From assembly GCA_036003325.1 (NCBI GenBank), contig DASYSM010000025.1, positions 2,633 through 66,632 of the forward strand: a stretch of DNA of 64,000 nucleotides, in the 5' to 3' direction. Both the position numbers and the translations under genes were made by a program. Source of the DNA: Candidatus Limnocylindrales bacterium. GTDB lineage: Bacteria; Chloroflexota; Limnocylindria; Limnocylindrales; CSP1-4. The notes below the pieces were generated by a model. The model ran no database searches. It was not told where the DNA came from and worked only from the letters and a program-made list of their open reading frames with translations. Positions within the stretch are counted from its first letter, which is position 1. Every line of letters starts with the position of its first letter. Below, piece by piece: positions 1 through 64,000 of the stretch.

Positions 1-786
1 CTGATGAGCGGTCGCGCCACGCTCATCCAGACCAAGACCAAGGCCGAGGGCTCGGTCTTCGTCAACTCGTTCCTGTCCGAGATCACCAGGAGCAAGGGCG
101 TCGGGCCGACGGTCGCGCGGGCCGCCTTCGCCAGCAAGACGACCGACGGCGTGGTGGACCTCGATGCGGACGACGACCCGGCGCCGATCGCCGATGCCAG
201 CTCGATCGCGGTGGTCGGGTCGGGCAACCTCGGGCTGGTCTACTTCACCGGCAACGACCATCGGCTCACCGTCGAGGAGCTCGAGGCGCTCCACCCGGGT
301 CTCGTGGCGGCGGTGGCGGCCCATCCCGGCGTCGGGATGCTGATGGTCCGCTCGCAGGAGTTCGGTGCCGTCGTCTTCGGTCCGCGCGGGACGCGATTCC
401 TCGACACCGACAAGGTCGAGGGCGAGGACCCGACCGCCCTGTTCGGGCCACACACGGTCATGAGCCTCAAGCGCGAGGACGCGATGACCCACGCTCCGGA
501 CCTGCTGCTGCTCAGCCAGTACGACCCCGAGCTCGGGGAGGTCGCCGCGTTCGAGGAGCTGATCGGCTCGCACGGCGGACTCGGCGGCCCGCAGACCGAG
601 CCGTTCATCCTCCACCCCGTCGAGTGGCAGCTCGACGAAGACGTGCCGCTCGGCGCGCCGGCCATCTATCGCAACATCCGACGCTGGCTCGACTCGATCG
701 GGATCCCTCTCGGCAAGCAGTCGACCACCGGCGCGGCGACGATGCCCGCGGAGCCGGCGGTCCCGGAGCCGGTCGCGACCGGCTGA
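1..786 (+). CDS. alkaline-phosphatase/NPP-superfamily (type I phosphodiesterase-like) protein, C-terminal part; 5' end outside the window
   Basis: The frame is open to the window edge (CTG at 1-3 precedes the first ATG at 4). The C-terminal motifs GSGNLGLVYF and IGSHGGLGGPQTEPF are recalled from this family. Codon usage is GC3-rich. Confidence 0.55.
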   Translation: MMSGRATLIQTKTKAEGSVFVNSFLSEITRSKGVGPTVARAAFASKTTDGVVDLDADDDPAPIADASSIAVVGSGNLGLVYFTGNDHRLTVEELEALHPGLVAAVAAHPGVGMLMVRSQEFGAVVFGPRGTRFLDTDKVEGEDPTALFGPHTVMSLKREDAMTHAPDLLLLSQYDPELGEVAAFEELIGSHGGLGGPQTEPFILHPVEWQLDEDVPLGAPAIYRNIRRWLDSIGIPLGKQSTTGAATMPAEPAVPEPVATG

Positions 787-805
787 TCGTCCGGGACGGC
801 CGGGA

Positions 806-1810
806 TCAGCTGCCCGGCGACACCGATGCGCTGACCGCTCCCGACGGCCGGACGATGCAGCGGAAGCCGATGTGGCCGGTCGACGTCTCGACGGACTGGG
901 CCTGGCGCGCGGCCGGCCGGTAGCGCAGGCAGTAGTTCGGCGCGCACAGGTGCGAGCCGCCCTTGACGACCATCCGCGGGAAGCGCTCACCGGGCTGACC
1001 GACGTCGAATGACGCCTCGGGCGAGGTGACGCGCGGGTTGACCCGCGGTCCGGATGGGCCACAGCAGGCGTGGATGGCCTGCTCGGGGTGGGCCGGAGCG
1101 TAGTAGTCGGTCGTCCACTCCCAGACATTGCCGGCCATGTCGAACAGGCCGAAGCCGTTCGGCGGGAACGCCTTGACCGGCGATGTCCCTTCGTACCGAT
1201 CGGTCCGCAGGTTCTGCCAGGGGAACTCGCCCTGCCAGGTGTTGGCCATCATCCGGCCCTTCGGCGCGAACTCGTCGCCCCAGGTGTAGACCGCGCCATC
1301 GAGACCACCGCGGGCTGCGAACTCCCACTCGGCCTCGGTCGGCAATGCCTTGCCGGCCCACGCCGCGTAGGCCGTCGCGTCCACATACGCGACGTGGGTC
1401 ACCGGATGCCGGTCGCGACCGGTCAGATCGCTGCCCGGGCCCTCGGGGTGTCGCCATTGCGCGCCGGGCACCCAGTGCCACCAGTTCCGGTAGTCGTCGA
1501 GGTCGACCGGCCCGCGCGTCGGGTGGAACACGAGCGAGCCCGGGACGAGGAGCGCCGGGTCCGCGTCCGGGTAGTCCGCCCGGTCGAGCGGGCGTTCGGC
1601 GAGGGTGACATGGCCGGTCGCCTTGACGAAGCGGCGGAACTCGCTGACGGTCACCTGGTGGTCGTCCATCCAGAAACCGTCGACGGTCACGGCATGGACG
1701 GGCCGCTCCTCGGGATAGTGGACGTCCGAGCCCATCCGGAAGGTGCCGCCCGGGATCGCGACCATGTCCGGGTCTGGCGGCATGCCCTGGATCGTGCCGT
1801 GCTCCGACAT
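806..1810 (-). CDS. formylglycine-generating enzyme (FGE/SUMF1) family protein
   Basis: FGE-sulfatase hallmarks are present: IPGGTFRMGSD, RPVHAVTVDGFWMD, NVWEWT and GGSHLCAPNYCLRYRPAAR. I prefer the start at ATG 1810 (MSEHG). The ORF remains open up to ATG 1864. Confidence 0.85.
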   Translation of the reverse strand: MSEHGTIQGMPPDPDMVAIPGGTFRMGSDVHYPEERPVHAVTVDGFWMDDHQVTVSEFRRFVKATGHVTLAERPLDRADYPDADPALLVPGSLVFHPTRGPVDLDDYRNWWHWVPGAQWRHPEGPGSDLTGRDRHPVTHVAYVDATAYAAWAGKALPTEAEWEFAARGGLDGAVYTWGDEFAPKGRMMANTWQGEFPWQNLRTDRYEGTSPVKAFPPNGFGLFDMAGNVWEWTTDYYAPAHPEQAIHACCGPSGPRVNPRVTSPEASFDVGQPGERFPRMVVKGGSHLCAPNYCLRYRPAARQAQSVETSTGHIGFRCIVRPSGAVSASVSPGS

Positions 1811-1890
1811 GGCGCACAGCCTACGGCGTGGCTCCGAGCCGTGGGGCACGCGGCGGCGCATCATGGAGCGGTATCCGCAGGAGGCAGCCG

Positions 1891-2361
1891 ATGGCGAAGA
1901 TCCACTACGAGGCCGACGGGACGATCCCGGCCGCGCGGTTCATCGCCGCGCTGACCGACTTCGGCCCCCGACGGCCGGAGCTCTGGCCTGGCCTGGACGC
2001 CAGGTTCTACACGGTGCACGAGGTGGGCGACACGTGGGCCGACGTGACCGAGGGGACCGACATCCTCGGCGGCGTCTGGGCGCGCGAGCACTACGACTGG
2101 TCGGAGCCCGGCCTCGTCCGGCTCCGGATGGTGGACTCCAACGACTTCCGGTCAGGCACGGTCATCGACTACCACGTGACAGACCGGCCCGAGGGTGGCT
2201 GCCACGTCGCGGTCGACTTCCAGCGCGTCGCCACCAGCGCCCGCGGCAAGTTCATCGGGCTCGCGGTGCAGCTGTTCGGCGCACGGCGGTTCGCCGGCGA
2301 GCTGCGCCAGGCGCTCGATCGGTTGGCGCAGATGCCGTCAGACCCGCCGACCGCGGGCTGA
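1891..2361 (+). CDS. SRPBCC-like (polyketide cyclase/dehydrase fold) small protein
   Basis: ATG 1891 (MAKIHYEADG) is preceded by the Shine-Dalgarno sequence AGGAGG 8 nt upstream. I trimmed it from track ORF 1828..2361. The family call rests on overall similarity from memory only. Confidence 0.55.
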   Translation: MAKIHYEADGTIPAARFIAALTDFGPRRPELWPGLDARFYTVHEVGDTWADVTEGTDILGGVWAREHYDWSEPGLVRLRMVDSNDFRSGTVIDYHVTDRPEGGCHVAVDFQRVATSARGKFIGLAVQLFGARRFAGELRQALDRLAQMPSDPPTAG

Positions 2362-2424
2362 CCGGCGAGGGTCAGCCCGAGGGCGGTCACGCGCCGGTTG
2401 CGTGGGGCATCACGATCGCCCCGG

Positions 2425-2976
2425 TCAGTCGCCGGCGTGGGCCTCTTCGAGGGTCTTGCTGCCGTCCTGGTCGACGCCCAGTCCGGCGGGATAGCCGGTG
2501 GCATCGATCGGCGTCGCGTCGGCGAACGGCGAGGTCTCGATCGTCGCGGTCTCGGCCGCGTCGAACGCCACCGCTTCGTCCGGCCCGACGTCGAGCGTCT
2601 GATCGGTCTCCGGCCGCATCGCGCTCACGCGCTCACGGACGGCGGCCGCACCGGCCGACAGGCGGGCCCGAACAGCCTGATTGGTGAGGACCGCGACGGC
2701 GACCCCGGCGACGATCAGCCCGCCGACGGCCAGCGGCCAGCGTGGGCGTCGCGCGCGCGGGATCAGGTGGAGGGCGACCGCCGCGGCCGTCGCCATCCGA
2801 CCGAGCGACTTCGTCGCCTGGTCGACATCGGGCCGCTCGATCCGGCTGAGGTCGACGTCCGGCATCCGGACCTCGGGCATCCGGATGTCGGAGAGCGCGC
2901 GGACGATCTCCTCGCGCTTGATCTCGGGGAGGTGGAGCTCCGACGGGCGGACCTCCTTGACGGGGAGCTCAGGCAT
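2425..2976 (-). CDS. hypothetical single-pass membrane protein
   Basis: ATG 2976 is preceded by GAAGGAGGAG. There is one hydrophobic helix (WPLAVGGLIVAGVAVAVLT) and a charged repetitive N-terminus (LPEIK, RMPEV, RMPDV). I recognise no family. Confidence 0.5.
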   Translation of the reverse strand: MPELPVKEVRPSELHLPEIKREEIVRALSDIRMPEVRMPDVDLSRIERPDVDQATKSLGRMATAAAVALHLIPRARRPRWPLAVGGLIVAGVAVAVLTNQAVRARLSAGAAAVRERVSAMRPETDQTLDVGPDEAVAFDAAETATIETSPFADATPIDATGYPAGLGVDQDGSKTLEEAHAGD

Positions 2977-3165
2977 CTGACTCCTCCTTCGGGCGGGGTC
3001 TGCGTGGACCCCAAGGATACGCCCGGTGTCCCACGCCGAGGTCCGGGCAGCGCGTTACAGTATCGACTCACGACCTTGCGAACGCGGGTGGTCCACCACC
3101 CGACGTGGTGGCTGCGGAGGGGGGCGATCGATGGACCAGGCGACGTCCCGCGGGACGGACCGAGG

Positions 3166-4494
3166 ATGAGCCGACGACGGACGCTGGCCATGGGGGCCGG
3201 GCTCGCAGCCGCGACAGCGGCGATGCGCCGACGCAAGACGCGCGTGCCGACCGACCCGTTCGACCCGAACGCGGTCCGCGCCGAGACGGCCGCCGTCCGG
3301 ACCGCGGAGCTCGTCGCGCGCCCGCACGTCCGCCGGGCGGATCTCGCGCTCACGTTCGCACCGGCCATCGCGACGACGGTCGATCCCCTGCTCCACGGCA
3401 ACCGCTACTTCCCACGCATCCTCGAGGACATCGCGGGCGCCACGGACCACGTCCATCTGCTGATCTATGGCTACAAGCCAGGCGACATCGGGACGACGTT
3501 CCTCGAGGCACTGTCGAAGAAGGTCGCCGAGGGTGTCGAGGTGCGCCTCGCGGTCGATGCCATCGGCAGCGAGGTCGACCTCGGCAGCAAGGCCCTGTTC
3601 CGCCAGCTGCGCGAGGCCGGGATCGAGGTCGTCGCCCACGACGGGATCGTGGTCCTCCGAAAGGGCGAGCTCGGGGCCCAGCAGTTCCGGCCGCATGCCG
3701 AGGACCTGCTCCATTTCGACCACCGCAAGATGGTCGTCGTCGACGGTCGGGTCGGTTATGTCGGTGGCAGCGGCATCGAGGACCACTACAACGACGAGCG
3801 GTTCTACGACGTCATGTGCCGGGTCGAAGGGCCGATCGTCGCGCAGCTCGCGGCCGTGTTCCTGATCAGCTGGCGCAACAACGGCGGCGACGCCCCGGAC
3901 GATCCGTCCCTCCTGCGCTATTTCCCGCCGGCCACCCTGGCGGTCGCCGCGGATGCGCCGCTCCATTCCCCGACGACGGTGCTCTGGAACGTCCCGGGGA
4001 CCGGCCACCATCCGATCAGCGACACCATCGAGCGGGCGCTCGAGGACGCCGCCACCGAGATCCACATCGTCAACCCCTACATCTCCAACCGGGCCATCCT
4101 CGAACGCCTCCTCGAGGCGGCCCTCCGCGGCGTGCGGGTCCGGCTCATCGCCCCCGGCAAGCCGACACCGCCCTACCCGGCGGCGGCGTTCCGGCACTGG
4201 TATGGCCGTCTGATGGACGCCGGCGTCGAGATCCTGCTCCACCCGGAGATGGCGCACGCCAAGGTGTTGCGCATCGACGACCAGGTCCTCATCGGGGGCT
4301 GCAACCTCGATGACCTGTCCCTCTTCCGCAACGACGAGCTCGACCTGCTGTTCGCGGACCCGGCCGTGGCCGAGCTGACCGAGCGCCAGATCTTCGACCA
4401 GCTCGTCGCGATGTCCACCCCTGCCAGCGCGACGACGGCCGTGCGACAACGGGTCTGGAATGCCGCCATGGACCGGGTGTCGCGGTTCCTCTGA
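3166..4494 (+). CDS. phospholipase D family protein, cardiolipin-synthase-like
   Basis: Two HKD motifs are present: HFDHRKMVVVDGRVGYVGGSGI and HAKVLRIDDQVLIGGCNLD. There is an N-terminal hydrophobic anchor. Track ORF 2398..4494 was trimmed to ATG 3166 (MSRRRTLAMG), because the upstream part is low-complexity Arg/Gly/Asp sequence. Confidence 0.85.
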   Translation: MSRRRTLAMGAGLAAATAAMRRRKTRVPTDPFDPNAVRAETAAVRTAELVARPHVRRADLALTFAPAIATTVDPLLHGNRYFPRILEDIAGATDHVHLLIYGYKPGDIGTTFLEALSKKVAEGVEVRLAVDAIGSEVDLGSKALFRQLREAGIEVVAHDGIVVLRKGELGAQQFRPHAEDLLHFDHRKMVVVDGRVGYVGGSGIEDHYNDERFYDVMCRVEGPIVAQLAAVFLISWRNNGGDAPDDPSLLRYFPPATLAVAADAPLHSPTTVLWNVPGTGHHPISDTIERALEDAATEIHIVNPYISNRAILERLLEAALRGVRVRLIAPGKPTPPYPAAAFRHWYGRLMDAGVEILLHPEMAHAKVLRIDDQVLIGGCNLDDLSLFRNDELDLLFADPAVAELTERQIFDQLVAMSTPASATTAVRQRVWNAAMDRVSRFL

Positions 4495-4498
4495 TCGA

Positions 4499-4522
4499 GC
4501 CTGCAGCACACAGCGTGCAGGC
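4499..4522 (+). terminator. GC hairpin after the PLD gene (GCCTGCA-N10-TGCAGGC)
   Basis: A 7-bp inverted repeat lies 5 nt after stop codon 4494. There is no T-tract, as is common in high-GC genomes. Confidence 0.3.
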
Positions 4523-4557
4523 GCAAGATGAACGACCGTCAAAGAGAAAGGGAGTGA

Positions 4558-4980
4558 ATGGCTATGGGTCCGGTTGACTACATCGCGATCGCGTTTCCGG
4601 GGAACAAGTTCTCGGGAGCGATCATCCCCGAGATCAAGAGGCTGCAGGACGCAGGGACGATCCGTGTCCTCGACCTGGTGATCATCACCAAGGACGGTGA
4701 CGGAAACGTCGCGGCGGTCGAGCTTCAGGACGCGGGTCCCGAAGAGGCCGCCGCACTGCAATCGCTCGGCATCCATGGCCAGAACCTGCTCGGCCAGGAG
4801 GACTTCGAGGACTTCGGAGAAGCCCTCGACCTGAACTCGACGTGCGGTCTGCTCGTCTGGGAGAACGTCTGGGCCGCTCCCTTCGTGGACACGGTCCGTG
4901 ACGCCGACGGCATCATGCTCGCCGCCGGGCGGATCCCTGCCGACATCGTCGAGGAGACGATGGCTTTGGCCGCCTCTTGA
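4558..4980 (+). CDS. DUF6325-like uncharacterised protein
   Basis: A strong Shine-Dalgarno sequence (AAGGGAG) precedes the start. The N-terminus MGPVDYIAIAFPGNKFSGAIIPEI..IRVLDLVIITKD matches my memory of the actinobacterial DUF6325 family and needs an HMM check. Confidence 0.6.
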   Translation: MAMGPVDYIAIAFPGNKFSGAIIPEIKRLQDAGTIRVLDLVIITKDGDGNVAAVELQDAGPEEAAALQSLGIHGQNLLGQEDFEDFGEALDLNSTCGLLVWENVWAAPFVDTVRDADGIMLAAGRIPADIVEETMALAAS

Positions 4981-5021
4981 CCCTTACCATCACCACCGAC
5001 TGAGCGAAAGGAGTCCACACG

Positions 5022-5321
5022 ATGATGCGACGCCGAGGCGGCCTGGTCCGGGCCGCCGCCACCACCGCGGTCGTTGCCGGCACGGCCGGAGCCGTCCGTC
5101 ACCACCAGGAGCAGAAGTACCAGTCGCAGGCGGAGGCCCAGGCCTACGAGCAGCAGCAGCAGGCTGCAGCCGCGGCACCGCAGCAGTACGCGGCACCAGC
5201 CCCGGCCGAGGCGGAAGACCCGCAGACGGCGCAGCTCGAGAAGCTCGCCCAGCTCCACGCCCAGGGCATCCTGACCGACGACGAGTACGCCGCGGCGAAG
5301 GCCAAGGCCCTCGGGATCTGA
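5022..5321 (+). CDS. SHOCT domain-containing protein
   Basis: The Shine-Dalgarno sequence is AAGGAG. There is an N-terminal hydrophobic segment, a Gln/Ala-rich linker and a C-terminal SHOCT signature LEKLAQLHAQGILTDDEYAAAKAKALGI. Confidence 0.75.
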   Translation: MMRRRGGLVRAAATTAVVAGTAGAVRHHQEQKYQSQAEAQAYEQQQQAAAAAPQQYAAPAPAEAEDPQTAQLEKLAQLHAQGILTDDEYAAAKAKALGI

Positions 5322-5362
5322 CACGCGCGCCGGATCGACCGGCGCATCCGACGATCCGTCTG

Positions 5363-5404
5363 ACGACGCGGTCGGGCTCGGCTTCGGCCGGCCGGCCGCG
5401 TCGT
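5363..5404. terminator. inverted repeat ACGACGCGG-N24-CCGCGTCGT between convergent genes
   Basis: 9-bp perfect arms lie in the 108-bp convergent spacer between the SHOCT gene and the AI-2E gene. Confidence 0.3.
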
Positions 5405-5429
5405 TCGGTGTCCGGCGCCCCCGGGCCGG

Positions 5430-7613
5430 TCAGCCTCCGGTCGGTGCGACCGTGGGCACCAGCTCGGCCGGCTCGGCCGCGGCGGCGGCATCCGCGTCGA
5501 CAGCGTCCACGGGCTTCGTGTCGAGCACGCGCAGGACCGTCCGCCAGGTCGCCGCCACGACGCCGAGGAACGGGACGACCAGGAACATGCCGATGACACC
5601 GGCGATCTCGTTCCCGGCGGGGATGGCCACCAGCACGACCGCCGGATGGATGCTCACCACCCGGCTGTAGACGACCGGCGCGACGATGTTGCCCTGGACG
5701 ATGTTGAAGACGATGGTGAAGATGGCCATGATCGCGATGTCCTGGGGCGAGCCCGTGGCCACCGTCACGAGGAAGGCCAGACCCGTGGTGATGATCGACC
5801 CGATGTACGGGATGAAGCCACCGAAGACGGCCAGGACCGCCAGCGGCAGCGCGAACGGGATGCCCAGGATGACCATGATCAGGAACTGGGTGGCCGCGCC
5901 GAAGAGCGAGATGGCGCCGGTCCCGAGCATGTAGCCGCCGAGCACATCGAATGCCCGCCTGCCGGCCGCGGCGACGTGCGAGCGCCGACCGGGCTCCACC
6001 CGACCGAGGAACGCCTGCCAGAAGGCACCCCCGTCGCGCATGAAGTAGAAGGTCAGCAGGGTCGCCAGCAGGAGGATCACGGCGACGCCGGCGAGGGTCG
6101 ACAGGAAGCCGGCGATGGTGACCAGGATCCCGACGCCGAAGGTCTGCACGAGCGTGACGAGGATCCCGGCCTGTCCACCGGTGCTGCTGTCGGCCGAGCC
6201 GGCGCCGGAGACGGCGCTGTTGATTGCGTCGCTGACTGGGGCGGCCAGTGAGATCAGGGTCAGACCGACGAGGATCACGATGCCGAGCGCGGCGCCGACG
6301 GTCGCGCCGAGGGCGGCACGATCGTGGCTCCAGCCACGTCTCTCGAGCCCGCCGGCGAGCGGGGCGAGCGTGGCCGCCAGCACCACGCCGAGGACCAGCG
6401 GGATGACCACGATCGGGACCGCCACCACCACGCCGACGAAGACGGCGAGGAGGCCGATCGAGACGAGCAGCCGCCAGCTCCACTGCCCCAGCCGATCGAG
6501 CCAGACCGGGACCATCGGATCCGTCGAGATCGCCCGGGCATCCGGGCCGACCCCCAGGATCGACACGAGGGCGCCGACGATCGCGAGGGCGAAAGCCACG
6601 ACCGGGATGGCGACGAACAGGCCGATGATGCCGGCCAGCGCGGCGCCAGCGGGGAGCGCGATGAGCACGAGGGCCGGGTGGATGTGGACCGTCCGGTGGT
6701 AGACGATCGGGGCCAGGAACTTGCCCTGGATGATGTCGAGGATCGCGATCAGCACGAGCAGCACGATGGCGGCCGTCTGGCCGACGCTGGCGAGTGTCGC
6801 GAACAGCACGATGATCGTCGTGACCAACCCGCCGATGTACGGGATGAACCGGCCGAGGAAGACGATGACCCCGAGCGCCGGCGCGTTCGGGACACCGAGG
6901 ATCACCAGGAACAGCGCCTCGAAGAACCCGTCGAAGGCGGCGATCACGGCGGTGCCGCGCAGGTAGCCGCCGACCCTGGCCAGGGCGACATCGCCCGCCG
7001 TCGCGATCGCCTCGCGACGCCACGGGCTCGTCGAGGCCATCGCCCAGCCCCATGCCTTGTCTCCGTCCATCATGAAGAAGAAGGTCAGGAAGGTCGCCAG
7101 GAGGGCCACCGTCGCCACCGTCCCGATCGTGCCGACCAGCTCCGAGACCTCGCTGGAGATCCATGCCTGGAGCCCTTGCGTGGCGTGATCGATGGCTGCC
7201 CCGACCTCGGGCGGGATGTCGAGGCCGGCCAGCAGCGACTTCAGGCTCGCGACCCCGGTCGTGATGCCATCGACCACCGAGCTGATAGCCGGCAGGAAGG
7301 CGATGACGATGATCGCGATCGTGGCGATGATCACGGCCATCGCGCCGAGGAAGACCACCCCGGCGGCCTTGATCCGTGACCAGCCGCGGTCGCGCAAGGC
7401 GAGCACGAACGGTGCGAACGTGGCGGCCACGATGGCGGCCACCAGGATCGACGCGGTCACCGTGCCGAGCAGGACGGCGATGCGGATGAGGACCAGCCCG
7501 AGCGCGATCGTGGCCAGCAGCCGCCAGCCGACCGCGGCGAGACGCTGGAGCCATCCCGGCACGAGGCCGTTGCGCTCGGGCATCGGCGGTGCGATCTCGG
7601 TCATCTCCCTCAC
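5430..7613 (-). CDS. tandem-fused AI-2E (PerM/UPF0118) family transporter with two complete repeats
   Basis: The two halves are homologous: WLQRLAAVGWRLL vs WLDRLGQWSWRLL, FLTFFFMMDGDKAW vs LLTFYFMRDGGAFW, and GRFIPYIGG vs GGFIPYIGS. The start is GTG 7613, with ATG 7604 as an alternative. Confidence 0.85.
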   Translation of the reverse strand: MREMTEIAPPMPERNGLVPGWLQRLAAVGWRLLATIALGLVLIRIAVLLGTVTASILVAAIVAATFAPFVLALRDRGWSRIKAAGVVFLGAMAVIIATIAIIVIAFLPAISSVVDGITTGVASLKSLLAGLDIPPEVGAAIDHATQGLQAWISSEVSELVGTIGTVATVALLATFLTFFFMMDGDKAWGWAMASTSPWRREAIATAGDVALARVGGYLRGTAVIAAFDGFFEALFLVILGVPNAPALGVIVFLGRFIPYIGGLVTTIIVLFATLASVGQTAAIVLLVLIAILDIIQGKFLAPIVYHRTVHIHPALVLIALPAGAALAGIIGLFVAIPVVAFALAIVGALVSILGVGPDARAISTDPMVPVWLDRLGQWSWRLLVSIGLLAVFVGVVVAVPIVVIPLVLGVVLAATLAPLAGGLERRGWSHDRAALGATVGAALGIVILVGLTLISLAAPVSDAINSAVSGAGSADSSTGGQAGILVTLVQTFGVGILVTIAGFLSTLAGVAVILLLATLLTFYFMRDGGAFWQAFLGRVEPGRRSHVAAAGRRAFDVLGGYMLGTGAISLFGAATQFLIMVILGIPFALPLAVLAVFGGFIPYIGSIITTGLAFLVTVATGSPQDIAIMAIFTIVFNIVQGNIVAPVVYSRVVSIHPAVVLVAIPAGNEIAGVIGMFLVVPFLGVVAATWRTVLRVLDTKPVDAVDADAAAAAEPAELVPTVAPTGG

Positions 7614-7721
7614 CGCTCCAGTTGACGCACCCGTGCGGGCGGTGCCGGGAGTCTACCTGACGCTGACTGCCCGTCTTGCGCCCTCGCGACCGGCGTCGGG
7701 CGCAGTGTAGGCTCGTCCACC

Positions 7722-8369
7722 ATGGAGCCCAGGGAGACGTCGCCGACGGGCATGCGCACGATCCGCGCGGCCGGCGTGGCGGGGCTGCTCTTCTCGGGCC
7801 TGCTGACGACCTCGCTCATCCTCTTCCGCTCGAGCCCCGCCATCGACCCGGATCCGACCGCGAACGGGGGTGCGAGCGACGCCTGGGGGGTCGCCCTCTA
7901 CCTCGTGCCGTTCAGCGGCATCGCCTTCCTGTGGTTCCTGGCCGTCGTGCGGCTCCGCATCGGCCGCCGCGAGGACCAGTTCTTCTCGACCGTCTTCCTG
8001 GGTAGCGGTCTGCTGTTCATCGCGATGCTGTTCGCGGCCGACGCGGTGGCCGGCGGGGTCGTGGCGATGGCCCAGGCTGGGGCGCAGGCGACCGACCCGG
8101 CATACGCCTTCGGGCGCGCCCTGGCGGCCACCCTGTTCTTCGTGTTCGCGGTCAAGATGGCGGCCGTGTTCATGCTCGTGTCCTCGAACATCGGCCGCCG
8201 AACGGGCTTCCTCCCGCGCTGGTTCGTCGTCGTCGGCATCCTCGCCGCCGCCGTCATGCTGCTGAGCGTCGGCTTCTTCCAGCCACTGGCCCTGATCTTC
8301 CCCGCCTGGGTCGCGGTCGTCTCGGTGCTGCTGCTCCGGGCCCATCCCGCCAGCTGGGATGCCGGCTGA
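7722..8369 (+). CDS. hypothetical polytopic membrane protein
   Basis: There are about six hydrophobic helices and the ORF has coherent GC3 usage. It is divergent from the AI-2E gene. I recognise no family. Confidence 0.55.
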   Translation: MEPRETSPTGMRTIRAAGVAGLLFSGLLTTSLILFRSSPAIDPDPTANGGASDAWGVALYLVPFSGIAFLWFLAVVRLRIGRREDQFFSTVFLGSGLLFIAMLFAADAVAGGVVAMAQAGAQATDPAYAFGRALAATLFFVFAVKMAAVFMLVSSNIGRRTGFLPRWFVVVGILAAAVMLLSVGFFQPLALIFPAWVAVVSVLLLRAHPASWDAG

Positions 8370-8390
8370 CCCGGACGGCTCGATGCGGGG

Positions 8391-11300
8391 TCAGGCGCTG
8401 ACGGTCGGCTCCGGCGTCGGCTCGGGGAGCGTGCTGCCGCCGAGGCGCCGCCCGACGCGGACCTTGAGCCCGTCGACGAGCGAGTAGACCACGGGGATCA
8501 CGATCAGCGTCAGGAAGGTCGCGCTGAACAGCCCGCCGATCACGACCGTGCCGAGCTCGGCCGCGATGATCGAACCCTGGTTGAACCCCGCGGCAAGCGG
8601 GATGAGAGCGAGGATCGTTGCGATGGCAGTCATCAGGATCGGTCGCACACGGGTCCGCCCGCCCTCGATCAGCGCGTCACGGGTCGAGTGCCCCTCGGCG
8701 CGCAGGCGCTCGACGAGATCGAGCAGGACGATCGCATTGGTCACCACGATGCCGATCAGCATCAGGAACCCGATGAGCGCGCTCACGCCGATCGGCCGGC
8801 CGGTCAGCAGCAGGGCCGGGAACGCCCCGATGGTCGCGAGCGGCAGGGTGAACAGGATGATGAACGGCGTGATGAGCGAGTTGAAGGTCAGCACCATCAT
8901 CACGTAGACGAGCAGGATGGCCACGCCCATCGAGGCGAACAGTCCGCCGAACGCCTGGCTCTGCTGCTGGCTGACGCCCGCCAGCTCGGCTGTCGTGCCG
9001 GCCGGGAACGCGCCGGCAGCCTCGAGCGAGTCGAGCTCGTCCTGGACCGACTTCGAGACCGCGCCCGTGTCGTCGCCGGTGATCTCGGCGGTGATCGACG
9101 AGGCGGGTCGCTGGTCGATCCGAGTGATGCTGCCCTGGACGGCCACCTGCTCGACCGTGGCGATGGTCCCCAGCGGCGCGACGCCGACCGCGCCGACGGG
9201 CAGGGCCTCGAGATCCTGGACCGACGCGACGGCGGCGGGATCGAGCTGGACGACCACCTGGACCGTCCGGCCGTCGGCCGATTGGATGCTGGTCGCCGGC
9301 TGGGCGACGAGGGCTGCCCGCACCTGCGCCGCGACCTGGGCCGCCGTCATCCCGACGGTGATCGCCTTGTTCGGGTCGACGGTGACCTGGACCTCAGGCG
9401 TCGCCTTGACGAGGTCGCTCTTGAGGTTGACGAGGTCCGGCTGGTCGGCGAGGCCCTCGACGATCGCCGTCGTCGCCTTGTCGACATCCGTCGCGGACTC
9501 ACCGGTCACGATGATGTCGAGACCGCCGGCCGAGAACCCGCCGGTCGAGATCGAGGCGTCGTAGCCGTCGGTCCGGACCGGGTCGAGGGCGGCCGCCAGG
9601 CGGGTCGATGTCTCGTCGACGTCGGCATCGCTCGTGAGCCGGACGGTCATCGTCGCGCTGTTGGCCGACCGGCCCTGGAGTGCGGACTGGAAGACCTGCG
9701 AGCTGGTGTCCCCTTCGGCCGGGATGCTGGTCTGGACGAGCTCGACCGCCGGATCGGCGAGGAGGATGGTCTCGGCCTGGATCGCCCGCTGGAGGACCGC
9801 GGCCGAGCTCGCGCCCGATGGCGGAGCGATGGTGACGATGAGGGTCTTCTCCGAGCCGGCATTGATGAACTGCGTCGGGAGCAGGGGCGCGAGCGCGGCG
9901 GACAGCACGAACAGGATCGACGCGGCGGCGACGACTCCGAGCTTGGTCGCCCGGCCGCGCAGGACGAAACGGATGATCGGGGTGTAGATCCGGATCCAGA
10001 TCGAGCCGGTCGGCTCGCCGGTGGCGTCGACGGCGGGCCGGACGGTCCGGATCAGGAAGTAGCCAAGGACCGGCACGACGGTCAGGGCGCACACCAGCGA
10101 GGCGAGGAGCGCGAATGTGACGGTCAGCGCGAATGGCAGGAAGAACTGCGAGACGAGCCCGCCGACCAGGCCGAGCGGCAGGAAGACCGCGACCGTGGTC
10201 AGGGTGCTGGCGGTGATCGCCCCGGCGACCTCACGCGGCCCGTTGATCGACGCCGTCAGGCGATCTTCGCCGAGCGAGCGATGCCGATAGATGTTCTCGA
10301 GCACGACGATGGCGTCGTCGACCACCCGCCCGACGGCGACCGCGAGCCCGCCGAGGGTCATGATGTTGATGGTCACACCGGTCAGCTGCATGATCACCAG
10401 CGCCGTCAGGATCGACAGCGGGATGCTGATGGCGGCCACGATCGTGGCCCGCAGGCTGAACAGGAACAGGAAGATGGTCAGGACCGCGAAGATCGCGCCG
10501 AGACCGCCTTCACGCACCAGGCCGTCGCGCGATTCCTTGATGAACGTGGACAGGTCGGCGACCGTCGTGATCGTGAGCTGACCCTGGTGGCGCCCCGCGA
10601 TCTCGGTCAGCTTGGCCTGCACGGCGTCGGCCACGTCCACCGTGTTCGCGTTGGACGCCTTGGACACGGTCAGGGTGAGCGCCTGCGACCCGTTGGTCCG
10701 GCCATAGCCGGTGGTCGCGACCGTGTCCGTCTCGACCGTCCCGAGATCGGCCAGGGTGATCGCCGTCGGCGCCGCTGGAGCGACGCTGGCCGCGGGCGAC
10801 GCGCCCGCGCCCGCGGCGGCGCTGCTTGCCGGCGCGCCGGTCGCGCCCGCGCCCGCGCCGGGGACCAGACCGGGTCGCTGGTAGCCGACCACGAGCGCCC
10901 GGATCTGGTCGATCGACGTGAACGTGCCGATGGTCGACACCGGGACCTTCGAGCCGTCGGTCGCGATCTGCCCCGACGGGACCGTCAGGTTGTTCGCCTG
11001 GAGCACGCCGACGACCTGTTGGCTGGTGATCCCGGAGGCGGCCATCCTGGTCGGGTCGAGCGTCACGAAGATGCGCTCATCGAGCCCGCCGGTCAGGTCC
11101 GCCCGCGCGACCCCTTCGATCGCCTTGACCTCGGGCACGATCTCGGTCCGGGCGATCAGCCCGACCTCGCCGAGGTCGTCGCTGCCGTCGGCCGCGATCG
11201 ACGAGACGACGACCGGTGAGGCATTGATGTTGAGCGCCTGGACCGTCGGCTCCGCGCCGGCCGGCAGGTTGGCCCGAGCGATCGCCTCGTTGACGGCCGC

Positions 11301-11618
11301 GGTCGTCTCCTTGACGTCGGTGCCGTATGAGAACTGGCTGACCACGAGGGAGATGGAGTTCGACGACGTCGAGCGAAGCAGTTCGAGACGCGGAACGCCG
11401 GCGATCGCGTTCTCGATCGGCTTGGTGACCTGCTCCGCGACATCGGACGAGCCTGCCCCCGGATAGGGCGTCACGACGGTCAGGACGGGGAGGTCGATGT
11501 CGGGCAGGAGCTCCTGCTTGAGGCTGCCCCAGGCCGAGAACCCGGCGACGAACAGGGCCGCAGCGAACAGAAGCGTGACGCTCCGCTTGCTGACGGCGAT
11601 GCGGCTGAGTCGGCTCAC
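8391..11618 (-). CDS. RND-superfamily efflux transporter permease (AcrB/SwrC-like, 12 TM)
   Basis: The 1075-aa protein has the typical N-terminus (LLPDIDLPVLTVVTPYPGAGSSDVAEQVTKPIE) and the duplicated 6-TM plus large-loop architecture. The GTG start overlaps the marR stop (GTGA). Confidence 0.9.
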   Translation of the reverse strand: MSRLSRIAVSKRSVTLLFAAALFVAGFSAWGSLKQELLPDIDLPVLTVVTPYPGAGSSDVAEQVTKPIENAIAGVPRLELLRSTSSNSISLVVSQFSYGTDVKETTAAVNEAIARANLPAGAEPTVQALNINASPVVVSSIAADGSDDLGEVGLIARTEIVPEVKAIEGVARADLTGGLDERIFVTLDPTRMAASGITSQQVVGVLQANNLTVPSGQIATDGSKVPVSTIGTFTSIDQIRALVVGYQRPGLVPGAGAGATGAPASSAAAGAGASPAASVAPAAPTAITLADLGTVETDTVATTGYGRTNGSQALTLTVSKASNANTVDVADAVQAKLTEIAGRHQGQLTITTVADLSTFIKESRDGLVREGGLGAIFAVLTIFLFLFSLRATIVAAISIPLSILTALVIMQLTGVTINIMTLGGLAVAVGRVVDDAIVVLENIYRHRSLGEDRLTASINGPREVAGAITASTLTTVAVFLPLGLVGGLVSQFFLPFALTVTFALLASLVCALTVVPVLGYFLIRTVRPAVDATGEPTGSIWIRIYTPIIRFVLRGRATKLGVVAAASILFVLSAALAPLLPTQFINAGSEKTLIVTIAPPSGASSAAVLQRAIQAETILLADPAVELVQTSIPAEGDTSSQVFQSALQGRSANSATMTVRLTSDADVDETSTRLAAALDPVRTDGYDASISTGGFSAGGLDIIVTGESATDVDKATTAIVEGLADQPDLVNLKSDLVKATPEVQVTVDPNKAITVGMTAAQVAAQVRAALVAQPATSIQSADGRTVQVVVQLDPAAVASVQDLEALPVGAVGVAPLGTIATVEQVAVQGSITRIDQRPASSITAEITGDDTGAVSKSVQDELDSLEAAGAFPAGTTAELAGVSQQQSQAFGGLFASMGVAILLVYVMMVLTFNSLITPFIILFTLPLATIGAFPALLLTGRPIGVSALIGFLMLIGIVVTNAIVLLDLVERLRAEGHSTRDALIEGGRTRVRPILMTAIATILALIPLAAGFNQGSIIAAELGTVVIGGLFSATFLTLIVIPVVYSLVDGLKVRVGRRLGGSTLPEPTPEPTVSA

Positions 11619-12169
11619 GGACTGGTCTCCCCCTGGTCACTGGTCTGTCGGTCGGTGCTCGACGGATCGGTCGCGGTCGCGGCCTGCCGGTCGAGTGCGC
11701 GACCGAAGACCTCGACCGAGCGCTCGATGACATCGAGTTCCTCGTCATCGAGCTGGGCGAGCAGCTCGCGGAGCTGGCGCTGGTTCAATTCGCGGAACCG
11801 CTCGAGGAGCGTCACCGCATCGGCCGTGGCGCTCACCACGACCTGACGGCGATCGTCGGCCGCATGGTTGCGTTCGAGCAAGCCCATCTCCACGAGCCGA
11901 TCGACCAGCTCGCTGGCCGAGGAGCTGCCGATGCCGACGCGCGAAGCCAGCTCGGACATGTGGATGCGCCCGGCGGCCATCACGATGTACAGGACCTTGG
12001 CCTGCGCCATCGTGATGCTGACTTCGGCGAACTCGGGGGCGTGCGAGACGACCAGCCGCTGCATCAGCCGCTCGTATCCGTCGAGGACGGACTCGACCGC
12101 GGCCGGCGACGGACGTCGGTTCTTGGCAGGTGGAATGTTCGGAGGCTCCGTACTATTCGGCGGAGCCAC
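11615..12169 (-). CDS. MarR family transcriptional regulator
   Basis: The winged-HTH core reads MAQAKVLYIVMAAGRIHMSELASRVGIGSSSASELVDRLVEMGLLER..DRRQVVV. It is translationally coupled to the RND gene. The start is GTG. Confidence 0.85.
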   Translation of the reverse strand: MAPPNSTEPPNIPPAKNRRPSPAAVESVLDGYERLMQRLVVSHAPEFAEVSITMAQAKVLYIVMAAGRIHMSELASRVGIGSSSASELVDRLVEMGLLERNHAADDRRQVVVSATADAVTLLERFRELNQRQLRELLAQLDDEELDVIERSVEVFGRALDRQAATATDPSSTDRQTSDQGETSP

Positions 12170-12235
12170 ACTATATACGAGTTCGGGTCGGAGCCGGGCG
12201 TTCCGTCCGCGGCGCCTCGGTCGGCGCTGGTGCGA

Positions 12236-13087
12236 TCAGAGGTTGATCCGGATGACCTTCCAGGGGCCCCAGTTGCCGGCCCGATCACGCGCCCGGACCC
12301 GGACCTGGTGGTCGTATGGCCGCAGCCAGGTGATCGTCCGGTGGGTGGCCGTGGTCACTCCCCACGAATACCATCGGCCACCGACGCGGCGGCGCTGGAC
12401 CTCGAAGTAGCGCAGTCCGGAGGTGAGGACCTGGAGCCGGGTGTCGGCACCGGACCAGCGGATCGTGACCCGGACGCGATGGTGGAGGACCGATCGCTTC
12501 GAGATCGTGCCGAACTTCGCCCACGCCCCGGTCTCGTCGGGTTCCTTGACGAACACGCCGGCGTAGTAGCGCAGCCCCGTCGCCGACACCGCGGCACCGA
12601 AGCCCACGTAGTTGTAGCCGGTCGACACGATGATGTCGCGGTGGTCCGGCGAGAGCATCCAGGCGTGGATCGCCTCGGCGACGGACAGGGCCTCGGTCGG
12701 ATAGTGGTTCCAGGCGAGGATCTCGCCCGCGCCATACCAGGTGATCCCGGCCGCGGTCAGCCGGTCAAAGACCTTCTGGCCGTTCGGTTCGGTGTGGCTC
12801 ATCACATCGTTGGCGGCCATGACGTTCGCACGGGCTCGGGCGATGGCCATCAGGTCGGGGTCGATCTGGAGCGGGACGAGGCCGAGCTGCGCCCGTTGAC
12901 GGTTCATCAGGAGGGCGAGGTCCGTGCCGGACTTGGCCAGGATGGCGTCGGTGACCGGCTCCTGGTCGTATGCGGCGGCGGTGCCGGCAACGGGCAGGAG
13001 AAGCAGGACGGCAAGGAGGACGGGGGCGAGGCGGCGCGTGGTGGTCAGCACGGAACGATCGTCGGCACAGGCCGACTTCGCCGGCAT
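12236..13087 (-). CDS. secreted CAP/SCP/PR1-like domain protein with a beta-rich C-terminal domain
   Basis: A signal-like N-terminus (LAPVLLAVLLLLPVAGTAAA) is followed by CAP-type segments (MNRQRAQLGLVPL, MSHTEPNG, GEILAWN). The C-terminal roughly 90 aa look FN3-like. Confidence 0.7.
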   Translation of the reverse strand: MPAKSACADDRSVLTTTRRLAPVLLAVLLLLPVAGTAAAYDQEPVTDAILAKSGTDLALLMNRQRAQLGLVPLQIDPDLMAIARARANVMAANDVMSHTEPNGQKVFDRLTAAGITWYGAGEILAWNHYPTEALSVAEAIHAWMLSPDHRDIIVSTGYNYVGFGAAVSATGLRYYAGVFVKEPDETGAWAKFGTISKRSVLHHRVRVTIRWSGADTRLQVLTSGLRYFEVQRRRVGGRWYSWGVTTATHRTITWLRPYDHQVRVRARDRAGNWGPWKVIRINL

Positions 13088-13258
13088 GGGTCGGCCGTCC
13101 GGGGCAGGCGTCGCGTTCGTACCGGCACCGGACCGACCCGCACCGCCACCGACCGCTCCGGTCCGCGCCGGACCCTCCGGGACGCTCGGCGGATCCTATG
13201 GGACGATGGGGACACCCAGCCGATCCCGGCCGATCACGCGGATCTCAAGGAGGACCTC

Positions 13259-13702
13259 ATGGCTGCCATCCGACGCGCCGACGCGACCTGGTCCGGCGCC
13301 CTGACCACCGGCACCGGCACGGTCTCGGCGGTGTCGTCCGGCTCGTTCACCGACCTCCCCGTCTCCTGGGCGGCACGCACCGAGGCGCCCGGCGGCAAGA
13401 CCAGCCCCGAGGAGCTCCTGGCGGCGGCCCACGCCGCCTGCTTCGAGATGGCCCTGTCGGGCGCGCTCGGCCGGGCCGGGACGCCGCCCGACCGGCTCGA
13501 CGTCACGGCCGAGGTCACCTTCGACAAGGTCGAGGCCGGCTGGCGCGTCGTGTCGAGCGCGCTGACGGTGCGCGGCGTGGTCCCGGGCATGTCCGCGGCC
13601 GACTTCAGCGCGGCGGCCGAGGCGACCAGGGACGGCTGCCCGATCAGCGTGGCCCTGAGCGGAAACGTCGAACTCAGCGTCGTCGCGACACTCGAGGGCT
13701 GA
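13259..13702 (+). CDS. osmC: OsmC family peroxiredoxin
   Basis: ATG 13259 follows AAGGAGG. Both OsmC cysteines are in their usual contexts (AAHAACFEMAL and DGCPISVAL). I trimmed it from track ORF 11864..13702. Confidence 0.85.
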   Translation: MAAIRRADATWSGALTTGTGTVSAVSSGSFTDLPVSWAARTEAPGGKTSPEELLAAAHAACFEMALSGALGRAGTPPDRLDVTAEVTFDKVEAGWRVVSSALTVRGVVPGMSAADFSAAAEATRDGCPISVALSGNVELSVVATLEG

Positions 13703-13720
13703 CCGAGGCGTCCCGCCGGT

Positions 13721-14656
13721 CTAGCCGATGGTCAGCAGCCGTCGCGGGTTGGCGACCGTCATCGTTTCGATCTCGGCGTCGCTGACGCCGGCGGCCCGCA
13801 GCCTGGGCAGGAACGTCTCGACCAGGTAGCCGTAGCCGTTGCCGCCGAAGCGGACGAGCTGCGAGTCGTTGCAGACGTCCTGGCTGAGCAGGACATGGTC
13901 AGCGTGGCCGCGCCCCAGGAGCTCGCACAGCAGCTCGATCGTCCGCTCCTCGCCGATCCGCTCGCGCTCCCAGGGCATGCCGATGAAGTCGAACTCGAGA
14001 CTCGCGCCGCGCGTGATGATCTCGAGGGAGTGGTCGAGGACCGGATACGAATCGGCGTGGCCGACGACGACCCTGGCCGGGTCGAGCCCCTCCTCCTCGA
14101 AGACGCGGAGCTGGGCCAGGCCGACGTCGGACAGGACGGCGTGGGTCGTGATGGCCAGCCCGGTCCGTCGCGCCGCACGGGCGGCCGCCCGATGGACGCG
14201 CTCCTCGGACGGCGACAGCCATGGCTTGTCGGTGCCGATCTCGCCGATGATCCCGGGACGGATGGCCGTGTCCCCCACCCCGCTGCCGATCTCGGCGACG
14301 AACTCGTCCGCGAGGTCGTCCACCGGGCGGCGGTCGATACGCGCTTCGGGCGGGTAGTAGGCCGTCCGGTACCAGCCGCAGCCCATCACCACGTGCAGGC
14401 CGCTGGCGATCGACACGTCGCGGAGCCAGCGCGGATCGCGTCCGACACCCGGCAGCGTCAGGTCCACCAGCCCGCTCCCGCCGGCCGCCCGGAATCGCTT
14501 CAGCTCGGCGAGGATGACCGGCTCGTCGCGCGTCAGCTGCCAGTAGTCCCAGCGACCCTCGATGTGCCACAGCGCGATCTGGGTGTGCTCGTGCGGCAGC
14601 GTGAGACCGAGCGAATCGGGCTCGATCGGGCCGAGGACCGTCTGGACATGAGCCAT
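13721..14656 (-). CDS. phosphotriesterase-related (PTE/PHP amidohydrolase-fold) protein
   Basis: The N-terminus MAHVQTVLGPIEPDSLGLTLPHEHT carries the HxH metal motif. TIM-barrel hydrolase motifs (ITTH, VVGHAD) are also present. I trimmed it from track ORF 13721..14989. Confidence 0.8.
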   Translation of the reverse strand: MAHVQTVLGPIEPDSLGLTLPHEHTQIALWHIEGRWDYWQLTRDEPVILAELKRFRAAGGSGLVDLTLPGVGRDPRWLRDVSIASGLHVVMGCGWYRTAYYPPEARIDRRPVDDLADEFVAEIGSGVGDTAIRPGIIGEIGTDKPWLSPSEERVHRAAARAARRTGLAITTHAVLSDVGLAQLRVFEEEGLDPARVVVGHADSYPVLDHSLEIITRGASLEFDFIGMPWERERIGEERTIELLCELLGRGHADHVLLSQDVCNDSQLVRFGGNGYGYLVETFLPRLRAAGVSDAEIETMTVANPRRLLTIG

Positions 14657-14667
14657 GGTCCGCGATG

Positions 14668-15330
14668 CTACGCGGTCGTGACCCGCTCGGCTGCGGCGTC
14701 GGGCGACGACGCCGAGCCCGGGCCCGCACGCAGCAGGAGCTCGACGATCGCGCCGGCGCGACGTTCGAGCTCGGCGGGCCGGTACCCATCGCCCGCCTCG
14801 ATGCGCTGGAGCATGAGCCCGTCGAGCAGGGCGAGGAAACCCCTCGTCACCGCGTCGACATCGAGCCAGGCGGGCAGCTCGCCGCTGGCGACGCCCTGGC
14901 GCAGCAGCAGCTGGCCGGCACCCGCCAGGCGCTCCCGTCGGCCGGCCAGCATCTCGCGCACCCCCGGCTCGCGGTCGGCCTCGGCCCATGCCTGGACGAG
15001 TGTGACCTGGCCCGGATGGCCGTCATATTCGTCGATCGTGTCGACGTAGAAGCGGATGGCGATCGCCAGCCGTGCCGCGGTCGTGGTCGCGGGCGCCAGC
15101 ACGGCGGCCAGCTCGTCGAGACCGCGGGTCGCGATCTCGTCGCAGGTGAGCCGGATCAGCTCGTCCTTGCCGCTGAAGTACGTGTAGATGGCGCCGACCG
15201 ACAACCCGCTCTCGCGGACCACGTCGGCGATGGTCGAGCTGTGGTAGCCCTTCTCGGCGAAGACCCGGGCTGCGGCGGCGAGGATCCGATCTCGGACCTG
15301 CTGCTCATGCGCGGCACTGACTCGCGGCAC
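14668..15330 (-). CDS. TetR/AcrR family transcriptional regulator
   Basis: The HTH reads RDRILAAAARVFAEKGYHSSTIADVVRESGLSVGAIYTYFSGKDEL. GTG 15330 is preceded by AGGAG with a 5-nt spacer. The track ORF extends to 15420. Confidence 0.85.
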   Translation of the reverse strand: MPRVSAAHEQQVRDRILAAAARVFAEKGYHSSTIADVVRESGLSVGAIYTYFSGKDELIRLTCDEIATRGLDELAAVLAPATTTAARLAIAIRFYVDTIDEYDGHPGQVTLVQAWAEADREPGVREMLAGRRERLAGAGQLLLRQGVASGELPAWLDVDAVTRGFLALLDGLMLQRIEAGDGYRPAELERRAGAIVELLLRAGPGSASSPDAAAERVTTA

Positions 15331-15340
15331 GTCCACTCCT

Positions 15341-15422
15341 AAAACGAATGTTCCTTCTTGGCATCGTAGCCGAACCCTGTGAGGCCCGCAAGAGTCTGGC
15401 TTGACAAAACGAATGACCATTC
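15341..15422. promoter_or_regulatory. repeated AAAACGAATG words and GAATG-N2-CATTC palindrome (putative TetR operator)
   Basis: AAAACGAATG occurs at 15341-15350 and again at 15406-15415. The second copy extends into the palindrome GAATGACCATTC (15411-15422), which sits between the -35 and -10 boxes. Confidence 0.35.
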
Positions 15423-15430
15423 TCTATATT
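15401..15430 (+). promoter_or_regulatory. sigma70-like promoter for the MMPL gene (TTGACA-N18-TATATT)
   Basis: The -35 box TTGACA lies at 15401-15406 and the -10 box TATATT at 15425-15430. The element is 35 nt upstream of ATG 15465 in an AT-enriched divergent spacer. Confidence 0.4.
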
Positions 15431-15464
15431 TCGCGCCCTGAAGACCCGTCCCGAGAGGATCCTG

Positions 15465-17816
15465 ATGTTCAGCCGCTGGGGTGCATTCGTCTACCGGTTC
15501 CGCCGCCCGATCGTCCTGATCGCGATCGTCGCGGCCCTTGCCAGCACGACCCTGGCGGCGCAGGCGTCATCCGCCCTGTCGGCTGGTGGCTGGCTCGACG
15601 CCAACTCCGAATCGGCCGCCGTGGCGAACCGGCTCGACACGGAGTTCGGCGCCGGCAAGAGCTCCGTCATCGTGTTGTTCCGGTCGGACACGCCTGGCGC
15701 GGATGCGACATCGGCCGAGTTCCAGGCCGCGATCACGGCTGCGACCGCGCCGCTCGCGTCGAACCCCCACGTCGATGGCGTGGTCGGCTATGCCGAGACC
15801 GGCGACTCCACCTTCATCAGCACCGCAGGCGACGCGGCATACGTCGTCGTCCAGCTCAACGTCACCGACGAGGAGTCGGTCGCCATCGTCGATGACATCC
15901 GGGCCGACATCGTGCCGCCGGCCGGCTACACGACGCAGCTGACCGGGTACGGACCGATCACCCAGGATTCGGCCGAGCAGTCCGAGAAGGATCTGCAGAA
16001 GGCCGAGCTGGTCTCGCTGCCGATCGTCGCGGTGGTCCTGGTCCTCGTCTTCGCCTCGATCGTGGCGGCCGGGATGCCGCTGCTGGTCGCCGGGCTGGCG
16101 ATCCCAGTCAGCCTCGCCCTCGTGTACATCGTGGCCCAGCAGGTCCAGATGAGCATCTTCGTGCTCAACATCGCCACCATGCTCGGGCTGGCGCTGGCCA
16201 TCGACTACTCGCTGTTCATCGTCAGCCGGTACCGCGAGGAGCTGCGCCGCGGGCGCACGGTCGGCGAGGCCGTCGAGCGCGCCGTGTCCACCGCCGGCAA
16301 GGCCGTCGCGTTCAGCGGCATCGCGGTCGCCATCGGCCTGTCGGGCCTGCTCCTGTTCGCCGCGCCGGCCATCCGCTCCATCGGGATCGCCGGCGCGCTC
16401 GTCGTGCTGTCGTCGGTCGTGTTCGCGCTGACGTTCCTGCCGGCCCTCCTCGGGATGCTCGGCCATCGCGTCAACGCCCTGTCGATCCGCGGCCTGCGCC
16501 ACCGCTTCCGCCCCGTGTCCGACAGCGTCGAGGTCGCGCGCACCAGCCGCTGGGAGCGGGTCGCCAACGCCGTCATGCGGCGGCCGATCACGGTCCTCAT
16601 CCCGACCCTGGCCATCCTGCTCATCGCCGGGATCCCGTTCCTGCACATGGAGCAGGGCGTCCCCGGCGCCGAGATCTACCCGCCCGGTGTCGAAAGCCGC
16701 GACGCGTATGTCGCGCTCCAGACCGAGTTCGCCCCCGGCGAGACCACCCCGATCATCATCCTCGCCGACGTGACCGGCTCGCCCACGGACCTTGCCAACA
16801 TCCAGGCGCTCGACGCCTATGCGGCGAAGGTCGACGCGCTCGATGGGATCGATCGGGTCGAAGGCCCGTTCGTCATCCATGACCCGAAGACCGGAGCACT
16901 CCTCAGTGCCGACCAGGTGGCGGCGCTCTACGCGCTCCCCGCCGACCAGCGGCCCGCGGGCCTCGACGAGCTGCTCGCCCGATACGTCCGCGGCTCGACC
17001 GTGCGGCTTGACGCCATCAGCCCGCTCGCACCGTCGAAGCCCGAAGCGACCGACATGATCCCCGAGATCCGCGCCATCGCGGCGGGTGCCGGGATCACCA
17101 CCCAGGTGGGCGGGAGCGCGGCCTCGGGCCACGACTTCCTGGTCTCTCAGGCACAGCGGGCACCCTACGCGGTCGGGCTGACCCTGCTGGCCAGCGGCCT
17201 GATCCTGTTCCTGCTGTTCGGCTCGGTGGTGCTGCCTCTGAAGGCCGTCGTGATGACCCTGCTGTCGATCACCGCGTCGTTCGGCGCGATGGTCTGGATC
17301 TTCCAGGACGGCAACCTGTCGAACCTGCTGAACTTCGTGCCGCTCGGGTACACCATCGCCGGCAACCCGATCATCATGTTCTCGGTCATCTTCGGGCTGT
17401 CGATGGACTACGAGGTCCTGCTGCTGTCGCGGATCCAGGAGGCCTACCGGCGGACCGGCGACAACACCAGGTCCGTGGCCGAGGGCCTGTCGAAGACGGC
17501 CGGTGTCATCACCGGCGCCGCGCTGATCATGGTCTCGGTATTCGCGGCGTTCGCGCTGGCCGACGTCATCACCATCAAGTCGATCGGCGTCGGCATGGCC
17601 ATCGCGGTCGCGGTCGATGCCACCATCGTCAGGGTCCTGCTGGTGCCGGCCACGATGCGGCTCATGGGCAGGTGGAACTGGTGGGCGCCGGGCGTCCTCG
17701 GGCGGTTCGTGGACCGGCTCGGCTTCAGCCACGTCGAAGACGACGAGGACGGTCCGGGCGACGCGGACGAGCCCGGCGCCGCGCCAGCCCCGACGCCCGG
17801 TCTGGCAGGGTCCTGA
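15465..17816 (+). CDS. MMPL family (RND-superfamily) transporter
   Basis: The typical MMPL N-terminus is present (MFSRWGAFVYRFRRPIVLIAIV). There are two 6-TM bundles with MMPL motifs (LALAIDYSLFIVSRYREEL and GLSMDYEVLLLSRIQEAY). Confidence 0.9.
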   Translation: MFSRWGAFVYRFRRPIVLIAIVAALASTTLAAQASSALSAGGWLDANSESAAVANRLDTEFGAGKSSVIVLFRSDTPGADATSAEFQAAITAATAPLASNPHVDGVVGYAETGDSTFISTAGDAAYVVVQLNVTDEESVAIVDDIRADIVPPAGYTTQLTGYGPITQDSAEQSEKDLQKAELVSLPIVAVVLVLVFASIVAAGMPLLVAGLAIPVSLALVYIVAQQVQMSIFVLNIATMLGLALAIDYSLFIVSRYREELRRGRTVGEAVERAVSTAGKAVAFSGIAVAIGLSGLLLFAAPAIRSIGIAGALVVLSSVVFALTFLPALLGMLGHRVNALSIRGLRHRFRPVSDSVEVARTSRWERVANAVMRRPITVLIPTLAILLIAGIPFLHMEQGVPGAEIYPPGVESRDAYVALQTEFAPGETTPIIILADVTGSPTDLANIQALDAYAAKVDALDGIDRVEGPFVIHDPKTGALLSADQVAALYALPADQRPAGLDELLARYVRGSTVRLDAISPLAPSKPEATDMIPEIRAIAAGAGITTQVGGSAASGHDFLVSQAQRAPYAVGLTLLASGLILFLLFGSVVLPLKAVVMTLLSITASFGAMVWIFQDGNLSNLLNFVPLGYTIAGNPIIMFSVIFGLSMDYEVLLLSRIQEAYRRTGDNTRSVAEGLSKTAGVITGAALIMVSVFAAFALADVITIKSIGVGMAIAVAVDATIVRVLLVPATMRLMGRWNWWAPGVLGRFVDRLGFSHVEDDEDGPGDADEPGAAPAPTPGLAGS

Positions 17817-17856
17817 CCGCCGCGCCTCCGCGGTGTCGATGCCCTATCGTCGGGCG

Positions 17857-18843
17857 ATGCGGCTGATCCTGGATGCGAAGATCCGTCCCGAGACCGTCGA
17901 CCGCCTGCGCGGGATGGACGGGCTGGACGTCGTCGACCTCAGCGGCGATGACGACTTCGACCCACGTGGCCTCGCCGACCCCGAGGTCGAGATCCTGGTC
18001 GCCGGCTGGCCGCCGGACGACCTCGGGCGGGTCCCGCGTCTGCGCTGGCTCCAGGTGCCGTCCGCCGGCGTCGATCACATGGCCGCCGACCCGCCGTGGC
18101 GGAAGGGGCTGCTGGTCACCAACGCGAAGGGCGTCTACGCCGTCCCGATCGCCGAGTACGTGACCGGGATGGTGCTGCGGGTCAACCAGCCCGCCGCGAC
18201 CTGGAGCGCCGACCAGGCCGCCCACCGGTGGCCGGACGGCACGCCGCCGCTGGTCTCGCTGGTCCGCGGCCGGACCGCGGTCGTCGCCGGGTACGGCTCG
18301 ATCGGACGCGAAGTGGCGCGCCAGCTGTCCGCGCTCGGGATGCGCATCGTGGCGATCAAGCATCGGCCGGACGAGCGGGTCGACACCTCCTACCGGGTCG
18401 CGGGGACAGGCGATCCGGACGGCTCGATCCCGGAACGCATCGAGGACGAGACGGCGCTCGCCGACGTCGCGCGCGAGGCGGACATGCTGATCGTGACGAT
18501 GCCGCTGACCGACGCCTCGCGCGGGATCGTCGGACGCGCCGTGCTGGCCGCCCTGCCGCCGCATGCCTGGGTGGTCAACATCTCGCGCGGGCCGCTGGTC
18601 GACGAACAGGCGCTGCTCGAGGCGCTGCGGGCGGGCCGGCTGGGCGGCGCGGTCCTGGACGTGTTCGGGGAGGAGCCGTTGCCGCCCGACAGCCCGTGGT
18701 GGGACGCCCCGAACGTCATCGTCACCCCGCACGCATCGGGTCACACGCTCCGCTTCTTCGACGACCTGGTCCTCGAGAACGTGCGTCGCTACCTCGCCGC
18801 CGAGCCGCTCCTGAACCCGGTCGACCCGGAGCGCGGATACTAG
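17857..18843 (+). CDS. D-isomer-specific 2-hydroxyacid dehydrogenase family protein
   Basis: The NAD-binding motif is VAGYGSIGREVARQL. The catalytic region is NISRGPLVDEQAL...VTPHASG. The start is ATG 17857, with ATG 17839 as an alternative. I trimmed it from ORF 17617..18843. Confidence 0.85.
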   Translation: MRLILDAKIRPETVDRLRGMDGLDVVDLSGDDDFDPRGLADPEVEILVAGWPPDDLGRVPRLRWLQVPSAGVDHMAADPPWRKGLLVTNAKGVYAVPIAEYVTGMVLRVNQPAATWSADQAAHRWPDGTPPLVSLVRGRTAVVAGYGSIGREVARQLSALGMRIVAIKHRPDERVDTSYRVAGTGDPDGSIPERIEDETALADVAREADMLIVTMPLTDASRGIVGRAVLAALPPHAWVVNISRGPLVDEQALLEALRAGRLGGAVLDVFGEEPLPPDSPWWDAPNVIVTPHASGHTLRFFDDLVLENVRRYLAAEPLLNPVDPERGY

Positions 18844-18860
18844 GCCGAGGAGGCGTGGCG

Positions 18861-19451
18861 ATGGACGACCAGAAGGAACCGGTGACCCGGCTCGGCCCCG
18901 ACAGCGGTGGCCGCGGACCGGGCGAGCCCGTCGCCCGGGTCTACCACTGGGAGTGGGGCCCCGACGATGCACGGCGACCCGGCCTGCCGTGGATCGGCAT
19001 CTTCCTGCTGGTCTTCGGCGGGCTGCTGCTCCTGCAGCAGGCATTCCCGCAGTTTCGCGGCGTCGGTTCGGTCGTCGTGCTCGCGGTCGGCGTCGCGTTC
19101 CTCATCAAATGGGCCATCGACCGAGGGACGGGATCGCTCTACGCCGGCGCGATCATCACCGCCCTCGCGGTGCCGGGCCTGCTCAACGCGGCCGGCATCG
19201 AGGCCGATGGCCTGAGCACCTTCAGCTTCGGGATCGCCTTCCTGTTCATCGCCATCGTCCGGGCCGTATCGGGCGGCGGCTGGGGCTGGCAGCTGTGGTT
19301 CGGTGGGCTGCTGACGCTGGTCGGTGCGGTCAACATCGCGGGGGCGTCGTTCGGGGGCTACGTGCTACCGCTCGTGCTGGTGATCCTCGGCGCCCTGCTG
19401 ATCGTGCGCGGCTCGGGGAACCGGTTCGGCGGGACCGGCCGTCGGCCCTAG
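18861..19451 (+). CDS. hypothetical membrane protein
   Basis: ATG 18861 follows GAGGAGG. There are 5-6 hydrophobic helices. I trimmed it from ORF 18096..19451. Confidence 0.55.
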   Translation: MDDQKEPVTRLGPDSGGRGPGEPVARVYHWEWGPDDARRPGLPWIGIFLLVFGGLLLLQQAFPQFRGVGSVVVLAVGVAFLIKWAIDRGTGSLYAGAIITALAVPGLLNAAGIEADGLSTFSFGIAFLFIAIVRAVSGGGWGWQLWFGGLLTLVGAVNIAGASFGGYVLPLVLVILGALLIVRGSGNRFGGTGRRP

Positions 19452-20800
19452 CGCCGCCCCGGGTCCGCGACTTCGGGCGCGGCGACCTCGATCGACTCGG
19501 CCAGGACCGCCACGATCCGTTCGAGCTCGGGATCGGTGACGATGAACGGCGGCCCGAGCAGGATCGTGTCGCCATCGACCCCATCGGCATTGCCGGTCCC
19601 CGAGTAGACGAGGACGCCACGCTCCCTGGCCGCCAGGACCACCGCCTCGGCCACCCGCGCGGCACGCGGGTACGGTGCCCGCGACTCCCTGTCGGCGACG
19701 AGCTCGATGCCGACCATCAGGCCACGCCCGCGGATCTCGCCGACAGCCGGGTGACCGCCGAATGCATCCTGGGCGAGCGCCAGCAACCGGCCGCCCTTCA
19801 GCGCACTCGCCTCGACCAGCGATTCGCGCTCGAGGATGGCGAGGACCTCGGACGCGACGGCGGCGGCGATGGGTGAATGCGAATAGGTGAACCCATGGAC
19901 GAAGCCGGGTGGCGCGGCCGCGATCGTCGTGTACACCTCGTCCGAGGTGGCCACGAACCCGAACGGCCAGTAGCCGGACGTGGCGCCCTTGGCCGCCACC
20001 AGCAGGTCCGGCCTGACGTTCCAGTGATCGAGCCCGAACCAGCGGCCGGTCCGCCCGAACCCGGTCATCACCTCGTCGGCGATGAGCAGGACGCCGTGTC
20101 GGGCACAGACCTCGGCGATGGCCGGCCAATAGCCATCGGGCGGTTCGACCGCCCCAAGCGTCGCGCCGACGATCGGTTCGGCCACGAAGGCAGCGACAGA
20201 GCGCGGCTCGGCCGCCGAGAAGGCGGCGTCCAGCTCGGCGGCGAGGGCCTCCGCCGAGCCCAGGGCGTTGGCGCCGGGCAGGTCGGCCCGGTACGGGTAG
20301 GCCGCCGACACGTGCCGGAACCTGCCGAGCCAGCCCTCGTACGGCCTGCGCAGCGGCTTGCGGCCGGACAGGTCCAGTGCGCCCAGGGTGTTGCCGTGGT
20401 AGCTCCCCCATCGCGCGTACACGATCCAGCGATCGGGCTCGCCCCGGGCGATGTGGTAGGCGCGGGCCAGCTTGAGCGCGGTCTCGATCGCCTCGGACCC
20501 GCCGGACACCGGGTAGATCGCCGGGTCGTTCACTGGCAGATGGGGCGCGACCGCACGTGCGTACGCCTCGAGAGGCTCGCTGGTGAACGCGCTGCCATGG
20601 GCATAGGCGAGCCGGTCCGCCTGGTCGGCCATGACTCGGGCGATCTCGCTGCGACCGTGCCCGACATTGATGACGATCGCCCCGCCGGCCGCGTCGAGGT
20701 ACTCGCGACCCTCGGCATCGCGGATGGTCGACCCCGAGGCCTCGACCGCCACGGGCGGATCGGCGACGGTGGAGCGGCGAAAGACCCGGCCCTTCTGCAT
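19448..20800 (-). CDS. class III (omega-type) aminotransferase
   Basis: AT-III motifs are present: GGAIVINVGHGRSEI, SGGSEAIETALKLAR, LLIADEVMTGFGRTG and KGATSGYWP. Confidence 0.9.
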   Translation of the reverse strand: MQKGRVFRRSTVADPPVAVEASGSTIRDAEGREYLDAAGGAIVINVGHGRSEIARVMADQADRLAYAHGSAFTSEPLEAYARAVAPHLPVNDPAIYPVSGGSEAIETALKLARAYHIARGEPDRWIVYARWGSYHGNTLGALDLSGRKPLRRPYEGWLGRFRHVSAAYPYRADLPGANALGSAEALAAELDAAFSAAEPRSVAAFVAEPIVGATLGAVEPPDGYWPAIAEVCARHGVLLIADEVMTGFGRTGRWFGLDHWNVRPDLLVAAKGATSGYWPFGFVATSDEVYTTIAAAPPGFVHGFTYSHSPIAAAVASEVLAILERESLVEASALKGGRLLALAQDAFGGHPAVGEIRGRGLMVGIELVADRESRAPYPRAARVAEAVVLAARERGVLVYSGTGNADGVDGDTILLGPPFIVTDPELERIVAVLAESIEVAAPEVADPGRR

Positions 20801-20868
20801 CGCCGCATCGTAGAGCCGCGCACGATGCGCGATGCTACGCGCGTCGCAGCTCGCAGCGGGACCGCGCC

Positions 20869-21930
20869 ATGGACGCTCTGCCGAGTCCGGCCCTCATCGT
20901 GCTCTTCCTCGCCGCAGCGGTCGTCACCTGGATCGCCGGGGTGCTGCTGTCGCGGACGACCGACGCGCTCGACGACCGGCTGCATCTTGGCGACGCGCTC
21001 GGCGGGGTCGTCCTGCTGGCCATCTCGGGCAGCCTGCCCGAGCTGGCGATCACGGTGTCGGCCGTCCTGCAGGGCCATCTCGACGTGGCCGCCGGGAATC
21101 TCATCGGCGGCATCGCGATCCAGACGATGGTCCTCGTCCTGTGCGACCGCGCGGTCGGTGGCGACAAGCCGCTGACCTATCTGGTCGGGTCGCTGATCCC
21201 GGTCCTCGAGGGCGCGATGGTCGTGATCGTCGTCGCCGTGATGTTGATGGGCACGATCCTGCCCGAATCGGCGGCGATCGGCGGCGTCAGCCCTGCGTCG
21301 ATCGGCATCGTCGCGACGTGGCTGGTCGGGATCTTCCTGATCGACCGGATCCGGCGGCACCAGCCCTGGCAGGTGACGATGCCCGGCAGCAAGCGGGGCC
21401 GACCGCACCGGCGGATGCCCCATCCGACGGCGCCGAAGCCGTTCGCGAACGTGAGCACGCTGCAGATCGGCCTCCTGTTCGCGGCGGCGAGCGCGGCCAT
21501 CCTCGTGGCCGGTGTCGCGCTGGAGTCGAGCGGCAGCCTGCTGGCAGACCGCTCGGGCATCAACGGCGTCGTGTTCGGGGCGACCTTCCTCGCGGCTGCC
21601 AGCGCGCTGCCCGAGATCAGCACCGGGATCGAAGCCGTCCGACTCGGCGACAACGAGCTGGCCATCGGCGACATCTTCGGCGGCAATGCCTTCCAGCTGT
21701 GCCTGTTCGTGGTCGCCGATCTCCTGGCCGGGAAGCCGCTCCTCCCGACGGCCGGCCGCGAGAACGCCTGGCTCGGGGCGCTCGGGATCGTCCTGACCGG
21801 GATCTATGTCACCGCGATCATCGTCCGCGGGGAGCGTCGCCACGCGGGCCTCGGGCTCGATTCACTGACGGCCGTGGTGGTGTTCGCGCTCGGCGTGTGG
21901 GGTCTGACGATCATCGCCGGCTCGGGCTAG
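20869..21930 (+). CDS. Ca2+:cation antiporter (CaCA, sodium/calcium exchanger membrane region) family protein
   Basis: Two alpha-repeat signatures are present: GGVVLLAISGSLPELAITV and GATFLAAASALPEISTGI. The protein is polytopic. Confidence 0.8.
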   Translation: MDALPSPALIVLFLAAAVVTWIAGVLLSRTTDALDDRLHLGDALGGVVLLAISGSLPELAITVSAVLQGHLDVAAGNLIGGIAIQTMVLVLCDRAVGGDKPLTYLVGSLIPVLEGAMVVIVVAVMLMGTILPESAAIGGVSPASIGIVATWLVGIFLIDRIRRHQPWQVTMPGSKRGRPHRRMPHPTAPKPFANVSTLQIGLLFAAASAAILVAGVALESSGSLLADRSGINGVVFGATFLAAASALPEISTGIEAVRLGDNELAIGDIFGGNAFQLCLFVVADLLAGKPLLPTAGRENAWLGALGIVLTGIYVTAIIVRGERRHAGLGLDSLTAVVVFALGVWGLTIIAGSG

Positions 21931-22654
21931 CGGGCTGGTCGGCCGCCTCGTCGCGGAGCGTCGCGCGCACGATCTCGCCGGGCCCGGGACCGGCCTGCGC
22001 GACGACCGACCCGTCGGCCGCCCAGATCCCCGACCGCCCCGCCGCCGGCTCGTACCCGCCGCCGTTCGGGCCCGCGCCACTGGCCACCGCGACCCAGATC
22101 CCATGCTCGGTCGCGAGGCGCCGGGCCCGCTCGTCCTGGATCTCACCCTCGTCGACGGCCTTCACGCTGCCCGCGACATAGGCGTCGATCCCGAGCGCAA
22201 CGGTGTCGGCCCAGTGCTGCGCGATGCCGGCGTCCCTGCAGATGGCGAGGCCGAGGCGCCAGCCGTCGAGCTCGAGGACGGCTGGTGCCGGGCCGGCCGA
22301 GAACCGCCTCGTCTCGGTCGAGCCGAGCCACATCTTGCGATACGCCACGCGGGCGCCGGTCCCGTCGGCCGCCAGCATCGCGATGCTGTCGGTGCCCTGT
22401 GCGCCGACCGCCGGAGCCCCGACGAGGGCGACGGATCCGGTGTCGCGACAGGCGTCGATGATCGGCGCCAGCCGTGGGTCGTCGGGGGCGACCGCGGGAG
22501 CGTCGAGCTCGTAACCGGTCACCGACAGCTCTGGGAAGACCACCAGCCGCGCGTCCGCGGATCGGATGGTCCGGGCGTGGGCGACCGCGTTCGCAGCGAC
22601 ATCGCCGGGGCGGCAGGCGGGCTGGGCGACCGCGATGGTCAGCGGCTCACGCAT
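21911..22654 (-). CDS. carbon-nitrogen hydrolase (nitrilase superfamily) protein
   Basis: The start LTIAVAQP..VVFPELSVTGY carries the catalytic Glu, and LGLAICRD carries the catalytic Cys. The 3' end overlaps the CaCA gene by 20 nt in convergent orientation. Confidence 0.85.
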   Translation of the reverse strand: MREPLTIAVAQPACRPGDVAANAVAHARTIRSADARLVVFPELSVTGYELDAPAVAPDDPRLAPIIDACRDTGSVALVGAPAVGAQGTDSIAMLAADGTGARVAYRKMWLGSTETRRFSAGPAPAVLELDGWRLGLAICRDAGIAQHWADTVALGIDAYVAGSVKAVDEGEIQDERARRLATEHGIWVAVASGAGPNGGGYEPAAGRSGIWAADGSVVAQAGPGPGEIVRATLRDEAADQPASPSRR

Positions 22655-22786
22655 CGGATCGGTGTCCTCCCCGTTCGGTTCCTGACGAGCGGCCGACGAC
22701 CGATGATACCGGCCATCCGGCGCCCGGGGAGGCGAGACCCCCGGCCCGGGGAAGGAGCCGGGTCGAGGGTCCGATCTGGTCCAGGG

Positions 22787-23944
22787 TCAGACGCGACCCT
22801 TCGGCACGGTGTGCCAGTACGTCTTGTTGAACACGATCTTGCCCAGGTGCCACAGGTGGTTCGGCTTCGGCGGGCGCGGCGGGTGGTCATAGTCGAACTG
22901 GAGGAGAGTCCCCTTCCCGTCCCCGATCTCGAAGAAGCACATCACCCGACCGTGGTAGTCGACGTGCTTGCCGGCCGGTGCGCGACCTTCGACCGCGGCC
23001 GCGATCCGCTCGGCCACGACCGGCGCCTCGAAATGGGCCGTCGAGCCGGCCTTCGAGAGCGGCAGGTCCGTCGCGTCGCCGAGCGCGAAGATGTCATCGT
23101 GGCCGGCCACGCGGAGGGTGTGCCTGTCGGTCGGCAGCCAGCCACCGGGGGCCGGCGCCAGACCGGAATCCATCAGGAACTGCTGGCCCTTGTGCGGCGG
23201 CACCAGGACCAGGAGGTCGTAGCCGAGCTCTTCGCCTTCGAGGCTGAGGACGACCTTGCGCTCCGGATCGATGGCCTCGACGTTGAAGAAGGTGTGCAGC
23301 TCGATGCCCTTGGCCTCGAGGATCGGGGTGGCCATCTCGGACACGCTCTCGATCGTGAACGCGCGGCCGATGGGCGAGCAGAAGTCGATGGAGGTGCGGC
23401 CGCGGATGCCGCGGTCGCGCAGCTCCGCCTCGACCAGGAACGCGACCTCGAGCGGCGCCGGCGGGCATTTGTAGGGCATCCCGGCGATGCCGATGACGAT
23501 CCGGCCGCCATCGAACCGGTCGAGGGCGGCGCGCAGCCGGGCCGCCGCCTCGGCCGTGTAGAAGTGGTGCGCCTCGGTGTCGAAGTGCTCGATGGACTCG
23601 GGCACGATGCGGGACCCGGTCGCCAGCACGAGCTGGTCGTATCCGAGCGGCAGGCCGTCCTTGAGGAGCACCGTCCGCTGGGCGGTGTCGACGTGGACGA
23701 CCTCGCCGACGATGAGGGTGACCCGCCTGTCGAGGAGGCCGCGCTCGGGGCGGTGGAGGTCGGCGGCCCGTTCGCCGCCCATCGCGATGTACATGAAGCC
23801 CGGCTGGTAGCTGTGCTCGCCGGTCGCATCGACGACGACGATCTCGACCTCGCCGCGATCGATCCGACGGCGCAGCTTCTTGACCAGGAGATTGGCGGTC
23901 AGGGTCCCCCCGACCCCGCCGCCGAGGATGAGGATCCGCTGCAT
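22787..23944 (-). CDS. sqr: sulfide:quinone oxidoreductase-like FAD-dependent pyridine nucleotide-disulfide oxidoreductase
   Basis: The FAD motif is ILILGGGVGGT. The SQR-type motif MPYKCPPAPLE is present, with a second Cys in RVMCFFE. It is the last gene of the TusA/DsrE operon. Confidence 0.75.
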   Translation of the reverse strand: MQRILILGGGVGGTLTANLLVKKLRRRIDRGEVEIVVVDATGEHSYQPGFMYIAMGGERAADLHRPERGLLDRRVTLIVGEVVHVDTAQRTVLLKDGLPLGYDQLVLATGSRIVPESIEHFDTEAHHFYTAEAAARLRAALDRFDGGRIVIGIAGMPYKCPPAPLEVAFLVEAELRDRGIRGRTSIDFCSPIGRAFTIESVSEMATPILEAKGIELHTFFNVEAIDPERKVVLSLEGEELGYDLLVLVPPHKGQQFLMDSGLAPAPGGWLPTDRHTLRVAGHDDIFALGDATDLPLSKAGSTAHFEAPVVAERIAAAVEGRAPAGKHVDYHGRVMCFFEIGDGKGTLLQFDYDHPPRPPKPNHLWHLGKIVFNKTYWHTVPKGRV

Positions 23945-23950
23945 GGCCGG

Positions 23951-24202
23951 CTACCGTCGCTTCTCGACGACGATCTCGTCGTAGCCATCTCGTGAGTCGA
24001 GGGCGACGAGCCGATGGCCCGCCTTCTCGACCCACTTGGGGATGTCGGTCCGGGAGCCGCTGTCCGAGGAGTAGACGGCGATGACGTCGCCGACCTGGCC
24101 CTCTCGGATGGCGCGGATGAGCTCCATCAACGGCCCCGGGCAGAAGCTCCCGCGAGCGTCGACGACACGGGTGATGGTGGGTGCTGCGGCGGTATCGGTC
24201 AT
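23951..24202 (-). CDS. TusA/SirA family sulfur carrier protein
   Basis: The 83-aa protein has a CPxP active-site motif (DARGSFCPGPLMEL). Confidence 0.85.
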   Translation of the reverse strand: MTDTAAAPTITRVVDARGSFCPGPLMELIRAIREGQVGDVIAVYSSDSGSRTDIPKWVEKAGHRLVALDSRDGYDEIVVEKRR

Positions 24203-24232
24203 GGTGGTCAGGGCCTTTCCTTGGGAGACCGG

Positions 24233-24835
24233 CTAGATGAACAGCGGGACGGAGTTCGTCGTCATCAGTTCGATGACCGACGCGGCACCGACCGGCTCGC
24301 CCATGCCGTCGATCATGTCCTCGGGCTTGAGCCCGAACATGTCCATGGTCATCTGGCATGGCAGGAACTCGACGCCCATCGCCTGGGCGATCTCGAGCAG
24401 CTCCCTGGGGCTGGACACGCCGTACTGGCCGGCGAGCTTGCGCATCATCCACGGCCCCATCCCGAAGAAGTCCATCTTCGAGAGGTGCCGGTGGCTGATG
24501 CCCGGCCGCTGCATCGCCGACATCATCTTCTGCATCCAGTTCTGGCCGGTGATGCGCTTCGAATCCTTGACGAAGACCGGGAGGCCCCAGAACGTCACGA
24601 AGACGCGGGTCCTGACCCCCATCGCGGCGCTCGTGGAAGCAAGGATCATCGTCGCCCAGACCTTCTCGAGATCCCCGCTGTAATCGATGATCAGGAGATC
24701 CTTGGCCGCGACGGCTCCGCCGTCCGCGGGTGCGGGTGCGGGCGCATCGCTCGGATCGACGGCCTCGGGCCAGCCTTCGACGGCGGCGATCGCCTCGGCC
24801 AGCGGGTCGACGGTGGGCAGCGTGGCGGTGGTCAT
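24233..24835 (-). CDS. DsrE/DsrF/DrsH-like family protein (COG2210-type)
   Basis: The motifs LLIIDYSGDLEKVWATMILAS and the conserved Cys in FLPCQMTMDMF are present. The start is ATG 24835. The track ORF extends to 24934. Confidence 0.75.
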   Translation of the reverse strand: MTTATLPTVDPLAEAIAAVEGWPEAVDPSDAPAPAPADGGAVAAKDLLIIDYSGDLEKVWATMILASTSAAMGVRTRVFVTFWGLPVFVKDSKRITGQNWMQKMMSAMQRPGISHRHLSKMDFFGMGPWMMRKLAGQYGVSSPRELLEIAQAMGVEFLPCQMTMDMFGLKPEDMIDGMGEPVGAASVIELMTTNSVPLFI

Positions 24836-24842
24836 GGCCGGC

Positions 24843-25079
24843 TCACTTCCTGCGGATGACGAAGCGGTACACCGCGCCGTCGGAGGTCTGGTCGACGAGC
24901 TCGTTGCCGGTCGCGCGGCACCACGCCGCGACATCCTTGATCGAGCCCGCGTCCGTCGCGATGAGTTCGACGACAGCCCCGGACGGCAGGGCCTTGCACG
25001 CCTGGGCGGTCCTGACGATCGGCATCGGGCACGACAGTCCTCGCGCGTCGACCGTCTGGGTGATCTCCTGGACCGGCAT
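24843..25079 (-). CDS. TusA/SirA family sulfur carrier protein
   Basis: The 78-aa protein has a CPxP motif (DARGLSCPMPIVRT). Confidence 0.85.
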   Translation of the reverse strand: MPVQEITQTVDARGLSCPMPIVRTAQACKALPSGAVVELIATDAGSIKDVAAWCRATGNELVDQTSDGAVYRFVIRRK

Positions 25080-25103
25080 TTGTCGGGCTCCTTTCGTTCG
25101 TGG

Positions 25104-25517
25104 TCAGATGAAGACGACCTGCCCGTCGCCGGCGTTGAGGTAGAACGCGGTCACGCCCTCGACCCCATCGACCAGCGGGTCCAGATCGCTCGATTCGAGC
25201 TGGAGGAGGTCCATCGACAGCGAACAGGCCTGGATGTCGACGGACCCGAGGTCCTTGGCCTGACGCATGGTCTCGGACCAGGGGGCCTGGCCGGCGCGAG
25301 CGAGGGCCGCGACCGCGGCCTGGCCGTCGGGACCGGCCTCCGGGGCGAGCCCGTGGTCGAGCGCGATGCGATCGGCCCTGAACGCATCGAGCGCCCAGTA
25401 CTGGAGGAAGATGTTGACCGGCTTGCCCAGGGCAGCGGCCCCGGCGGCGAGCACCGCGGCGGCCTGCAGCTTGTCGTCGGTGCCGGAGAACAGGACGAGG
25501 TTCAGGGGTTCATCCAT
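25104..25517 (-). CDS. DsrE-like family protein
   Basis: The start reads LNLVLFSGTDDKLQAAAVLAAGAAALG. The Cys motif IQACSLSMDLL is paralogous to that of the 24233-24835 protein. Confidence 0.7.
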   Translation of the reverse strand: MDEPLNLVLFSGTDDKLQAAAVLAAGAAALGKPVNIFLQYWALDAFRADRIALDHGLAPEAGPDGQAAVAALARAGQAPWSETMRQAKDLGSVDIQACSLSMDLLQLESSDLDPLVDGVEGVTAFYLNAGDGQVVFI

Positions 25518-25521
25518 CGGA

Positions 25522-25896
25522 TCACCTCGGGTGCCAGTCGGCGTCTGGGACTGAGCCTGCGGACGCGGCCGTGGCCGCCAGGTCCGGCCCCGTCGACAGT
25601 TCGGCCAGACGCCGCAACCGTCGCTCGAGGACGCCGCGCATGATCCCGCAGGCGACCATCACGTCCGGATCGGTCAATCGGTAGTGGACTTCGCGACCGT
25701 CGCGTTCGGCCTCGACGAGACCCGCTCCCCTCAGCACCGCCAGGTGCTGCGAGACGTTCGGCTGGCTGATGCCCATCCGGGCCGCGAGTCGGCTCGCCTC
25801 ACACTGCCCGGCGGCGATCCGATGCACGATCTCGAGCCGGCGCGGGCTCGCGAGCGTCCGAAGGACCTCGGCCTGGAGGATCGTGATCTCGTCCAT
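25522..25896 (-). CDS. ArsR/SmtB family transcriptional regulator (two-Cys, possibly persulfide-sensing)
   Basis: The motifs LASPRRLEIVHRIAAGQCEASRLAARMGISQPNVSQHLAVLRGAGLV and EVHYRL are present. Cysteines lie at positions 32 and 83 counting from ATG 25896. ATG 25929 is an alternative start. Confidence 0.85.
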   Translation of the reverse strand: MDEITILQAEVLRTLASPRRLEIVHRIAAGQCEASRLAARMGISQPNVSQHLAVLRGAGLVEAERDGREVHYRLTDPDVMVACGIMRGVLERRLRRLAELSTGPDLAATAASAGSVPDADWHPR

Positions 25897-25913
25897 GGCC
25901 GAAGCATCGGTCC

Positions 25914-25929
25914 ATGCACATCTGCGCAT
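25914..25929. promoter_or_regulatory. imperfect 7-2-7 palindrome ATGCACA-TC-TGCGCAT upstream of the ArsR gene
   Basis: One mismatch. The palindrome lies 18-33 nt upstream of ATG 25896 and is a candidate autoregulatory operator. Confidence 0.3.
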
Positions 25930-26126
25930 CAGTGCCGACGGTCACCGACTCGGGGGGCCGATCCGCCCCCACCTGCGACCGGCCACGAGCTGACCGGAGA
26001 CAGCGACCGGGCGGCCCTCCGATTCGTGCCATTCGGCCCATGGTCGGCGCCGCTCGCGGTCCCAGGATGGCATCCACGGTGGACGCCGGATGGGACGCCC
26101 GGCGCCCACCGCGAACCGGGCTGGCG

Positions 26127-27395
26127 TCAGTCGAGATGCAGCGAGCGTGCCTCGGCCGTCAATGCGTCGCGGACGCTCGGGTGGGCGATCCGGATGAGCT
26201 CGGTGGCCCGCTCCCGGAGGCTGAGGCCGAACAGCTCGGCGACGCCCCACTCGGTGACGACGGTGCGAACGTGCGCGCGCGTCGTCACGACGCCGGCGCC
26301 CTCGCGCAGCGACGCCACGATCCGTGACGACCCGTCCCGCGCGGTCGAGGGCAGGGCGATGATGGCCCGTCCCTCCTCGGCAAGACCCGCTCCGCGGATG
26401 AAGTCCATCTGGCCGCCGACCCCGCTGTACAGGCGATGGCCGATCGAGTCGGCGACGACCTGGCCGGAGAGGTCGACCTCGATGGCCGAATTGATGGCGA
26501 CCATCCGGCTGAACGAGCGGATGACGTGCGTGTCGTTGGTGAAGTCGACCGGCCGCATCTCCACCATCGGGTTGTCATCGACGAAGTCGTACAGGCGCTT
26601 GGTGCCCATCAGGAAGGCCGTCACGAGCTTGCCCCGATTCCGCTCCTTGCGGGCGCCGGTGACGACGCCGGCCTCGACCAGGTCGACGATCGAGTCGGTG
26701 AACATCTCGGTGTGGACACCGAGGTCGCGCTTGTCGCGCAGGGCGAGCGCGGTCGCCGCGGGGATGGCCCCGATCCCGAGCTGGAGGGTCGCGCCATCGG
26801 GCACCAGCTCGGCGACATGCTCGCCGATCCGTCGCTCGACCTCGCCGAACGCACCGACCGGATGCTCGTATGGCGGGACGGAACATTCGACGGCGAGGTC
26901 GATCTGCGAGACGTGGATGAAGCTGTCGCCGAGCGTTCGGGGCATCGCCGCGTTGAACTGGACGATGACGGTCCGAGCGGCGCGGATCGCCGCGTGCATC
27001 GCCTCGACGGATGTCCCGAGCGAGCAGAACCCGTGCGCATCGGGCGGGGTCGCATTCACGAACACCGCGTCGAGTGGCAGCCGGCCGCTGTCGAACAGAC
27101 GCGGCACATCGGACAGGAAGGTCGGCACGTAGTCGGCCCGGCCGTCGGCGATGGCCTGGCGGGCATTGGGACCGATGAACAGCGCACGATGCCGGAAGTG
27201 CGGCGCCATCTCGGGCGCCAGGTGCGGGCCGGGTCCCTCGCAATGGAGGTGGACGACGCTGACGTCCGCGAGGTCGGCCGCCCGCGCCACCAGCGCGTCG
27301 AGCAGGACCGATGGCGTCGCAGCCGCGCACTGCAGGTAGAGTTGCTGGCCTGAGGCGATCCCGGCGACGGCCTCGGCGGCGGTGACGATGCGCAT
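26127..27395 (-). CDS. acetyl-CoA hydrolase/transferase family protein (4-hydroxybutyrate CoA-transferase-like)
   Basis: The 422-aa protein has an N-terminus typical of the family (AAEAVAGIASGQQLYLQ) and the C-terminal motifs SGVGGQMDFIRGA and TTRAHVRTVVTEWG. Confidence 0.85.
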   Translation of the reverse strand: MRIVTAAEAVAGIASGQQLYLQCAAATPSVLLDALVARAADLADVSVVHLHCEGPGPHLAPEMAPHFRHRALFIGPNARQAIADGRADYVPTFLSDVPRLFDSGRLPLDAVFVNATPPDAHGFCSLGTSVEAMHAAIRAARTVIVQFNAAMPRTLGDSFIHVSQIDLAVECSVPPYEHPVGAFGEVERRIGEHVAELVPDGATLQLGIGAIPAATALALRDKRDLGVHTEMFTDSIVDLVEAGVVTGARKERNRGKLVTAFLMGTKRLYDFVDDNPMVEMRPVDFTNDTHVIRSFSRMVAINSAIEVDLSGQVVADSIGHRLYSGVGGQMDFIRGAGLAEEGRAIIALPSTARDGSSRIVASLREGAGVVTTRAHVRTVVTEWGVAELFGLSLRERATELIRIAHPSVRDALTAEARSLHLD

Positions 27396-27542
27396 GGGCT
27401 GCGAGTCTACGCGGCCGCGCGGTCGGGCTGCCCGGTCCGGCTGCCCGGGGGGCAGTGCGATGGACCGCTTCTCATGCGTCTCTCATGGATGGTGGCGACG
27501 GTGGGCCGTGACGGGTCGACCGTCCAGCAACCGGAGCCAGCG

Positions 27543-28259
27543 ATGCCGAGATCCCGCGTCCTCATCATCCTTGTCGTGGTCGTCGTCGCGATCGGCGTCG
27601 GCGGCTTCCTGCTCTACGACCAGGTGTTGCGTGGCGACAGCGCGGCGGCCCTCGGCCTGCCGGCCGCGTCGAGCGACCCGGCCACCGGCGGGGCCGCCGC
27701 GAGCTTCGACGGGACCGTCGCCGGGACCTGGAACGTCGGCTCCGGCAGCGTCGCGGGCTACCGCGTCCGCGAACAGCTCGCCACGCTGTCGGCCGAAAGC
27801 GACGCGGTCGGCCGCACGGACGCCGTGACCGGGTCCATCGCCATCGAGACATCCGGCTCGACGAGCACGCTGATGTCGGGGTCGCTGACGGTGGACACCA
27901 CCTCCATCACCTCGGACAAGCCGCAACGCGACGACCGGCTCCGCCGTGAGGGCCTCCAGACCGACACCTATCCGACCGCCACGATCACCCTGACCAAGCC
28001 CGTCGAGATCCCGGCGGCCGCCCTGTCGGGGACGGCGTCCGACCTGACCCTGACCGGTGACCTGACGATCCATGGCGTGAAGAAGTCGGTCGACATCCCG
28101 GCCAAGGCCCAGCTCCTCGACGGGACGATCCAGGTCGCGGGCTCGCTGTCCTTCCCCTTGTCCGACTACGGGATGACCGCGCCAAACATCGGCGGGTTCA
28201 TCATCTCGATCGCGGACACCGGGACGCTCGAGTTCCTGGTCGACTTCACGAAGGCGTGA
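27543..28259 (+). CDS. YceI family protein with N-terminal membrane anchor
   Basis: ATG 27543 gives MPRSRVLIILVVVVVAIGVGGF. The YceI-like core includes GSVAGYRVREQL, DKPQRDDRLR and LTGDLTIHGVKKSV. Confidence 0.8.
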   Translation: MPRSRVLIILVVVVVAIGVGGFLLYDQVLRGDSAAALGLPAASSDPATGGAAASFDGTVAGTWNVGSGSVAGYRVREQLATLSAESDAVGRTDAVTGSIAIETSGSTSTLMSGSLTVDTTSITSDKPQRDDRLRREGLQTDTYPTATITLTKPVEIPAAALSGTASDLTLTGDLTIHGVKKSVDIPAKAQLLDGTIQVAGSLSFPLSDYGMTAPNIGGFIISIADTGTLEFLVDFTKA

Positions 28260-28272
28260 CCGCCCGGGCCCC

Positions 28273-29055
28273 TCACCGCGTGTAGGCGCCGTCCGGGTCG
28301 AGCTCCTCGCGGATGAGGCGCAGCTCGTCGTCGCTCGGCGGCGGGGTCGCCGCGAGTCCCGTCGAGATGGCGACGTCCCAGCCGACCGAGGCGCGGACCG
28401 CCTCGACCGTCGCGCCCGGATGGAGCGAATCGAGCCGCATCTCGCCCCGCTCATCGAAGTGGTAGATGCCGAGGTCGGTCACGACGAGGCTCGGACCTCG
28501 TCCGAGCCAGCCGCCTTCGCGACGGATGCGCTCGGCCTCCGCGGCCCCACCAAGATTGCCGGGGCTCGTCCGGAAGTCGATGGTCTCGACGAAGCTGCGC
28601 GGCGACTGGCGCATGATCACGAACACCTGCCGGGCGTTGATGGCGATCTCGCACGCGCCGCCGGACCCCGGGAGCCGGGTGGTGGGTCGGTCGTATGGCC
28701 CGATGACGGTCGTATTGATGTTGCCGAAGCGGTCGATCTGGGCCGCACCGAGGAAGCCGACGTCGACCAGGCCGCGCTGGAGGTAATAGCCGAACAGCTC
28801 GAGCATGCTGACGACCGCGGTCGAGCCGGTGACGATGGTCGGGTCGCCGATCGACAACGGGAGGCGCGCCGGCCGCGCCCCGAACACGCCGGCTTCGTAG
28901 ACGAGTTCCAGCTCGGGCGCGACGGTGCGCTGGGCGAGGTTGACCGCGATGTTCGGGAGACCGACGCCGACGAAGCAGACGCGCTGGCCGGCCAGCTCGC
29001 GCGCCGCCGCGACGATCATCATCTCGGACCGGCTGAAGCCGGCCGCGTCGGTCAC
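28273..29055 (-). CDS. CoA-transferase subunit B (glutaconate/3-oxoacid CoA-transferase family I)
   Basis: The motifs GVGLPNIAVNLA, AAQIDRFGNINTT and LPGSGGACEIA are present. GTG 29055 follows GGGGAG and lies 26 nt after the subunit A stop. I trimmed it from ORF 28273..29484. Confidence 0.8.
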   Translation of the reverse strand: MTDAAGFSRSEMMIVAAARELAGQRVCFVGVGLPNIAVNLAQRTVAPELELVYEAGVFGARPARLPLSIGDPTIVTGSTAVVSMLELFGYYLQRGLVDVGFLGAAQIDRFGNINTTVIGPYDRPTTRLPGSGGACEIAINARQVFVIMRQSPRSFVETIDFRTSPGNLGGAAEAERIRREGGWLGRGPSLVVTDLGIYHFDERGEMRLDSLHPGATVEAVRASVGWDVAISTGLAATPPPSDDELRLIREELDPDGAYTR

Positions 29056-29080
29056 GGGATCTCCCCGGTCTGCGGTCCCA

Positions 29081-30004
29081 TCAGCGATAGGCCCCGTAGT
29101 CGACGCTCCCCGACGGCGCCGCGCCGGGCTCGAGCTCCGCCAGCCGCTCGGGGCCGAGCTTCTCGACGTACGCCGCTCGGCCGTCGAGCTCATAGACCCA
29201 CTCGCGCAGCCACGCCTGTGTCGTGGCCTCGTCCCGGGTGATCGCATCCCAGTCGCGATAGAACCGGTTGTCCCGGTCGTAGGCGCCCTGCACGTAGGAC
29301 GGATGCGCGCCCCACGGCTCGACGACGACCGCGTCGACGATGAGGCCAGGGATGATGGTGCGGTTCGGGTCGGCCCGGATGACTTCCTCGTCGACCAGCT
29401 GCTCGACCACGACGATGACCCGCTCGGCCGCGAAGGCGGCCTCCTTCTGGCAGCCGAGCAGGCCCCAGACCTGCGTGTCGCCACCGGCCGACGCTCGCTG
29501 AGCGTGGACGATGCTGATATCCGGTCGGAGCGGCGGGACGGCGTAGACGGTCTCCTCGCCGTATGGCGACGCGATCGGCCGGATGAGCGGGTTGGCCGCC
29601 GGCAGGTCCGTCTCGAAGTAGCTCCGCAGCGGGAAGAACGGCAGGTTCATGGCACCCGCGGTGTACCGTCCGACCATCCCGAAATGACTGTATTCCTCGA
29701 TCGCGAGCGGCTCATCGGGGATGGCGCCCTCGATCCGACGGCGGATCGCCCCGAGACCGCCGACACCGGGGTTCCCGAGCCACGAGAAGACGAGCTTCGA
29801 GGCGACACCCGCGGCGATCATCTGGTCGTAGACGAGGTCCGGCGTCATGCGCGCGAGCGTCAGGTCGCGTCGCCGCTGGCGGATGATCTCGTGCCCGGCC
29901 GCGAACGAGATCAGGTGGGTGAAGCCCTCGATCGCCACGCAGTCGCCATCACGGACGAGGTCGGCGATGGCGTCGCGCATCGTGGTGACCTTGGAGCTGC
30001 CCAC
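29081..30004 (-). CDS. CoA-transferase subunit A (family I)
   Basis: The N-terminus MRDAIADLVRDGDCVAIEGF and the motif SWLGNPGVGGLG are typical of A subunits. Confidence 0.85.
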   Translation of the reverse strand: MGSSKVTTMRDAIADLVRDGDCVAIEGFTHLISFAAGHEIIRQRRRDLTLARMTPDLVYDQMIAAGVASKLVFSWLGNPGVGGLGAIRRRIEGAIPDEPLAIEEYSHFGMVGRYTAGAMNLPFFPLRSYFETDLPAANPLIRPIASPYGEETVYAVPPLRPDISIVHAQRASAGGDTQVWGLLGCQKEAAFAAERVIVVVEQLVDEEVIRADPNRTIIPGLIVDAVVVEPWGAHPSYVQGAYDRDNRFYRDWDAITRDEATTQAWLREWVYELDGRAAYVEKLGPERLAELEPGAAPSGSVDYGAYR

Positions 30005-30037
30005 CGCGGGATCATCCCTCCCCTGCCTGGCGGAACG

Positions 30038-31426
30038 TCAGCCGGCCGCCTCGACACCGTGCAGCGCGCCGGCCTGGGTGACCTCGCCGAGGACCTCGGA
30101 CCCATGTCCGGCCACCGCCGCGACGGCTTCGTCGAAGATGCGCAGCGCGGTCGCCATCTCCGCCTCGTTGACGGTCAGGGCGGGCGACATCCGGACCGAT
30201 GTCTTGCCACACTCGAGGACGAGCAGGCCGCGTTCGAAGGAGGCCCACTGGACCTCCTCCGCGTGCTCGGCGGTGTCGAATTCGATGCCGAGCATGAGGC
30301 CCTTGCCGCGGACGTCGCGGACGAGACCGTCATACCGATCGAGGAGCGGACGGAGGCCGGCCAGCGCCTGCTCACCGCGGACCGCCGCGTTGTCGACGAG
30401 ACCCCCTTCGAGCAGCTCGATCGTGGCCAGGGCTGCAGCGCAGGCGACGGGGTTGCCGCCGTAGGTCGACCCGTGGGCGCCGGGTCCCCATGTCTCGAGC
30501 AGGTCCGCGCGAGCGACCATCGCACCGAGCGTCATCCCCGAGGCGATGCCCTTGGCGGTCAGCAGGATGTCCGGCTGGACGCCCCAATGGTCGATCGCCC
30601 ACATCTTCCCGGTCCGCCCGGCGCCCGACTGGATCTCGTCGGCGATGAGCAGGATGCCGTGCTCGTCGCAGATCGCGCGGAGGCCCTCCAGGAAGCCATC
30701 CTCGGGGACGATGTAGCCGCCCTCGCCCTGGATCGGCTCGACGATGATCGCCGCGACCTCGTTGGCCGGCGCGAGTTTGTCGAAGAGGACCTCGTCGAAC
30801 CAGCGCAGGTCCTCGACCCGGCCGTACGGCGCGTGGAAGATGCCCGGCAGCAACGGTCCGAACCCGGCGTGGTACTTCGCCTTCGACGCGGTGAGGGACA
30901 CCGAGCCATAGGTCCGTCCGTGGAATGCGCCCAGGAAGGCGACGATGTAGGGCCGCTTCGTCGCGAAGCGGGCCAGCTTGATCGACGCCTCGACGACCTC
31001 GGTGCCGGAGTTGCCCAGGTAGGCCCGGACCCGGCCGTCGATCGGGGCGATGCGCGCGAGCTCGCGACAGACCTGCGGATAGATCGGCAGGTAGAAGTCC
31101 GAGGCCGAGAAGTGGATCAGCTCGGCCGCCTGCTCCTTGATCGCCGCGACGACCTGCGGATGGGAGTGGCCGGTCGAGTTGACCGCGATCCCGGCGGCGA
31201 AGTCCAGGAACAGGTTGCCGTCGATGTCCTCGACGGTCAGGCCCTCGCCACGGATCGGCACGATCGGATACGCCCGCGGCAGGCTGGGCGACGTCCAGGT
31301 CTCGTCGAACGCGACGTGCGCCCGCGCCCTGGGGCCGGGGAGCTCGGTGACGATGTCCGGGACGGGCCGGTCCCCGGCGATCCGCGACGTACCCGACGAC
31401 AAGGCGCACCTCTGGCGTGAGTGCAT
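30038..31426 (-). CDS. gabT: 4-aminobutyrate (omega-amino acid) aminotransferase, class III
   Basis: GabT-like motifs are present: ELPGPRA, FAAGIAVNSTGHSHP, LLIADEIQSGAGRTG and AKGIASGM. The start is uncertain: ATG 31426 has no Shine-Dalgarno sequence, and TTG 31402 follows GAGGTG. Confidence 0.8.
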   Translation of the reverse strand: MHSRQRCALSSGTSRIAGDRPVPDIVTELPGPRARAHVAFDETWTSPSLPRAYPIVPIRGEGLTVEDIDGNLFLDFAAGIAVNSTGHSHPQVVAAIKEQAAELIHFSASDFYLPIYPQVCRELARIAPIDGRVRAYLGNSGTEVVEASIKLARFATKRPYIVAFLGAFHGRTYGSVSLTASKAKYHAGFGPLLPGIFHAPYGRVEDLRWFDEVLFDKLAPANEVAAIIVEPIQGEGGYIVPEDGFLEGLRAICDEHGILLIADEIQSGAGRTGKMWAIDHWGVQPDILLTAKGIASGMTLGAMVARADLLETWGPGAHGSTYGGNPVACAAALATIELLEGGLVDNAAVRGEQALAGLRPLLDRYDGLVRDVRGKGLMLGIEFDTAEHAEEVQWASFERGLLVLECGKTSVRMSPALTVNEAEMATALRIFDEAVAAVAGHGSEVLGEVTQAGALHGVEAAG

Positions 31427-31463
31427 AACGAGTATGCAGGTTGGATAATCGTTCCGAGTATAG

Positions 31464-31506
31464 CCGAGCGGGTCAGCCGAATGGCGGCGTCCCATAGCCC
31501 GCTCGG
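31464..31506. promoter_or_regulatory. inverted repeat CCGAGCGGG-N25-CCCGCTCGG in a divergent spacer
   Basis: 9-bp perfect arms lie between the aminotransferase and the GGDEF gene. The adjacent AT-enriched stretch carries two CGAGTAT words. Confidence 0.25.
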
Positions 31507-31547
31507 GTGGCTGTCAGTCGGCGGCGACCGACCCACGATGTGTCGCG

Positions 31548-33695
31548 ATGGCCATGCCGCTCCCGAATGGCGTCGCGACCCAGCTCGCCGGCCAACCCGG
31601 TCGGGAGCGCTCGCGCGGTCACGCCCGGGTCGCCGCGGTCCGCATCATCCGCACCTTCTGGCCACGGGATCGTGGTGTCGCGGAGCTCCGCTGGGCGGCC
31701 CTGACCCTGGCCATCATGGCTCTCCTCGGCACGGGCTCGATGTGGCTGGACCCGGCGACCGGGGACTTCGACCGGATCGTCGCGTTGGCCATCCCGGCCG
31801 CCATCGTGTTCGGCATCGTCGCCTGGTCCGGGCGAGCGGCCGACCTCGGCCGGTCGCGGATGGTCCGACTTTTGATCGGTCCGACCGTCCTCGGGATCGC
31901 CATCCTCGGTGGCGGGGGTGCCGACATCTCGACCCTGCAGCTGCCGCCGACGGCCCCGCTCGTCCTGCTGGCGATGGCCTACGCGGCGATGACCCCGGGC
32001 TACCCGATCGCCGCGGCCATCGTCGTGGGCGCGTCGGTCGGCGTCCTCGTCTCGCACGCCCAGGTTGTCGCGGTCACCGGCCAGGCGAGCATCCAGACCG
32101 ATGAGTTCACCGTCGGCTGCATCGTCATCATCCTCGCCTCGGCCGGCATGGCCGTCATCGTCCGGGTCGCCGCCGATGCCGAGGCGCGCGCGACGCGACT
32201 CGCGATCCGGAGCGGCGAACGTGCCGACATCCTCGAGCGCGTGAGCGCCATCGTCGCGCGGTTCGACGGCTCGCAGCCGATCCGGGCCGTCATCCAGGCT
32301 GTCGTCGACGACATCGCGCGCGAGTTCGAGATCACCCTCGTGTCGATGTACCTGCCGTTCGGATCGGACCAGCTGACGATGGTCGGCGTCGCGGGCTATC
32401 CGGCACCGTTCCACGAGATCGAGATCGGCGTGGGGATCATCGGCCGGGCCGCGGCGACCCAGCAGACACAGTTCGTCCCGGACGTGTCCCTCGATCCCGA
32501 CTACCGCGCCGCCCGCGACGACGTGCGGAGCGAGGTCGCGGTGCCGGTCGTCCACAGCGGCGAGCTGCTCGGCGTGGTCAACCTCGAGGGCACGCTCGCG
32601 CGACCGATCGGGCCGACCCAGGTCGCCCTCGCCGAGATGGTCGTCCAGCAGGTCTCGGCCGCCCTGCGCTCGGCGCGCCTCGACGATGAGCGGCGCGACC
32701 GGCTGCACGCGATCGAGCGGGTTCTGGCAGTCAGCCGCGCGCTGGTCGCCGACCTGGACCGGCCACGGATCGTCGCGTCGATCGTCGATGCGGTCGCCGA
32801 GCTGCTGGCCGCCGACCTCGTGGCGCTGTTCTCGCGCAACGAGGACGGGGTCTTCCGGCTCGAGGCCGGCGTCGGCTTCCCGCCGCGCGCGATGGGCCTC
32901 GAGGTCCACGGCTCGCGCGGCATGGTCGGTCGGGCGATCGTCGAGCGGACCAGGATCGACGGGCTCCAGGAGGTGGCGGCCTGGCCGGTCGAGTTCCTCG
33001 ACGATCGGGCGGGTGGAACGACCGCGCATGCGGCGATGGCGCTGCCGATCGTGGTCAGCGACGAGGTCGTCGCCGTCCTGTTCGTGACCCGCGTCGGCCC
33101 GGAGCGTGCCTACTCCGAGCTCGAGCGCGGGATCGCCGATCTGCTGACCGCCCAGGTCGCGATCGCGCTACAGAACGCCGACCTGCACGCGCGCGTGGCC
33201 GAATCGGCTCTGCGCGACCCGCTGACCGGGCTTCTCAACCGGCGTTTCTTCGACGAGGCGGTCGAGACCGCGATGGCCAACGCGAGGCGGGCGGTCACGC
33301 CGCTGAGCCTGATCGTCCTGGACCTCGACCGGTTCTCGGCGGTCAACAACGAGTACGGCCACACGGTCGGCGATGCCGTCCTGCACCGCGTCGGGCGGGC
33401 GATCAAGAGCTCGGTCCGTGACGGCGATGTGGTCGTCCGGTACGGCGGCGAGGAGTTCGTGGTCATCGCGCCGGGAACCGACGGGGACGGGGCCGTCGTG
33501 GCCGCCGAACGGATCCGCGAGGCGGTGGCGGCCTCGAGCCTGGATCCCGTCGACGGCCGGCTCGTGCCGCTGACGATCTCGGCCGGTGTGGCGTGCCTGG
33601 TGGACGAGACCGATGGTCGCGGCCTCTTCCGGGCGGCCGATTCGGCACTGCTCGCCGCCAAGCGGGCCGGCCGCGACCGGGTGACGCGGATCTAA
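31548..33695 (+). CDS. membrane-anchored GAF-GAF-GGDEF diguanylate cyclase
   Basis: The N-terminal third is polytopic. Two GAF-like modules follow (IIGRAAATQQTQFVPD and MVGRAIVERTRIDG). The C-terminal GGDEF domain has DPLTGLLNRRFF and an active-site GGEEF (VVRYGGEEFVVI). Confidence 0.85.
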   Translation: MAMPLPNGVATQLAGQPGRERSRGHARVAAVRIIRTFWPRDRGVAELRWAALTLAIMALLGTGSMWLDPATGDFDRIVALAIPAAIVFGIVAWSGRAADLGRSRMVRLLIGPTVLGIAILGGGGADISTLQLPPTAPLVLLAMAYAAMTPGYPIAAAIVVGASVGVLVSHAQVVAVTGQASIQTDEFTVGCIVIILASAGMAVIVRVAADAEARATRLAIRSGERADILERVSAIVARFDGSQPIRAVIQAVVDDIAREFEITLVSMYLPFGSDQLTMVGVAGYPAPFHEIEIGVGIIGRAAATQQTQFVPDVSLDPDYRAARDDVRSEVAVPVVHSGELLGVVNLEGTLARPIGPTQVALAEMVVQQVSAALRSARLDDERRDRLHAIERVLAVSRALVADLDRPRIVASIVDAVAELLAADLVALFSRNEDGVFRLEAGVGFPPRAMGLEVHGSRGMVGRAIVERTRIDGLQEVAAWPVEFLDDRAGGTTAHAAMALPIVVSDEVVAVLFVTRVGPERAYSELERGIADLLTAQVAIALQNADLHARVAESALRDPLTGLLNRRFFDEAVETAMANARRAVTPLSLIVLDLDRFSAVNNEYGHTVGDAVLHRVGRAIKSSVRDGDVVVRYGGEEFVVIAPGTDGDGAVVAAERIREAVAASSLDPVDGRLVPLTISAGVACLVDETDGRGLFRAADSALLAAKRAGRDRVTRI

Positions 33696-33726
33696 GAGCC
33701 CGGCGGAGCGGGGCGCGGCGGAGCGG

Positions 33727-33755
33727 GGCGCGCCCGCGGCCGCCCGCGGCGCGCC
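33727..33755. terminator. GC-rich hairpin between convergent genes (GGCGCGCC arms at 33727-33734 and 33748-33755)
   Basis: The hairpin lies in the 60-bp convergent spacer between the GGDEF gene and the aldehyde dehydrogenase. The spacer also contains the direct repeats GGCGGAGCGGGGCGCG x2 and CGCCCGCGGC x2. Confidence 0.4.
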
Positions 33756-35336
33756 CTAGTCGACGATGGTCCGGGACTGCTCGCGCATGAACTGCGCGAC
33801 GTAGTACATCGACAGCCCTGCCTTGCCCGTCGAGCCGCTCCCCTTCCAGCCGCCGAAAGCCTGGATGCCCGGCCAGGCACCCGTCGTCGCGCCCGCCCGC
33901 CGGTTCACGTACAGGACACCCGTCTGGATCGTGTCGAGGAACTGCTGGACCTCGGCCGGGTCCTCGCTGTAGACACCCGCGGTCAGGCCGAGCACGTTGT
34001 CGTTGGCCAGCCCGATCGCCTCGTCGAGCGAGTCGACTGGCGCGACCGCCGTGAACGGCGCGAACAGCTCGTCGCGGAACAGACGGTGCGAGGTCGGCAG
34101 CCCGCCCACGACGGTCGGCTCGACGTAGTAGCCGCGCGCCAGGTCGCCGTCGGTCAGATGCTCGCCGCCGGTGAAGACCGTTCCGTCATGACGCGCCTCG
34201 GCGACCGCGGCCTGGTGCCGGTCGACGGCACGCTGGTCGATGATCGGGCCGAGCCAGTTCGAGCGGACGAGCGGGTCGCCGAGCTGGATCTTCTCGGTCT
34301 TCTCGACCAGCAACCGGACGAGCTCGTCGTGGACCGGACGCTCGACATAGACGCGCGAGTTGGCCGAGCACTTCTGGCCACCGAAGCCGAAGGCGCTGCG
34401 CATGATGCCCTCGGCCGCCTCGTCGAGGTCGGCGTTGCGGGTCACGATCGCCGGGTTCTTGCCGCCCATCTCCACGATGGTCGGCCGCGGCCACGCCTTC
34501 GAGAACGAGTGGTACAGCCGCATCCCGACCTCGTACGAGCCGGTGAACACGATGCCATCGATCCCCGGGTGGTCCTGCAGCGCCTGGCCGACCGTGTCGC
34601 CGGGGCCCATGACCATGTTGACCACGCCCTTGGGGATGCCGGCCTCGATGTAGGCCATCATCAGGTTGACCGACGACAGGGGCGACGCGCTCGACGGCTT
34701 GAGCACGACCGTGTTGCCTGCGATGAGCGCGGCGCCGGTCGGACCCGTCGCGAGGGCCATCGGGAAGTTGAACGGGCTGATGACGGCGAAGACACCGTGC
34801 GGGCGGAGCACCGACCGGGTGTGGACGGTCGAGTCGCCGAGGTTGCCCATCGGGTGGTCGTAGCCGTCGTTGTCCTCCATCGTCTGCGAGTAGTAGCGCA
34901 GCAGGTCGGCCGATTCCTCGACCTCGCCCAGGGCTTCGATCCGGTTCTTGCCGACCTCGATGGCCATATCGGCGGCGTACGGCATCAGATGGTCGCTGAT
35001 GTACTCGGCCGCCCTCCGGACGATGGCCAGGCGCTCGCGCCACGGCGTGGCTGCCCAGGCCGGCTGGGCGGTGCGCGCCGCCGCGACCGCGGCATCGACG
35101 TCTGCGACGGTCCCGGTCGCGAACGTCCCGACCAGCAGGTCGCGATCGATCGGCGAGCGCGCCTCGAAGCTGTCGGCACCGTCGCGCCACTCGCCATCGA
35201 TGTAGTTCTTGTAGTGCCAGCCGAGCTTGGTCTTGGCGTCTGCGACGGCCGCTTCGAACCCGCTGTGAAGGTCCTCGTTGTCGGCGCTCAGGGTCGCGTA
35301 CGTGATCTTGAGACGCGGCTTCGATTCGGTGGTCAT
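33756..35336 (-). CDS. pruA: aldehyde dehydrogenase family protein, likely L-glutamate gamma-semialdehyde (P5C) dehydrogenase
   Basis: The 526-aa protein has the catalytic motifs VEMGGKNP and FGFGGQKCSANSR. N-terminal length and style match Gram-positive P5C dehydrogenases. The substrate call is an inference. Confidence 0.7.
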   Translation of the reverse strand: MTTESKPRLKITYATLSADNEDLHSGFEAAVADAKTKLGWHYKNYIDGEWRDGADSFEARSPIDRDLLVGTFATGTVADVDAAVAAARTAQPAWAATPWRERLAIVRRAAEYISDHLMPYAADMAIEVGKNRIEALGEVEESADLLRYYSQTMEDNDGYDHPMGNLGDSTVHTRSVLRPHGVFAVISPFNFPMALATGPTGAALIAGNTVVLKPSSASPLSSVNLMMAYIEAGIPKGVVNMVMGPGDTVGQALQDHPGIDGIVFTGSYEVGMRLYHSFSKAWPRPTIVEMGGKNPAIVTRNADLDEAAEGIMRSAFGFGGQKCSANSRVYVERPVHDELVRLLVEKTEKIQLGDPLVRSNWLGPIIDQRAVDRHQAAVAEARHDGTVFTGGEHLTDGDLARGYYVEPTVVGGLPTSHRLFRDELFAPFTAVAPVDSLDEAIGLANDNVLGLTAGVYSEDPAEVQQFLDTIQTGVLYVNRRAGATTGAWPGIQAFGGWKGSGSTGKAGLSMYYVAQFMREQSRTIVD

Positions 35337-35380
35337 GGTCGAGGGCCCTCGTGTCAGGTCGGGTTGCGGAAAGGGTCCGG

Positions 35381-36232
35381 TCAGTCTAGCGCGGCGACGA
35401 CATCGGCCAACGTCTCGGCGATGCCGTCGGGGCCGCGCCCACGACGCGCGACGGTCGCGAGGTCGGATCGCCTGGTCTTGCCCGACAGCACCAGCACCCC
35501 GCGCAGACCGACGCGCTGGGCCGCGGCGACGTCGGCCAGGGGGTCGTCACCGACCATCGCGAAGCTGAACGCCGGGAGGCGCTCGCCGAGATCGCCGCGC
35601 AGCCCGTCGATGGCCTGCCGGAAGACCTCGGGCGACGGCTTGCCCAGGACCCGCGCACGCTGACCCGTCGCGAACTCGAGCCCGGCCACGAACCCGCCCG
35701 CATCGAGCGTCTCGCCCCTGTCGGTCAGCCACCAGGGATTGCGGTGCATCGCCAGCAGCTCGGCGCCGCCGCGAACGAGGCGGAAGGCGACATCGAGGTT
35801 GCGGTAGGACAGGTCGTCGCCCGCGTCGCCGATGACGACCGCCCCCACCGTCCCCCCCGGCTCAGCCTCCGCCTCGTCGGCGGTCAGGCGGCGCTGGCCG
35901 TCGAATTCTCGCGCAGCATCGTCGGCGGCCAGCACGAACAGCGGGCGACCCGGGTGGGCGGCGGCGGTGTAGGCGGCCGTCGCCGACGACGCGGTGATCA
36001 TCGCGCCGGGGTCGATCGCGAGGCCGGCCTTGGCGAACCAGCCGGCCAGCGTCTCGCGGTGGAGCTGCGAGAAGTTCGTGACCACGCGGAACGGGATCCG
36101 GCGATCCTGGAGCGCACCGATGGCGGCGATCGAGCCCGGCAGCGGGGCGCCCTTCAGGACGATGACGCCATCGGCGTCGAGGATGAGCCCGCGGACGCCG
36201 CCGAGTGCGTCATGGAGTCCGTCCCGCGTCAT
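35381..36232 (-). CDS. HAD-superfamily hydrolase, subfamily IIA
   Basis: Motif I is LILDADGVI, motif II is VVTNFS and motif IV is MVGDDPLADV. I trimmed it to ATG 36232 from ORF 35381..36364. Confidence 0.75.
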   Translation of the reverse strand: MTRDGLHDALGGVRGLILDADGVIVLKGAPLPGSIAAIGALQDRRIPFRVVTNFSQLHRETLAGWFAKAGLAIDPGAMITASSATAAYTAAAHPGRPLFVLAADDAAREFDGQRRLTADEAEAEPGGTVGAVVIGDAGDDLSYRNLDVAFRLVRGGAELLAMHRNPWWLTDRGETLDAGGFVAGLEFATGQRARVLGKPSPEVFRQAIDGLRGDLGERLPAFSFAMVGDDPLADVAAAQRVGLRGVLVLSGKTRRSDLATVARRGRGPDGIAETLADVVAALD

Positions 36233-36277
36233 CGGCCGATGGTAGGCTGCCGACCGATGGCACGCCTGGAGGATGGG

Positions 36278-37057
36278 ATGGGACTGCTCGACGGCAAGAC
36301 GGCGCTCATCTTCGGCGTCGCCAACGACCACTCGATCGCATGGGGCATCGCACAGGCCCTCCACGAGGCGGGCGCCGAGGTCGGGTTCTCATCGGTCGAA
36401 GGTCTGATCGAGAAGAGGGTCCGGCCGCTCGCCGAGTCGATCGGCGCGACATTCATCGAGCCATGCGATGTCGGCTCGGACGAGCAGATCCGGCACGTCT
36501 TCGATCGCTGGGGCGCGACCCACGACTCGCTCGACGTCCTCGTCCACGCGCTCGCGTTCGCAAAGCGCGAAGAGCTCGAAGGGGCATACGTGGATACGTC
36601 CCGTGACGGCTTCGCGCTGGCGCTCGACATCTCGGCCTACTCACTGGTGGCCCTCGCTCATGCGGCGCGGCCGCAGCTTCGTCGTGGGTCCTCGATCATC
36701 ACGCTGACCTACTACGGCGCCGAGAAGGTTGTCGCCAACTACAACGTGATGGGGGTCGCGAAGGCCGCACTCGAGGCATCCGTCCGCTACCTCGCGGCCG
36801 ACCTCGGCCCCGACGGCATCCGCGTCAACGCGATCAGCGCAGGGCCCGTACGGACGCTCGCGGCCGCGGGCATCGCGGGGTTCAAGGGGATGTACCGCGG
36901 CTTCGCCGACGTCGCGCCGTTGCGAGCCAACATCACGCCCGAGGACGTCGGACGGTCCGCGCTGTACCTCGCGTCGGACCTGTCGAGTGCGGTGACGGGC
37001 GAAGTGCTCTACGTCGACGGCGGGTTCAACGTGGTGGGCGTGCCGACCGGGGAGTGA
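36278..37057 (+). CDS. fabI: enoyl-[acyl-carrier-protein] reductase (NADH) FabI
   Basis: The start MGLLDGKTALIFGVANDHSIAWGIA is canonical. The Tyr/Lys catalytic region is YYGAEKVVANYNVMGVAKAALE, and RVNAISAGPVRTLAA is present. ATG 36278 follows GGAGG. I trimmed it from ORF 35744..37057. Confidence 0.9.
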   Translation: MGLLDGKTALIFGVANDHSIAWGIAQALHEAGAEVGFSSVEGLIEKRVRPLAESIGATFIEPCDVGSDEQIRHVFDRWGATHDSLDVLVHALAFAKREELEGAYVDTSRDGFALALDISAYSLVALAHAARPQLRRGSSIITLTYYGAEKVVANYNVMGVAKAALEASVRYLAADLGPDGIRVNAISAGPVRTLAAAGIAGFKGMYRGFADVAPLRANITPEDVGRSALYLASDLSSAVTGEVLYVDGGFNVVGVPTGE

Positions 37058-37062
37058 CGACG

Positions 37063-37143
37063 GGGCGGTCCGCGGCGTCGGGGCGGTCCGTTACTGCAGG
37101 GCGGTCCGCGGCTGCGCGGCGGTCGTGGCTGCGCGGCGGTCGT
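37063..37143. repeat. short tandem repeats immediately after the fabI stop
   Basis: GGGCGGTCCG occurs at 37063, 37081 and 37099 (18-bp period). GCTGCGCGGCGGTCGT occurs at 37111 and 37128 (17-bp period). Confidence 0.8.
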
Positions 37144-37233
37144 TGCGATCGGGCTGTTCGTGGCGCGGATGCTGTGCGGCTCGGCCTGGGCCGGATGTGG
37201 CACGTGCCGCACGGCTCAGCCCGGGCGGAACGT

Positions 37234-37357
37234 GGTGACCCACGGTCACCGATTCTGGCGCGAAGGGTCCCCGCCGGCCTCGGCGGCAGCCCGCTGGTGA
37301 CCCACGGTCACCGATTTTGGCGCGAAGGCTCCCCGCCGGCCTCGGCGGCAGCCCGCT
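37234..37357. repeat. 62-bp tandem duplication (two full units, two mismatches)
   Basis: Unit 37234-37295 and unit 37296-37357 differ only at GATTCTGG/GATTTTGG and AAGGGTCC/AAGGCTCC. Confidence 0.9.
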
Positions 37358-37624
37358 GGTGACCAACGGTCACCGATATCGGGCCCTGGCACGGCGACGG
37401 ACACCGCTGAGGGCGCGATCGGTGACCACGGGTCACCGCGAGGCCGGTTCGGGTCGCTGGCCGGCTCCATCCGGCCGCGATCGGTGACCGCCGGTCACCA
37501 CGCGGCGGCGAGCGTCGGCTCCGACCACGCTGGCAGCTGGGATCGGTGACCGCCGGTCACCAGCGCCGGGGCGGCCGTCGGCGCGGACCACCCTTTGTGC
37601 CCCGATCGGTGACCGCCGGTCACC
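37234..37624. repeat. array of seven phased 17-bp palindromes GGTGACC-N3-GGTCACC (REP/BIME-like or protein-binding array)
   Basis: The copies lie at 37234-50, 37296-312, 37358-74, 37421-37, 37483-99, 37545-61 and 37608-24, with start-to-start spacing of 62, 62, 63, 62, 62 and 63 bp. The CGAT flank is 3' of copies 1-3 and 5' of copies 4-7. Confidence 0.9.
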
Positions 37625-37637
37625 ACCGCCGTGGCGG

Positions 37638-37790
37638 CTGTCCGCGCCGCTGTCCACGCGGCGGCCGCTGTCCATGCCGCTGTCCACGCGGCGGCGCCTC
37701 GTCCGCGCCGCTGTCCATGCTGCGGCGGCTGTCCGCGCTCCCGTCCGCGCCGCCTTCCGCGCCTCCGTCCGCGCCGCCTTCTGCGTCGCT
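37638..37790. repeat. degenerate GC-rich tandem repeats (30-bp and 24-bp periods) abutting the Fur-gene stop
   Basis: GCCGCTGTCCACGCGGCGG is exact at 37646-64 and 37676-94. GCCGCTGTCCATGC occurs at 37664-77 and 37707-20. GTCCGCGCCGCCTTC occurs at 37743-57 and 37767-81. Confidence 0.8.
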
Positions 37791-38257
37791 CATCCGCCAA
37801 GGGCGGCGGCGCAGTCGGCGCACCGGCCGGAGATGGACAGATGGCTGAGATCGACCGCGAACGCGCGTCGCCGCTCGAGCGAAGCGACCAGCGCTCCGGC
37901 CTCGTCGGCGTCGATCTCCCAGGTGGTCCCGCAGCCGATGCAGTGGAGATGTCCGTGGGCCGCGGTCGGCAGGACGTGGAACTCCTCGCGCCCGTCGGCG
38001 GCGTGGCTGTGGCTCAACAGTCCCAGCTCTTCGAGAACGTCGAGCGTTCGGTAGACGGTCGACGGGATCGTCCCCGGGTCGACCGCGCGGCACCGTTCGA
38101 CGAGCTCGGCGCCGGTGACGTGACCGTCGGTTCGAGCCAGGACGTCGATCAGCACCCGACGTTGCGGCGTCCAGCGGAGGCCGCGCGCGTGCAGCCGGTC
38201 CCGGACGTCGGCCCAGGCGACGGACGCCGGCGCATCGATCGATCCAGAAGCGGTCAT
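37790..38257 (-). CDS. Fur family transcriptional regulator (Zur/Nur-like)
   Basis: The DNA-binding helix reads RWTPQRRVLIDVL..HVTGAELV..TVYRTLDVLEELGLL. The metal sites are HSHAADG, HGHLHCIGCG and GRCADC. Confidence 0.85.
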   Translation of the reverse strand: MTASGSIDAPASVAWADVRDRLHARGLRWTPQRRVLIDVLARTDGHVTGAELVERCRAVDPGTIPSTVYRTLDVLEELGLLSHSHAADGREEFHVLPTAAHGHLHCIGCGTTWEIDADEAGALVASLERRRAFAVDLSHLSISGRCADCAAALGG

Positions 38258-38281
38258 CGCGCGAAAGGATAGTCGACGGGT

Positions 38282-38309
38282 GCAACAGGGTACAAATGCG
38301 ACCCGTTGC
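38282..38309. promoter_or_regulatory. imperfect inverted repeat GCAACAGGGT-N9-ACCCGTTGC in the fur/transporter divergent spacer
   Basis: The arms match at 9 of 10 positions with one indel. The repeat is centred between the Fur-family start (38257) and the transporter start. It contains TGCAAC/GTTGCG words reminiscent of Nur-type TTGCAA half-sites. Confidence 0.3.
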
Positions 38310-38364
38310 GATATCGAGGCGGGTCGGGTACCCTCATGAGCCCGATCCCAGCGAGGAGCCCACG

Positions 38365-39336
38365 TTGTTCGACCTGATCGGTGCCACCGCCGCCATCGCT
38401 CCCGCCGCCGACCTCGGCCTGCTGCTGACCGCCCTCTTGCTGGGCGTCCGGCACGGGATCGATTGGGACCACATCGCGGCGATCACCGATATCACCAGCA
38501 CGACCGCCGCGGCCGGCATGGGCGATGCGGCCCACGCGGGCCAGCATCGCGACATGGCCGGTCACGCCCACGGCCACGGTGGTGATCCCGAGATGCGGGC
38601 ACATGACGCCGGGCCGGGCGGTGCGACTCTCGCGCCGGCACTCGCGCTGCGACCGACGGTCGGCCGGACGCGCTTCCTGTCCGGTCAGGCCGACGCCATC
38701 CGTCTCGGCTCGCTGTATGCGCTCGGTCACGGGCTCGTCGTCATCGTGCTCGGCCTGGCCGCCATCGCCTTCGGCGCGATCCTGCCCGACTGGCTCGACC
38801 CGTTGATGGGCCGGATCGTGGGGTTCACTCTGGTCGCCCTCGGCGTCTGGGTCATGTACTCGATCTATCGCTACGCGCGGGCGGGCGAACGCTTCCGGCT
38901 GCGCAGCCGCTGGATGCTCGTGTTCGACACGATCCGCTACGGCTGGCGCCGACTCCAGGCCCGCCTGCACGGCCACGAGCACGTCGAGCCGCTCGAGATG
39001 AGCTCGTACGGCGCACGGACCTCGTTCGGGGTCGGAATGATCCACGGCATCGGCGCGGAGACAGGGACCCAGGTGCTCCTGATCGCAGCCGTCGGCGGCG
39101 CCTCGAGCGCCGGCCTGGGCATCCCGATGCTGTTCGCCTTCGTCGTCGGGCTGCTGCTGTCGAACCTGGTGATCGTGCTGATCAGCTCGGCCAGCTTCGT
39201 GTCGAGCCAGGCCCGGGAGCGGCTCTACGTCGCGATCGGCGCGGTGGCCGGCCTGTTCAGCCTGTTCGTCGGAACGATCTTCCTGTTCGGGCTGAGTGGG
39301 TCGCTCCCCGACCTCGGTGGGATCCTGCCCTTCTGA
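38365..39336 (+). CDS. NiCoT-like (HoxN/HupN/NixA superfamily) nickel/cobalt transporter with His-rich loop
   Basis: The HX4DH signature is present in LGVRHGIDWDHIAAITD. YALGHGLVV and MIHGIGAETGTQ are also present. The His-rich loop reads HAGQHRDMAGHAHGHGGDPEMRAHD. TTG 38365 follows GAGGAG, and the track ORF starts at 38296. Confidence 0.65.
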   Translation: MFDLIGATAAIAPAADLGLLLTALLLGVRHGIDWDHIAAITDITSTTAAAGMGDAAHAGQHRDMAGHAHGHGGDPEMRAHDAGPGGATLAPALALRPTVGRTRFLSGQADAIRLGSLYALGHGLVVIVLGLAAIAFGAILPDWLDPLMGRIVGFTLVALGVWVMYSIYRYARAGERFRLRSRWMLVFDTIRYGWRRLQARLHGHEHVEPLEMSSYGARTSFGVGMIHGIGAETGTQVLLIAAVGGASSAGLGIPMLFAFVVGLLLSNLVIVLISSASFVSSQARERLYVAIGAVAGLFSLFVGTIFLFGLSGSLPDLGGILPF

Positions 39337-39345
39337 CCCCGGCCG

Positions 39346-40227
39346 TCAGCCCTTGATGGCGGTCGCCGGAACCGGCTCGGTCGCAGGTCGCGGGACCCGC
39401 TTGACCGGACGCAGGAAGAGCGTCAGCACGACCACGACGTAGGTCAGCCACGCGACGAAGGTGATGACCTCCGGCGTCGAGGTGTAGCCGAACAGTGCGT
39501 GCAGGAACTGGCCGAGGATGCTGCCGCCATCCTCCTCGTGCGGCAGGACCGCGCTCAGATCGAACAGCGTCTGGGTCCCGATGTTGATGACGTTGATCTC
39601 GATCAACTCGTGGATCGCCTTGGCGACCAGGCCGCCGGCGATGAACACGAGGGCGATCCCGGTCCAGCGGAAGAAGATGGCGAGGTTCAGCCGGCGCGAG
39701 CCGTGGTAGAAGCCGATCCCGAGAAGGCCGGCGATGCCGAGTCCGATGAGCGCTCCGACCAGCACCCAGATCGCGCCCTGATCGGCCGAGGCCGCCTGAC
39801 CGGTCAGGAACAGGGCGGTCTCGATCCCCTCGCGGATCACCGCCACGAAGGCCAGGATCACCAGCGCCGCGACGGACCCGCCGTCGATCGCTCGATCGAC
39901 CTTCGATTGGAGCTCGCCCCGCACGCTGGCAGCCTGGCGCCGCATCCAGAACAGCATCCAGGTCACGACCCCGGCGGCGACCAGCAGGGTGGCTGCCTCG
40001 AACAGCTGCTCGTAGGGCTCCTGGAACGACCCGACGGTGGCGTACAGCGCGAGCCCGAGCACAGCACTGAGCACGACGGCGAGCCCGGCACCCAGGAACA
40101 CGTTCGGGAAGAACCGCGCGTTCCCCGTCTTGGCCAGGTAGGCGCAGATGATGGCGACGATCAGCGCGGCCTCGACACCCTCGCGCAGACCGGTCAGCAG
40201 GCCACTCGTGAACGCTCCGACATCCAT
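39346..40227 (-). CDS. FTR1/EfeU family iron permease
   Basis: Two REXXE motifs are present (LREGVEAAL and IREGIETAL) in a 7-TM protein of 293 aa. Confidence 0.85.
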   Translation of the reverse strand: MDVGAFTSGLLTGLREGVEAALIVAIICAYLAKTGNARFFPNVFLGAGLAVVLSAVLGLALYATVGSFQEPYEQLFEAATLLVAAGVVTWMLFWMRRQAASVRGELQSKVDRAIDGGSVAALVILAFVAVIREGIETALFLTGQAASADQGAIWVLVGALIGLGIAGLLGIGFYHGSRRLNLAIFFRWTGIALVFIAGGLVAKAIHELIEINVINIGTQTLFDLSAVLPHEEDGGSILGQFLHALFGYTSTPEVITFVAWLTYVVVVLTLFLRPVKRVPRPATEPVPATAIKG

Positions 40228-40338
40228 CAGCCGCGGGACCTCCGTATCAAGGGGGCATGACCTCGCTATGCAAGGTCGCTTGTCACCCGGACTCTACCCA
40301 ACCGGCCAGATGAGGTCAAGCGTGGCCGGGATCGGCGG

Positions 40339-41061
40339 TCAGTCGCCCCCGCGGATCTCGAACCGAGCGAGCTTCCAGGTCCCGAGCAGGAACGCTCCGA
40401 CGAGCACGACGCCGAGCACGAGCACGCAGACCCCGGGCGCCAGGGGGGTGCTGCCCGGCACGTCCACACCGAGAGCCGAGGCGAGCCCCAGCGTGGCCTG
40501 GCGGATCGACAGGAACTTGGTTCCCTCGAGGATCCCGGACAGCACGCCCTCCCAGATGAGCACGTAGCCGAGACCCACCAGCAAGGCCCGCGACGTGAAG
40601 ATGCTGAGGGTCAGGAATGCCGCGGCGTAGGCACTGCCGCCGACCAGACAGGCGACCGAGTAGCCGACGACCGCCGTCGTCGGGTCGTTTCCGCTCCCGA
40701 GCAGGAGCCCCGCGATGACGATCGACGGGATCACGAGGACTGCGGTCAGCCCGACAGCCACCAGCATCTTGGCGAGGACGATCTTCCAGCGCGCGATCGG
40801 CTTGATCATCAGGTAGACCGCGGTCCCGTCCTCGATCTCCGAGCCGATCGCGGCCGTGCCGATGATCAACGCGACGAGCGGCATGACCGTTCGGACGACC
40901 AGGGTGTCGAGGACACGGTCGGCATCCGGACGCCCGCCGCTGACACGGACCAGCAACCCGATCAGCACTGGGAGCCCGACCAGCAGGATGAGCAGGATCA
41001 TCCGCCGCCGGCTCAGCAGCCCGCGCAGCGTGACATCGACGATCGGGGCGACGACGCTCAC
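40339..41061 (-). CDS. ABC-2 type transporter permease
   Basis: The 240-aa, 6-TM protein has a start that overlaps the upstream ATPase stop by 4 nt. Confidence 0.7.
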   Translation of the reverse strand: MSVVAPIVDVTLRGLLSRRRMILLILLVGLPVLIGLLVRVSGGRPDADRVLDTLVVRTVMPLVALIIGTAAIGSEIEDGTAVYLMIKPIARWKIVLAKMLVAVGLTAVLVIPSIVIAGLLLGSGNDPTTAVVGYSVACLVGGSAYAAAFLTLSIFTSRALLVGLGYVLIWEGVLSGILEGTKFLSIRQATLGLASALGVDVPGSTPLAPGVCVLVLGVVLVGAFLLGTWKLARFEIRGGD

Positions 41062-42044
41062 CGGCGGACCAGGTAGCTGAACACGCTCTCGAGCGAATCG
41101 TCGGTCGGCGCGACCTCGAACAGGGTCACGGCGTTGGCTCGTGCGACCTGTGGCAGGGCCCGCGTGAATCCGTCGTAATCGGCGGTCCGGATGGCCAGCC
41201 GGCCCCCGACCAGCTCGGCGCCGAACACGGACGGGTCCGCGAGCAACGCCGATCCGAGACGCCGGTCATCGGACGAGACGACCGTGAACGTGTGGGGCCG
41301 GTCGGTCATCAACCGCCGGATGGAGCGGAAGTCGCCGGCAGCGGCCAGCCGTCCGGCATAGACCACCAGGACCGAATCGGCGACCCGCTCGACCTCCTCG
41401 AGGATGTGCGACGAGAAGAGGATCGTTCGGCCCTCGGCCGCCATCGAGCGCAGCAGGGCCATCATGTGCAGCCGCTGGCGCGGATCGAGGCCGTTGAACG
41501 GCTCGTCGAGGAGCAGGACGCGCGGGTCGTGGACGAGCGCGCCGGCCAGCTTGGCCCGCTGGCGCATCCCCTTCGAGTAGGTGCCGATCGGGCGTTCCGC
41601 GGCCTCGGTCAGGTCGACCGCTGCGATCGCCCGGGCGGCCGCCGCGTCGGGATCGGGGACGCCCTGGAGACGCGCGTTGAACCGGGCGAAGCCGAGCCCG
41701 GTCAGGTACGGATGGACCGCCTCGCGCTCGGGTACGAGCCCGATCTGGCGGTACATCGCGGGCCGCCGCCAGGCCGACTCCCCGCCGACCAGGACCCGGC
41801 CCGCGGACGGCGCGAGGAGCCCTGCCATGAGGTGGAGCAGCGTGGATTTGCCGGCGCCGTTGGGGCCGAGCAGGCCCGTCACACCGGCACCGAGCGCGAA
41901 CGAGATGTCGTTGACGGCGACGACGTTGCCGTACCAGCGTGAGACGTGATCCACCTCGAGGGCGGCCGTCGGGCGCGGTGTCGGCGGCGGGGCGGCCTGG
42001 GGAACGCCGATCGGAGGCGTGTTCGCGCCGCTCGGGTCGGTCAT
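41058..42044 (-). CDS. ABC transporter ATP-binding protein
   Basis: Walker A is GPNGAGKST, the signature is YSKGMRQR and Walker B is LLLDEPFNGLD. There is a C-terminal extension domain. Confidence 0.9.
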   Translation of the reverse strand: MTDPSGANTPPIGVPQAAPPPTPRPTAALEVDHVSRWYGNVVAVNDISFALGAGVTGLLGPNGAGKSTLLHLMAGLLAPSAGRVLVGGESAWRRPAMYRQIGLVPEREAVHPYLTGLGFARFNARLQGVPDPDAAAARAIAAVDLTEAAERPIGTYSKGMRQRAKLAGALVHDPRVLLLDEPFNGLDPRQRLHMMALLRSMAAEGRTILFSSHILEEVERVADSVLVVYAGRLAAAGDFRSIRRLMTDRPHTFTVVSSDDRRLGSALLADPSVFGAELVGGRLAIRTADYDGFTRALPQVARANAVTLFEVAPTDDSLESVFSYLVRR

Positions 42045-42985
42045 GCCGCGATCCGCAGGTAGCGCCGGACGGTCAGCCCGACGGCGACGGCGATCTCGAC
42101 CGCGGCTGCCGCAACGTACAGCCAGCCCGGGAGGTCGAGCGACGCGACGACGGGGCTGTCGGGGATGGAGCCGAAGATCGCGGCGTTGGTGCCGTCGAGC
42201 ACGTCGACCGGGCTGAACAGGATGACGGCGCGGGCAAGGTCCTGGTTGGTCAGGCCGCCGATGAGGGCGACGATGATCGGCGGGATGATGAAGACCGCGA
42301 TGATGGCCGCGGTCGCGTAGGCACGGCGCGGGGTCCAGGCCGCGATCAGGCTTGCCAGCGCGCTCAGCAGACCCGCGACCAGCGCCGCCTGGAGCACGAA
42401 GTGCGGGACCTGCGGGAGCTCGTTGGACAACCCGGCGATCGGGTCCGGAGCGACCAGCACCCGCCCGACGAACAGCACGACGTAGGGCGAGACCTCGACC
42501 ACGAAGACGGCCGCCATCAGGCCGCCGACCTTGGCCAGCGCGTAGTCGGTGCGGGTCAGGACGCGCGAGAAGTAGAGCGGCAGGACGCCGTAGCGCTGGT
42601 CCCGTCCGAACAGCTCGGGAGCCTGCGCGGCACAGAACAGCGCGATGAAGATCGACAGCAGACCGTGGTAGTTCTCATAGCGGATCGGCGAGGCATCGGC
42701 CAGCGCGCCGCCCCCCGCCTGGGTCGACAACGCCACGAAACCGACCGCCAGCACGGCCGGCAGGAGGTAGAGCACCCAGAGCGTGAACGGCGCGACCTTG
42801 GCCCGTCCTCCACGACCGATCCCGAAGCTCGACCGGACGGTCTGCGCGAACAACGCGACGACGGCGCTCCGCCGACCGAGACGCGGACCGAGGTATGCCT
42901 GGTAGCCCAGGTCGTAGATGCTGCCGCCCGGCCCCCGTGCCGAGGTCGGGGCGCCGCCGGACGGCTGCGAGGTGCTGTCCGTCAC
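42041..42985 (-). CDS. ABC-2 type transporter permease
   Basis: The protein is polytopic. GTG 42985 overlaps the upstream ATPase stop (GTGA). I trimmed it from ORF 42041..43348. Confidence 0.7.
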   Translation of the reverse strand: MTDSTSQPSGGAPTSARGPGGSIYDLGYQAYLGPRLGRRSAVVALFAQTVRSSFGIGRGGRAKVAPFTLWVLYLLPAVLAVGFVALSTQAGGGALADASPIRYENYHGLLSIFIALFCAAQAPELFGRDQRYGVLPLYFSRVLTRTDYALAKVGGLMAAVFVVEVSPYVVLFVGRVLVAPDPIAGLSNELPQVPHFVLQAALVAGLLSALASLIAAWTPRRAYATAAIIAVFIIPPIIVALIGGLTNQDLARAVILFSPVDVLDGTNAAIFGSIPDSPVVASLDLPGWLYVAAAAVEIAVAVGLTVRRYLRIAA

Positions 42986-43950
42986 GCGGGCGTGCCCCCG
43001 TCGGCGGGTGGCTGGTCGGCGGCCGGCAGGCCGGCGGTCGCGGGGGCGACCGGCGCGTCGCGGAACAGGTCCTCGAGGCTCTGGCGTCGCTGCTCCAGTC
43101 GCACCAGGCGGAGGGACAGGTCGGCGACGGCATCGCGGACGATGTCGTACTGGGCGTCCTCGCTCACCGCGAGCAGGACGGTCCGACCGTCCGCGACGGC
43201 CTGCAGCCCACGCGCCGACAGCGCAGCCGCGAGCGTCGACTCGCCCTCCTCGACCTCGACCGCGAGGACACCGGTCCGTTCGGTGAAGGCACCCAGCGGC
43301 GCGGCGCGGAGCAGCCGGCCGGCATCGATGGCCACCAGGAAGTCGCACACCCGCTCGATCTCGCCGAGAAGGTGGCTGGCGACGATCACCGCGATCCCGA
43401 ACTCGGTCCCGGTCCGACGGACGAGCCCGAGCATCTCCTCGCGGCCCGCCGGGTCGAGTCCGTTGGTCGGTTCGTCGAGCAGTAGCAGCCTCGGGCCGTG
43501 GACGAGCGCCTGGGCGAGCTTGACCCGTTGCTTCATCCCGGTCGAGTAGCCGCCCATCGCCCGGTAGCGCTCCTCGTACAGGCCGACATGGCGCAGCACC
43601 TCGGCCGTGCGCTCGCGCGCCGAGGCGCTCGGCAGTCCGGACATGCGGGCCATGTGGCTGACGAAATCGGTCGCCGACGTGTCGGGCGGCAGGCAGTCGT
43701 ACTCGGGCATGTAGCCGACGAACTGACGGATGGTCGTGCCCTTCGTTCGCACGTCGAGGTCCATCACCGACGCGTCGCCCGAGGTCGGCGGCAGCAGCCC
43801 GAGCAGGATCTTGATGAGCGTGCTCTTGCCCGCGCCGTTCGCGCCGACCAGCCCGATGATGCCGGGCTCGAGGTCGAGGGTCAGGCCGTCGAGGGCGGTG
43901 ACGCCGCGCGGGTAGCGCTTCGTCAGGTTCTGCAGGGCGATGAGACTCAT
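42982..43950 (-). CDS. ABC transporter ATP-binding protein
   Basis: Walker A is GANGAGKST, the signature is YSTGMKQR and Walker B is LLLDEPTNGLD. Confidence 0.9.
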   Translation of the reverse strand: MSLIALQNLTKRYPRGVTALDGLTLDLEPGIIGLVGANGAGKSTLIKILLGLLPPTSGDASVMDLDVRTKGTTIRQFVGYMPEYDCLPPDTSATDFVSHMARMSGLPSASARERTAEVLRHVGLYEERYRAMGGYSTGMKQRVKLAQALVHGPRLLLLDEPTNGLDPAGREEMLGLVRRTGTEFGIAVIVASHLLGEIERVCDFLVAIDAGRLLRAAPLGAFTERTGVLAVEVEEGESTLAAALSARGLQAVADGRTVLLAVSEDAQYDIVRDAVADLSLRLVRLEQRRQSLEDLFRDAPVAPATAGLPAADQPPADGGTPA

Positions 43951-44002
43951 GGGCAGGTCAAGGGTACCCGGCCCCGATCGGGCCGGTCAGCCGGGAGGTA
44001 CG

Positions 44003-45895
44003 TCAGCGGAAACGGATGCTCGTGGCGACGGCCGTCCCGATCTTGATGATGGCGCTCGGCTGTCGGTCGGGCGACGCTTCCATGGCGATCACCAGCGGGC
44101 CTGCGTCGCTGTCGATGACCACGATCCGGGTCGTCCCGTTGGGTTCGAGGAAGAACGTCTCCGAGCCGTTCCCGAACAGGGCGACCCGCTCGCGCCCGGT
44201 CGGTGACAAGTCGATCGTGGTGGCCGTGTGCTTGTCGATCTTCCGATCCGTCGGCTTGCCGGCGGCGACGCCATCGGTGTCGATGAAGGCCTCGACCAGA
44301 AGGCGCGCGGTCGTCGGGGCGTCGGCTGGATCGCCGGACGGGTAGATGGTGGCGATCCGACTGGCGATCGTCAGACGGCCCTCGTCGCGGGCAAGAGCGA
44401 GCACGTCGGAGCGCGAATCAGTGACCGACCAGCCACGACCGATCTTGAACCGGATGGCCGGAACGAAATGGCTCGGCTCGTAGGTCCCCGCATCGAGGCC
44501 GCAGGGAACGCCGAAGAACGGCTCGCAGGCGTCGAGCATCCCGGGGCTGGGCGGCTTCGGGCCGGACGTCCGGGTCGGGGTCGAGGCGGGCTTGGCGAGT
44601 GCCGTCGGTCTCACGACGGGGGTCGGCGTCGGGCGCGCCGTCGGACGGGCAGTCGGACGCGCCGTCGGGCGGGGCGTCGGGCTGGCGAACGCGACCCCGC
44701 TCGGTCCGCCGCCGGGCAACGCTGCCAGAAGCAATGCCGCGGCGACGATCCCGACGACGACCGTCAGCACCATCAGCGGCGCCGCGATGACCGGTGACGC
44801 GCGGCGCACCGTGTCCAGCCCGACCGACGCTGAAGCAGCCGCACCGGACCCGACGCCAGCCGGTCGCAGCGGCGCGACCAGGCCGGGCATCGGCGGAGCC
44901 GCCCCGACCGGCGTCGGCACTCCGTGGGCGAGAGCCGCCGCCGCGGCTGCCGCCGCCGCGGCCAGCGCGGCCGAATCGGTCGCGACCGTCGGGCTCGCCC
45001 CATCAACGTGGGCCAGGGCCGACTCGAGCGCACTCGCGAACGCCTGACCGTTCGGGTAGCGGCGCGTCGGCTCCGGGTCGAGGGCATGGGCGACGATCGA
45101 ATCGAGCTCCAGCGGCACCTCGGGAGTGACATCGCGCGGGTGCGGCGCCGGGGCGCCGATCCGAGCTGCCGCGAGCCTCGCGGTCGTCTCGCCGCTCCAG
45201 GCCCGCCGGCCGGTCAGCGATTCGTACAGCACCAGCCCGAGGCTGTAGACGTCCGATGCCGCGGTCGTCGTCTCGCCCGTGGCCTGTTCCGGGCTGAAGT
45301 AGTGGACCGAGCCGAGCGTGGTCCCGGGCACGGCCCCTTCGGCGTCCGCCGACAGCCGGGCGATCCCGAAGTCGGTGACCATCGCGCGTCCGTCGCGTGC
45401 CAGCAGGATGTTGCCGGGTTTCACGTCGCGGTGGACGATGCCGCGGATATGCGCGACGCCGAGGGCGCGAGCGACGTCCAGCCCGATCCTGGTCGCGTCG
45501 CTCGGGGTGAGCCGGCCGACGCGTCGCAGGCGTCCGGCAAGATCCTCGCCCTCGATCAGCTCCATGACCAGGAACGGCTGGCCGTCGTCGGTACCGGTCT
45601 CGAGGCAGCCGACGATGTTCGGATGGCGCAGGACGGTCGCGGCGAGGGCCTCGCGCCGGAAGCGCATCGCGATGTCGGCGTCCTCGACGACCTCGCGACG
45701 GAGCAGCTTGACGGCGACGGTGCGGTCGAACCTGATGTCGGTCGCGCGGTGGACGGTGGCCATCCCACCGACCCCGATCAGCTCCGCGAGCCGGTAGCGG
45801 CCCGCGACCAGCCGCCCGACGTCAGCGGCGGGAGTGGCGGGTTCGCGCGGCTCGCTCACGCCGCGACGATAGCCCAGGTCCGGAGAATCGGCCAA
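44003..45895 (-). CDS. receptor-type Ser/Thr protein kinase with an uncharacterised extracytoplasmic C-terminal domain
   Basis: Hanks motifs are present: GVGGMATVH, VAVKLL, HRDVKPGNILL, DFGIA and SPEQA. A single TM (VIAAPLMVLTVVVGIVAAALLLAAL) is followed by a Pro/Thr/Arg linker and a roughly 190-aa domain. The start is TTG 45895, with GTG 45859 as an alternative. Confidence 0.9.
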   Translation of the reverse strand: MADSPDLGYRRGVSEPREPATPAADVGRLVAGRYRLAELIGVGGMATVHRATDIRFDRTVAVKLLRREVVEDADIAMRFRREALAATVLRHPNIVGCLETGTDDGQPFLVMELIEGEDLAGRLRRVGRLTPSDATRIGLDVARALGVAHIRGIVHRDVKPGNILLARDGRAMVTDFGIARLSADAEGAVPGTTLGSVHYFSPEQATGETTTAASDVYSLGLVLYESLTGRRAWSGETTARLAAARIGAPAPHPRDVTPEVPLELDSIVAHALDPEPTRRYPNGQAFASALESALAHVDGASPTVATDSAALAAAAAAAAAALAHGVPTPVGAAPPMPGLVAPLRPAGVGSGAAASASVGLDTVRRASPVIAAPLMVLTVVVGIVAAALLLAALPGGGPSGVAFASPTPRPTARPTARPTARPTPTPVVRPTALAKPASTPTRTSGPKPPSPGMLDACEPFFGVPCGLDAGTYEPSHFVPAIRFKIGRGWSVTDSRSDVLALARDEGRLTIASRIATIYPSGDPADAPTTARLLVEAFIDTDGVAAGKPTDRKIDKHTATTIDLSPTGRERVALFGNGSETFFLEPNGTTRIVVIDSDAGPLVIAMEASPDRQPSAIIKIGTAVATSIRFR

Positions 45896-45913
45896 GATCG
45901 GGCGCGGGTACGT

Positions 45914-47083
45914 TCACCGGCTGCTGGTGCGCATCTCGACAGTGTTCGCCCTGACGTAGTCCCAGTCCAGGGCGATTCCGAAGCCAGGGCGGTCCGGCAA
46001 GCGATAACGCCCACCAGCGATCCTGGTAGACATGTCAGTCAGGCGCCAGAAGAAGGGATCGCGCTCCTCGTCGAAGCATTCGGTGAAGGTGTGGTCGGGC
46101 ACGCTCGCCAGCAGGTGCGACGAGACCTGTGGCTCCTCGTGGTGGCCGAGCTGGACACCGAATGCGGCGCACAGACCGGCCGCTTTGCGCCAGATCGTCG
46201 GTCCACCTGCCCACGACGCGTCGAAGTTGGAGACGTCGATGGCACCGTCCATCACGAGGTCGCGCATGCCGCGCAGGGTGGTCTCGCTCTGGCCGGCGCA
46301 CACGGCCACGCCCGCCTGGTAGCGCACGTCGCGCATCCAGCGTCGATCGTTGGTCCAGCGGACAGGTTCCTCGAACCAGCGCAGATCGAGGTCGCTGACC
46401 CGCCGCGCGAACTCGACCGCCTCCGCCAGCTCGTATCCCTGGTTGGCGTCGGCCATCAGCGCGAAGTCGGGGCCGGCCGCCTCGCGCGCCACGCTGAACC
46501 GGGCGGCGTCCTCCGCTGGTGAGCGACCGCCGACCTTGAACTTCATGCCGCCAAAGCCCCGCTCGATGTAGCGCCGGACGGTGTCGGCGGTCTGGGCGGC
46601 GTCGAGGTGGTAGTACCCGCCGATGACGCTGATCGGTACCTCGTCCGTCACCGCACCCCACAGCCGATACAACGGCTGCTCGACCGCCCGACCCAGCGCA
46701 TCCCAGATCGCGGTGTCGACCGCGGCGATCGCCTGGAGCGCCAGGCCGCGGTCGCGCAGGATGTTGTTGGTTGCGGGCTCCATCGCCCGCCAGGCGCCCT
46801 CAGGGTCGCGGGCGCTCCGCCCGAGGACCGCCGGCGCGAGCTCGTCGTGGATGATCGCGGTGATGAGCGCCTGCTCGTCGTCGGTGTCGCCGGAATAGGT
46901 CTCGGCGATCACGCCATCGGCGGTGGTCAGGCGCACGACGATCGTGCACCGGTTGACCATCGAGTATGCCGACCCCGAGAACCGGCGAGCGAGCGGTGCC
47001 CGCAGCGCGATGGTCTCGAGACGGTCGATGACCAGCGAGCCTGCGGCGAGCGCCTCTGCCGCCGTCTCTGCGTCGGAGCTCAT
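45914..47083 (-). CDS. enolase-superfamily enzyme (mandelate racemase/muconate lactonizing family, MR-like dehydratase subgroup)
   Basis: The KxK motif is GGMKFKVGG. The metal ligands are in MADANQGY, WFEEPV and CAGQSE. The ATG overlaps the E1-beta stop (ATGA). Confidence 0.85.
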   Translation of the reverse strand: MSSDAETAAEALAAGSLVIDRLETIALRAPLARRFSGSAYSMVNRCTIVVRLTTADGVIAETYSGDTDDEQALITAIIHDELAPAVLGRSARDPEGAWRAMEPATNNILRDRGLALQAIAAVDTAIWDALGRAVEQPLYRLWGAVTDEVPISVIGGYYHLDAAQTADTVRRYIERGFGGMKFKVGGRSPAEDAARFSVAREAAGPDFALMADANQGYELAEAVEFARRVSDLDLRWFEEPVRWTNDRRWMRDVRYQAGVAVCAGQSETTLRGMRDLVMDGAIDVSNFDASWAGGPTIWRKAAGLCAAFGVQLGHHEEPQVSSHLLASVPDHTFTECFDEERDPFFWRLTDMSTRIAGGRYRLPDRPGFGIALDWDYVRANTVEMRTSSR

Positions 47084-48099
47084 CCTCCGACGCTCGCCCG
47101 CGCCGCGGCGACGATCCTCTCGACCGAGGGGATGATCTCGTCCTCGAGTGGCGGCGTGTACGGGATCGGCAGGTCGTCGGGCAGACTGACGCGCCGGGGC
47201 GCGCTCACCAAGGCCACGCCTCCGATGGTCAGCTCCGAGATGATCGTGGCGCCCCAGCCAGCGGCATGGACCTGCTCCTCCGCGATCACGATCCGGGCGG
47301 TCTTCTCGACCGATGCACGGACGGTCGGGAGGTCGAGCGGTCGGAGCCAGCGCAGGTCGATGACCTCCGCCTCGATGCCTTGTTCGGCCAGCTGCTCGGC
47401 AGCGGCGAGCGCGCGCTCGACCATCAGCAGGGTGGCCACGATCGTGACATCGCCACCGTTCCGTAGGACCGCAGCCTTGCCGATCTCGGCGACCTCCCCG
47501 CGGTCGACCGGCCCCTTCCGGCCATACAGCCCCTTATGCTCGTAGAAGAGGATCGGGTTCGGGTGCGCGACGGCCGCACGCAGCAGGCTGTAAGCCGAGC
47601 CCGGCGAGCCCGCAGTCACGACACGAAGGCCGGGCAGATGCATGAACCAGCTCTCGCCGGTCGCGCTGTGCTGCGTGCCGAACCGTCCTGTCGCTCCGCC
47701 GATGACCCGGACCGTGACCGGCACCGTCGTCTGCCCGCCCGACATGAAGCGGTACTTCGGGAGCTGGTTGACGATCGCATCGCCACCGCTCGGCAGGAAG
47801 TCCGCAAACATGATCTCGACCACCGGGCGCATGCCGAGCAGGCTCATCCCGAGCGCGACCCCTAAGAATCCGTTCTCGCAGATCGGCGTATTCCTGACCC
47901 GTCCCGGGCCGTATTTCTCGATCAGGCCACCGTTCGTCTTGAACACGCCTCCATCGGCGCCGACGTCCTCGCCCATCAGGAGGACTGCGTCGTCGGCCGC
48001 CATCGCATCATCGAGCGCGGCCGTGATCGCCTCACGGTAGGTCAGGACGCTCGCGACGTCGCCCACTGCCGGCGAGATGGCCTCAGTCGGCGTAGACAT
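47080..48099 (-). CDS. 2-oxoacid dehydrogenase E1 component, beta subunit
   Basis: The motifs LTYREAITAALDDAM..LLMGEDVG, DTPICENGF-like (NTPICENGFLG) and the transketolase C-terminal module are present. The start is ATG 48099, which overlaps the E1-alpha 3' end by 17 nt. Confidence 0.85.
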   Translation of the reverse strand: MSTPTEAISPAVGDVASVLTYREAITAALDDAMAADDAVLLMGEDVGADGGVFKTNGGLIEKYGPGRVRNTPICENGFLGVALGMSLLGMRPVVEIMFADFLPSGGDAIVNQLPKYRFMSGGQTTVPVTVRVIGGATGRFGTQHSATGESWFMHLPGLRVVTAGSPGSAYSLLRAAVAHPNPILFYEHKGLYGRKGPVDRGEVAEIGKAAVLRNGGDVTIVATLLMVERALAAAEQLAEQGIEAEVIDLRWLRPLDLPTVRASVEKTARIVIAEEQVHAAGWGATIISELTIGGVALVSAPRRVSLPDDLPIPYTPPLEDEIIPSVERIVAAARASVGG

Positions 48100-49033
48100 A
48101 TGGACGGGTCTCCTCGAGGGTCGGATATGGAGCGGCCGCGGCACGCTCGGCCGCGGCGTCGATCTCGGCCTGGATCTCCTGCCGGATCGCGGGCGGGTCG
48201 CCGGACGCGATCTCGCCATCATCGACCAGGCGGGCTCCGAGGATCTCGATCGGATCGCGCGCCCTCCAGGCGTCGAGCTCGCCGGCCGGCCGGTACTTGG
48301 CCGGGTCCGAGCGCGAGTGGCCGCGATAGCGATAGGTCTTCATCTCGAGGAGGCTCGGGCCGTCACCGCCGCGCGCCCGTTCTACTGCCTCGGCGGTAGC
48401 GGCATTTACGGCGTCGACGTCCTGACCATCGACGATGATCCCGGGCATCCCATATGGGTCCGCGCGCCGGGCCAGGTCATCGAGCGGGGTCGTCGTCCGC
48501 AGCGGGCTGTACTCGCCGTACAGGTTGTTTGCGACGATGAACACGACCGGCGCCGACCAGATGGCCGCCATGTTGAGCGCCTCGTGGAACGTGCCGATGT
48601 TCGTCGCTCCATCGCCGAAGAATGCCAGCGCCACGTTCGGCTTGTGCTGCATCTGGAACGCGACGGCGGCCCCGACGGCGATCGGCAGGCCTGCACCGAC
48701 GATGGCATTGGCACCGATGTTGCCCTTGCTGAAGTCGATCAGGTGCATCGACCCGCCGACGCCGCCCGAGCCTCCCGTCGAGCGACCCATCAGCTCGGCG
48801 AACGCCGTCTCGGGCGCCATGCCGAGCGCCAGGGCCTCGCCGTGGCCGCGATATGTGTTGGTTTGGACGTCGCCCGGGTGCATGGCCGCGATGGCGCCGA
48901 CGGACACCGCCTCCTGTCCCTGACACAGGTGCGTCGTGCCCTGGATCAGACCCGCCTGGAACAGCTCCTGGACCTTGTCCTCGAAGAGGCGGATGCGAAC
49001 AAGCATCCGGTACCAGGCGAGTCGATCGGTCAT
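48083..49033 (-). CDS. 2-oxoacid dehydrogenase E1 component, alpha subunit (TPP-dependent)
   Basis: The motif YRMLVRIRLFEDKV and the TPP-binding motif FFGDGATNIG...IVANNLYG are present. I prefer ATG 49033, because the stretch 49045-49083 looks like AT-rich operator sequence. The ORF is open up to ATG 49069. Confidence 0.85.
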   Translation of the reverse strand: MTDRLAWYRMLVRIRLFEDKVQELFQAGLIQGTTHLCQGQEAVSVGAIAAMHPGDVQTNTYRGHGEALALGMAPETAFAELMGRSTGGSGGVGGSMHLIDFSKGNIGANAIVGAGLPIAVGAAVAFQMQHKPNVALAFFGDGATNIGTFHEALNMAAIWSAPVVFIVANNLYGEYSPLRTTTPLDDLARRADPYGMPGIIVDGQDVDAVNAATAEAVERARGGDGPSLLEMKTYRYRGHSRSDPAKYRPAGELDAWRARDPIEILGARLVDDGEIASGDPPAIRQEIQAEIDAAAERAAAAPYPTLEETRPYVYAD

Positions 49034-49044
49034 CGGCCGAGCCC

Positions 49045-49083
49045 CATCTATCGTGATCAATGATCGCATCCAACGGTATCATG
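49045..49083. promoter_or_regulatory. AT-enriched operator-like words (CATCTATCGTGATCAATGATCG, GGTATCATG) in the E1-alpha/lipoyl divergent region
   Basis: This is a locally AT-rich patch in a GC-rich genome. It shares the CATCTA and GATCA words with 57814-57835 and 62167-62188. Confidence 0.3.
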
Positions 49084-49149
49084 TCGGTGGATGCGCGTCC
49101 GTGTGGTCGATGTCCTGGACGGCGCCAGCGGCTGCGACTGGAGGCACGC

Positions 49150-49395
49150 ATGACCCGGATCGCGATCGAGATGCCAAAGCTCGGCTACGACATGGAGACC
49201 GGCACGATCGGCGGCTGGTTGAAGGCGGTCGGCGACACCATCGCCCGGGGCGATGCGATCGCAGAGATCGAGACCGACAAGACGACCGTCGAGATGGAGG
49301 CGGCAGTCGGGGGCGAGCTGGTCGAGATCGTCCATGGGGCGGGCCAGGAGGTCCCCGTCGGCGCGACGATCGCCTGGCTCGAGGACGGCCAGTAG
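49150..49395 (+). CDS. stand-alone lipoyl-attachment (biotin/lipoyl) domain protein
   Basis: The 81-aa protein starts at ATG 49150, which follows GGAGG. The lipoyl-lysine motif is AEIETDKTTVEMEA. There is no E2 catalytic domain. I trimmed it from ORF 49060..49395. Confidence 0.8.
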   Translation: MTRIAIEMPKLGYDMETGTIGGWLKAVGDTIARGDAIAEIETDKTTVEMEAAVGGELVEIVHGAGQEVPVGATIAWLEDGQ

Positions 49396-49436
49396 GCAGT
49401 GGCCGACGGCGGGACGGGCGAACCCGGGGCGATCCC

Positions 49437-50600
49437 CTACTGCACGGGCGCCGACGCGGACGCCGGCTCGGTCACCGTGCCGAGCGTCGTCGAAGGCGGC
49501 GCGGCGGGGCGGATGGCGTCGCCGGTGTGTTCGGTGAAGTGGCAGGCCACGGACTGGCCCGTCCCCGCCACGTCCACGAGCTGTGGGACCTCGGTCACGC
49601 ATCGGGCCGGGTTGTCGAGCTGCTCGCGCAGCCAGCAGCGCGTGTGGAAGACGCACCCGCTCGGCGGATCGGCCGGGCTCGGCACGTCGCCCTTGAGCGT
49701 GATCCGCTGCCGCTTGCCCTTGGCGGCCGGGTCGGCGATCGGCGCGGCGGACAGCAGTGCCCTCGTGTACGGATGCGCCGGGTGCGCGTAGACCTGGCTG
49801 CGGCCGCCCATCTCCATGACCTTGCCGAGGTACATGACGACGACCCGATCCGAGATCTGGCGGACGACCGACAGGTTGTGAGCGATGAACAGGAAGGCGA
49901 TGCCGAGCCTGGCCTGGATATCCTCGAGCAGGTTGATGACCTGAGCCTGGATCGACACGTCGAGGGCTGACACGGGCTCGTCGAGGATCAGGATCTTCGG
50001 ATCCAGCGCGAGTGCCCGTGCGATCCCGACGCGCTGACGCTGCCCCCCCGACAATTGGTGCGGGTAGCGCTTGCCGTATTCGGACGTCAGCCCGACCAGT
50101 GACATGACCTCGTCGACCCGTGCCCGCCCAGTCCTCTTCTGGAACCGGCCGTGGATCTTGAGCGGCTCGGCGATGATCTCCGAGATCGGCAGCCGCGGGT
50201 TCAACGACCCGTAAGGATCTTGGAAGACCATCTGGAGCTCGCGCCGCAGCGGGCGCAGGGCCTTCCGGCCGAGATGGGTCACGTCGACATCGCCGACCAC
50301 GATCCGCCCGGCCGTTGGCTCGATGAGTCGGACGACGGCTCTCGCCGTGGTCGACTTGCCGCAGCCTGATTCGCCGACGAGGCCGACGGTCTCGCCCGCG
50401 GACAGGGTGAGCGAGACGCCCTCCACTGCGTGGATGCGCCGGCTCGAGCGGTTAAAGGGTCCGCCGCCGGCCCCGTAGTGGACGACCAGGTGCTCGATCC
50501 GAAGGAGCGGCTCCGCCGGCACAGCGGTCGGGGTCGTCGCGCTGGCAGACACGGTCGCGGGGGTCGCGGCGCCGCCCGCGTCGTCCGTCGTCTCACGCAT
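49437..50600 (-). CDS. peptide/nickel-type ABC transporter ATP-binding protein (DppF/OppF-like)
   Basis: Walker A is GESGCGKST, the signature is LSGGQRQR and Walker B is ILILDEPVSALD. An oligopeptide-type C-terminal domain is present. Confidence 0.9.
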   Translation of the reverse strand: MRETTDDAGGAATPATVSASATTPTAVPAEPLLRIEHLVVHYGAGGGPFNRSSRRIHAVEGVSLTLSAGETVGLVGESGCGKSTTARAVVRLIEPTAGRIVVGDVDVTHLGRKALRPLRRELQMVFQDPYGSLNPRLPISEIIAEPLKIHGRFQKRTGRARVDEVMSLVGLTSEYGKRYPHQLSGGQRQRVGIARALALDPKILILDEPVSALDVSIQAQVINLLEDIQARLGIAFLFIAHNLSVVRQISDRVVVMYLGKVMEMGGRSQVYAHPAHPYTRALLSAAPIADPAAKGKRQRITLKGDVPSPADPPSGCVFHTRCWLREQLDNPARCVTEVPQLVDVAGTGQSVACHFTEHTGDAIRPAAPPSTTLGTVTEPASASAPVQ

Positions 50601-51687
50601 CGGCGGTCTCGGCCTGCGGAGCGCGCCTGCCGTCGATCATCTCGGACCAGAAGTGGCAGGCCGACAGGTGGGCCGGAGCGACCAGGACGGGCAGCGGTCG
50701 TTCCTCGCGGCAGATCGCACGGCCGGCCGACCGCGCACAGCGCGGATGGAACGCGCAGCCGGACGGCAGATTGGTCAGGCTCGGCGGCTGGCCTGGGATC
50801 GGATGGAGGCGCCGCGGTTCGCCGCCCATCGCGGGGATGCTGCCCATCAATCCCTCGGTATAGGGGTGTGTCGGCATCCGGAAGATCTCCGCGCACTCGC
50901 CGATCTCGGACACTCGACCGGCGTACATCACCACGATCCGATCGGCGAGCTCGGCCACCAGCCCCAGGTCGTGGGTGATGAGGATGGTCGCGGCGTGCGT
51001 CTCCTGGCGGGCGATCTCGAGGATCTCCAGCACCTGCGCCTGGATCGTCACGTCGAGCGCGGTCGTCGCCTCGTCTGCGACCAGGATCTTGGGGTCGTTG
51101 GCGATGGCCATGGCGATCATCGCGCGCTGGCGCATCCCGCCCGAGAACTCGTGCGGGTACTGGCGTGATCGCTGTGCCGCATCCGGGATCCCGACCAGGT
51201 CGAGGAGCTGGACCGTCCGGGCGCGAGCGGTCGTCGAGGTAGAGGCCCGGCCGTGTGCCCGGATGGTCTCGTCGATCTGGTCGCCGACGGTCATGACCGG
51301 ATTGAGCGAGGTGTTCGGATCCTGGAAGATCATCGCGATATCGCTGCCACGGATCGGCTGGAGCGACTTGGTCGACAGCTCCAGGAGATCCTGACCGCCG
51401 AGCATCACCGAACCGGTCACCGTGGCCATCGTCCGCCCGAGGAGCCCCATCGCCGCGAGCCAGGTGACGCTCTTGCCGGAGCCTGACTCCCCGACGACGC
51501 CAAGCGTCTCGCCCGCGTAGACGTCGTAGGAGACGTGGTCGACGGCGTGGACGATACCTTCCTCGGTCGTGAAGTCGACGGTGAGATCGCGGATCTCGAG
51601 GACCTTGCGCAGGCCCGCCGTGGTCGTCGCCGTCGCATCGCCCGCGGGCGGATGAGCGTCCGGCGCCGGCTGCAGGACGTCAGTCAT
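50593..51687 (-). CDS. peptide/nickel-type ABC transporter ATP-binding protein (DppD/OppD-like)
   Basis: Walker A is GESGSGKS, the signature is FSGGMRQR and Walker B is ILVADEATTALD. Confidence 0.9.
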   Translation of the reverse strand: MTDVLQPAPDAHPPAGDATATTTAGLRKVLEIRDLTVDFTTEEGIVHAVDHVSYDVYAGETLGVVGESGSGKSVTWLAAMGLLGRTMATVTGSVMLGGQDLLELSTKSLQPIRGSDIAMIFQDPNTSLNPVMTVGDQIDETIRAHGRASTSTTARARTVQLLDLVGIPDAAQRSRQYPHEFSGGMRQRAMIAMAIANDPKILVADEATTALDVTIQAQVLEILEIARQETHAATILITHDLGLVAELADRIVVMYAGRVSEIGECAEIFRMPTHPYTEGLMGSIPAMGGEPRRLHPIPGQPPSLTNLPSGCAFHPRCARSAGRAICREERPLPVLVAPAHLSACHFWSEMIDGRRAPQAETADA

Positions 51688-51739
51688 CGGCCGCTCCCGT
51701 CACGCGGCGTCATCGGGCGGCGGACCTCGATCGGCGCTC

Positions 51740-53239
51740 TCACGCCGCCGGCACAAGCTGATCCGACCACCAGGTCATCAGCTGCTCCGACACCTCGTCG
51801 ATCAGCCGCTCGAGCGATCCCGGGGCCAGCACGGCGATCGTCTCCTGGTAGAGCCCCTTGCCGTACGTGTCGGCCGTCGGGAGATAGGCGACCCGGCCGC
51901 CGTCCATCAGCGTCATGACGACGACGTCGACGTCCGGGACGCTCTCGCGCAACGCTCGCTGCAGCACGTTGTAGTGCTCATCCTCGACCGCGACCCAGAA
52001 CACGTCCCCGGTCTGCATGACCATGACCGGGAGCGGATAGTCCGGGCCCGGCGGCAGCAGCCCGAGCTTGTCGATCAGCCGGTTCGCCTGTTCGGCCTTG
52101 CCGCGGCAGTCGGCCGCCTGCAGCTCGTCACCGGCAGCACGCTGGACAGCCTCCTCGGCGGTCCAGCGTTCGCGGTCGATGTATGCCTGGTCGACCGATG
52201 GCAGATCCGACCGGTACGCGAGTGGGACCGTCCAGCGCCGGACCCGCCAGCGAGCGGCGGCGATCCTATCCTCGTCGCTGAACGGTTCGTGGTCCCAGAG
52301 GCCCAGGGTCGTGCCCGAGATGGACGGTCCCTGGTAGCGGAAGCGTGTCCTGGGTGCCGGGATGGACTCGAGCGCCGACAGCGCCGCGTAGCCCAGCTCG
52401 CGCCCGTTGCGGTCGGCGACCGCCGTGTCACCGACGAACCCGTCGCGCGGGCCGGTGTCACCGGATGCGCCCTGGAGGAAGATGCACGGGACGCCGGTCG
52501 CGGCTTCGACGACTTCGCGCATGGCACCCGGGTAGTCCGGACTGATCAGCGAGTTCTGCCAGGCCAGCGTGGTGGGGTGACAGGAGTAGTTGACCATTGT
52601 CGCGAGGAGCGTGCCGTCAACCCCGCTCACGCGACCGACCAGCACGGTCGGGTCGAACGCGCCATCAGGGTTGAACCCGCATACCCACTGCTCGCTGACC
52701 GGGTCCCACAGGTCCCGGTTGCCGCCCATCTTGCTCTCTGCCCGGCCGAACGCGATCGTCGCCGGCTGGATCGCCGCGCGCGCCTCGGTGACGGCGGCAG
52801 CCACCTGTTCGGAGATCGTATCGAGGTACGGCCGGATCAGCTCGCCCCCGGGCAGGCCGGCCTGATCGAGCTTGGTCGGGGGCGAAGAATGAGTGTGCGA
52901 GTAGGTGCACATGAACTGGCCCGCGACGCCCGTCCGGCGCCGGACCTCGGTGGCCATGATCTCCTGCTCGGTCGCATACAGGAGACACATGTCCATCGCG
53001 ACGATGATCTCCTCGTCGCCCTCGTCGGCCATACCCGCGGGGTTGCGGAGGACCATGGCCGTGGCGGTCAGCGGCCGATGCACCCCGGTCACCCGGTCCC
53101 ACGTCGCCCGCGGCCACCAGCGGCCGTAGATGCCGACCGGGGGCGTGATGTCTCGACGGGCCACGCCGAACAGTACGTCCCCCTGGTGGGCCGCGATCTC
53201 GAGCACTCCCGAACCCTCCGAACGGATGTTCATGATCAA
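51740..53239 (-). CDS. neutral/alkaline ceramidase-like hydrolase (uncharacterised)
   Basis: The segments VARRDITPPVG..GR and TYSHTHSSP resemble the ceramidase_alk N-terminal domain from memory. The ATG overlaps the creatininase-family stop (ATGA). Confidence 0.55.
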   Translation of the reverse strand: MIMNIRSEGSGVLEIAAHQGDVLFGVARRDITPPVGIYGRWWPRATWDRVTGVHRPLTATAMVLRNPAGMADEGDEEIIVAMDMCLLYATEQEIMATEVRRRTGVAGQFMCTYSHTHSSPPTKLDQAGLPGGELIRPYLDTISEQVAAAVTEARAAIQPATIAFGRAESKMGGNRDLWDPVSEQWVCGFNPDGAFDPTVLVGRVSGVDGTLLATMVNYSCHPTTLAWQNSLISPDYPGAMREVVEAATGVPCIFLQGASGDTGPRDGFVGDTAVADRNGRELGYAALSALESIPAPRTRFRYQGPSISGTTLGLWDHEPFSDEDRIAAARWRVRRWTVPLAYRSDLPSVDQAYIDRERWTAEEAVQRAAGDELQAADCRGKAEQANRLIDKLGLLPPGPDYPLPVMVMQTGDVFWVAVEDEHYNVLQRALRESVPDVDVVVMTLMDGGRVAYLPTADTYGKGLYQETIAVLAPGSLERLIDEVSEQLMTWWSDQLVPAA

Positions 53240-54087
53240 GTATCAGACACGGTAGCAGGTCCCGCCGGGCGCGGCGTTCCCTCGTGACCGTCCAGCGGGA
53301 CGGCGCCGAATGCTTTGATCGCTCCGACGAGCTCACCCACCGCAGCATGGGCGATCGCGGCCCCTTTCTCCGCGGTCGCGACGGTCGGGTCGCCCATCAC
53401 GCCATGGCTCGAGTCCCGGCGGAAATCCAACGCGATCATCAGCGGGCCGGTGGCGCGGAAGTCGATGGTGCTGTACGGCGTCAGGGGGCGCCCGATCTCG
53501 GTTCGTGCGTCGGCCATGGACACGAGCTCCGGTCGCAGGTGGAGCTGGAGCGATGTCTCCATCTCGCAGGCGTGACCCATCCCGCCGATCTGGCTCGTGC
53601 CGATGTCGCGGAGCTGCGAGACGATCAGGTGCCAATAGGACACCTCACCGACGAACAGCCCCAGCTCCTCGGTGATCCGCATCACCGTGGCCGACAGGAT
53701 GCCGACGTTGCCGCCATGCCCGTTGACGATGAGCACGCGGCGGAACCCGTGCCGCGCGACCGCCGCGCAGATATCCCGCAGGAGCACCGAATACGTCTCC
53801 AGCGGCAGGCTGATGGTCCCGGGATAGCCCATGTGATGGGGCGACATGCCCCACCAGACCGGTGGCAACACGACCGCCGGGATGGTCGACGCCGTTGCGG
53901 CCGCGGCCCGAATCGACAACTCGAGCGAGTCGTGGATGTCGGTGTCCACCGGGAGATGCCGACCGTGCTGTTCGATCGCGCCGGTCGGGAGCAGGAGGAC
54001 GGTCCGCTCACGGTCGAGCGCATCGATCTGCGGCCAGGACATGTCGGACCAGCGCACCGGCGATGCGTGCGTGTCGCGTGCGTCCAT
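53236..54087 (-). CDS. creatininase-family amidohydrolase
   Basis: The motifs LLLPTGAIEQHGRHLPVDTD, LIVNGHGGN and GHACEMETS are present. Confidence 0.85.
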   Translation of the reverse strand: MDARDTHASPVRWSDMSWPQIDALDRERTVLLLPTGAIEQHGRHLPVDTDIHDSLELSIRAAAATASTIPAVVLPPVWWGMSPHHMGYPGTISLPLETYSVLLRDICAAVARHGFRRVLIVNGHGGNVGILSATVMRITEELGLFVGEVSYWHLIVSQLRDIGTSQIGGMGHACEMETSLQLHLRPELVSMADARTEIGRPLTPYSTIDFRATGPLMIALDFRRDSSHGVMGDPTVATAEKGAAIAHAAVGELVGAIKAFGAVPLDGHEGTPRPAGPATVSDT

Positions 54088-54089
54088 CG

Positions 54090-54986
54090 TCAGCCGCCCC
54101 GGCGGACCCGCGGGTCGAGGGTGTCACGTAGCGCGTCGCCGAGGAGGTTGAACGACACGACGGTGAACACGATGGCGAGGCCCGGGAAGACGCTGATCCA
54201 CCATGCGATCCGGAAGAACTCGCGTCCGTCGCGCAGGATGGCGCCCCATTCCGGGGTCGGCGGTGGTGCGCCCAGGCCGATGAAGCTGAGCGCCGAGCCC
54301 GACAGGATCGCGTCGCCGATCCCGATCGTGACCATGACGATGACCGGCGCGGCGACGCTCTGGAGGAGGTGGACGAACATGATCCTGAAGTCGGTCGCGC
54401 CGGCGGCGATGGCGTATTCGACGTAACCGTTCCCCTTGGCTCGTTTGACGTTGCCACGCGCCATCCGGGTGTAGTACGGGATCCAGGCGATGCCCAGGGC
54501 GAGCATCACGTTGTTGAGGCCCGGGCCCAGGATGGCGATGACCGCGAGAGCGAAGACGAGGGCCGGGATCGCCATCCAGACGTCGAGCACCCGCATGAGG
54601 ATCAGGTCCACCCGGGGGGCGTATCCAACCAGGACGCCGATGGGCACGCCGATGCAGGACGCGATGATGACCGGGACGAGGCCCAGGGTGAGCGACAGCT
54701 GGGCGCCGTAGACGACCCGGGTCAGGACGTCGCGTCCCAGCTGGTCGGTGCCGAACGGGAACGCGAAGGACGGTCCGATGAGCTTCTGGCCGACGACCAC
54801 CGCGGTCGGGCTGCTGTGCAGGAAGAACGGTCCGACCAGCGCGATGGCGAAGATCAGGAGCACCCCGATCAGGCCGACCTGGCCCGACCGGTGCCGCATC
54901 AGGCGTCGGAAGAAGACCCGGATCGGTGCCTCGGGCTCTTCGACCGCCGGCGCGGCACCGTCAAGCTCGAGCTCCGCGGTCGCCAC
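54090..54986 (-). CDS. ABC transporter permease (DppC/OppC-like)
   Basis: The protein has the binding-protein-dependent transport inner-membrane architecture. The N-terminal motif is GPSFAFPFGTDQLGRDVLTRVVYG. Confidence 0.9.
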   Translation of the reverse strand: MATAELELDGAAPAVEEPEAPIRVFFRRLMRHRSGQVGLIGVLLIFAIALVGPFFLHSSPTAVVVGQKLIGPSFAFPFGTDQLGRDVLTRVVYGAQLSLTLGLVPVIIASCIGVPIGVLVGYAPRVDLILMRVLDVWMAIPALVFALAVIAILGPGLNNVMLALGIAWIPYYTRMARGNVKRAKGNGYVEYAIAAGATDFRIMFVHLLQSVAAPVIVMVTIGIGDAILSGSALSFIGLGAPPPTPEWGAILRDGREFFRIAWWISVFPGLAIVFTVVSFNLLGDALRDTLDPRVRRGG

Positions 54987-55919
54987 CTATGAACCCTCGC
55001 CGGTCCGGATGCGCGGATCAAGGAAGCTGTATGAGATGTCGACGATGAGGTTGACGATCACGAAGATGGCGGCGATGAGCAGGATGCCGCCCTGGATGAC
55101 CGGGATGTCGCGCTTGAGGATCGACTGCACGACGACGGTCCCGAGCCCGGGCCGCGCGAAGACGACCTCGATCACGACCGCGCCACCGAGCAGAGCTCCG
55201 ACCTGGAGGCCCAGCATGGTCACGATGGGGACGAGCGAGTTGCGGAAGGCATGGCCCATCACCACGGCCCGCCGGCCGAGACCCTTTGCCTCCGCGGTCC
55301 GGACATAGTCCGACTGGAGGACCTCGACCATCTCCGATCGGGTCAGGCGGGCGATGATCGCCATTTCGGCGATCCCGAGCGCCAGGGCGGGCAGGATCAG
55401 CGTCGATATGCCTTCCGATCCAGTCGCGGGTAGCCACTTGAGGTTCACCGCGACGACCAGGATCATCACGAGGCCGAGCCAGTACTGTGGGATCGACGCG
55501 CCGAGGACGGCAAGGGTCATCGCGCCCGAGTCCACCGCCGAGTTGCGCTTGAGTGCGGCCGCGAGGCCGAGGGGTATGCCGATGAGCACGGCCACGAACA
55601 AAGATGCCGTGATCAGGATCAGGGTGTACGGCAGCTGGCTCATGAGCAGGTCCAGCACGGGCTGGCCCGTCCGAAACGACCGACCCATGTCCCCGTGGAG
55701 CAAGGCGACGGCGTAGGTCGCGGCCCGCTCCAGGACGGGCTTGTTGAGCCCGAGTGCCTCTCGCATCTGGTTCTGCTGTTCCAGGGTCATGAGCTTCTGC
55801 GTCATCGACGCCTGGACCACGTCACCCGGGATCAGCTGGAAGATGAAGAAGATGAGCAGGGCGGTCGCAAACAGGACCGGAATCGTCAGGAGGATGCGCT
55901 TCAGGACGTACAGAGCCAA
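54987..55919 (-). CDS. ABC transporter permease (DppB/OppB-like)
   Basis: The start is MALYVLKRILLTIPVLF. The EAA-like loop is DYVRTAEAKGLGRRAVVMGHAFRNS. Confidence 0.9.
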   Translation of the reverse strand: MALYVLKRILLTIPVLFATALLIFFIFQLIPGDVVQASMTQKLMTLEQQNQMREALGLNKPVLERAATYAVALLHGDMGRSFRTGQPVLDLLMSQLPYTLILITASLFVAVLIGIPLGLAAALKRNSAVDSGAMTLAVLGASIPQYWLGLVMILVVAVNLKWLPATGSEGISTLILPALALGIAEMAIIARLTRSEMVEVLQSDYVRTAEAKGLGRRAVVMGHAFRNSLVPIVTMLGLQVGALLGGAVVIEVVFARPGLGTVVVQSILKRDIPVIQGGILLIAAIFVIVNLIVDISYSFLDPRIRTGEGS

Positions 55920-56003
55920 CCGCGGACTCCCCTGAGAAACGTCGCAGGCGCAGCGGCGCTGCGCCTGCGACGAGGACTACGTTCGGAGCTGGACGATCCC
56001 AGC

Positions 56004-57680
56004 CTAGTTCATGGTCACGTTCGCGAAGTACTTGTAGAAGCCGGTGCCATCGACTTTCAAGCCCTGAACGTTCTTGTCGAAGGCCGAGAAGAACTGGAAC
56101 TCGAAGATGGACACCCAGTAGGCCTGCTGCATCACGTAATCCTGCCACTCCTTGATGAGGGCAGTCCGCTTTGCAGGATCGATCTCACCAAGGGCATCGG
56201 TGTACATCTTCTCGATCTTCGGATCCTGGCCGAAGCCGTTCACGCCACCCGCGAGGTTTGCGGCGGTCGAGTAGGACATGACCTGGACCGGGTTGGTGTC
56301 GATGCTACCCATCGCCGGCATCTCGTACTTCTGGGAGCCAGCGGCGGCGTAGTACCCGCCGCCCTCTTCGGTGACCACCTGTGCGTCGAAGCCGACGTTG
56401 CGCAGCTGGTCCTGGAGGACGGTCACCCAGTCATTCCATCCGCGGTTCTCGAGGATGCGGACGGTCAGCGACTTGCCGTCCTTCATGCGGAGTCCCGTGG
56501 TTGCGTCCGGCACCCAGCCGGCGCCGTCGAGCAGGGACTTGGCCTTGTCGGGGTTGAATGGATACATCGTCTCGACCGCCGGGTCATAGTCCGGGAAGTC
56601 CGGGGTCAGCGGTCCGTAGGCGGGCTTGACCAGGTCGAAGTAGACGGTGCTGATGATCGCGCTGCGATCGACCGCGTATTCGGCCGCTTGGCGGACGGCC
56701 AGGTCGTCGAACGGCGCGATCTGCGTGTTCATCCAGTTGCCCTGCGGCAGGCCCGGCAACGGGATGCCCAGGGTCGTCAGCTTGTCGTTCGTGCGCAGGC
56801 TGCCGAGGTTCTGGAACGGGACCAGATCGATGAACTGGACGTCACCGGCCTCGACGGCGGCGGTGCGGGTCTGGGGGTCATTGAGGTACTTGAACGTGAG
56901 GGTGTCGAGCTTGGCAGGGCCGGCCGTGCCCATGACGTCGGGGTTGCCCCAGGTCCAATCCGGGTTCTTGGCGAGGTCGATCTCGACCCCCTGCGTCCAC
57001 TTGACGAACTTGAAGGGACCGCTGCCCATCGGCATGCGTGGTGCATCCGCACCGACCGACTGGACATACTTGGCGTCGGTGATGGCCGAGCCCGGATCGG
57101 CCAGCGTCAGATACATGGCCGTCTGCGGCTTGCTGAAGTTCAGCGTCACGGTCAGCGGATCGACCACGGTCGCACCCGTATAGACGAGCTTGAGCGCCGC
57201 CATGACGGTGCTCGGTGTCGCCGAGTCGTTCTTGAGGCGGTCGAAGTGGGCCGCTACCGCGGCGGCGTCGAGCGGGTCACCGTTCTGGAACTTCATGCCA
57301 TCGCGGAGCTTGAACGTGAACGACGTGAAGTCCGCGTTGTTCTCCCACGAGGTCGCGATGCCCGCGACTGGGGTCAGCTGGCCCTGCGGGATGTTCAGGA
57401 GCGTCTCGTAGATCTGGCCCGTGACCTGGAGAGCATCGACCGTGATGGCCGAATACGGGTCGAGGCCGGCGGGCTCCTGGTTGCCGCCGAAGATGAGATC
57501 GCCGCCGCCGCCGCCCGACGCGGAGGACGGGGCGGGCTCAGATCCCGCTGGCTGGGACGCTGCGGGAGCCGATGAAGCTCCCTGACTGCTGGCGGGGCTT
57601 GGGCTGGTGGTGCTGCTTCCGCAGGCCACCACGAGCAGGCTCGCAACGACCGCGAAGACAACGCCTGTTGATCGGCGCAC
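56004..57680 (-). CDS. ABC transporter substrate-binding lipoprotein, family 5 (peptide/nickel type)
   Basis: GTG 57680 follows AGGAGGAG. The lipobox is LLVVAC, followed by a Ser/Ala/Pro linker and an SBP_bac_5-like body of 558 aa. Confidence 0.9.
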   Translation of the reverse strand: MRRSTGVVFAVVASLLVVACGSSTTSPSPASSQGASSAPAASQPAGSEPAPSSASGGGGGDLIFGGNQEPAGLDPYSAITVDALQVTGQIYETLLNIPQGQLTPVAGIATSWENNADFTSFTFKLRDGMKFQNGDPLDAAAVAAHFDRLKNDSATPSTVMAALKLVYTGATVVDPLTVTLNFSKPQTAMYLTLADPGSAITDAKYVQSVGADAPRMPMGSGPFKFVKWTQGVEIDLAKNPDWTWGNPDVMGTAGPAKLDTLTFKYLNDPQTRTAAVEAGDVQFIDLVPFQNLGSLRTNDKLTTLGIPLPGLPQGNWMNTQIAPFDDLAVRQAAEYAVDRSAIISTVYFDLVKPAYGPLTPDFPDYDPAVETMYPFNPDKAKSLLDGAGWVPDATTGLRMKDGKSLTVRILENRGWNDWVTVLQDQLRNVGFDAQVVTEEGGGYYAAAGSQKYEMPAMGSIDTNPVQVMSYSTAANLAGGVNGFGQDPKIEKMYTDALGEIDPAKRTALIKEWQDYVMQQAYWVSIFEFQFFSAFDKNVQGLKVDGTGFYKYFANVTMN

Positions 57681-57813
57681 CGGCTCCTCCTGTATCTTTG
57701 ATCAGATGCCACCAAACACGCGCATTGTTGTCCCCGGCCGATGCCATGTCAACGCTAGCACCGACAGGTCGACGCTCCCTCCGCGCGGGTCTGATCCTAC
57801 CATGGCGTATCAT

Positions 57814-57835
57814 TGATCATCTAGCATTCGATCAC
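57814..57835. promoter_or_regulatory. operator-like TGATCATCTAGCATTCGATCAC in the SBP/hisD-like divergent spacer
   Basis: See the shared-motif finding. A further TTGATCAGATG lies at 57698-57708. Confidence 0.3.
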
Positions 57836-57845
57836 GAAAGTCAGT

Positions 57846-59192
57846 GTGTTGGAGGGCGGGCGAACCGATATGCACAGGGTCCTAAAGGGCACGGCCCAGG
57901 CTGAAGGCATGGCCACATCGGCGACGGTCGTCCGTGAGGCGGTCGCAACGATCGTCGCCGATGTCCGCACTCGCGGCGACGTGGCGGTCCGGGAGTTCTC
58001 GGAGCGGTTCGATCACTGGTCGCCGGACAGCTTCCAGCTTGGACCCGAGGAGATCGACCGGATCGTCACGCAGGTGCCTGCCCAGGTTCGCGACGACATC
58101 AAGACTGCCCAAGCCAACATCCGCGCATTCGCACGGGCGCAGCGGGACTCGCTCACCGAGTTCGAGATCGAGACGCTGCCGGGGGTCGTGCTCGGCCAGC
58201 GCCATATCCCCGTGTCGGCCGCGGGCGCCTACGTGCCAGGCGGCCGCTACCCACTGGTCGCATCCGCCCACATGACGATCGTCACCGCGAAGGTAGCCGG
58301 CGTCGAACGCGTCGTCGCGTGCACGCCGCCGATCGATGGCGAGATCCCCACTGCTACGGTCACCGCGATGCATCTCGCGGGCGCTGACGAGATCTACCTC
58401 CTCGGCGGCGTCCAGGCGATCGCGGCGATGGCCCTCGGGACCGAGACCATCGGGCGCGTCGACATGCTCGCTGGACCGGGCAATGCCTACGTCGCCGAGG
58501 CCAAGCGCCAGCTGTTCGGCGAGGTCGGCATCGACTTGCTTGCCGGTCCCACCGAGATCCTCGTCGTCGCGGACGCGTCGGCGGATCCGTTCGTCGTGGC
58601 CGTCGACCTCCTGAGTCAAGCCGAGCACGGGCCGGACTCGCCGGCGATCCTGATCACGACATCCGAGGAGGTCGGCCGGGCCACGATGGCCCACATCGAT
58701 CGCCTCCTGCCGGACATGCCGACGCGCGATTACGCCGGACCTGCCTGGCGCGACCACGGACAGGTCGTGGTTGTCGAGGACCTCGACCAGGCGTATGCGT
58801 TGGCCGACGACTTCGCCTTCGAACACGTGGAGATCCTGACGGCGGATCCGCGCGAGGCGCTGGCGCGGCTTCGCAATTACGGCGCGCTGTTCCTCGGCGA
58901 GGGGACGACGGTGTCATACGGCGACAAAGTGATCGGCACCAACCACGTGCTGCCGACGCGTTCGGGCGCCCGCTACACGGGTGGTCTGTGGGTTGGCAAG
59001 TATCTCAAGACCGTGACGTACCAGGAGATCACGAACACCGATTCGAGCGCGGCCCTCGGCGAGCTGTGCGGTCGCGCCAGCCGCGTCGAGCGGTTCGAAG
59101 GTCATGCTCGTGCCGGTGACGTCCGGGTCGCCAAGTACACAGGTGAAGACTTCGATTGGATGCCCGAGCGCGCGAAGGCCACGACCAGGTGA
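57846..59192 (+). CDS. histidinol-dehydrogenase-family (HisD-like) NAD-dependent dehydrogenase, probable catabolic paralogue
   Basis: HisD motifs are present: GGVQAIAAMALGTE, LAGPGNAYVAEAK, GIDLLAGPTEILVVAD, SQAEHG, FEHVEI and GTNHVLPT. The start is GTG 57846, with ATG 57870 as an alternative. Confidence 0.8.
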   Translation: MLEGGRTDMHRVLKGTAQAEGMATSATVVREAVATIVADVRTRGDVAVREFSERFDHWSPDSFQLGPEEIDRIVTQVPAQVRDDIKTAQANIRAFARAQRDSLTEFEIETLPGVVLGQRHIPVSAAGAYVPGGRYPLVASAHMTIVTAKVAGVERVVACTPPIDGEIPTATVTAMHLAGADEIYLLGGVQAIAAMALGTETIGRVDMLAGPGNAYVAEAKRQLFGEVGIDLLAGPTEILVVADASADPFVVAVDLLSQAEHGPDSPAILITTSEEVGRATMAHIDRLLPDMPTRDYAGPAWRDHGQVVVVEDLDQAYALADDFAFEHVEILTADPREALARLRNYGALFLGEGTTVSYGDKVIGTNHVLPTRSGARYTGGLWVGKYLKTVTYQEITNTDSSAALGELCGRASRVERFEGHARAGDVRVAKYTGEDFDWMPERAKATTR

Positions 59193-59214
59193 TCCGCAGC
59201 GCATTCGGGGGTCG

Positions 59215-59616
59215 TCAGGACGGGTCCGCCTCGAGGACGTTGAAATCGGGAGCTGCGCCACCCGGCGATGGGTAGACGAACAGGATGGACAGCGGGATCA
59301 GACCCGTGTTCTTGAACCCGTGTGCGCCATCGATGCCGGCGGGCGCGAAGATCACCGAATGAGGCCCGATCGCCGATTCGGCGCCGAGCCGGTCAGTGGT
59401 CACACCCGTGCCGGACAGGATGAACTGCAGCTCCCCGACCGAGTGCCAATGAGTGGGGATGACGGCGCCGGGCGCAAGGACGTTGACGCCACCGTACATG
59501 TCGGAACCCGGTAGTGACCCGTCGATGAAAAGGGCCACCGTCGAGCCGGGAACCTTGGCGGCCCGATACCATTCCGCGCCAGCTTGCCGCACGGATGGGC
59601 GTGGGCCGGCCGTCAT
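59215..59616 (-). CDS. cupin domain protein
   Basis: The cupin motif is APGAVIPTHWHSVGELQFILSG. ATG 59616 follows GGGAGA and lies 26 nt after the upstream gene's stop. I trimmed it from ORF 59215..59688. Confidence 0.75.
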   Translation of the reverse strand: MTAGPRPSVRQAGAEWYRAAKVPGSTVALFIDGSLPGSDMYGGVNVLAPGAVIPTHWHSVGELQFILSGTGVTTDRLGAESAIGPHSVIFAPAGIDGAHGFKNTGLIPLSILFVYPSPGGAAPDFNVLEADPS

Positions 59617-59641
59617 GTGGTCTCCCTCTGCCAGACGATGA

Positions 59642-60733
59642 TCATCCGATCCGGTACGCCTCGACCGCTCGCCAGTCGAGCTCGACACCCAGGCCAGCTG
59701 TTTCGGGAGCGATGAAGTCGCCTCCGTCCAGGGTGACCCAGGTCGAGAACAGCTTGTACAGCGTCTCGTAGTCGCGCGCGGGATCGGTCATCTCGACGGC
59801 CCGAACGTTCTGGAACGCTGCGCCGAGATGGATGTGGATCTCCGGGAACACGTGCGGACTGACCGGCAGGCCGTGTGCGGACGCCATCGCGATCACCTTG
59901 ATGACCTCGGAGATCCCGCCGATGGTCGTCGCGTCGACCCGCACGATGTCGGCCAGGCCCGAACGGAGGAGTTCGTTGAATGACCAGCGACCGACGTAAT
60001 CCTCGCCAAGCGCGAGTGGGATCCGGGTTGCGGCGCGCAGGTTCGTGATGTGGCCGGCCAGGTCGGAAGGGAATGGATCCTCGAGACAATCGAGCTCGAG
60101 GCCCTCCCAGCCCCGAACGATCGGCAGCACGTCGAGGAGATTCCGCCAGGCCCAGTGTGCGTCGTAGCTCAGCGCGGCATCCGGAGCGGCTGTCCGGGAT
60201 GCCTGGAGCCGCGCTGTGTCCTCGCCGAGCGTACCTGCGGCGATCTTGATGATCGGGAATCCCCGGGCAGCATAGTCGGCCACCTCGGCCGCCAAGTCGT
60301 CGATCGTCACGTCGTCGTTCGGATAGCCGCCGGCGACCTGCGCGGGCACCCGTGTCCGGTACCCACCCAGGAGACGCCACAGCGGCACCGCGAGGGCCTT
60401 GGCCTTGAGGTCCCACAGGGCGATGTCAATGGCAGACAGCGCCCGCATGAAGATGCCCCGCTGCCCGATGATCAGGTTCGCGTCGTAGACGCGGTGCCAC
60501 AGCCGTTCGGTGTCGCGCGGATCCTGGCCGATGATCAGAGGTGCGATGTTCCGGTCGATGATGGCTGCCACCGGAGAGTTCCGGGTCATCCCGAACCCGA
60601 TGCCGGCCAGCCCCTCGTCCGTGGTCACCTCGGCGATGACGTATTCGCGCGATGCGTAACGGATCGGACCCATCACGATCGGCCGAGCCATCGGCACATC
60701 GACCGTGATGGCACGGACCGAGCGGATCCTCAA
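59642..60733 (-). CDS. enolase-superfamily enzyme (mandelate racemase/muconate lactonizing family)
   Basis: The N-terminal capping domain reads VIAEVTTDEGLAGIGFG. The barrel ligands are in SYDAHWAW, CLEDPF and LALGEDY. The start overlaps the aminotransferase stop by 4 nt. Confidence 0.85.
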   Translation of the reverse strand: MRIRSVRAITVDVPMARPIVMGPIRYASREYVIAEVTTDEGLAGIGFGMTRNSPVAAIIDRNIAPLIIGQDPRDTERLWHRVYDANLIIGQRGIFMRALSAIDIALWDLKAKALAVPLWRLLGGYRTRVPAQVAGGYPNDDVTIDDLAAEVADYAARGFPIIKIAAGTLGEDTARLQASRTAAPDAALSYDAHWAWRNLLDVLPIVRGWEGLELDCLEDPFPSDLAGHITNLRAATRIPLALGEDYVGRWSFNELLRSGLADIVRVDATTIGGISEVIKVIAMASAHGLPVSPHVFPEIHIHLGAAFQNVRAVEMTDPARDYETLYKLFSTWVTLDGGDFIAPETAGLGVELDWRAVEAYRIG

Positions 60734-62070
60734 GATGCGATGCCGACGCCAGCCTCGACGTCGGTGAGCGCGGCGTCGAGGATCCCGACGATCTCAGCCA
60801 GGTCCTCCCGGGTCGACACGAGCGGCGGGCCGAGGGCAACGAACCACGCCGATGCCCGGACGAGCAGGCCGCGCGCCCGCGCCTGGGCCGCCACGGCGCC
60901 GCCGAAACCGTGGACGCCATGGCTGCCTGCCTGGGCCTCGTCGGTGAAGACGATGCCCTGGAGCAGACCCCGGCCGCGGATCAGCCGGATGCTCGGGTGA
61001 CGGCCATGCAGGTCGTCGAGCTGTCCTCGCAGGTAGATCCCGTTCTCGATCACCTGGCCGAGCACCCCGTGACGGACGATGTAGTCGATCGACGCAAGGG
61101 CCGCCGCGCAGGCGACAGGATTGCCACCGTAGGTGTGCCCCGCGAAGAACTGGATCATGTCCTCGGGCTCACCCCAGAATGGGGCGGCGACCTTGTCGGT
61201 CATGAGGACGATCGACAGCGGGCTGTAGCCCCCGGTCACGCCCTTCCCGCAACAGATGATGTCCGGCCAGGCACTCGAGTATTCGGCCGCGAACCATTTC
61301 CCCGTGCGACCGAACCCGGTGATGATCTCGTCGAAGATCAGCAGGATGCCGTAGTGATCGCATAGCTCGCGCAACCCGCGCATGTAGGAATCCGGCGGGA
61401 CCACGACACCGGCGGACATCATGATCGGCTCGGTGATGATCGCGGCCACACTGTCTGGTCCCTCGAACTCGATCGTCTGGCGGACCAGCTCGAGGTACAG
61501 CCTGGCCGCGTCGGCGTGATCGAACACGGGCGTCGGCGGGCTGTCCGGGTCGGGCGTGTGGAGGTGGACGAAGCCAGGCGCCATCGGTTCGAATGGGATC
61601 TTCCAGTTCGGCCAGCCGCTGGCCGCGAGAGCGTGACCCGTCCCACCGTGGTAGCCGCGATAGTGCGACAGGATCTTGTAGCGACCCGCCTGGCCCGTCT
61701 GCCGGTGGTACTGCCGGGCGAGCTTCATCGCCGACTCGGTGGCCTCGGAGCCACCAGACAGGAACTTCATGGTCGTGTATGGCGGCGGCGCGAACTCGAG
61801 GATACGATCGACGAGCGCCAGCGCCGTGGAGGTCGTGGCCATCGTCGGCGCCCCGAATGCGAGCTTGCCGAGCTGCGCAGTGACCGCCTCGATGATCTCG
61901 GGGTTAGCGTGACCCAGATTGGTGGTGAAGACGCCGGACAGCCCGTCGATGTATCGGCAGCCCGCGGTGTCGGTCACCCGGATGCCATCGCCGCGATCCA
62001 GGACAAGCGGATCTTCGACGAACGACTTCATCTGGTTGAAGTCCACCATGAGGTGTCGCGCGAGGGTCAT
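60730..62070 (-). CDS. class III aminotransferase
   Basis: The motifs GVFTTNLGHANPEI, SGGSEATESAMKLAR, LLIFDEIITGFGRTG and GKGVTGGYSP are present. Confidence 0.9.
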   Translation of the reverse strand: MTLARHLMVDFNQMKSFVEDPLVLDRGDGIRVTDTAGCRYIDGLSGVFTTNLGHANPEIIEAVTAQLGKLAFGAPTMATTSTALALVDRILEFAPPPYTTMKFLSGGSEATESAMKLARQYHRQTGQAGRYKILSHYRGYHGGTGHALAASGWPNWKIPFEPMAPGFVHLHTPDPDSPPTPVFDHADAARLYLELVRQTIEFEGPDSVAAIITEPIMMSAGVVVPPDSYMRGLRELCDHYGILLIFDEIITGFGRTGKWFAAEYSSAWPDIICCGKGVTGGYSPLSIVLMTDKVAAPFWGEPEDMIQFFAGHTYGGNPVACAAALASIDYIVRHGVLGQVIENGIYLRGQLDDLHGRHPSIRLIRGRGLLQGIVFTDEAQAGSHGVHGFGGAVAAQARARGLLVRASAWFVALGPPLVSTREDLAEIVGILDAALTDVEAGVGIAS

Positions 62071-62082
62071 TGGGCGACCTCA

Positions 62083-62188
62083 AAGATGATCAAGTATCGC
62101 TATCATGCGGTTCGATCATAGTCGATGCTTGCTGTCTCTGTGCGCAGGAAGTTCTGTCGCCTAGCCGATCATCTATCAACTAGTATCA
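62083..62188. promoter_or_regulatory. operator-like GATCA/ATCAT words (62083-62127) and GATCATCTATCAACTAGTATCA (62167-62188) in the aminotransferase/gntR divergent spacer
   Basis: The 157-bp spacer is AT-enriched. Its repeated words are AGATGATCAAGTATCG, CTATCATG, TCGATCATAGTCGATG and GATCATCTATCA. Confidence 0.35.
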
Positions 62189-62227
62189 AGCGCGGCCCAT
62201 CGGTCGCGCCGCGACCTGCGCCCTCGA

Positions 62228-62983
62228 ATGGAGCAAGCGATGGCCCGAAGCGAAGACACGACCCAGCTCGATGCGGTGCTGACCGAGCCGGAAGATCGTC
62301 AGACACTCGCCGAGTCCATCACGGGTCGCCTTCGCCAGCTCATCCTCGATGGGCAGCTGCCCCCGGGCCAGGCCCTGCGACCGGCCGATCTGGCGCCCCG
62401 TCTCGGGGTATCGGTCATGCCGGTGCGAGAGGCGTTGCGCATCCTGGAGGCGGAGGGCCTCGTCACGTTCCGGCCAAGGATCGGTGCTCGCGTCGCGGAG
62501 ATCAAGGAAGAGGATGTCGAGGAGCTGTATGTCGTCCGCGTGGCTCTCGAGGGCCTGGCTGCGCGACTCGGGGCGGCCAACCTGACCGACGCTGGCCTGG
62601 CCGAGCTGCACGATGCGTTCGACAAGATGACCGCTGCGCGCGCGCGGGACGACTTCGATACGTTCAGCCAGTACGACCGCGAGTTCCATCGACGTCAATA
62701 CGCCGCATCGGGTCGGACCGGCCTGGTCAAGAGGATCCTCGACCTGTGGGACGTCGGGCGGCGGATCTATGCCATCTCGCCACGCACCCGGGAGTCCATG
62801 GATCCGGCCTACGAGGCGCACCGGGCGATCCTCGACGCGCTCGACCATCACGACGCGGAAGCTGCCGAGCAACGCACGCGGAAGCACACCGAAGAGGCCG
62901 CCCAGCGGATCCTGAAGGCGCTCGGCGAGCTGCACGGGCAGGACGACGCCGACGACCTGACCGACGGGCATCATCCGGCCTGA
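62228..62983 (+). CDS. GntR family transcriptional regulator (FadR/FCD subfamily)
   Basis: The wHTH reads LRPADLAPRLGVSVMPVREALRILEAEGLV. The FCD-like C-terminus contains FHRRQY and H..I..A. ATG 62240, which follows GGAG, may be the true start. Confidence 0.9.
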   Translation: MEQAMARSEDTTQLDAVLTEPEDRQTLAESITGRLRQLILDGQLPPGQALRPADLAPRLGVSVMPVREALRILEAEGLVTFRPRIGARVAEIKEEDVEELYVVRVALEGLAARLGAANLTDAGLAELHDAFDKMTAARARDDFDTFSQYDREFHRRQYAASGRTGLVKRILDLWDVGRRIYAISPRTRESMDPAYEAHRAILDALDHHDAEAAEQRTRKHTEEAAQRILKALGELHGQDDADDLTDGHHPA

Positions 62984-63026
62984 GCCCCTTCGACCCGCGA
63001 ACCCGCGGAACCCGAGCCGTGCGCGC

Positions 63027-64000
63027 ATGACCCGCGACGGCACCGGCCGCGCCATGCTCAGCCGGGTCGGCGTCGACGTCGGCGGGACATTCACCGATGT
63101 CGTCGTCACCGATGCCGACGGCGGGATGCGCACGGGCAAGGTGCCATCGACGCCCGAGGACTTCAGCACCGGCGTGTCCGGTGGTGTCCGCGACGTGCTC
63201 GAGACCCATGGGCTGGACCCGGCGACCGTCCGCAACGTCGTCCATGGGAGCACGGTTGCGACCAACGCGATCCTGGAACGCAAGGGCGCCCGGACCGGGC
63301 TGCTGACCACTGCCGGGTTCATCGACGTCCTCGAGCTCCGCCGCCTGCGCATGCCCAAGCTGTACGACCTGACCTGGGAGAAGCCGGCGCCGCTGGTCCC
63401 CCGGTTCCTGCGACGCGAGATACCCGAGCGTGTCGACATCGCCGGCGAAGTGGTGACACCGCTCGACCTCGATGCCGTCCGACGTTCGGTCGCGGATCTC
63501 GTCGCCGCGGGTGTCGAGTCGCTGGCGGTCTGCCTTCTCCACGCCTATGCAAACCCGTCGCACGAGAAGGCGATCGGCGCGATGATCGCAGCCGAGTTCC
63601 CCGATCTCTGGGTGTCGCTGTCGTCCCGCGTCCTGCCGGTCATCCGTGAATACGAGCGGACGAGCACGACCGTCCTGAACGCCTACGTCCAGCCGACCGT
63701 CGCCTCCTACCTGACGGCCCTGCGCGGGCAGCTCGACGACGCCAACATCCCCGGCCGGCTGCTGATCATGCAGTCGAACGGCGGGATCATGAGTGGCGCG
63801 GCGGCGTCCGAACGACCGGCGTACATCGTCGAATCCGGTCCGGCTGCCGGCGTCATCGCGTCGGCGGCCCTGGCGCGTCGGGAACATATCGACGAGGTCA
63901 TCACGTTCGACATGGGCGGCACCACCGCCAAGGCGTCGATCGTGGAGAACGGCCGCCCGCAGTTCACCGCCGAGTTCGAGGTGGCCGCCGGCATCTCCGC
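63027..64000 (+). CDS. hydantoinase/oxoprolinase family protein (HyuA-like), N-terminal part; runs off the window end
   Basis: The ORF has no stop before 64000. The motifs RVGVDVGGTFTDVV, HGSTVATNAILERKG and ITFDMGGTTAK are present. The start is ATG 63027 or ATG 63054 (MLSRVGVDVGG, the more typical N-terminus). This ORF is not in the track because it has no stop. Confidence 0.85.
   Translation, partial: MTRDGTGRAMLSRVGVDVGGTFTDVVVTDADGGMRTGKVPSTPEDFSTGVSGGVRDVLETHGLDPATVRNVVHGSTVATNAILERKGARTGLLTTAGFIDVLELRRLRMPKLYDLTWEKPAPLVPRFLRREIPERVDIAGEVVTPLDLDAVRRSVADLVAAGVESLAVCLLHAYANPSHEKAIGAMIAAEFPDLWVSLSSRVLPVIREYERTSTTVLNAYVQPTVASYLTALRGQLDDANIPGRLLIMQSNGGIMSGAAASERPAYIVESGPAAGVIASAALARREHIDEVITFDMGGTTAKASIVENGRPQFTAEFEVAAGIS

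Follow-up and report, generated by a model that had tools for sequence, protein, structure and literature searches.

A dispersed, REP/REPIN-like palindromic minisatellite in convergent gene spacers of Limnocylindrales (Chloroflexota)

What is a row of seven evenly spaced palindromes doing between two genes that are transcribed toward each other? The question is raised by the fabI-fur spacer of a Candidatus Limnocylindrales MAG, which we analyzed within a stretch of 64,000 nucleotides (the window; Table 1). Limnocylindrales are abundant uncultured bacteria of soil and freshwater. Proteobacteria and mycobacteria have well-documented structured extragenic repeats; in Chloroflexota such elements are, to our knowledge, essentially undescribed. 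The literature search on the motif and on repeats in Limnocylindria found nothing relevant. An earlier note on this DNA had proposed a REP/BIME-like element cluster (hypothesis 1), a phased array for a DNA-binding protein, for which the product of the adjacent Fur-family gene was an implied candidate (hypothesis 2), or RNA hairpins insulating two convergent transcripts (hypothesis 3).

Table 1 Features of the fabI-fur region, in window coordinates.
Feature	Position	Strand	Remarks
fabI (enoyl-ACP reductase), left convergent gene	36278..37057	+	Pfam PF13561 (adh_short_C2), 1e-86; start codon inferred
fabI-fur convergent spacer, 732 bp	37058..37789		lineage-specific DNA, nearly all tandem repeats
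Flanking 17/18-bp minisatellite, GGCGGTCCGCGGCTGCGC-like	37061..37147		outside the family unit at other loci
Left half-array, palindromes 1-3	37234..37374	+	37234-37250, 37296-37312, 37358-37374; each followed by GAT(T/A); co-directional with fabI
Central spacer (inversion junction)	37375..37420		begins GATATC, ends GCGATC; quasi-palindrome
Right half-array, palindromes 4-7	37421..37624	-	37421-37437, 37483-37499, 37545-37561, 37608-37624; each followed by GATC on the minus strand; co-directional with fur
Flanking 12/24/30-bp minisatellite, GCTGTCCGCGCC-like	37633..37785		directly after the fur stop codon
Fur-family regulator gene, right convergent gene	37790..38257	-	PF01475

The basic description given in the earlier note was accurate. 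All seven 17-bp palindromes (GGTGACC-N3-GGTCACC) lie where it had placed them, without a single mismatch (7/7), and follow each other at start-to-start distances of 62, 62, 63, 62, 62 and 63 bp. TRF reported periods of 62 and 63. With up to two mismatches allowed they are the sole matches in the 64 kb, as had been seen by eye (7 observed against 0.69 expected; 0 of 100 shuffles reached 7). Three mismatches brought five additional matches, which is the chance level, and a profile of the repeat unit found nothing else in the window. The convergent neighbors, named as fabI and a Fur-family gene, were confirmed by Pfam matches; for Candidatus Limnocylindrales, a protein identical to the Fur-family product is on record. 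The spacer between them had been said to lack a credible ORF, and none in it passes the codon-position GC filter, which 56 genes in the window pass.

The orientation switch in the middle of the array was also borne out, and it involves entire units, not the GAT flank alone. The 56-nt inverted arms at 37232-37287 and 37571-37626 are 71% complementary, and the right-half spacers match the left-type spacers of another array solely as reverse complements. Copies 3 and 4, at the array center, are the one inverted pair; all other neighbors are direct repeats. In the left half, unit 1 is 97% identical to unit 2. Between copies 4-7 the spacers had been called unique, which is wrong: they are diverged copies of one shared unit (TRF period 63, 80% identity; 37501-37563 and 37564-37626 are 76% identical).

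An assembly artefact was ruled out by the presence of the array on two independent metagenome contigs, L001 and L002. The earlier note had proposed a comparison of the spacer among relatives, and copy number does vary: L001 has six units against seven in the window, with exactly one 62-bp unit missing (unit 1 or 2) and a flank identity of ~99%. The array is therefore a VNTR. The 12/24/30-bp minisatellite differs in length among strains too, with an 85-bp deletion in L001 and L002. Beyond L001 and L002, the fabI-fur locus was array-free in all relatives examined. In relatives with 86–92% identical Fur the array is absent and most have a DUF427 gene in its place; in some the fabI-fur spacer is only 11 bp long. 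Homology of the region to five relatives ends at the two stop codons. We considered a degraded DUF427 gene as the source of the spacer and rejected it, as no remnant was detected (tblastn gave nothing better than E = 0.3).

One related genome carries two sister arrays, L049 with five copies and L028 with six, together with an array-free fur locus (L007). The scan of the related genome yielded at least two arrays and, among the matches listed, mostly coding matches in metK. Whole units are homologous from locus to locus, and the central spacer of the window is homologous to the central spacers of L028 (z = 5.2). The sister arrays do not have the 17/18-bp minisatellite. With homologous 5–6-unit arrays in two other convergent spacers of the related genome, the idea of a locus-specific system is refuted. 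The adjacent Fur gene as partner of the array fared no better, and neither did fabI: the sister arrays adjoin unrelated genes (luciferase-like monooxygenase and PLP decarboxylase; GGDEF protein and anti-sigma RskA), and close relatives that share fur are array-free. Every independent array locus is a convergent 3'-3' spacer with unrelated flanking genes, and at none of them was a par/rep gene or another common neighbor found. The plan of two opposed half-arrays with a single switch recurs in L049, L028, L128 and L137. At the orthologous decarboxylase locus the array is lost or decayed in L138, L139 and L140, and the left-half copies of L128 are decaying, with two to three mismatches apiece.

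Several searches were negative. Rfam gave nothing at the gathering threshold in the window and nothing at E <= 1 in 36950-37900. No transposase was found among the best 25 Pfam families of the 56 window ORFs, nor in five small ORFs scanned singly. No solo copies were present in about 300 kb of related DNA or in the 64-kb window. Neither target-site duplications nor terminal inverted repeats were recognized at the arrays; an 11-nt direct repeat flanking L049 is part of the unit's own spacer motif. Phage and plasmid collections gave no blastn match, leaving a phage or plasmid origin unsupported. The sole match of the viral scan was a giant-virus repeat belonging to a different family. Avoidance or enrichment of a restriction site (GGTNACC) was dismissed, with 15 sites observed against 12.5 expected outside the array.

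The nature of the array is well supported. It belongs to a family of tandem units of ~62 bp in Limnocylindrales that is dispersed and lineage-restricted, a small and previously undescribed family of uncultured soil Chloroflexota. With 5-7 units each, the arrays of this family occupy convergent 3'-3' spacers as two opposed half-arrays, the tails of which point to the center. They change in unit number by slippage or unequal exchange, arise at new loci and can vanish. The composition of the unit is equally well supported: a perfect 7-3-7 palindrome, a one-sided invariant G with an A/T-rich tail (GATTC, GATC or GTTTTC), and about 30 nt of unconstrained filler.

The core of this unit resembles a housekeeping gene. 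The 31-nt consensus core of the family is identical at 30 of 31 positions to the antisense of metK codons ~12-21. Beyond the 20 nt used in the search, the match continues at 8, 6 and 10 of 11 positions at three independent loci, against about 3.5 expected. For the full 45-nt spacer, metK-antisense homology had no support past about +14 (mean z = 0.77). Together with its flank, the 17-mer also occurs in metK of the array-bearing clade, and metK was the only gene with coding matches to the motif among the matches listed. Given this antisense match, the founder unit was itself most likely a piece captured from the metK 5' end, and the start of that gene is the apparent source of the conserved core. 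Since the 20-mer also occurs in metK of many high-GC phyla, motif searches for the family must exclude metK.

The conservation of the palindrome was assessed on one of the two sister arrays, which is retained at orthologous loci. Arm conservation there is 89–96%, compared with 58–73% for four-fold degenerate sites (67/70 positions vs 73%, and 62/70 vs 58%; Fisher p = 7e-6 and 8e-7). Only 6 of 15 loop positions are identical. These values point to a palindromic site that is under measurable purifying selection. Compensatory changes in the stem amount to 1 in 232 cells, not above shuffles, so there is no covariation, and mutations in the arms mostly disrupt pairing. What is conserved in the arms is their sequence, and structure alone does not account for it. 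Spacers keep a length of 44-46 nt in the orthologous arrays while their sequence drifts at about the synonymous rate; the sole large change is +21 nt (62 to 83), i.e., two helical turns. Across arrays, 21 of 24 distances between palindrome centers deviate by no more than 0.15 turn from an integral number of turns (10.4 bp/turn). The suggestion that the phasing reflects more than duplication history is supported by the orthologous arrays, with their kept spacer length and drifting spacer sequence.

The units are also polar. The palindrome of each is perfect over 17 nt, or 19 nt if the closing pair is counted, with 94.8% of cells paired over 29 copies, and folds into a hairpin of -13 to -18 kcal/mol with an 8-bp stem. 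Upstream of it the flank is uninformative. Conservation lies on the 3' side, which reads G-A-T-(T/C), with G at +1 in 29/29 copies and information near zero from +5 across all copies. In the next 7 nt T makes up 32% against a background of 15% (p = 5e-9), in all copies on the side that faces the center. The closing pair is U.G in 16/29 copies and C-G in 11/29, so it pairs only on the strand that runs in the same direction as the proximal gene. Because the G and A/U-rich tail always faces the array center, each half-array has the direction of the gene nearest to it. The array as a whole folds as a single long imperfect hairpin (z = -8). Additional RNA structure within the spacers, such as a second hairpin, was rejected (mean z = -0.36 over 40 folds); the central 46-nt spacer is the sole one with excess structure (z = -2.9 / -3.2). 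Two units of L049 meet terminator criteria on the strand of the proximal gene (2 vs 0.1 expected). In the scan for a hairpin followed by a U-tract none of the seven window copies passed, and canonical terminators were not above chance anywhere in the window. Most copies, among them all seven of the window, have a weak U-tract or none.

We tentatively favor, at a probability of roughly 0.4, a REP/REPIN-like structured minisatellite that supplies 3′ hairpins, as terminator or stabilizer, to both converging transcripts. Such an element would act at the RNA level. Each converging transcript would meet two to four stable hairpins in the orientation hairpin, then U-rich tail. The hairpins could attenuate or terminate read-through, protect the mRNA 3' end and insulate the two convergent genes from one another. 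Conservation of the arms at the sequence level suggests that a trans-acting factor would additionally read the hairpin, either a mobilizing enzyme or an RNA/DNA-binding protein. Hypothesis 1 comes closest to this reading, being right about dispersed extragenic hairpin repeats at gene 3' ends with strain-variable copy number; its unit-by-unit alternation is replaced by one switch only, and the GTAG motif is missing. Hypothesis 3 fits the polarity, as the hairpin and then the T-enriched tail of each half-array face the proximal gene, and two sister-array units pass as terminators. The failure of the window copies in the terminator scan and the missing covariation count against the RNA-hairpin reading. 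Low-looking copy number and the lack of solo copies and of GTAG count against the REP assignment. An RNA role also leaves the conserved spacer length and its lone +21-nt exception unexplained.

These two features are best explained, together with the invariant arms, by the phased protein array of hypothesis 2, once its link to Fur is dropped. Here a dimeric sequence-specific protein would sit on duplex DNA at each palindrome, with half-sites 10 bp apart, and the six-turn spacing would bring the dimers nearly onto one helix face in a cooperative nucleoprotein structure. This could form a roadblock or a topological barrier, insulate converging polymerases from each other or act as a sink for a regulator, and the protein might bind the identical site inside metK too, given the 17-mer plus flank that the arrays share with metK of the clade. 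Arms invariant over loci and species around a free 3-nt center are the classic operator pattern, and the absence of compensatory evolution, the near-integral spacings and spacer lengths kept during near-neutral drift agree with it. The dyad symmetry expected of a dimer site is broken, however, by the one-sided flank and by a -1 base that is T as often as C. A constant period also arises from tandem duplication alone, and the spacings of L028 are 64-66 bp. No candidate gene for a binding protein lies beside any array, the neighbors differing by locus, and neither the convergent-spacer location nor the transcription-matched polarity is predicted. We regard the phased array as unlikely. We give the same low weight to a purely selfish or neutral repeat without host function, be it a REPIN/MITE-like non-autonomous element or a self-expanding minisatellite, which would sit in convergent spacers because these tolerate insertions and keep its arms through a mobilizing enzyme or hairpin-templated repair. 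The history of the family suits it well: the fabI-fur array arose in one lineage only, coinciding with the loss of the DUF427 gene, arrays decay or are lost at the decarboxylase locus, copy number is strain-variable, the array folds REPIN-like, and just one of the 11 convergent spacers in the window contains an array. Arm conservation far above synonymous sites in vertically inherited arrays (58% four-fold identity) speaks against it, as do the negative searches for target-site duplications, terminal inverted repeats, a transposase among the best 25 Pfam families of the window ORFs, and solo copies in about 300 kb of related DNA.

The likeness to metK invites a regulatory reading, which we consider improbable. 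Read-through from the flanking genes would carry the hairpin and a 14-nt seed (GAUUCCGACGYGAA) against codons ~12-21, as antisense or sponge RNA, and the copies may be cut to unit length, so that the stability or translation of the SAM synthetase mRNA may be modulated. The tandem ~62-nt units of a 3'-UTR would tune metK in this way, or sequester a factor whose binding site in metK is the same. In both half-arrays the transcript of the proximal gene is the metK-antisense strand, the near-identical core extends its match at three independent loci, and of the three departures from perfect complementarity in window units 1 and 2, two would still pair as G.U. Yet conservation past GAT(T) is weak over all copies, right-half flanks have drifted to GATCG or GTTTTC, and the loops are not complementary to metK. 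The flanks of orthologous arrays (21/28 vs 58%; 22/28 vs 73%) are not significantly above synonymous sites. The target is not within the initiation window, the arms are self-complementary and would fold back on themselves instead of pairing in trans, and plain descent from a metK fragment explains the likeness. Least probable by far is a degenerate or orphan CRISPR-like array. Its 62-bp period and its 44-46-nt spacers of low mutual similarity beside a palindromic repeat give that impression, which is effectively refuted by the homology of the spacers to one another: all are diverged versions of a single unit, and at orthologous positions they have been vertically inherited. The mid-array orientation switch, a repeat of only 17-21 bp where CRISPR repeats have 23-55 bp, and the lack of phage or plasmid blastn matches add to this. 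No core cas family appeared among the matches listed for the 56 window ORFs, where matches to Csa3, mad and PD-T4-6 are best read as generic MarR, ABC-ATPase and kinase domains.

The combination of an invariant palindrome, six-turn spacing amid drifting spacers, mirror half-arrays that fit the convergent genes and a core traceable to metK is unusual. If the hairpins mark 3' ends, they would give a first handle on how convergent transcripts are separated in these high-GC organisms. If a protein reads the sites, the array would be a ready multi-site ligand for finding it. Should the metK antisense reading be true, a housekeeping gene would have supplied a repeat family that was recruited to regulate it in trans. 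As a practical use, the array serves as a VNTR for strain typing.

The closest known relatives in form are the REP/REPIN elements of Pseudomonas and Enterobacteria, which are mobilized by RAYT transposases, Y1 HUH enzymes whose genes REPs often flank. Shared are short, sequence-conserved extragenic palindromes (about 20-40 nt in REPs) with a one-sided motif that orients the copy, inverted pairing by which the entire structure can fold into one long hairpin, fixed spacing, a location at gene 3' ends and between convergent pairs, and long vertical persistence. The REP copy number is typically in the tens to hundreds, dispersed over the genome. In contrast, solo copies or doublets were not seen for the Limnocylindrales family and its copy number appears low. 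Its perfect palindrome spans just 17 bp around a 3-nt loop, and its polar motif is 3' (G-A-T-T/C) where that of REPs is a 5' GTAG. Direct repeats in each half with one central inversion replace the series of inverted doublets, the host phylum is Chloroflexota, and the core looks derived from the housekeeping gene metK and not from IS200/IS605 ends. Ordered tandem REPIN clusters of up to ~700 bp have been described, with REP-to-REP distances of 71 and 110 bp in SBW25 (PMC3116915). REPs act as terminator and stabilizer, and those between convergent genes go with raised expression of both (bioRxiv 10.64898/2026.03.23.713779).

Other systems share single traits with the family. Tandem or bidirectional intrinsic terminators between convergent genes likewise have a GC-rich hairpin and a T-enriched tail oriented for both incoming transcripts, but ordinary ones do not come as five to seven phased copies of an identical sequence common to several loci. 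The BIMEs of E. coli group as many as about a dozen REPs in extragenic DNA, frequently downstream of an operon's last gene, with proposed roles in mRNA stabilization, termination and gyrase binding. They alternate oppositely oriented Y and Z REPs at each step with defined linkers, whereas the Limnocylindrales array switches once. Mycobacterial MIRUs, as VNTRs, are direct tandem repeats of 40-100 bp, intergenic in a high-GC genome, found at several loci and strain-variable, in all of which they resemble our arrays. MIRUs have neither a perfect palindrome core nor mirror-image half-arrays and typically lie within operons with small overlapping ORFs; every Limnocylindrales unit has TGA on both strands, and no frame is open through three units. 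Iteron and centromere arrays (parC of plasmid R1, plasmid iterons) are similar in their helically phased short sites, two blocks and free spacers. Iterons are usually spaced by 11 or 22 bp, are not individually palindromic and are tied to par or rep genes and promoters of plasmids or phages, whereas the Limnocylindrales sites are six turns apart, palindromic and chromosomal, at several loci with no partner gene.

The palindrome array between fabI and fur is a real, non-random feature. All seven copies of GGTGACC-N3-GGTCACC described in the earlier note were recovered with 0 mismatches, at the start-to-start spacing reported there (62, 62, 63, 62, 62 and 63 bp). The statement made by eye that there is no other paired copy agreed with a pattern search allowing up to two mismatches, which found only the array copies in the 64 kb (expected 0.69; seven or more in 0/100 shuffles). 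At three mismatches there were five extra matches in the window, a chance level. Tandem Repeats Finder gave a 62-bp repeat (96% identity) spanning copies 1-3, and a 63-bp repeat (80% identity) from just upstream of copy 5 to just beyond copy 7. The mid-array orientation switch was also real. Whole units are inverted between the two half-arrays, so the right-hand spacers, previously considered unique, are diverged copies of the repeat unit. The array was also found on two independent metagenome contigs, ruling out an assembly artefact.

As described before, the array lies in a convergent spacer without a credible ORF. The spacer measures 732 bp, between fabI (PF13561, 1e-86) and a Fur-family gene (PF01475), and all its ORFs failed the codon-position GC filter, which 56 other window ORFs passed. 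A TGA was present on both strands of every palindrome. As 62 cannot be divided by 3, three successive copies shut all three frames in both directions, and the absence of an ORF across the array follows from these TGA-bearing palindromes. This frame closure may be incidental.

Table. Coordinates and properties of the repeat features and of the loci compared with them.
Feature	Location	Units or copies	Properties
Palindromes	window 37234, 37296, 37358, 37421, 37483, 37545, 37608 (starts)	7	
TGA within GGTGACC	window 37236, 37298, 37360, 37423, 37485, 37547, 37610		mirror positions on minus strand
Inverted 56-nt arms of array	window 37232-37287 / 37571-37626		opposed; 71% complementary
Left minisatellite	window 37061-37147	17/18 bp	GC-rich; contains GTCCGCG
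Right minisatellite	window 37633-37785	12/24/30 bp	GC-rich; contains GTCCGCG
Sister array	L049	5 copies	spacing 61-62 bp; genome MFD04967.bin.2.110
Sister array	L028	6 copies	spacing 62-66 bp; genome MFD04967.bin.2.110
Ortholog of L049 array	L137		decarboxylase aa 94%; four-fold sites 73%; arms 67/70 identical; Fisher p 7e-6
Ortholog of L049 array	L128		decarboxylase aa 89% (part present in L128); four-fold sites 58%; arms 62/70; Fisher p 8e-7
metK loci with palindrome	L084 5340-5372; L092 5860-5892		compare window 37234-37267
Further metK loci	L054, L072, L096, L108, L115, L090, L103, L021, L046, L074	about ten	
DUF427-bearing fur-fabI intervals	L003 10465-11019; L005 1533-2078; L006 10472-11017; L132 1208-1759		
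Small-gene run	L005 3579-11527		
Giant-virus repeats	L124-L127, L129, L135, L136	66 bp	contig Ga0214919_10000012 = IMGVR GVMAG-M-3300023184-68; 306,671 bp; 34-41% GC
GGTGACC-YAG-GGTCACC-ACCCC	L130 509-655	5 copies	Ga0187771_10287458; 66% GC
CGGTGG-armed palindromes	L036 1481-1700	5	Nocardioides sp. URHA0020; spacing 33-73 bp

Relatives with a Fur protein 86-92% identical kept the gene order and had no palindrome at the fabI-fur locus. A DUF427 gene (PF04248) stood between fur and fabI in L003, L005, L006, L131, L132 and L133, and in L004 and L134 a gene was called directly after fur as well. L007 and L008 lacked DUF427, with fur and fabI 11 bp apart. Homology with the window ended at both stop codons and no DUF427 remnant was left in the window spacer, indicating that the whole spacer is a recent lineage-specific replacement. 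In the window's lineage the DUF427 gene is gone without trace, with 732 bp of tandem repeats in its place. Beside the fur-DUF427-fabI block of L005 was a run of small unannotated genes together with an N6/N4 DNA methylase, a NusG-like protein and a DnaA C-terminal-domain protein, which looks like an integrated mobile element truncating a HAD hydrolase gene.

Copy number at this spacer varied. Contig L001, with flanks ~99% identical to the window, had six copies (2 + 4) vs seven, one 62-bp unit less, and an 85-bp deletion in the adjoining 12/30-bp minisatellite; together, these losses show that the locus behaves as a VNTR. The 85-bp length difference in the right-hand minisatellite was seen in both strain contigs, L001 and L002.

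Copies were oriented by array half (24, later 29), giving the unit consensus Y-GGTGACC-NNN-GGTCACC-G-A/T-T-T/C-C. The +1 G was invariant (29/29) and the seven bases after it were enriched in T (32% vs 15% background, p = 5e-9), this tail always facing the array centre. The base preceding the palindrome, T in 16/29 and C in 11/29 copies, closes an eighth pair (U.G or C-G) only on the strand co-directional with the nearest gene. Inward tails and the strand-limited pair indicate that each half-array is co-directional with its proximal gene. In computed folding the unit hairpin was stable (-13.5 to -18 kcal/mol), and the complete array folded as a single long imperfect hairpin on both strands (z ~ -8). 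Apart from the window's central junction spacer, the spacers showed no intrinsic structure (mean z = -0.36).

A family scan with the palindrome plus GAT, using one genome per species, gave findings that hold among the matches listed; most of these were a coding coincidence in metK, with ESVTEGHP encoded as GAATCGGTGACCGAGGGTCACCC. Genome MFD04967.bin.2.110 carried at least two arrays (L049 and L028) besides its array-free fur locus, L007. Both lay in convergent spacers with unrelated flanking genes: a luciferase-like monooxygenase and a PLP decarboxylase, and a GGDEF protein and the anti-sigma RskA. Over the first four arrays, spacers were 45 nt long in 13/21 cases (range 44-49, one of 66). 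Units at different loci showed homology, with orientations agreeing with those that the flank predicts; reverse-complemented spacer S5 of the window matched S2 of L028 (z = 5.7), and the window's central spacer matched the central spacers of L028 (z = 5.2). A profile search covering the window and the further loci retrieved from related genomes found no solo units, and no other palindromes formed comparable arrays in those retrieved loci. The array thus belongs to a dispersed family and is neither specific to this locus nor linked to Fur. It is a new REP/REPIN/minisatellite-type element, in a phylum (Chloroflexota) from which, to our knowledge, none of this kind has been described. Its significance would be greater with the discovery of a binding protein, unit-length RNAs or an effect on metK.

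In the profile search, metK loci scored as high as true units. The family consensus GGTGACC-CTC-GGTCACC-GATTCCGACG(C/T)GAA was 30/31 identical to the antisense of metK codons ~12-21 by direct alignment with Limnocylindrales metK genes (peptide FTSESVTEGH), 20/31 matching bases being imposed by the search pattern. Across three independent loci, the remaining flank matched at 8/11, 6/11 and 10/11 positions (expected ~3.5), with no metK-antisense similarity past +14. The metK peptide at the core position is universally conserved and fixes the metK sequence, so descent must run from metK to the repeat. On the simplest reading, the founder unit would have arisen by capture of a fragment from the metK 5' end, in which a palindrome present by chance gave the hairpin. 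A functional antisense relationship with metK is possible, with weak support. Conservation of the flank is poor overall, and orthologous arrays do not keep it clearly better than synonymous sites. The perfect palindrome, together with its flank, occurred inside metK (ESVTEGHP codons) in many high-GC phyla, using GGT for glycine.

Three other palindrome repeats were noted. A giant-virus MAG had many 66-bp tandem units with GGTGACC-N3-GGTCACC inside a longer stem (AACTCA...TGAGTT), and also a variant unit in which the stem is compensated (GGTAGC-GAA-GCTACC). Outside the palindrome, the unit bears no relation to the Limnocylindrales family. The L130 copies, three perfect and two with one mismatch, were mostly ~22 bp apart (two helical turns), an iteron-like arrangement distinct from the 62-bp family. 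The short palindromes of L036, seen in the palindrome screen only, are an unrelated repeat.

The palindrome arms are under selection and their spacing is conserved. Both L137 and L128 kept the L049 array at their orthologous loci, where arms were more conserved than four-fold sites (Table). Loops were identical at 6/15 positions (L049 vs L128), and spacers aligned at ~62% identity even allowing gaps. Spacer length in these arrays was 44-45 nt throughout, with a single exception of +21 nt; several compared contigs are from assemblies taken as long-read, and differences of +/-1 nt need caution. Over all arrays, 21/24 spacings were within 0.15 turn of whole turns at 10.4 bp/turn. In L138, L139 and L140 the array was gone or survived as no more than a decayed remnant, and the left half of L128 was decaying. 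The arms showed no covariation: of 232 cells, one held a compensatory change, a count that shuffled data also reached. Sequence is conserved, and not pairing alone.

The earlier note had proposed hairpins serving two convergent transcripts. The inward polarity fits this, and two L049 units passed the hairpin plus U-tract rule on the proximal-gene strand (0.1 expected), whereas 0/7 window copies passed. Canonical terminators in the window were no commoner than chance (4 in 1-60000 vs ~9 expected in shuffled sequence), and sigma-70-like promoters were also at chance level there; the standard models miss the transcription signals of this organism. The RNA model leaves arm sequence invariance and spacing unexplained. 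A duplex-DNA binding array accounts better for both and therefore stays a serious rival. Of the phased protein-binding array proposed before, helical phasing and invariant arms stood, and the link to Fur fell with the sister arrays beside unrelated genes. A CRISPR-like origin was excluded, as spacers are homologous between loci; a plasmid or phage origin had no support, with no blastn match in either collection. Restriction-site effects were excluded as well, and so were known RNA families, with no Rfam match at E <= 1 in 36950-37900.

The dispersed family, VNTR behaviour and extragenic location at gene 3' ends make the REP/BIME-like cluster the closest of the earlier proposals, of which the alternating orientation did not hold, there being one switch only. 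By analogy, the element would act in the manner of REP/REPIN clusters. REPs have been reported to terminate transcription, in part through Rho, and to stabilise mRNA; where they separate convergent genes, their presence correlates with raised expression of the two (bioRxiv 10.64898/2026.03.23.713779). REPIN clusters are known with ordered tandem arrangement and fixed REP spacing (PMC3116915), and the Limnocylindrales arrays resemble them in both tandem order and regular spacing.

Follow-up and report, generated by a model that had tools for sequence, protein, structure and literature searches.

The locus raises the question of how a pair of 2-oxoacid dehydrogenase E1 subunits could work when they are encoded beside an enolase-superfamily enzyme and a free lipoyl domain, and when the same contig holds neither an E2 core nor an E3. 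It belongs to a soil Chloroflexota genome, Candidatus Limnocylindrales (assembly GCA_036003325.1, contig DASYSM010000025.1), of which a stretch of 64,000 nucleotides, here called the window, was analyzed. The original prediction was that the enolase-family enzyme makes a 2-oxo acid, which E1 decarboxylates onto a free lipoyl carrier. As a whole, this interpretation is partly supported.

Gene arrangement and encoded proteins

Three genes of the minus strand form an operon, encoding a ThDP-dependent E1-alpha of the PDH-y/acetoin type (48083..49033, 316 aa), an E1-beta (47080..48099, 339 aa) and an enolase-superfamily enzyme of the MR subgroup (45914..47083, 389 aa). Direct reading of the junctions confirmed the predicted overlaps. 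The E1-alpha stop codon TGA (48083-48085) lies 17 nt within E1-beta, the ATG of which is at 48099, and an ATGA at 47080-47083 is common to the end of E1-beta and the start of the enolase gene. The predicted 18-nt gap between the enolase gene and the TTG at 45895 of a Ser/Thr kinase gene (44003..45895, minus strand, Pkinase) is likewise present. The kinase had been listed with the gene set, but none of the relatives examined has it beside the triad of E1-alpha, E1-beta and enolase genes; its adjacency is real but incidental, and it probably stands outside the system.

The lipoyl gene (49150..49395, plus strand, 81 aa) is transcribed divergently, upstream of the operon and separated from E1-alpha by a directly read spacer of 116 bp (49034..49149), in which no Rfam family, sigma-70 consensus or terminator consensus was found. 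The same divergent layout occurs in the related loci L046-L048 and L071 and in the congeneric genomes G011, G014 and G115. A convergent DppF gene ends at 49437, 41 nt past the lipoyl stop, and the junction at the site where relatives carry an E2 catalytic core (49396..49436) therefore leaves no space for a PSBD or catalytic domain. The surroundings in the window are a Dpp-type importer and amidohydrolases, not a sugar cluster.

Pfam assigns E1-alpha to E1_dh (PF00676, 1.9e-81, ORF 48083-49069(-)) and E1-beta to Transket_pyr and Transketolase_C (PF02779 at 2.5e-33 and PF02780 at 1e-29, ORF 47080-48222(-)), which is the composition of a heterotetrameric ThDP-dependent E1. The best E1-alpha model, TIGR03182, scores 339.8 bits against a cut-off of 393.85, so that the PDH E1-alpha equivalog is not reached. 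The catalytic set GDG-X(24-27)-NN, ThDP-activating beta Glu and alpha/beta His pair is complete, as judged from motifs and the literature (PMC8146983) and not from a structure. E1-alpha has the GDG..NN motif at 140-170 and His239 in YRYRGHSRSD, both kept in 42 of 42 orthologues, and E1-beta has GEDV (Glu44) and QHS (His144), both kept in 43 of 43. The alpha/beta His residues are implicated in the reductive acylation of lipoamide, and isolated lipoyl domains are reductively acylated in vitro by their own E1 (PMC8146983).

The enolase-superfamily protein matches MR_MLE_N and MR_MLE_C (Pfam, 3e-53, 45914-47083(-)) and carries K181/K183, D212, E238, E267, D288, H314/H315 and E317, which are invariant in its orthologues and in a 50% paralogue. 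KxK at strand 2, three carboxylate metal ligands and the His-Asp dyad of the MR subgroup are thus in place, with residue roles assigned by motif position. Its best NCBIfam match, TalGalacDh, gives 162.3 bits against a cut-off of 500, and no acid-sugar dehydratase or cycloisomerase equivalog cut-off in NCBIfam is reached (TalGalacDh, AraD, RhamD, ManD, Gci and others). The nearest PDB entries, 4H83/3MSY/3NO1 (432 bits), are structural-genomics proteins that bear just the generic family name mandelate racemase/muconate lactonizing enzyme, and the JGI label 'D-galactarolactone cycloisomerase' is a weak KO transfer.

The small protein was described as a lipoyl domain only, and Pfam indeed finds PF00364 (Biotin_lipoyl) alone (7.6e-17, 61.3 bits, ORF 49060-49395(+)); the GcvH family PF01597 is not matched. 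Read from the ATG at 49150, its predicted lipoylation site is Lys44 within IETDKTTVEME. Its full length can be aligned with PDH E2 lipoyl domains, best with that of mammalian PDH E2, ETDK falling on the lipoyl-lysine; it thus has the length (about 80 aa) and the conserved D-K-A/T/S turn of an E2-type lipoyl domain. It also aligns to positions 3-78 of NF008854. With the copies of 26 relatives there are 27 in all, of which 26 have 81 aa and one has 82 aa. D/E-K is kept at the lipoyl site in every one of the 27, and among the 26 copies with 81 aa pairwise dN/dS has a median of 0.28.

E2, E3 and the conserved neighborhood

The genome-wide search for E2, E3 and lipoate ligase genes that the original prediction called for covered an assembly of 3.0 Mb in 187 contigs (92.9% complete). 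It contains a single PF00198 E2 core, on contig C68 in a canonical operon with E3; Pyr_redox_dim occurs on C68 and C86 only, LipA is on C68, and an LplA/LipB-type gene is on C61. A profile search of the locus contig found neither E2 core nor E3. As the only E2 core is on C68 and the E3-type domains are on C68 and C86, neither gene lies immediately beyond the window; a neighboring E2/E3 pair was one of the findings that had been named as fatal to the prediction. A tblastn search of the whole assembly with the relatives' core matched only the housekeeping E2, at 35% identity, although, at 93% completeness, a core gene might conceivably have escaped assembly.

Several relatives still carry the missing part. 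In six loci of other classes or phyla (L109, L112, L120, L123, L124 and L129) a full E2 with lipoyl, E3-binding and acyltransferase domains adjoins E1ab in the enolase cluster, four of them with a co-directional E2/E1-alpha/E1-beta/enolase string. Limnocylindrales have a split E2, made up of the 81-aa lipoyl protein and a translationally coupled catalytic core of 244 aa; in G027 the two genes overlap by GTGA, and about 20 aa precede the core domain, which contains DHRVVDG. A PF00198 core of 226-244 aa follows the lipoyl gene in G027, G020, G029, G007, L071 and L104, and at L071 core, lipoyl gene and triad are all adjacent. The split core matches positions 212-433 of TIGR01349 and also PRK14843 and PRK11857; a domain scan found no PF02817 subunit-binding domain in it. 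Cores are present in 16 of 131 congeneric genomes, all 16 of which have the triad, and are missing here and in 10 lipoyl-bearing congeners. Between two core-less lineages (dS ~0.5) all four genes are under purifying selection, with dN/dS of 0.06-0.24 (lipoyl gene 0.24; against L046, E1-alpha 0.08, E1-beta 0.15 and enolase 0.06). The core-less state is real and recurrent: in five genomes the lipoyl gene is directly followed by the gene of a ceramidase-like hydrolase termed X, and in four lineages it abuts E1-alpha.

Judged by its relatives, the locus appears to be a stripped-down 2-oxoacid dehydrogenase whose E2 was split before the catalytic half disappeared. The E3_binding domain of an assembled E1-E2-E3 particle appears only in the distant lineages, and because no subunit-binding domain exists anywhere in the split system, no such particle is expected. 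The free lipoyl carrier of the original prediction needs qualification: the lipoyl gene accompanies the triad in 23 of the 26 genomes that carry it and adjoins E1ab in several lineages, but with a split E2 in 16 congeners and a full E2 elsewhere it is not a primary E2-free design. Since relatives have a full or split E2, the ancestral chemistry ends in acyl-CoA, which makes the release of an acyl group or aldehyde without CoA transfer, also considered originally, the less likely alternative.

Conservation of the E1ab-enolase neighborhood was checked as well. Of 131 congeneric genomes, 29 have the triad as a contiguous block, and so do about 48 of 80 related loci. It mostly lies within sugar or acid-sugar clusters, and the arrangement is more than chance. 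Genes for a sugar dehydrogenase, a lactonase and a sugar ABC transporter usually stand beside the triad, and the E1ab-enolase link spans Limnocylindrales, Ktedonobacterales, Aggregatilineales, Phototrophicaceae and Spirochaetaceae MAGs. Among the 131 genomes, 23 have both lipoyl gene and enolase orthologue, 3 the lipoyl gene alone, 6 the enolase alone and 99 neither, counts that are not phylogenetically independent. The proposed dehydratase-to-E1 route fits the conserved sugar genes, but E1 coupling is frequent and not obligatory, because the enolase gene lacks an adjoining E1 in 11 loci (63-93% identity, e.g. L050-L054). At L050, its nearest relative, it directly follows a Dpp operon. In many relatives a family-III CoA-transferase gene comes after the enolase gene.

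Possible roles of the four genes

We give roughly an even chance to the view that the four genes constitute a functional, reduced accessory 2-oxoacid dehydrogenase of the PDH/acetoin type, serving a catabolic and probably acid-sugar pathway, in which E1 loads a diffusible lipoyl carrier and the housekeeping E2 would off-load it in trans. The MR-type enzyme would convert a hydroxy acid or acid sugar to a 2-oxo acid, and E1ab would decarboxylate this with ThDP and reductively acylate Lys44 of the free lipoyl protein, a step that gains support from the conservation of catalytic residues and from co-inheritance. The loaded carrier, in its acyl-dihydrolipoyl form, may then diffuse, as the glycine-cleavage H protein does, to an E2 catalytic domain that transfers the acyl group to CoA, the sole candidate here being the housekeeping E2 on C68; Lpd, also on C68, would re-oxidize the dihydrolipoyl group. 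Gene overlaps, triad conservation, the series of E2 forms, co-occurrence, the lipoyl gene in a G082 operon with other E1ab pairs, selection, catalytic residues, the in vitro acylation of isolated lipoyl domains and the lipoylation genes argue for this reduced system. The enolase genes without E1 in 11 close loci, the mostly distant lipoyl gene, the Dpp/amidohydrolase context, the E1 and enolase scores below all equivalog cut-offs and a further, orphan E1ab pair on C169 argue against it.

It is less probable, and in our opinion unlikely, that E1ab docks on the housekeeping E2 via its subunit-binding domain and acylates that protein's own lipoyl domain, leaving the 81-aa protein a separate task, for example as lipoate relay or reservoir or as partner of hydrolase X. 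Three E1-alpha genes (C25, C68 and C169), each part of an E1ab pair, face one E2 in this genome, and the pair on C169 belongs to the core gene set of the genus and is accompanied by no E2 or lipoyl gene, so that several E1s may generally draw on the one housekeeping E2. Moreover, the lipoyl gene of most congeners is found 16-70 kb away from the triad, co-operonic with hydrolase X. Against such docking, triad-bearing genomes hold nearly all lipoyl genes and every split core, the lipoyl gene abuts E1-alpha in at least five lineages, the locus L071 unites all the parts, and in G082 the lipoyl gene comes last in an operon that also encodes two other E1ab pairs and a Zn-ADH. The lipoyl protein also shares more identity with the cluster E2 of L109 (54%, or 48% over a longer alignment) than with housekeeping E2s (39-41%).

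Rather improbable is a C-C cleavage of the acetoin type, in which E1ab would split an alpha-hydroxyketone or diketone into acetyl-lipoyl and an aldehyde; another step, for example an epimerization or cycloisomerization, would fall to the enolase-family enzyme. Many E1-alpha orthologues are named 'acetoin:DCPIP oxidoreductase alpha' by JGI, the lipoyl part of AcoC is the top NCBIfam match of the lipoyl domain (82.9 bits), the G082 operon pairs its lipoyl gene with two E1ab pairs and the Zn-ADH, and an acetyl product would be easily accepted by the housekeeping E2. However, KO-style names of the orthologues are split between PDH and Aco, the PDH-y type gives an equal E1-alpha score, AcoR, AcoX, AcoL and butanediol dehydrogenase are all absent from the window, and the conserved sugar dehydrogenase, lactonase and dehydratase yield 2-keto-3-deoxy acids. 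Very improbable, finally, is a module decaying after loss of its E2 core, or a lipoate-free decarboxylase/carboligase releasing an aldehyde beside a leftover lipoyl ORF, since the missing core, the frameshifted E1-alpha of G115 and the ability of the enolase gene to stand alone are set against strong purifying selection on all four genes, the nearly uniform lipoyl ORFs with their retained motif and the invariant His residues for reductive acylation.

Relation to known systems and wider meaning

The reduced dehydrogenase resembles acetoin dehydrogenase (AcoA/AcoB, AcoC, AcoL) in its heterotetramer-type E1ab of the same sequence neighborhood, its AcoC-like lipoyl domain and its accessory, catabolic character outside central metabolism. 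It differs in that operon and window lack an AcoC-type E2, AcoL and acetoin or butanediol genes, and in that E1ab is translationally coupled to an enolase-superfamily gene. To our knowledge Aco operons contain no such gene, literature searches found none in an Aco-type operon, and we know of no characterized enolase-superfamily member that is co-operonic with an E1. With mitochondrial and alpha-proteobacterial PDH it shares the best E1-alpha model and, in relatives, a core fitting TIGR01349, but all scores stay under the equivalog cut-offs and this genome has no such core. The enolase-family enzyme has the MR fold, KxK, three metal ligands and His/Asp motifs of acid-sugar dehydratases such as L-talarate/galactarate dehydratase, and yet falls far below the TalGalacDh cut-off. 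A redistribution of lipoyl and catalytic modules among polypeptides is also seen in NF008854 (E1-beta with an N-terminal lipoyl domain) and in PRK11857/PRK14843 (lipoyl-less acetyltransferases); there the lipoyl domain is fused to another subunit or the core keeps a subunit-binding domain, whereas here the lipoyl protein is free and the relatives' core has no binding domain.

Glycine cleavage offers the likeness of a small free lipoyl carrier that would be reductively loaded by a decarboxylase and re-oxidized by a shared dihydrolipoamide dehydrogenase. Here, in contrast, the carrier is of the E2 type (PF00364) and not GcvH, and the loader is a ThDP E1 and not the PLP P-protein, so the likeness is one of mechanism only and not of membership. 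On that analogy we tentatively put forward, as a possible if doubtful wider reading, a non-assembled 2-oxoacid dehydrogenase in which a sugar-acid-specific E1 would load the 81-aa carrier and no dedicated E2 would take part in discharging the acyl group, with the housekeeping E2 in trans, hydrolase X or the family-III CoA-transferase as candidate off-loaders. Literature searches found no published description of the four-gene system. If true, the wider reading would represent a new branch of non-phosphorylative acid-sugar catabolism, one that proceeds by oxidative decarboxylation and in which a 2-keto-3-deoxy acid would be converted to a 3-hydroxyacyl thioester that is one carbon shorter.

Gene arrangement and context of the locus

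The gene for E1-alpha (48083-49033, minus strand; Pfam E1_dh) shares 17 nt with the gene for E1-beta (47080-48099, minus strand; Transket_pyr and Transketolase_C), and the E1-beta stop overlaps the start of an MR-type enolase-superfamily gene (45914-47083, minus strand; MR_MLE) in a common ATGA. Both overlaps had been claimed in the original prediction and were confirmed by reading the junctions, as was the gap of 18 nt that separates the enolase gene from a Ser/Thr kinase gene identified by Pfam (44003-45895, minus strand). The kinase was ruled out as an operon member, because its adjacency to the triad of E1-alpha, E1-beta and enolase genes is conserved in no relative. On the plus strand lies the gene of an 81-aa protein (49150-49395), for which a Pfam scan returned Biotin_lipoyl as the sole domain, as had been predicted; the lipoyl-lysine is Lys44 within IETDKTTVEME. 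The 116-bp spacer between this lipoyl gene and the divergent E1-alpha gene (49034-49149) gave no match in Rfam and promoter/terminator scans. The DppF gene is convergent with the lipoyl gene and ends 41 nt past its stop, and a Dpp-type importer is encoded upstream on the minus strand, together with creatininase-family and ceramidase-like genes. A second enolase-superfamily gene (59642-60733, minus strand), 27-29% identical to the first, is found in an aminotransferase/cupin/HisD-like cluster.

Of 131 congeneric genomes, 29 carry an orthologue of the enolase (68-93% identity), nearly always preceded by E1-alpha and E1-beta. Among the 80 loci obtained from species-representative genomes, about 48 have a contiguous triad. 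The commonest neighbours are an SDR, a divergent LacI regulator, a GFO/IDH/MocA dehydrogenase, a sugar ABC transporter and an SMP-30 lactonase, and the clusters often contain additional paralogues of the enolase and a set of corrinoid methyltransferase genes; this gene context points to oxidative sugar or acid-sugar catabolism. The corrinoid set consists of a URO-D-like methyltransferase, a B12-binding protein, a pterin-binding protein and a RACo activator. It stands beside the LacI/E1-enolase cluster in 11-13 loci, upstream of the triad in L060, L065, L072-L074, L079 and L089, and hints that an O-methylated sugar or cyclitol is broken down. In 19 of the 48 triad loci (e.g. L055, L056, L058, L082, L083 and L092), the next gene after that of the enolase encodes a family-III CoA-transferase, with succinate-glutarate and succinyl-CoA:mesaconate CoA-transferases as top NCBIfam matches below their cut-offs. 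Its orthologue was not found in the source genome, where just a 37-41% identical paralogue is present on contig C73.

Downstream synteny of FTR1 and ABC-2 genes ties the window to the class of related loci that we call type B. These FTR1 permease and ABC-2 exporter genes (39346-43950, minus strand) are also found downstream of the triad in L082, L083, L087, L093 and L103, and this synteny is retained although the genes immediately after the enolase gene vary. A search of a plasmid collection for cultured homologues gave nothing above 44% identity. Triads resembling those of Limnocylindrales (64-80% identity) occur on contigs assigned to unrelated phyla, namely L105 (DATJGH01, "Patescibacteria group") and L058 (DATIUS01, "Sulfomarinibacteraceae"), which probably reflects mis-binning rather than transfer.

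In the enolase tree, the window protein falls within a clade of E1-linked enzymes (SH-aLRT 99). Comparison with NCBIfam and the closest PDB entries assigned the protein to no characterised isofunctional family. Its six closest relatives in the tree have no adjacent E1. In the closest species-level relative, G115, the enolase (93% identity) is encoded directly after DppF of a Dpp/creatininase operon (L050, G115:C4), and the lipoyl/E1 module is located on a separate contig (L150, G115:C6), where E1-alpha is in two frames, through either a frameshift or an error of long-read sequencing. The tree position and the arrangement in G115 show that the coupling of enolase and E1 is frequent and old, yet separable. 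From the G115 layout, the window looks like a Dpp-enolase locus holding a lipoyl/E1 module in between, or else the module may have been lost from that site in G115.

Fused, split and lost E2

A full E2 with lipoyl, E3_binding and 2-oxoacid_dh domains is encoded beside E1 in six distant loci. In L112 and L120 (Spirochaetaceae MAGs) and L109 (Ktedonobacterales), the E2, E1-alpha, E1-beta and enolase genes form a single co-directional string; in L123 and L124 (Aggregatilineales) and L129 (Phototrophicaceae), the enolase gene is 2-4 kb off. The Limnocylindrales sequences form one clade of the E1-alpha tree (SH-aLRT 98), outside of which the full-E2 clusters branch, and no cluster of this clade contains a full E2. 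Instead, a PF00198 scan of five congeners revealed a second E2 core immediately after the lipoyl gene. In G027, a GTGA overlap joins the 81-aa lipoyl gene to a 244-aa gene for an E2 catalytic domain with the motif DHRVVDG; as the domain begins after just about 20 residues, a subunit-binding domain is lacking, and the two genes constitute a split E2. In complexes with a full E2, the subunit-binding domain is bound by the C-terminal surface of E1-beta. This core occurs in 16 of the 131 congeners, every one a triad carrier, and also in L071 and L104. Core and lipoyl gene of L071 are divergent from the triad, so that all parts are together in one place. The core is 38-41% identical to cluster E2s versus 35% to the housekeeping E2, values that are too close to decide between the two.

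The core is absent from the source assembly, in which tblastn matched only the housekeeping E2 (35% identity), from the near-identical JGI contigs L046-L048, and from G011, G014, G115, G082, G152, G108, G096, G022, G069 and G067. In five core-less genomes, a gene for a ceramidase-like hydrolase follows about 50 bp after the lipoyl gene, whereas in core-bearing genomes it comes after the core. The core has thus been lost cleanly and more than once. The hydrolase (about 489 aa; PF04734, 32.6 bits, barely above the cut-off) shares an operon with the lipoyl gene in congeners, in the order lipoyl-core-hydrolase or lipoyl-hydrolase (L042, 7344-9203, and L152, 6124-7593, both minus strand), and it could be an amidase or thioesterase with the (acyl-)lipoyl protein as its target. 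The window contains a 499-aa paralogue (29%) inside the Dpp operon (51740-53239, minus strand), 2.3 kb from the lipoyl gene. A search near the triad for an E2 of the AcoC alpha/beta-hydrolase type came upon an alpha/beta-hydrolase (group c20) in six type-B loci, but behind the CoA-transferase and beside unrelated genes. A secreted protein encoded upstream of E1-alpha (c28) was rejected as a novel acyltransferase; it has a signal peptide and no homology. Both c20 and c28 are absent from the source genome.

The source assembly (3.0 Mb, 187 contigs, 92.9% complete), of which the window is C25:2633-66632, has a single E2 catalytic domain (PF00198), on contig C68 together with E1, Lpd and LipA. Because this one core and its linked Lpd are on C68, an E2/E3 pair just past the window edges, which the original prediction had named as a possible refutation, is ruled out. 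The suggested genome search also located a LplA/LipB-type gene on C61; a second Pyr_redox_dim protein is encoded on C86, and a third E1 pair, without any E2, on C169. This last pair (C169:43183-45150) is PDH-y-like (338 bits), has no E2 or lipoyl gene close by, and lies between genes for an M24/creatinase-like peptidase and, judged by eye from the N-terminal sequence, an apparent 3-hydroxyisobutyrate dehydrogenase. An E1-alpha match of any kind was found in 89 of the 131 congeners, and most of these 89 have hits of about 50-57% identity, the level of the C169 copy.

Candidate roles of the free lipoyl protein

Among the 131 genomes, 26 have the lipoyl gene and 29 the enolase orthologue: 23 have both, three the lipoyl gene only, six the enolase only and 99 neither (Fisher's test, p = 4e-17, with kin not being independent). 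The six enolase-only genomes are all at most 92% complete, four being in 370-590 contigs and two 60-71% complete. Two of the three lipoyl-only genomes, G014 and G082, still have the lipoyl gene beside E1. The G014 copy is divergent from an E1 pair 77% (alpha) and 66% (beta) identical to that of the window, and this divergent layout, which is that of the window, recurs in L046-L048, L071, G011 and G115. The G082 operon (L146, G082:C5:1-12000) encodes hydantoinase/oxoprolinase A and B, two E1 pairs (48% identity for the first, 36-39% for the second), the lipoyl protein and a Zn-ADH, and contains no E2 core; it is a second E2-less E1 system with the same lipoyl carrier family. The window's lipoyl protein is 54% identical to the cluster E2 of L109, or 48% over 91 aa, versus 39-41% to housekeeping E2s.

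We favour, with about as much doubt as confidence, an accessory dehydrogenase of the PDH/acetoin type, in which E1 would place the acyl group from the 2-oxo-acid product of the enolase enzyme onto a diffusible lipoyl carrier. The carrier would be discharged to CoA in trans, through the split core in genomes that have it and through the housekeeping E2 in the source genome, and re-oxidised by the shared Lpd. Isolated lipoyl domains are reductively acylated by E1 in vitro (PMC8146983), which is consistent with such loading. In another reading, E1 would dock on the housekeeping E2 and the lipoyl protein would serve a different role; this would likewise draw on the only E2 core of this genome and seems unlikely to us in view of the lipoyl gene's association with E1. 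Acyloin cleavage instead of 2-oxoacid decarboxylation would also fit an acetoin-type E1 and is a still more doubtful alternative. That the module is in decay, as the lost core might suggest, or that its chemistry is independent of lipoate, is very improbable given the purifying selection on its genes: the lipoyl protein has 81 aa in 26 of 27 copies (the window and 26 relatives) and 82 aa in one, the D/E-K turn is kept in all 27, median pairwise dN/dS is 0.28 (26 copies of 81 aa), and between the window and L046 (dS about 0.5), which are both core-less and have the DppF/lipoyl junction in common, dN/dS is lowest in the enolase gene (0.06), followed by E1-alpha (0.08), E1-beta (0.15) and the lipoyl gene (0.24). 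GDG..NN and the GHS histidine are kept in all E1-alpha orthologues, GEDV and QHS in all E1-beta orthologues, and the alpha and beta histidine pair are the proposed proton donors in reductive acyl transfer (PMC8146983).

2-Oxoacid dehydrogenase complexes are classically described as assembled machines, for which few substrates are known. The components described here are all of known kinds, and their architecture and pathway context are a new variation on them. The original prediction had not recognised the combination as a described pathway, and searches of the full-text literature found neither an E1-enolase operon or link nor a stand-alone lipoyl partner for an E1. The E1(-E2) family coupled to enolase-superfamily enzymes in catabolic clusters of several bacterial phyla represents an unexplored dehydrogenase family. 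The series leads from a fused E2 through a split E2 that has no binding domain to a solitary lipoyl carrier, and all parts that remain are under selection. It is a natural dissection of the complex and opens two questions to direct tests: how far cells can dispense with the E2 scaffold, and whether an unattached lipoyl domain is able to act as a diffusible acyl carrier. Once assigned, the substrates of enolase and E1 could give 2-keto-3-deoxy acids a new fate, which, if true, would be relevant to how the abundant uncultured Chloroflexota of soils turn over carbon.
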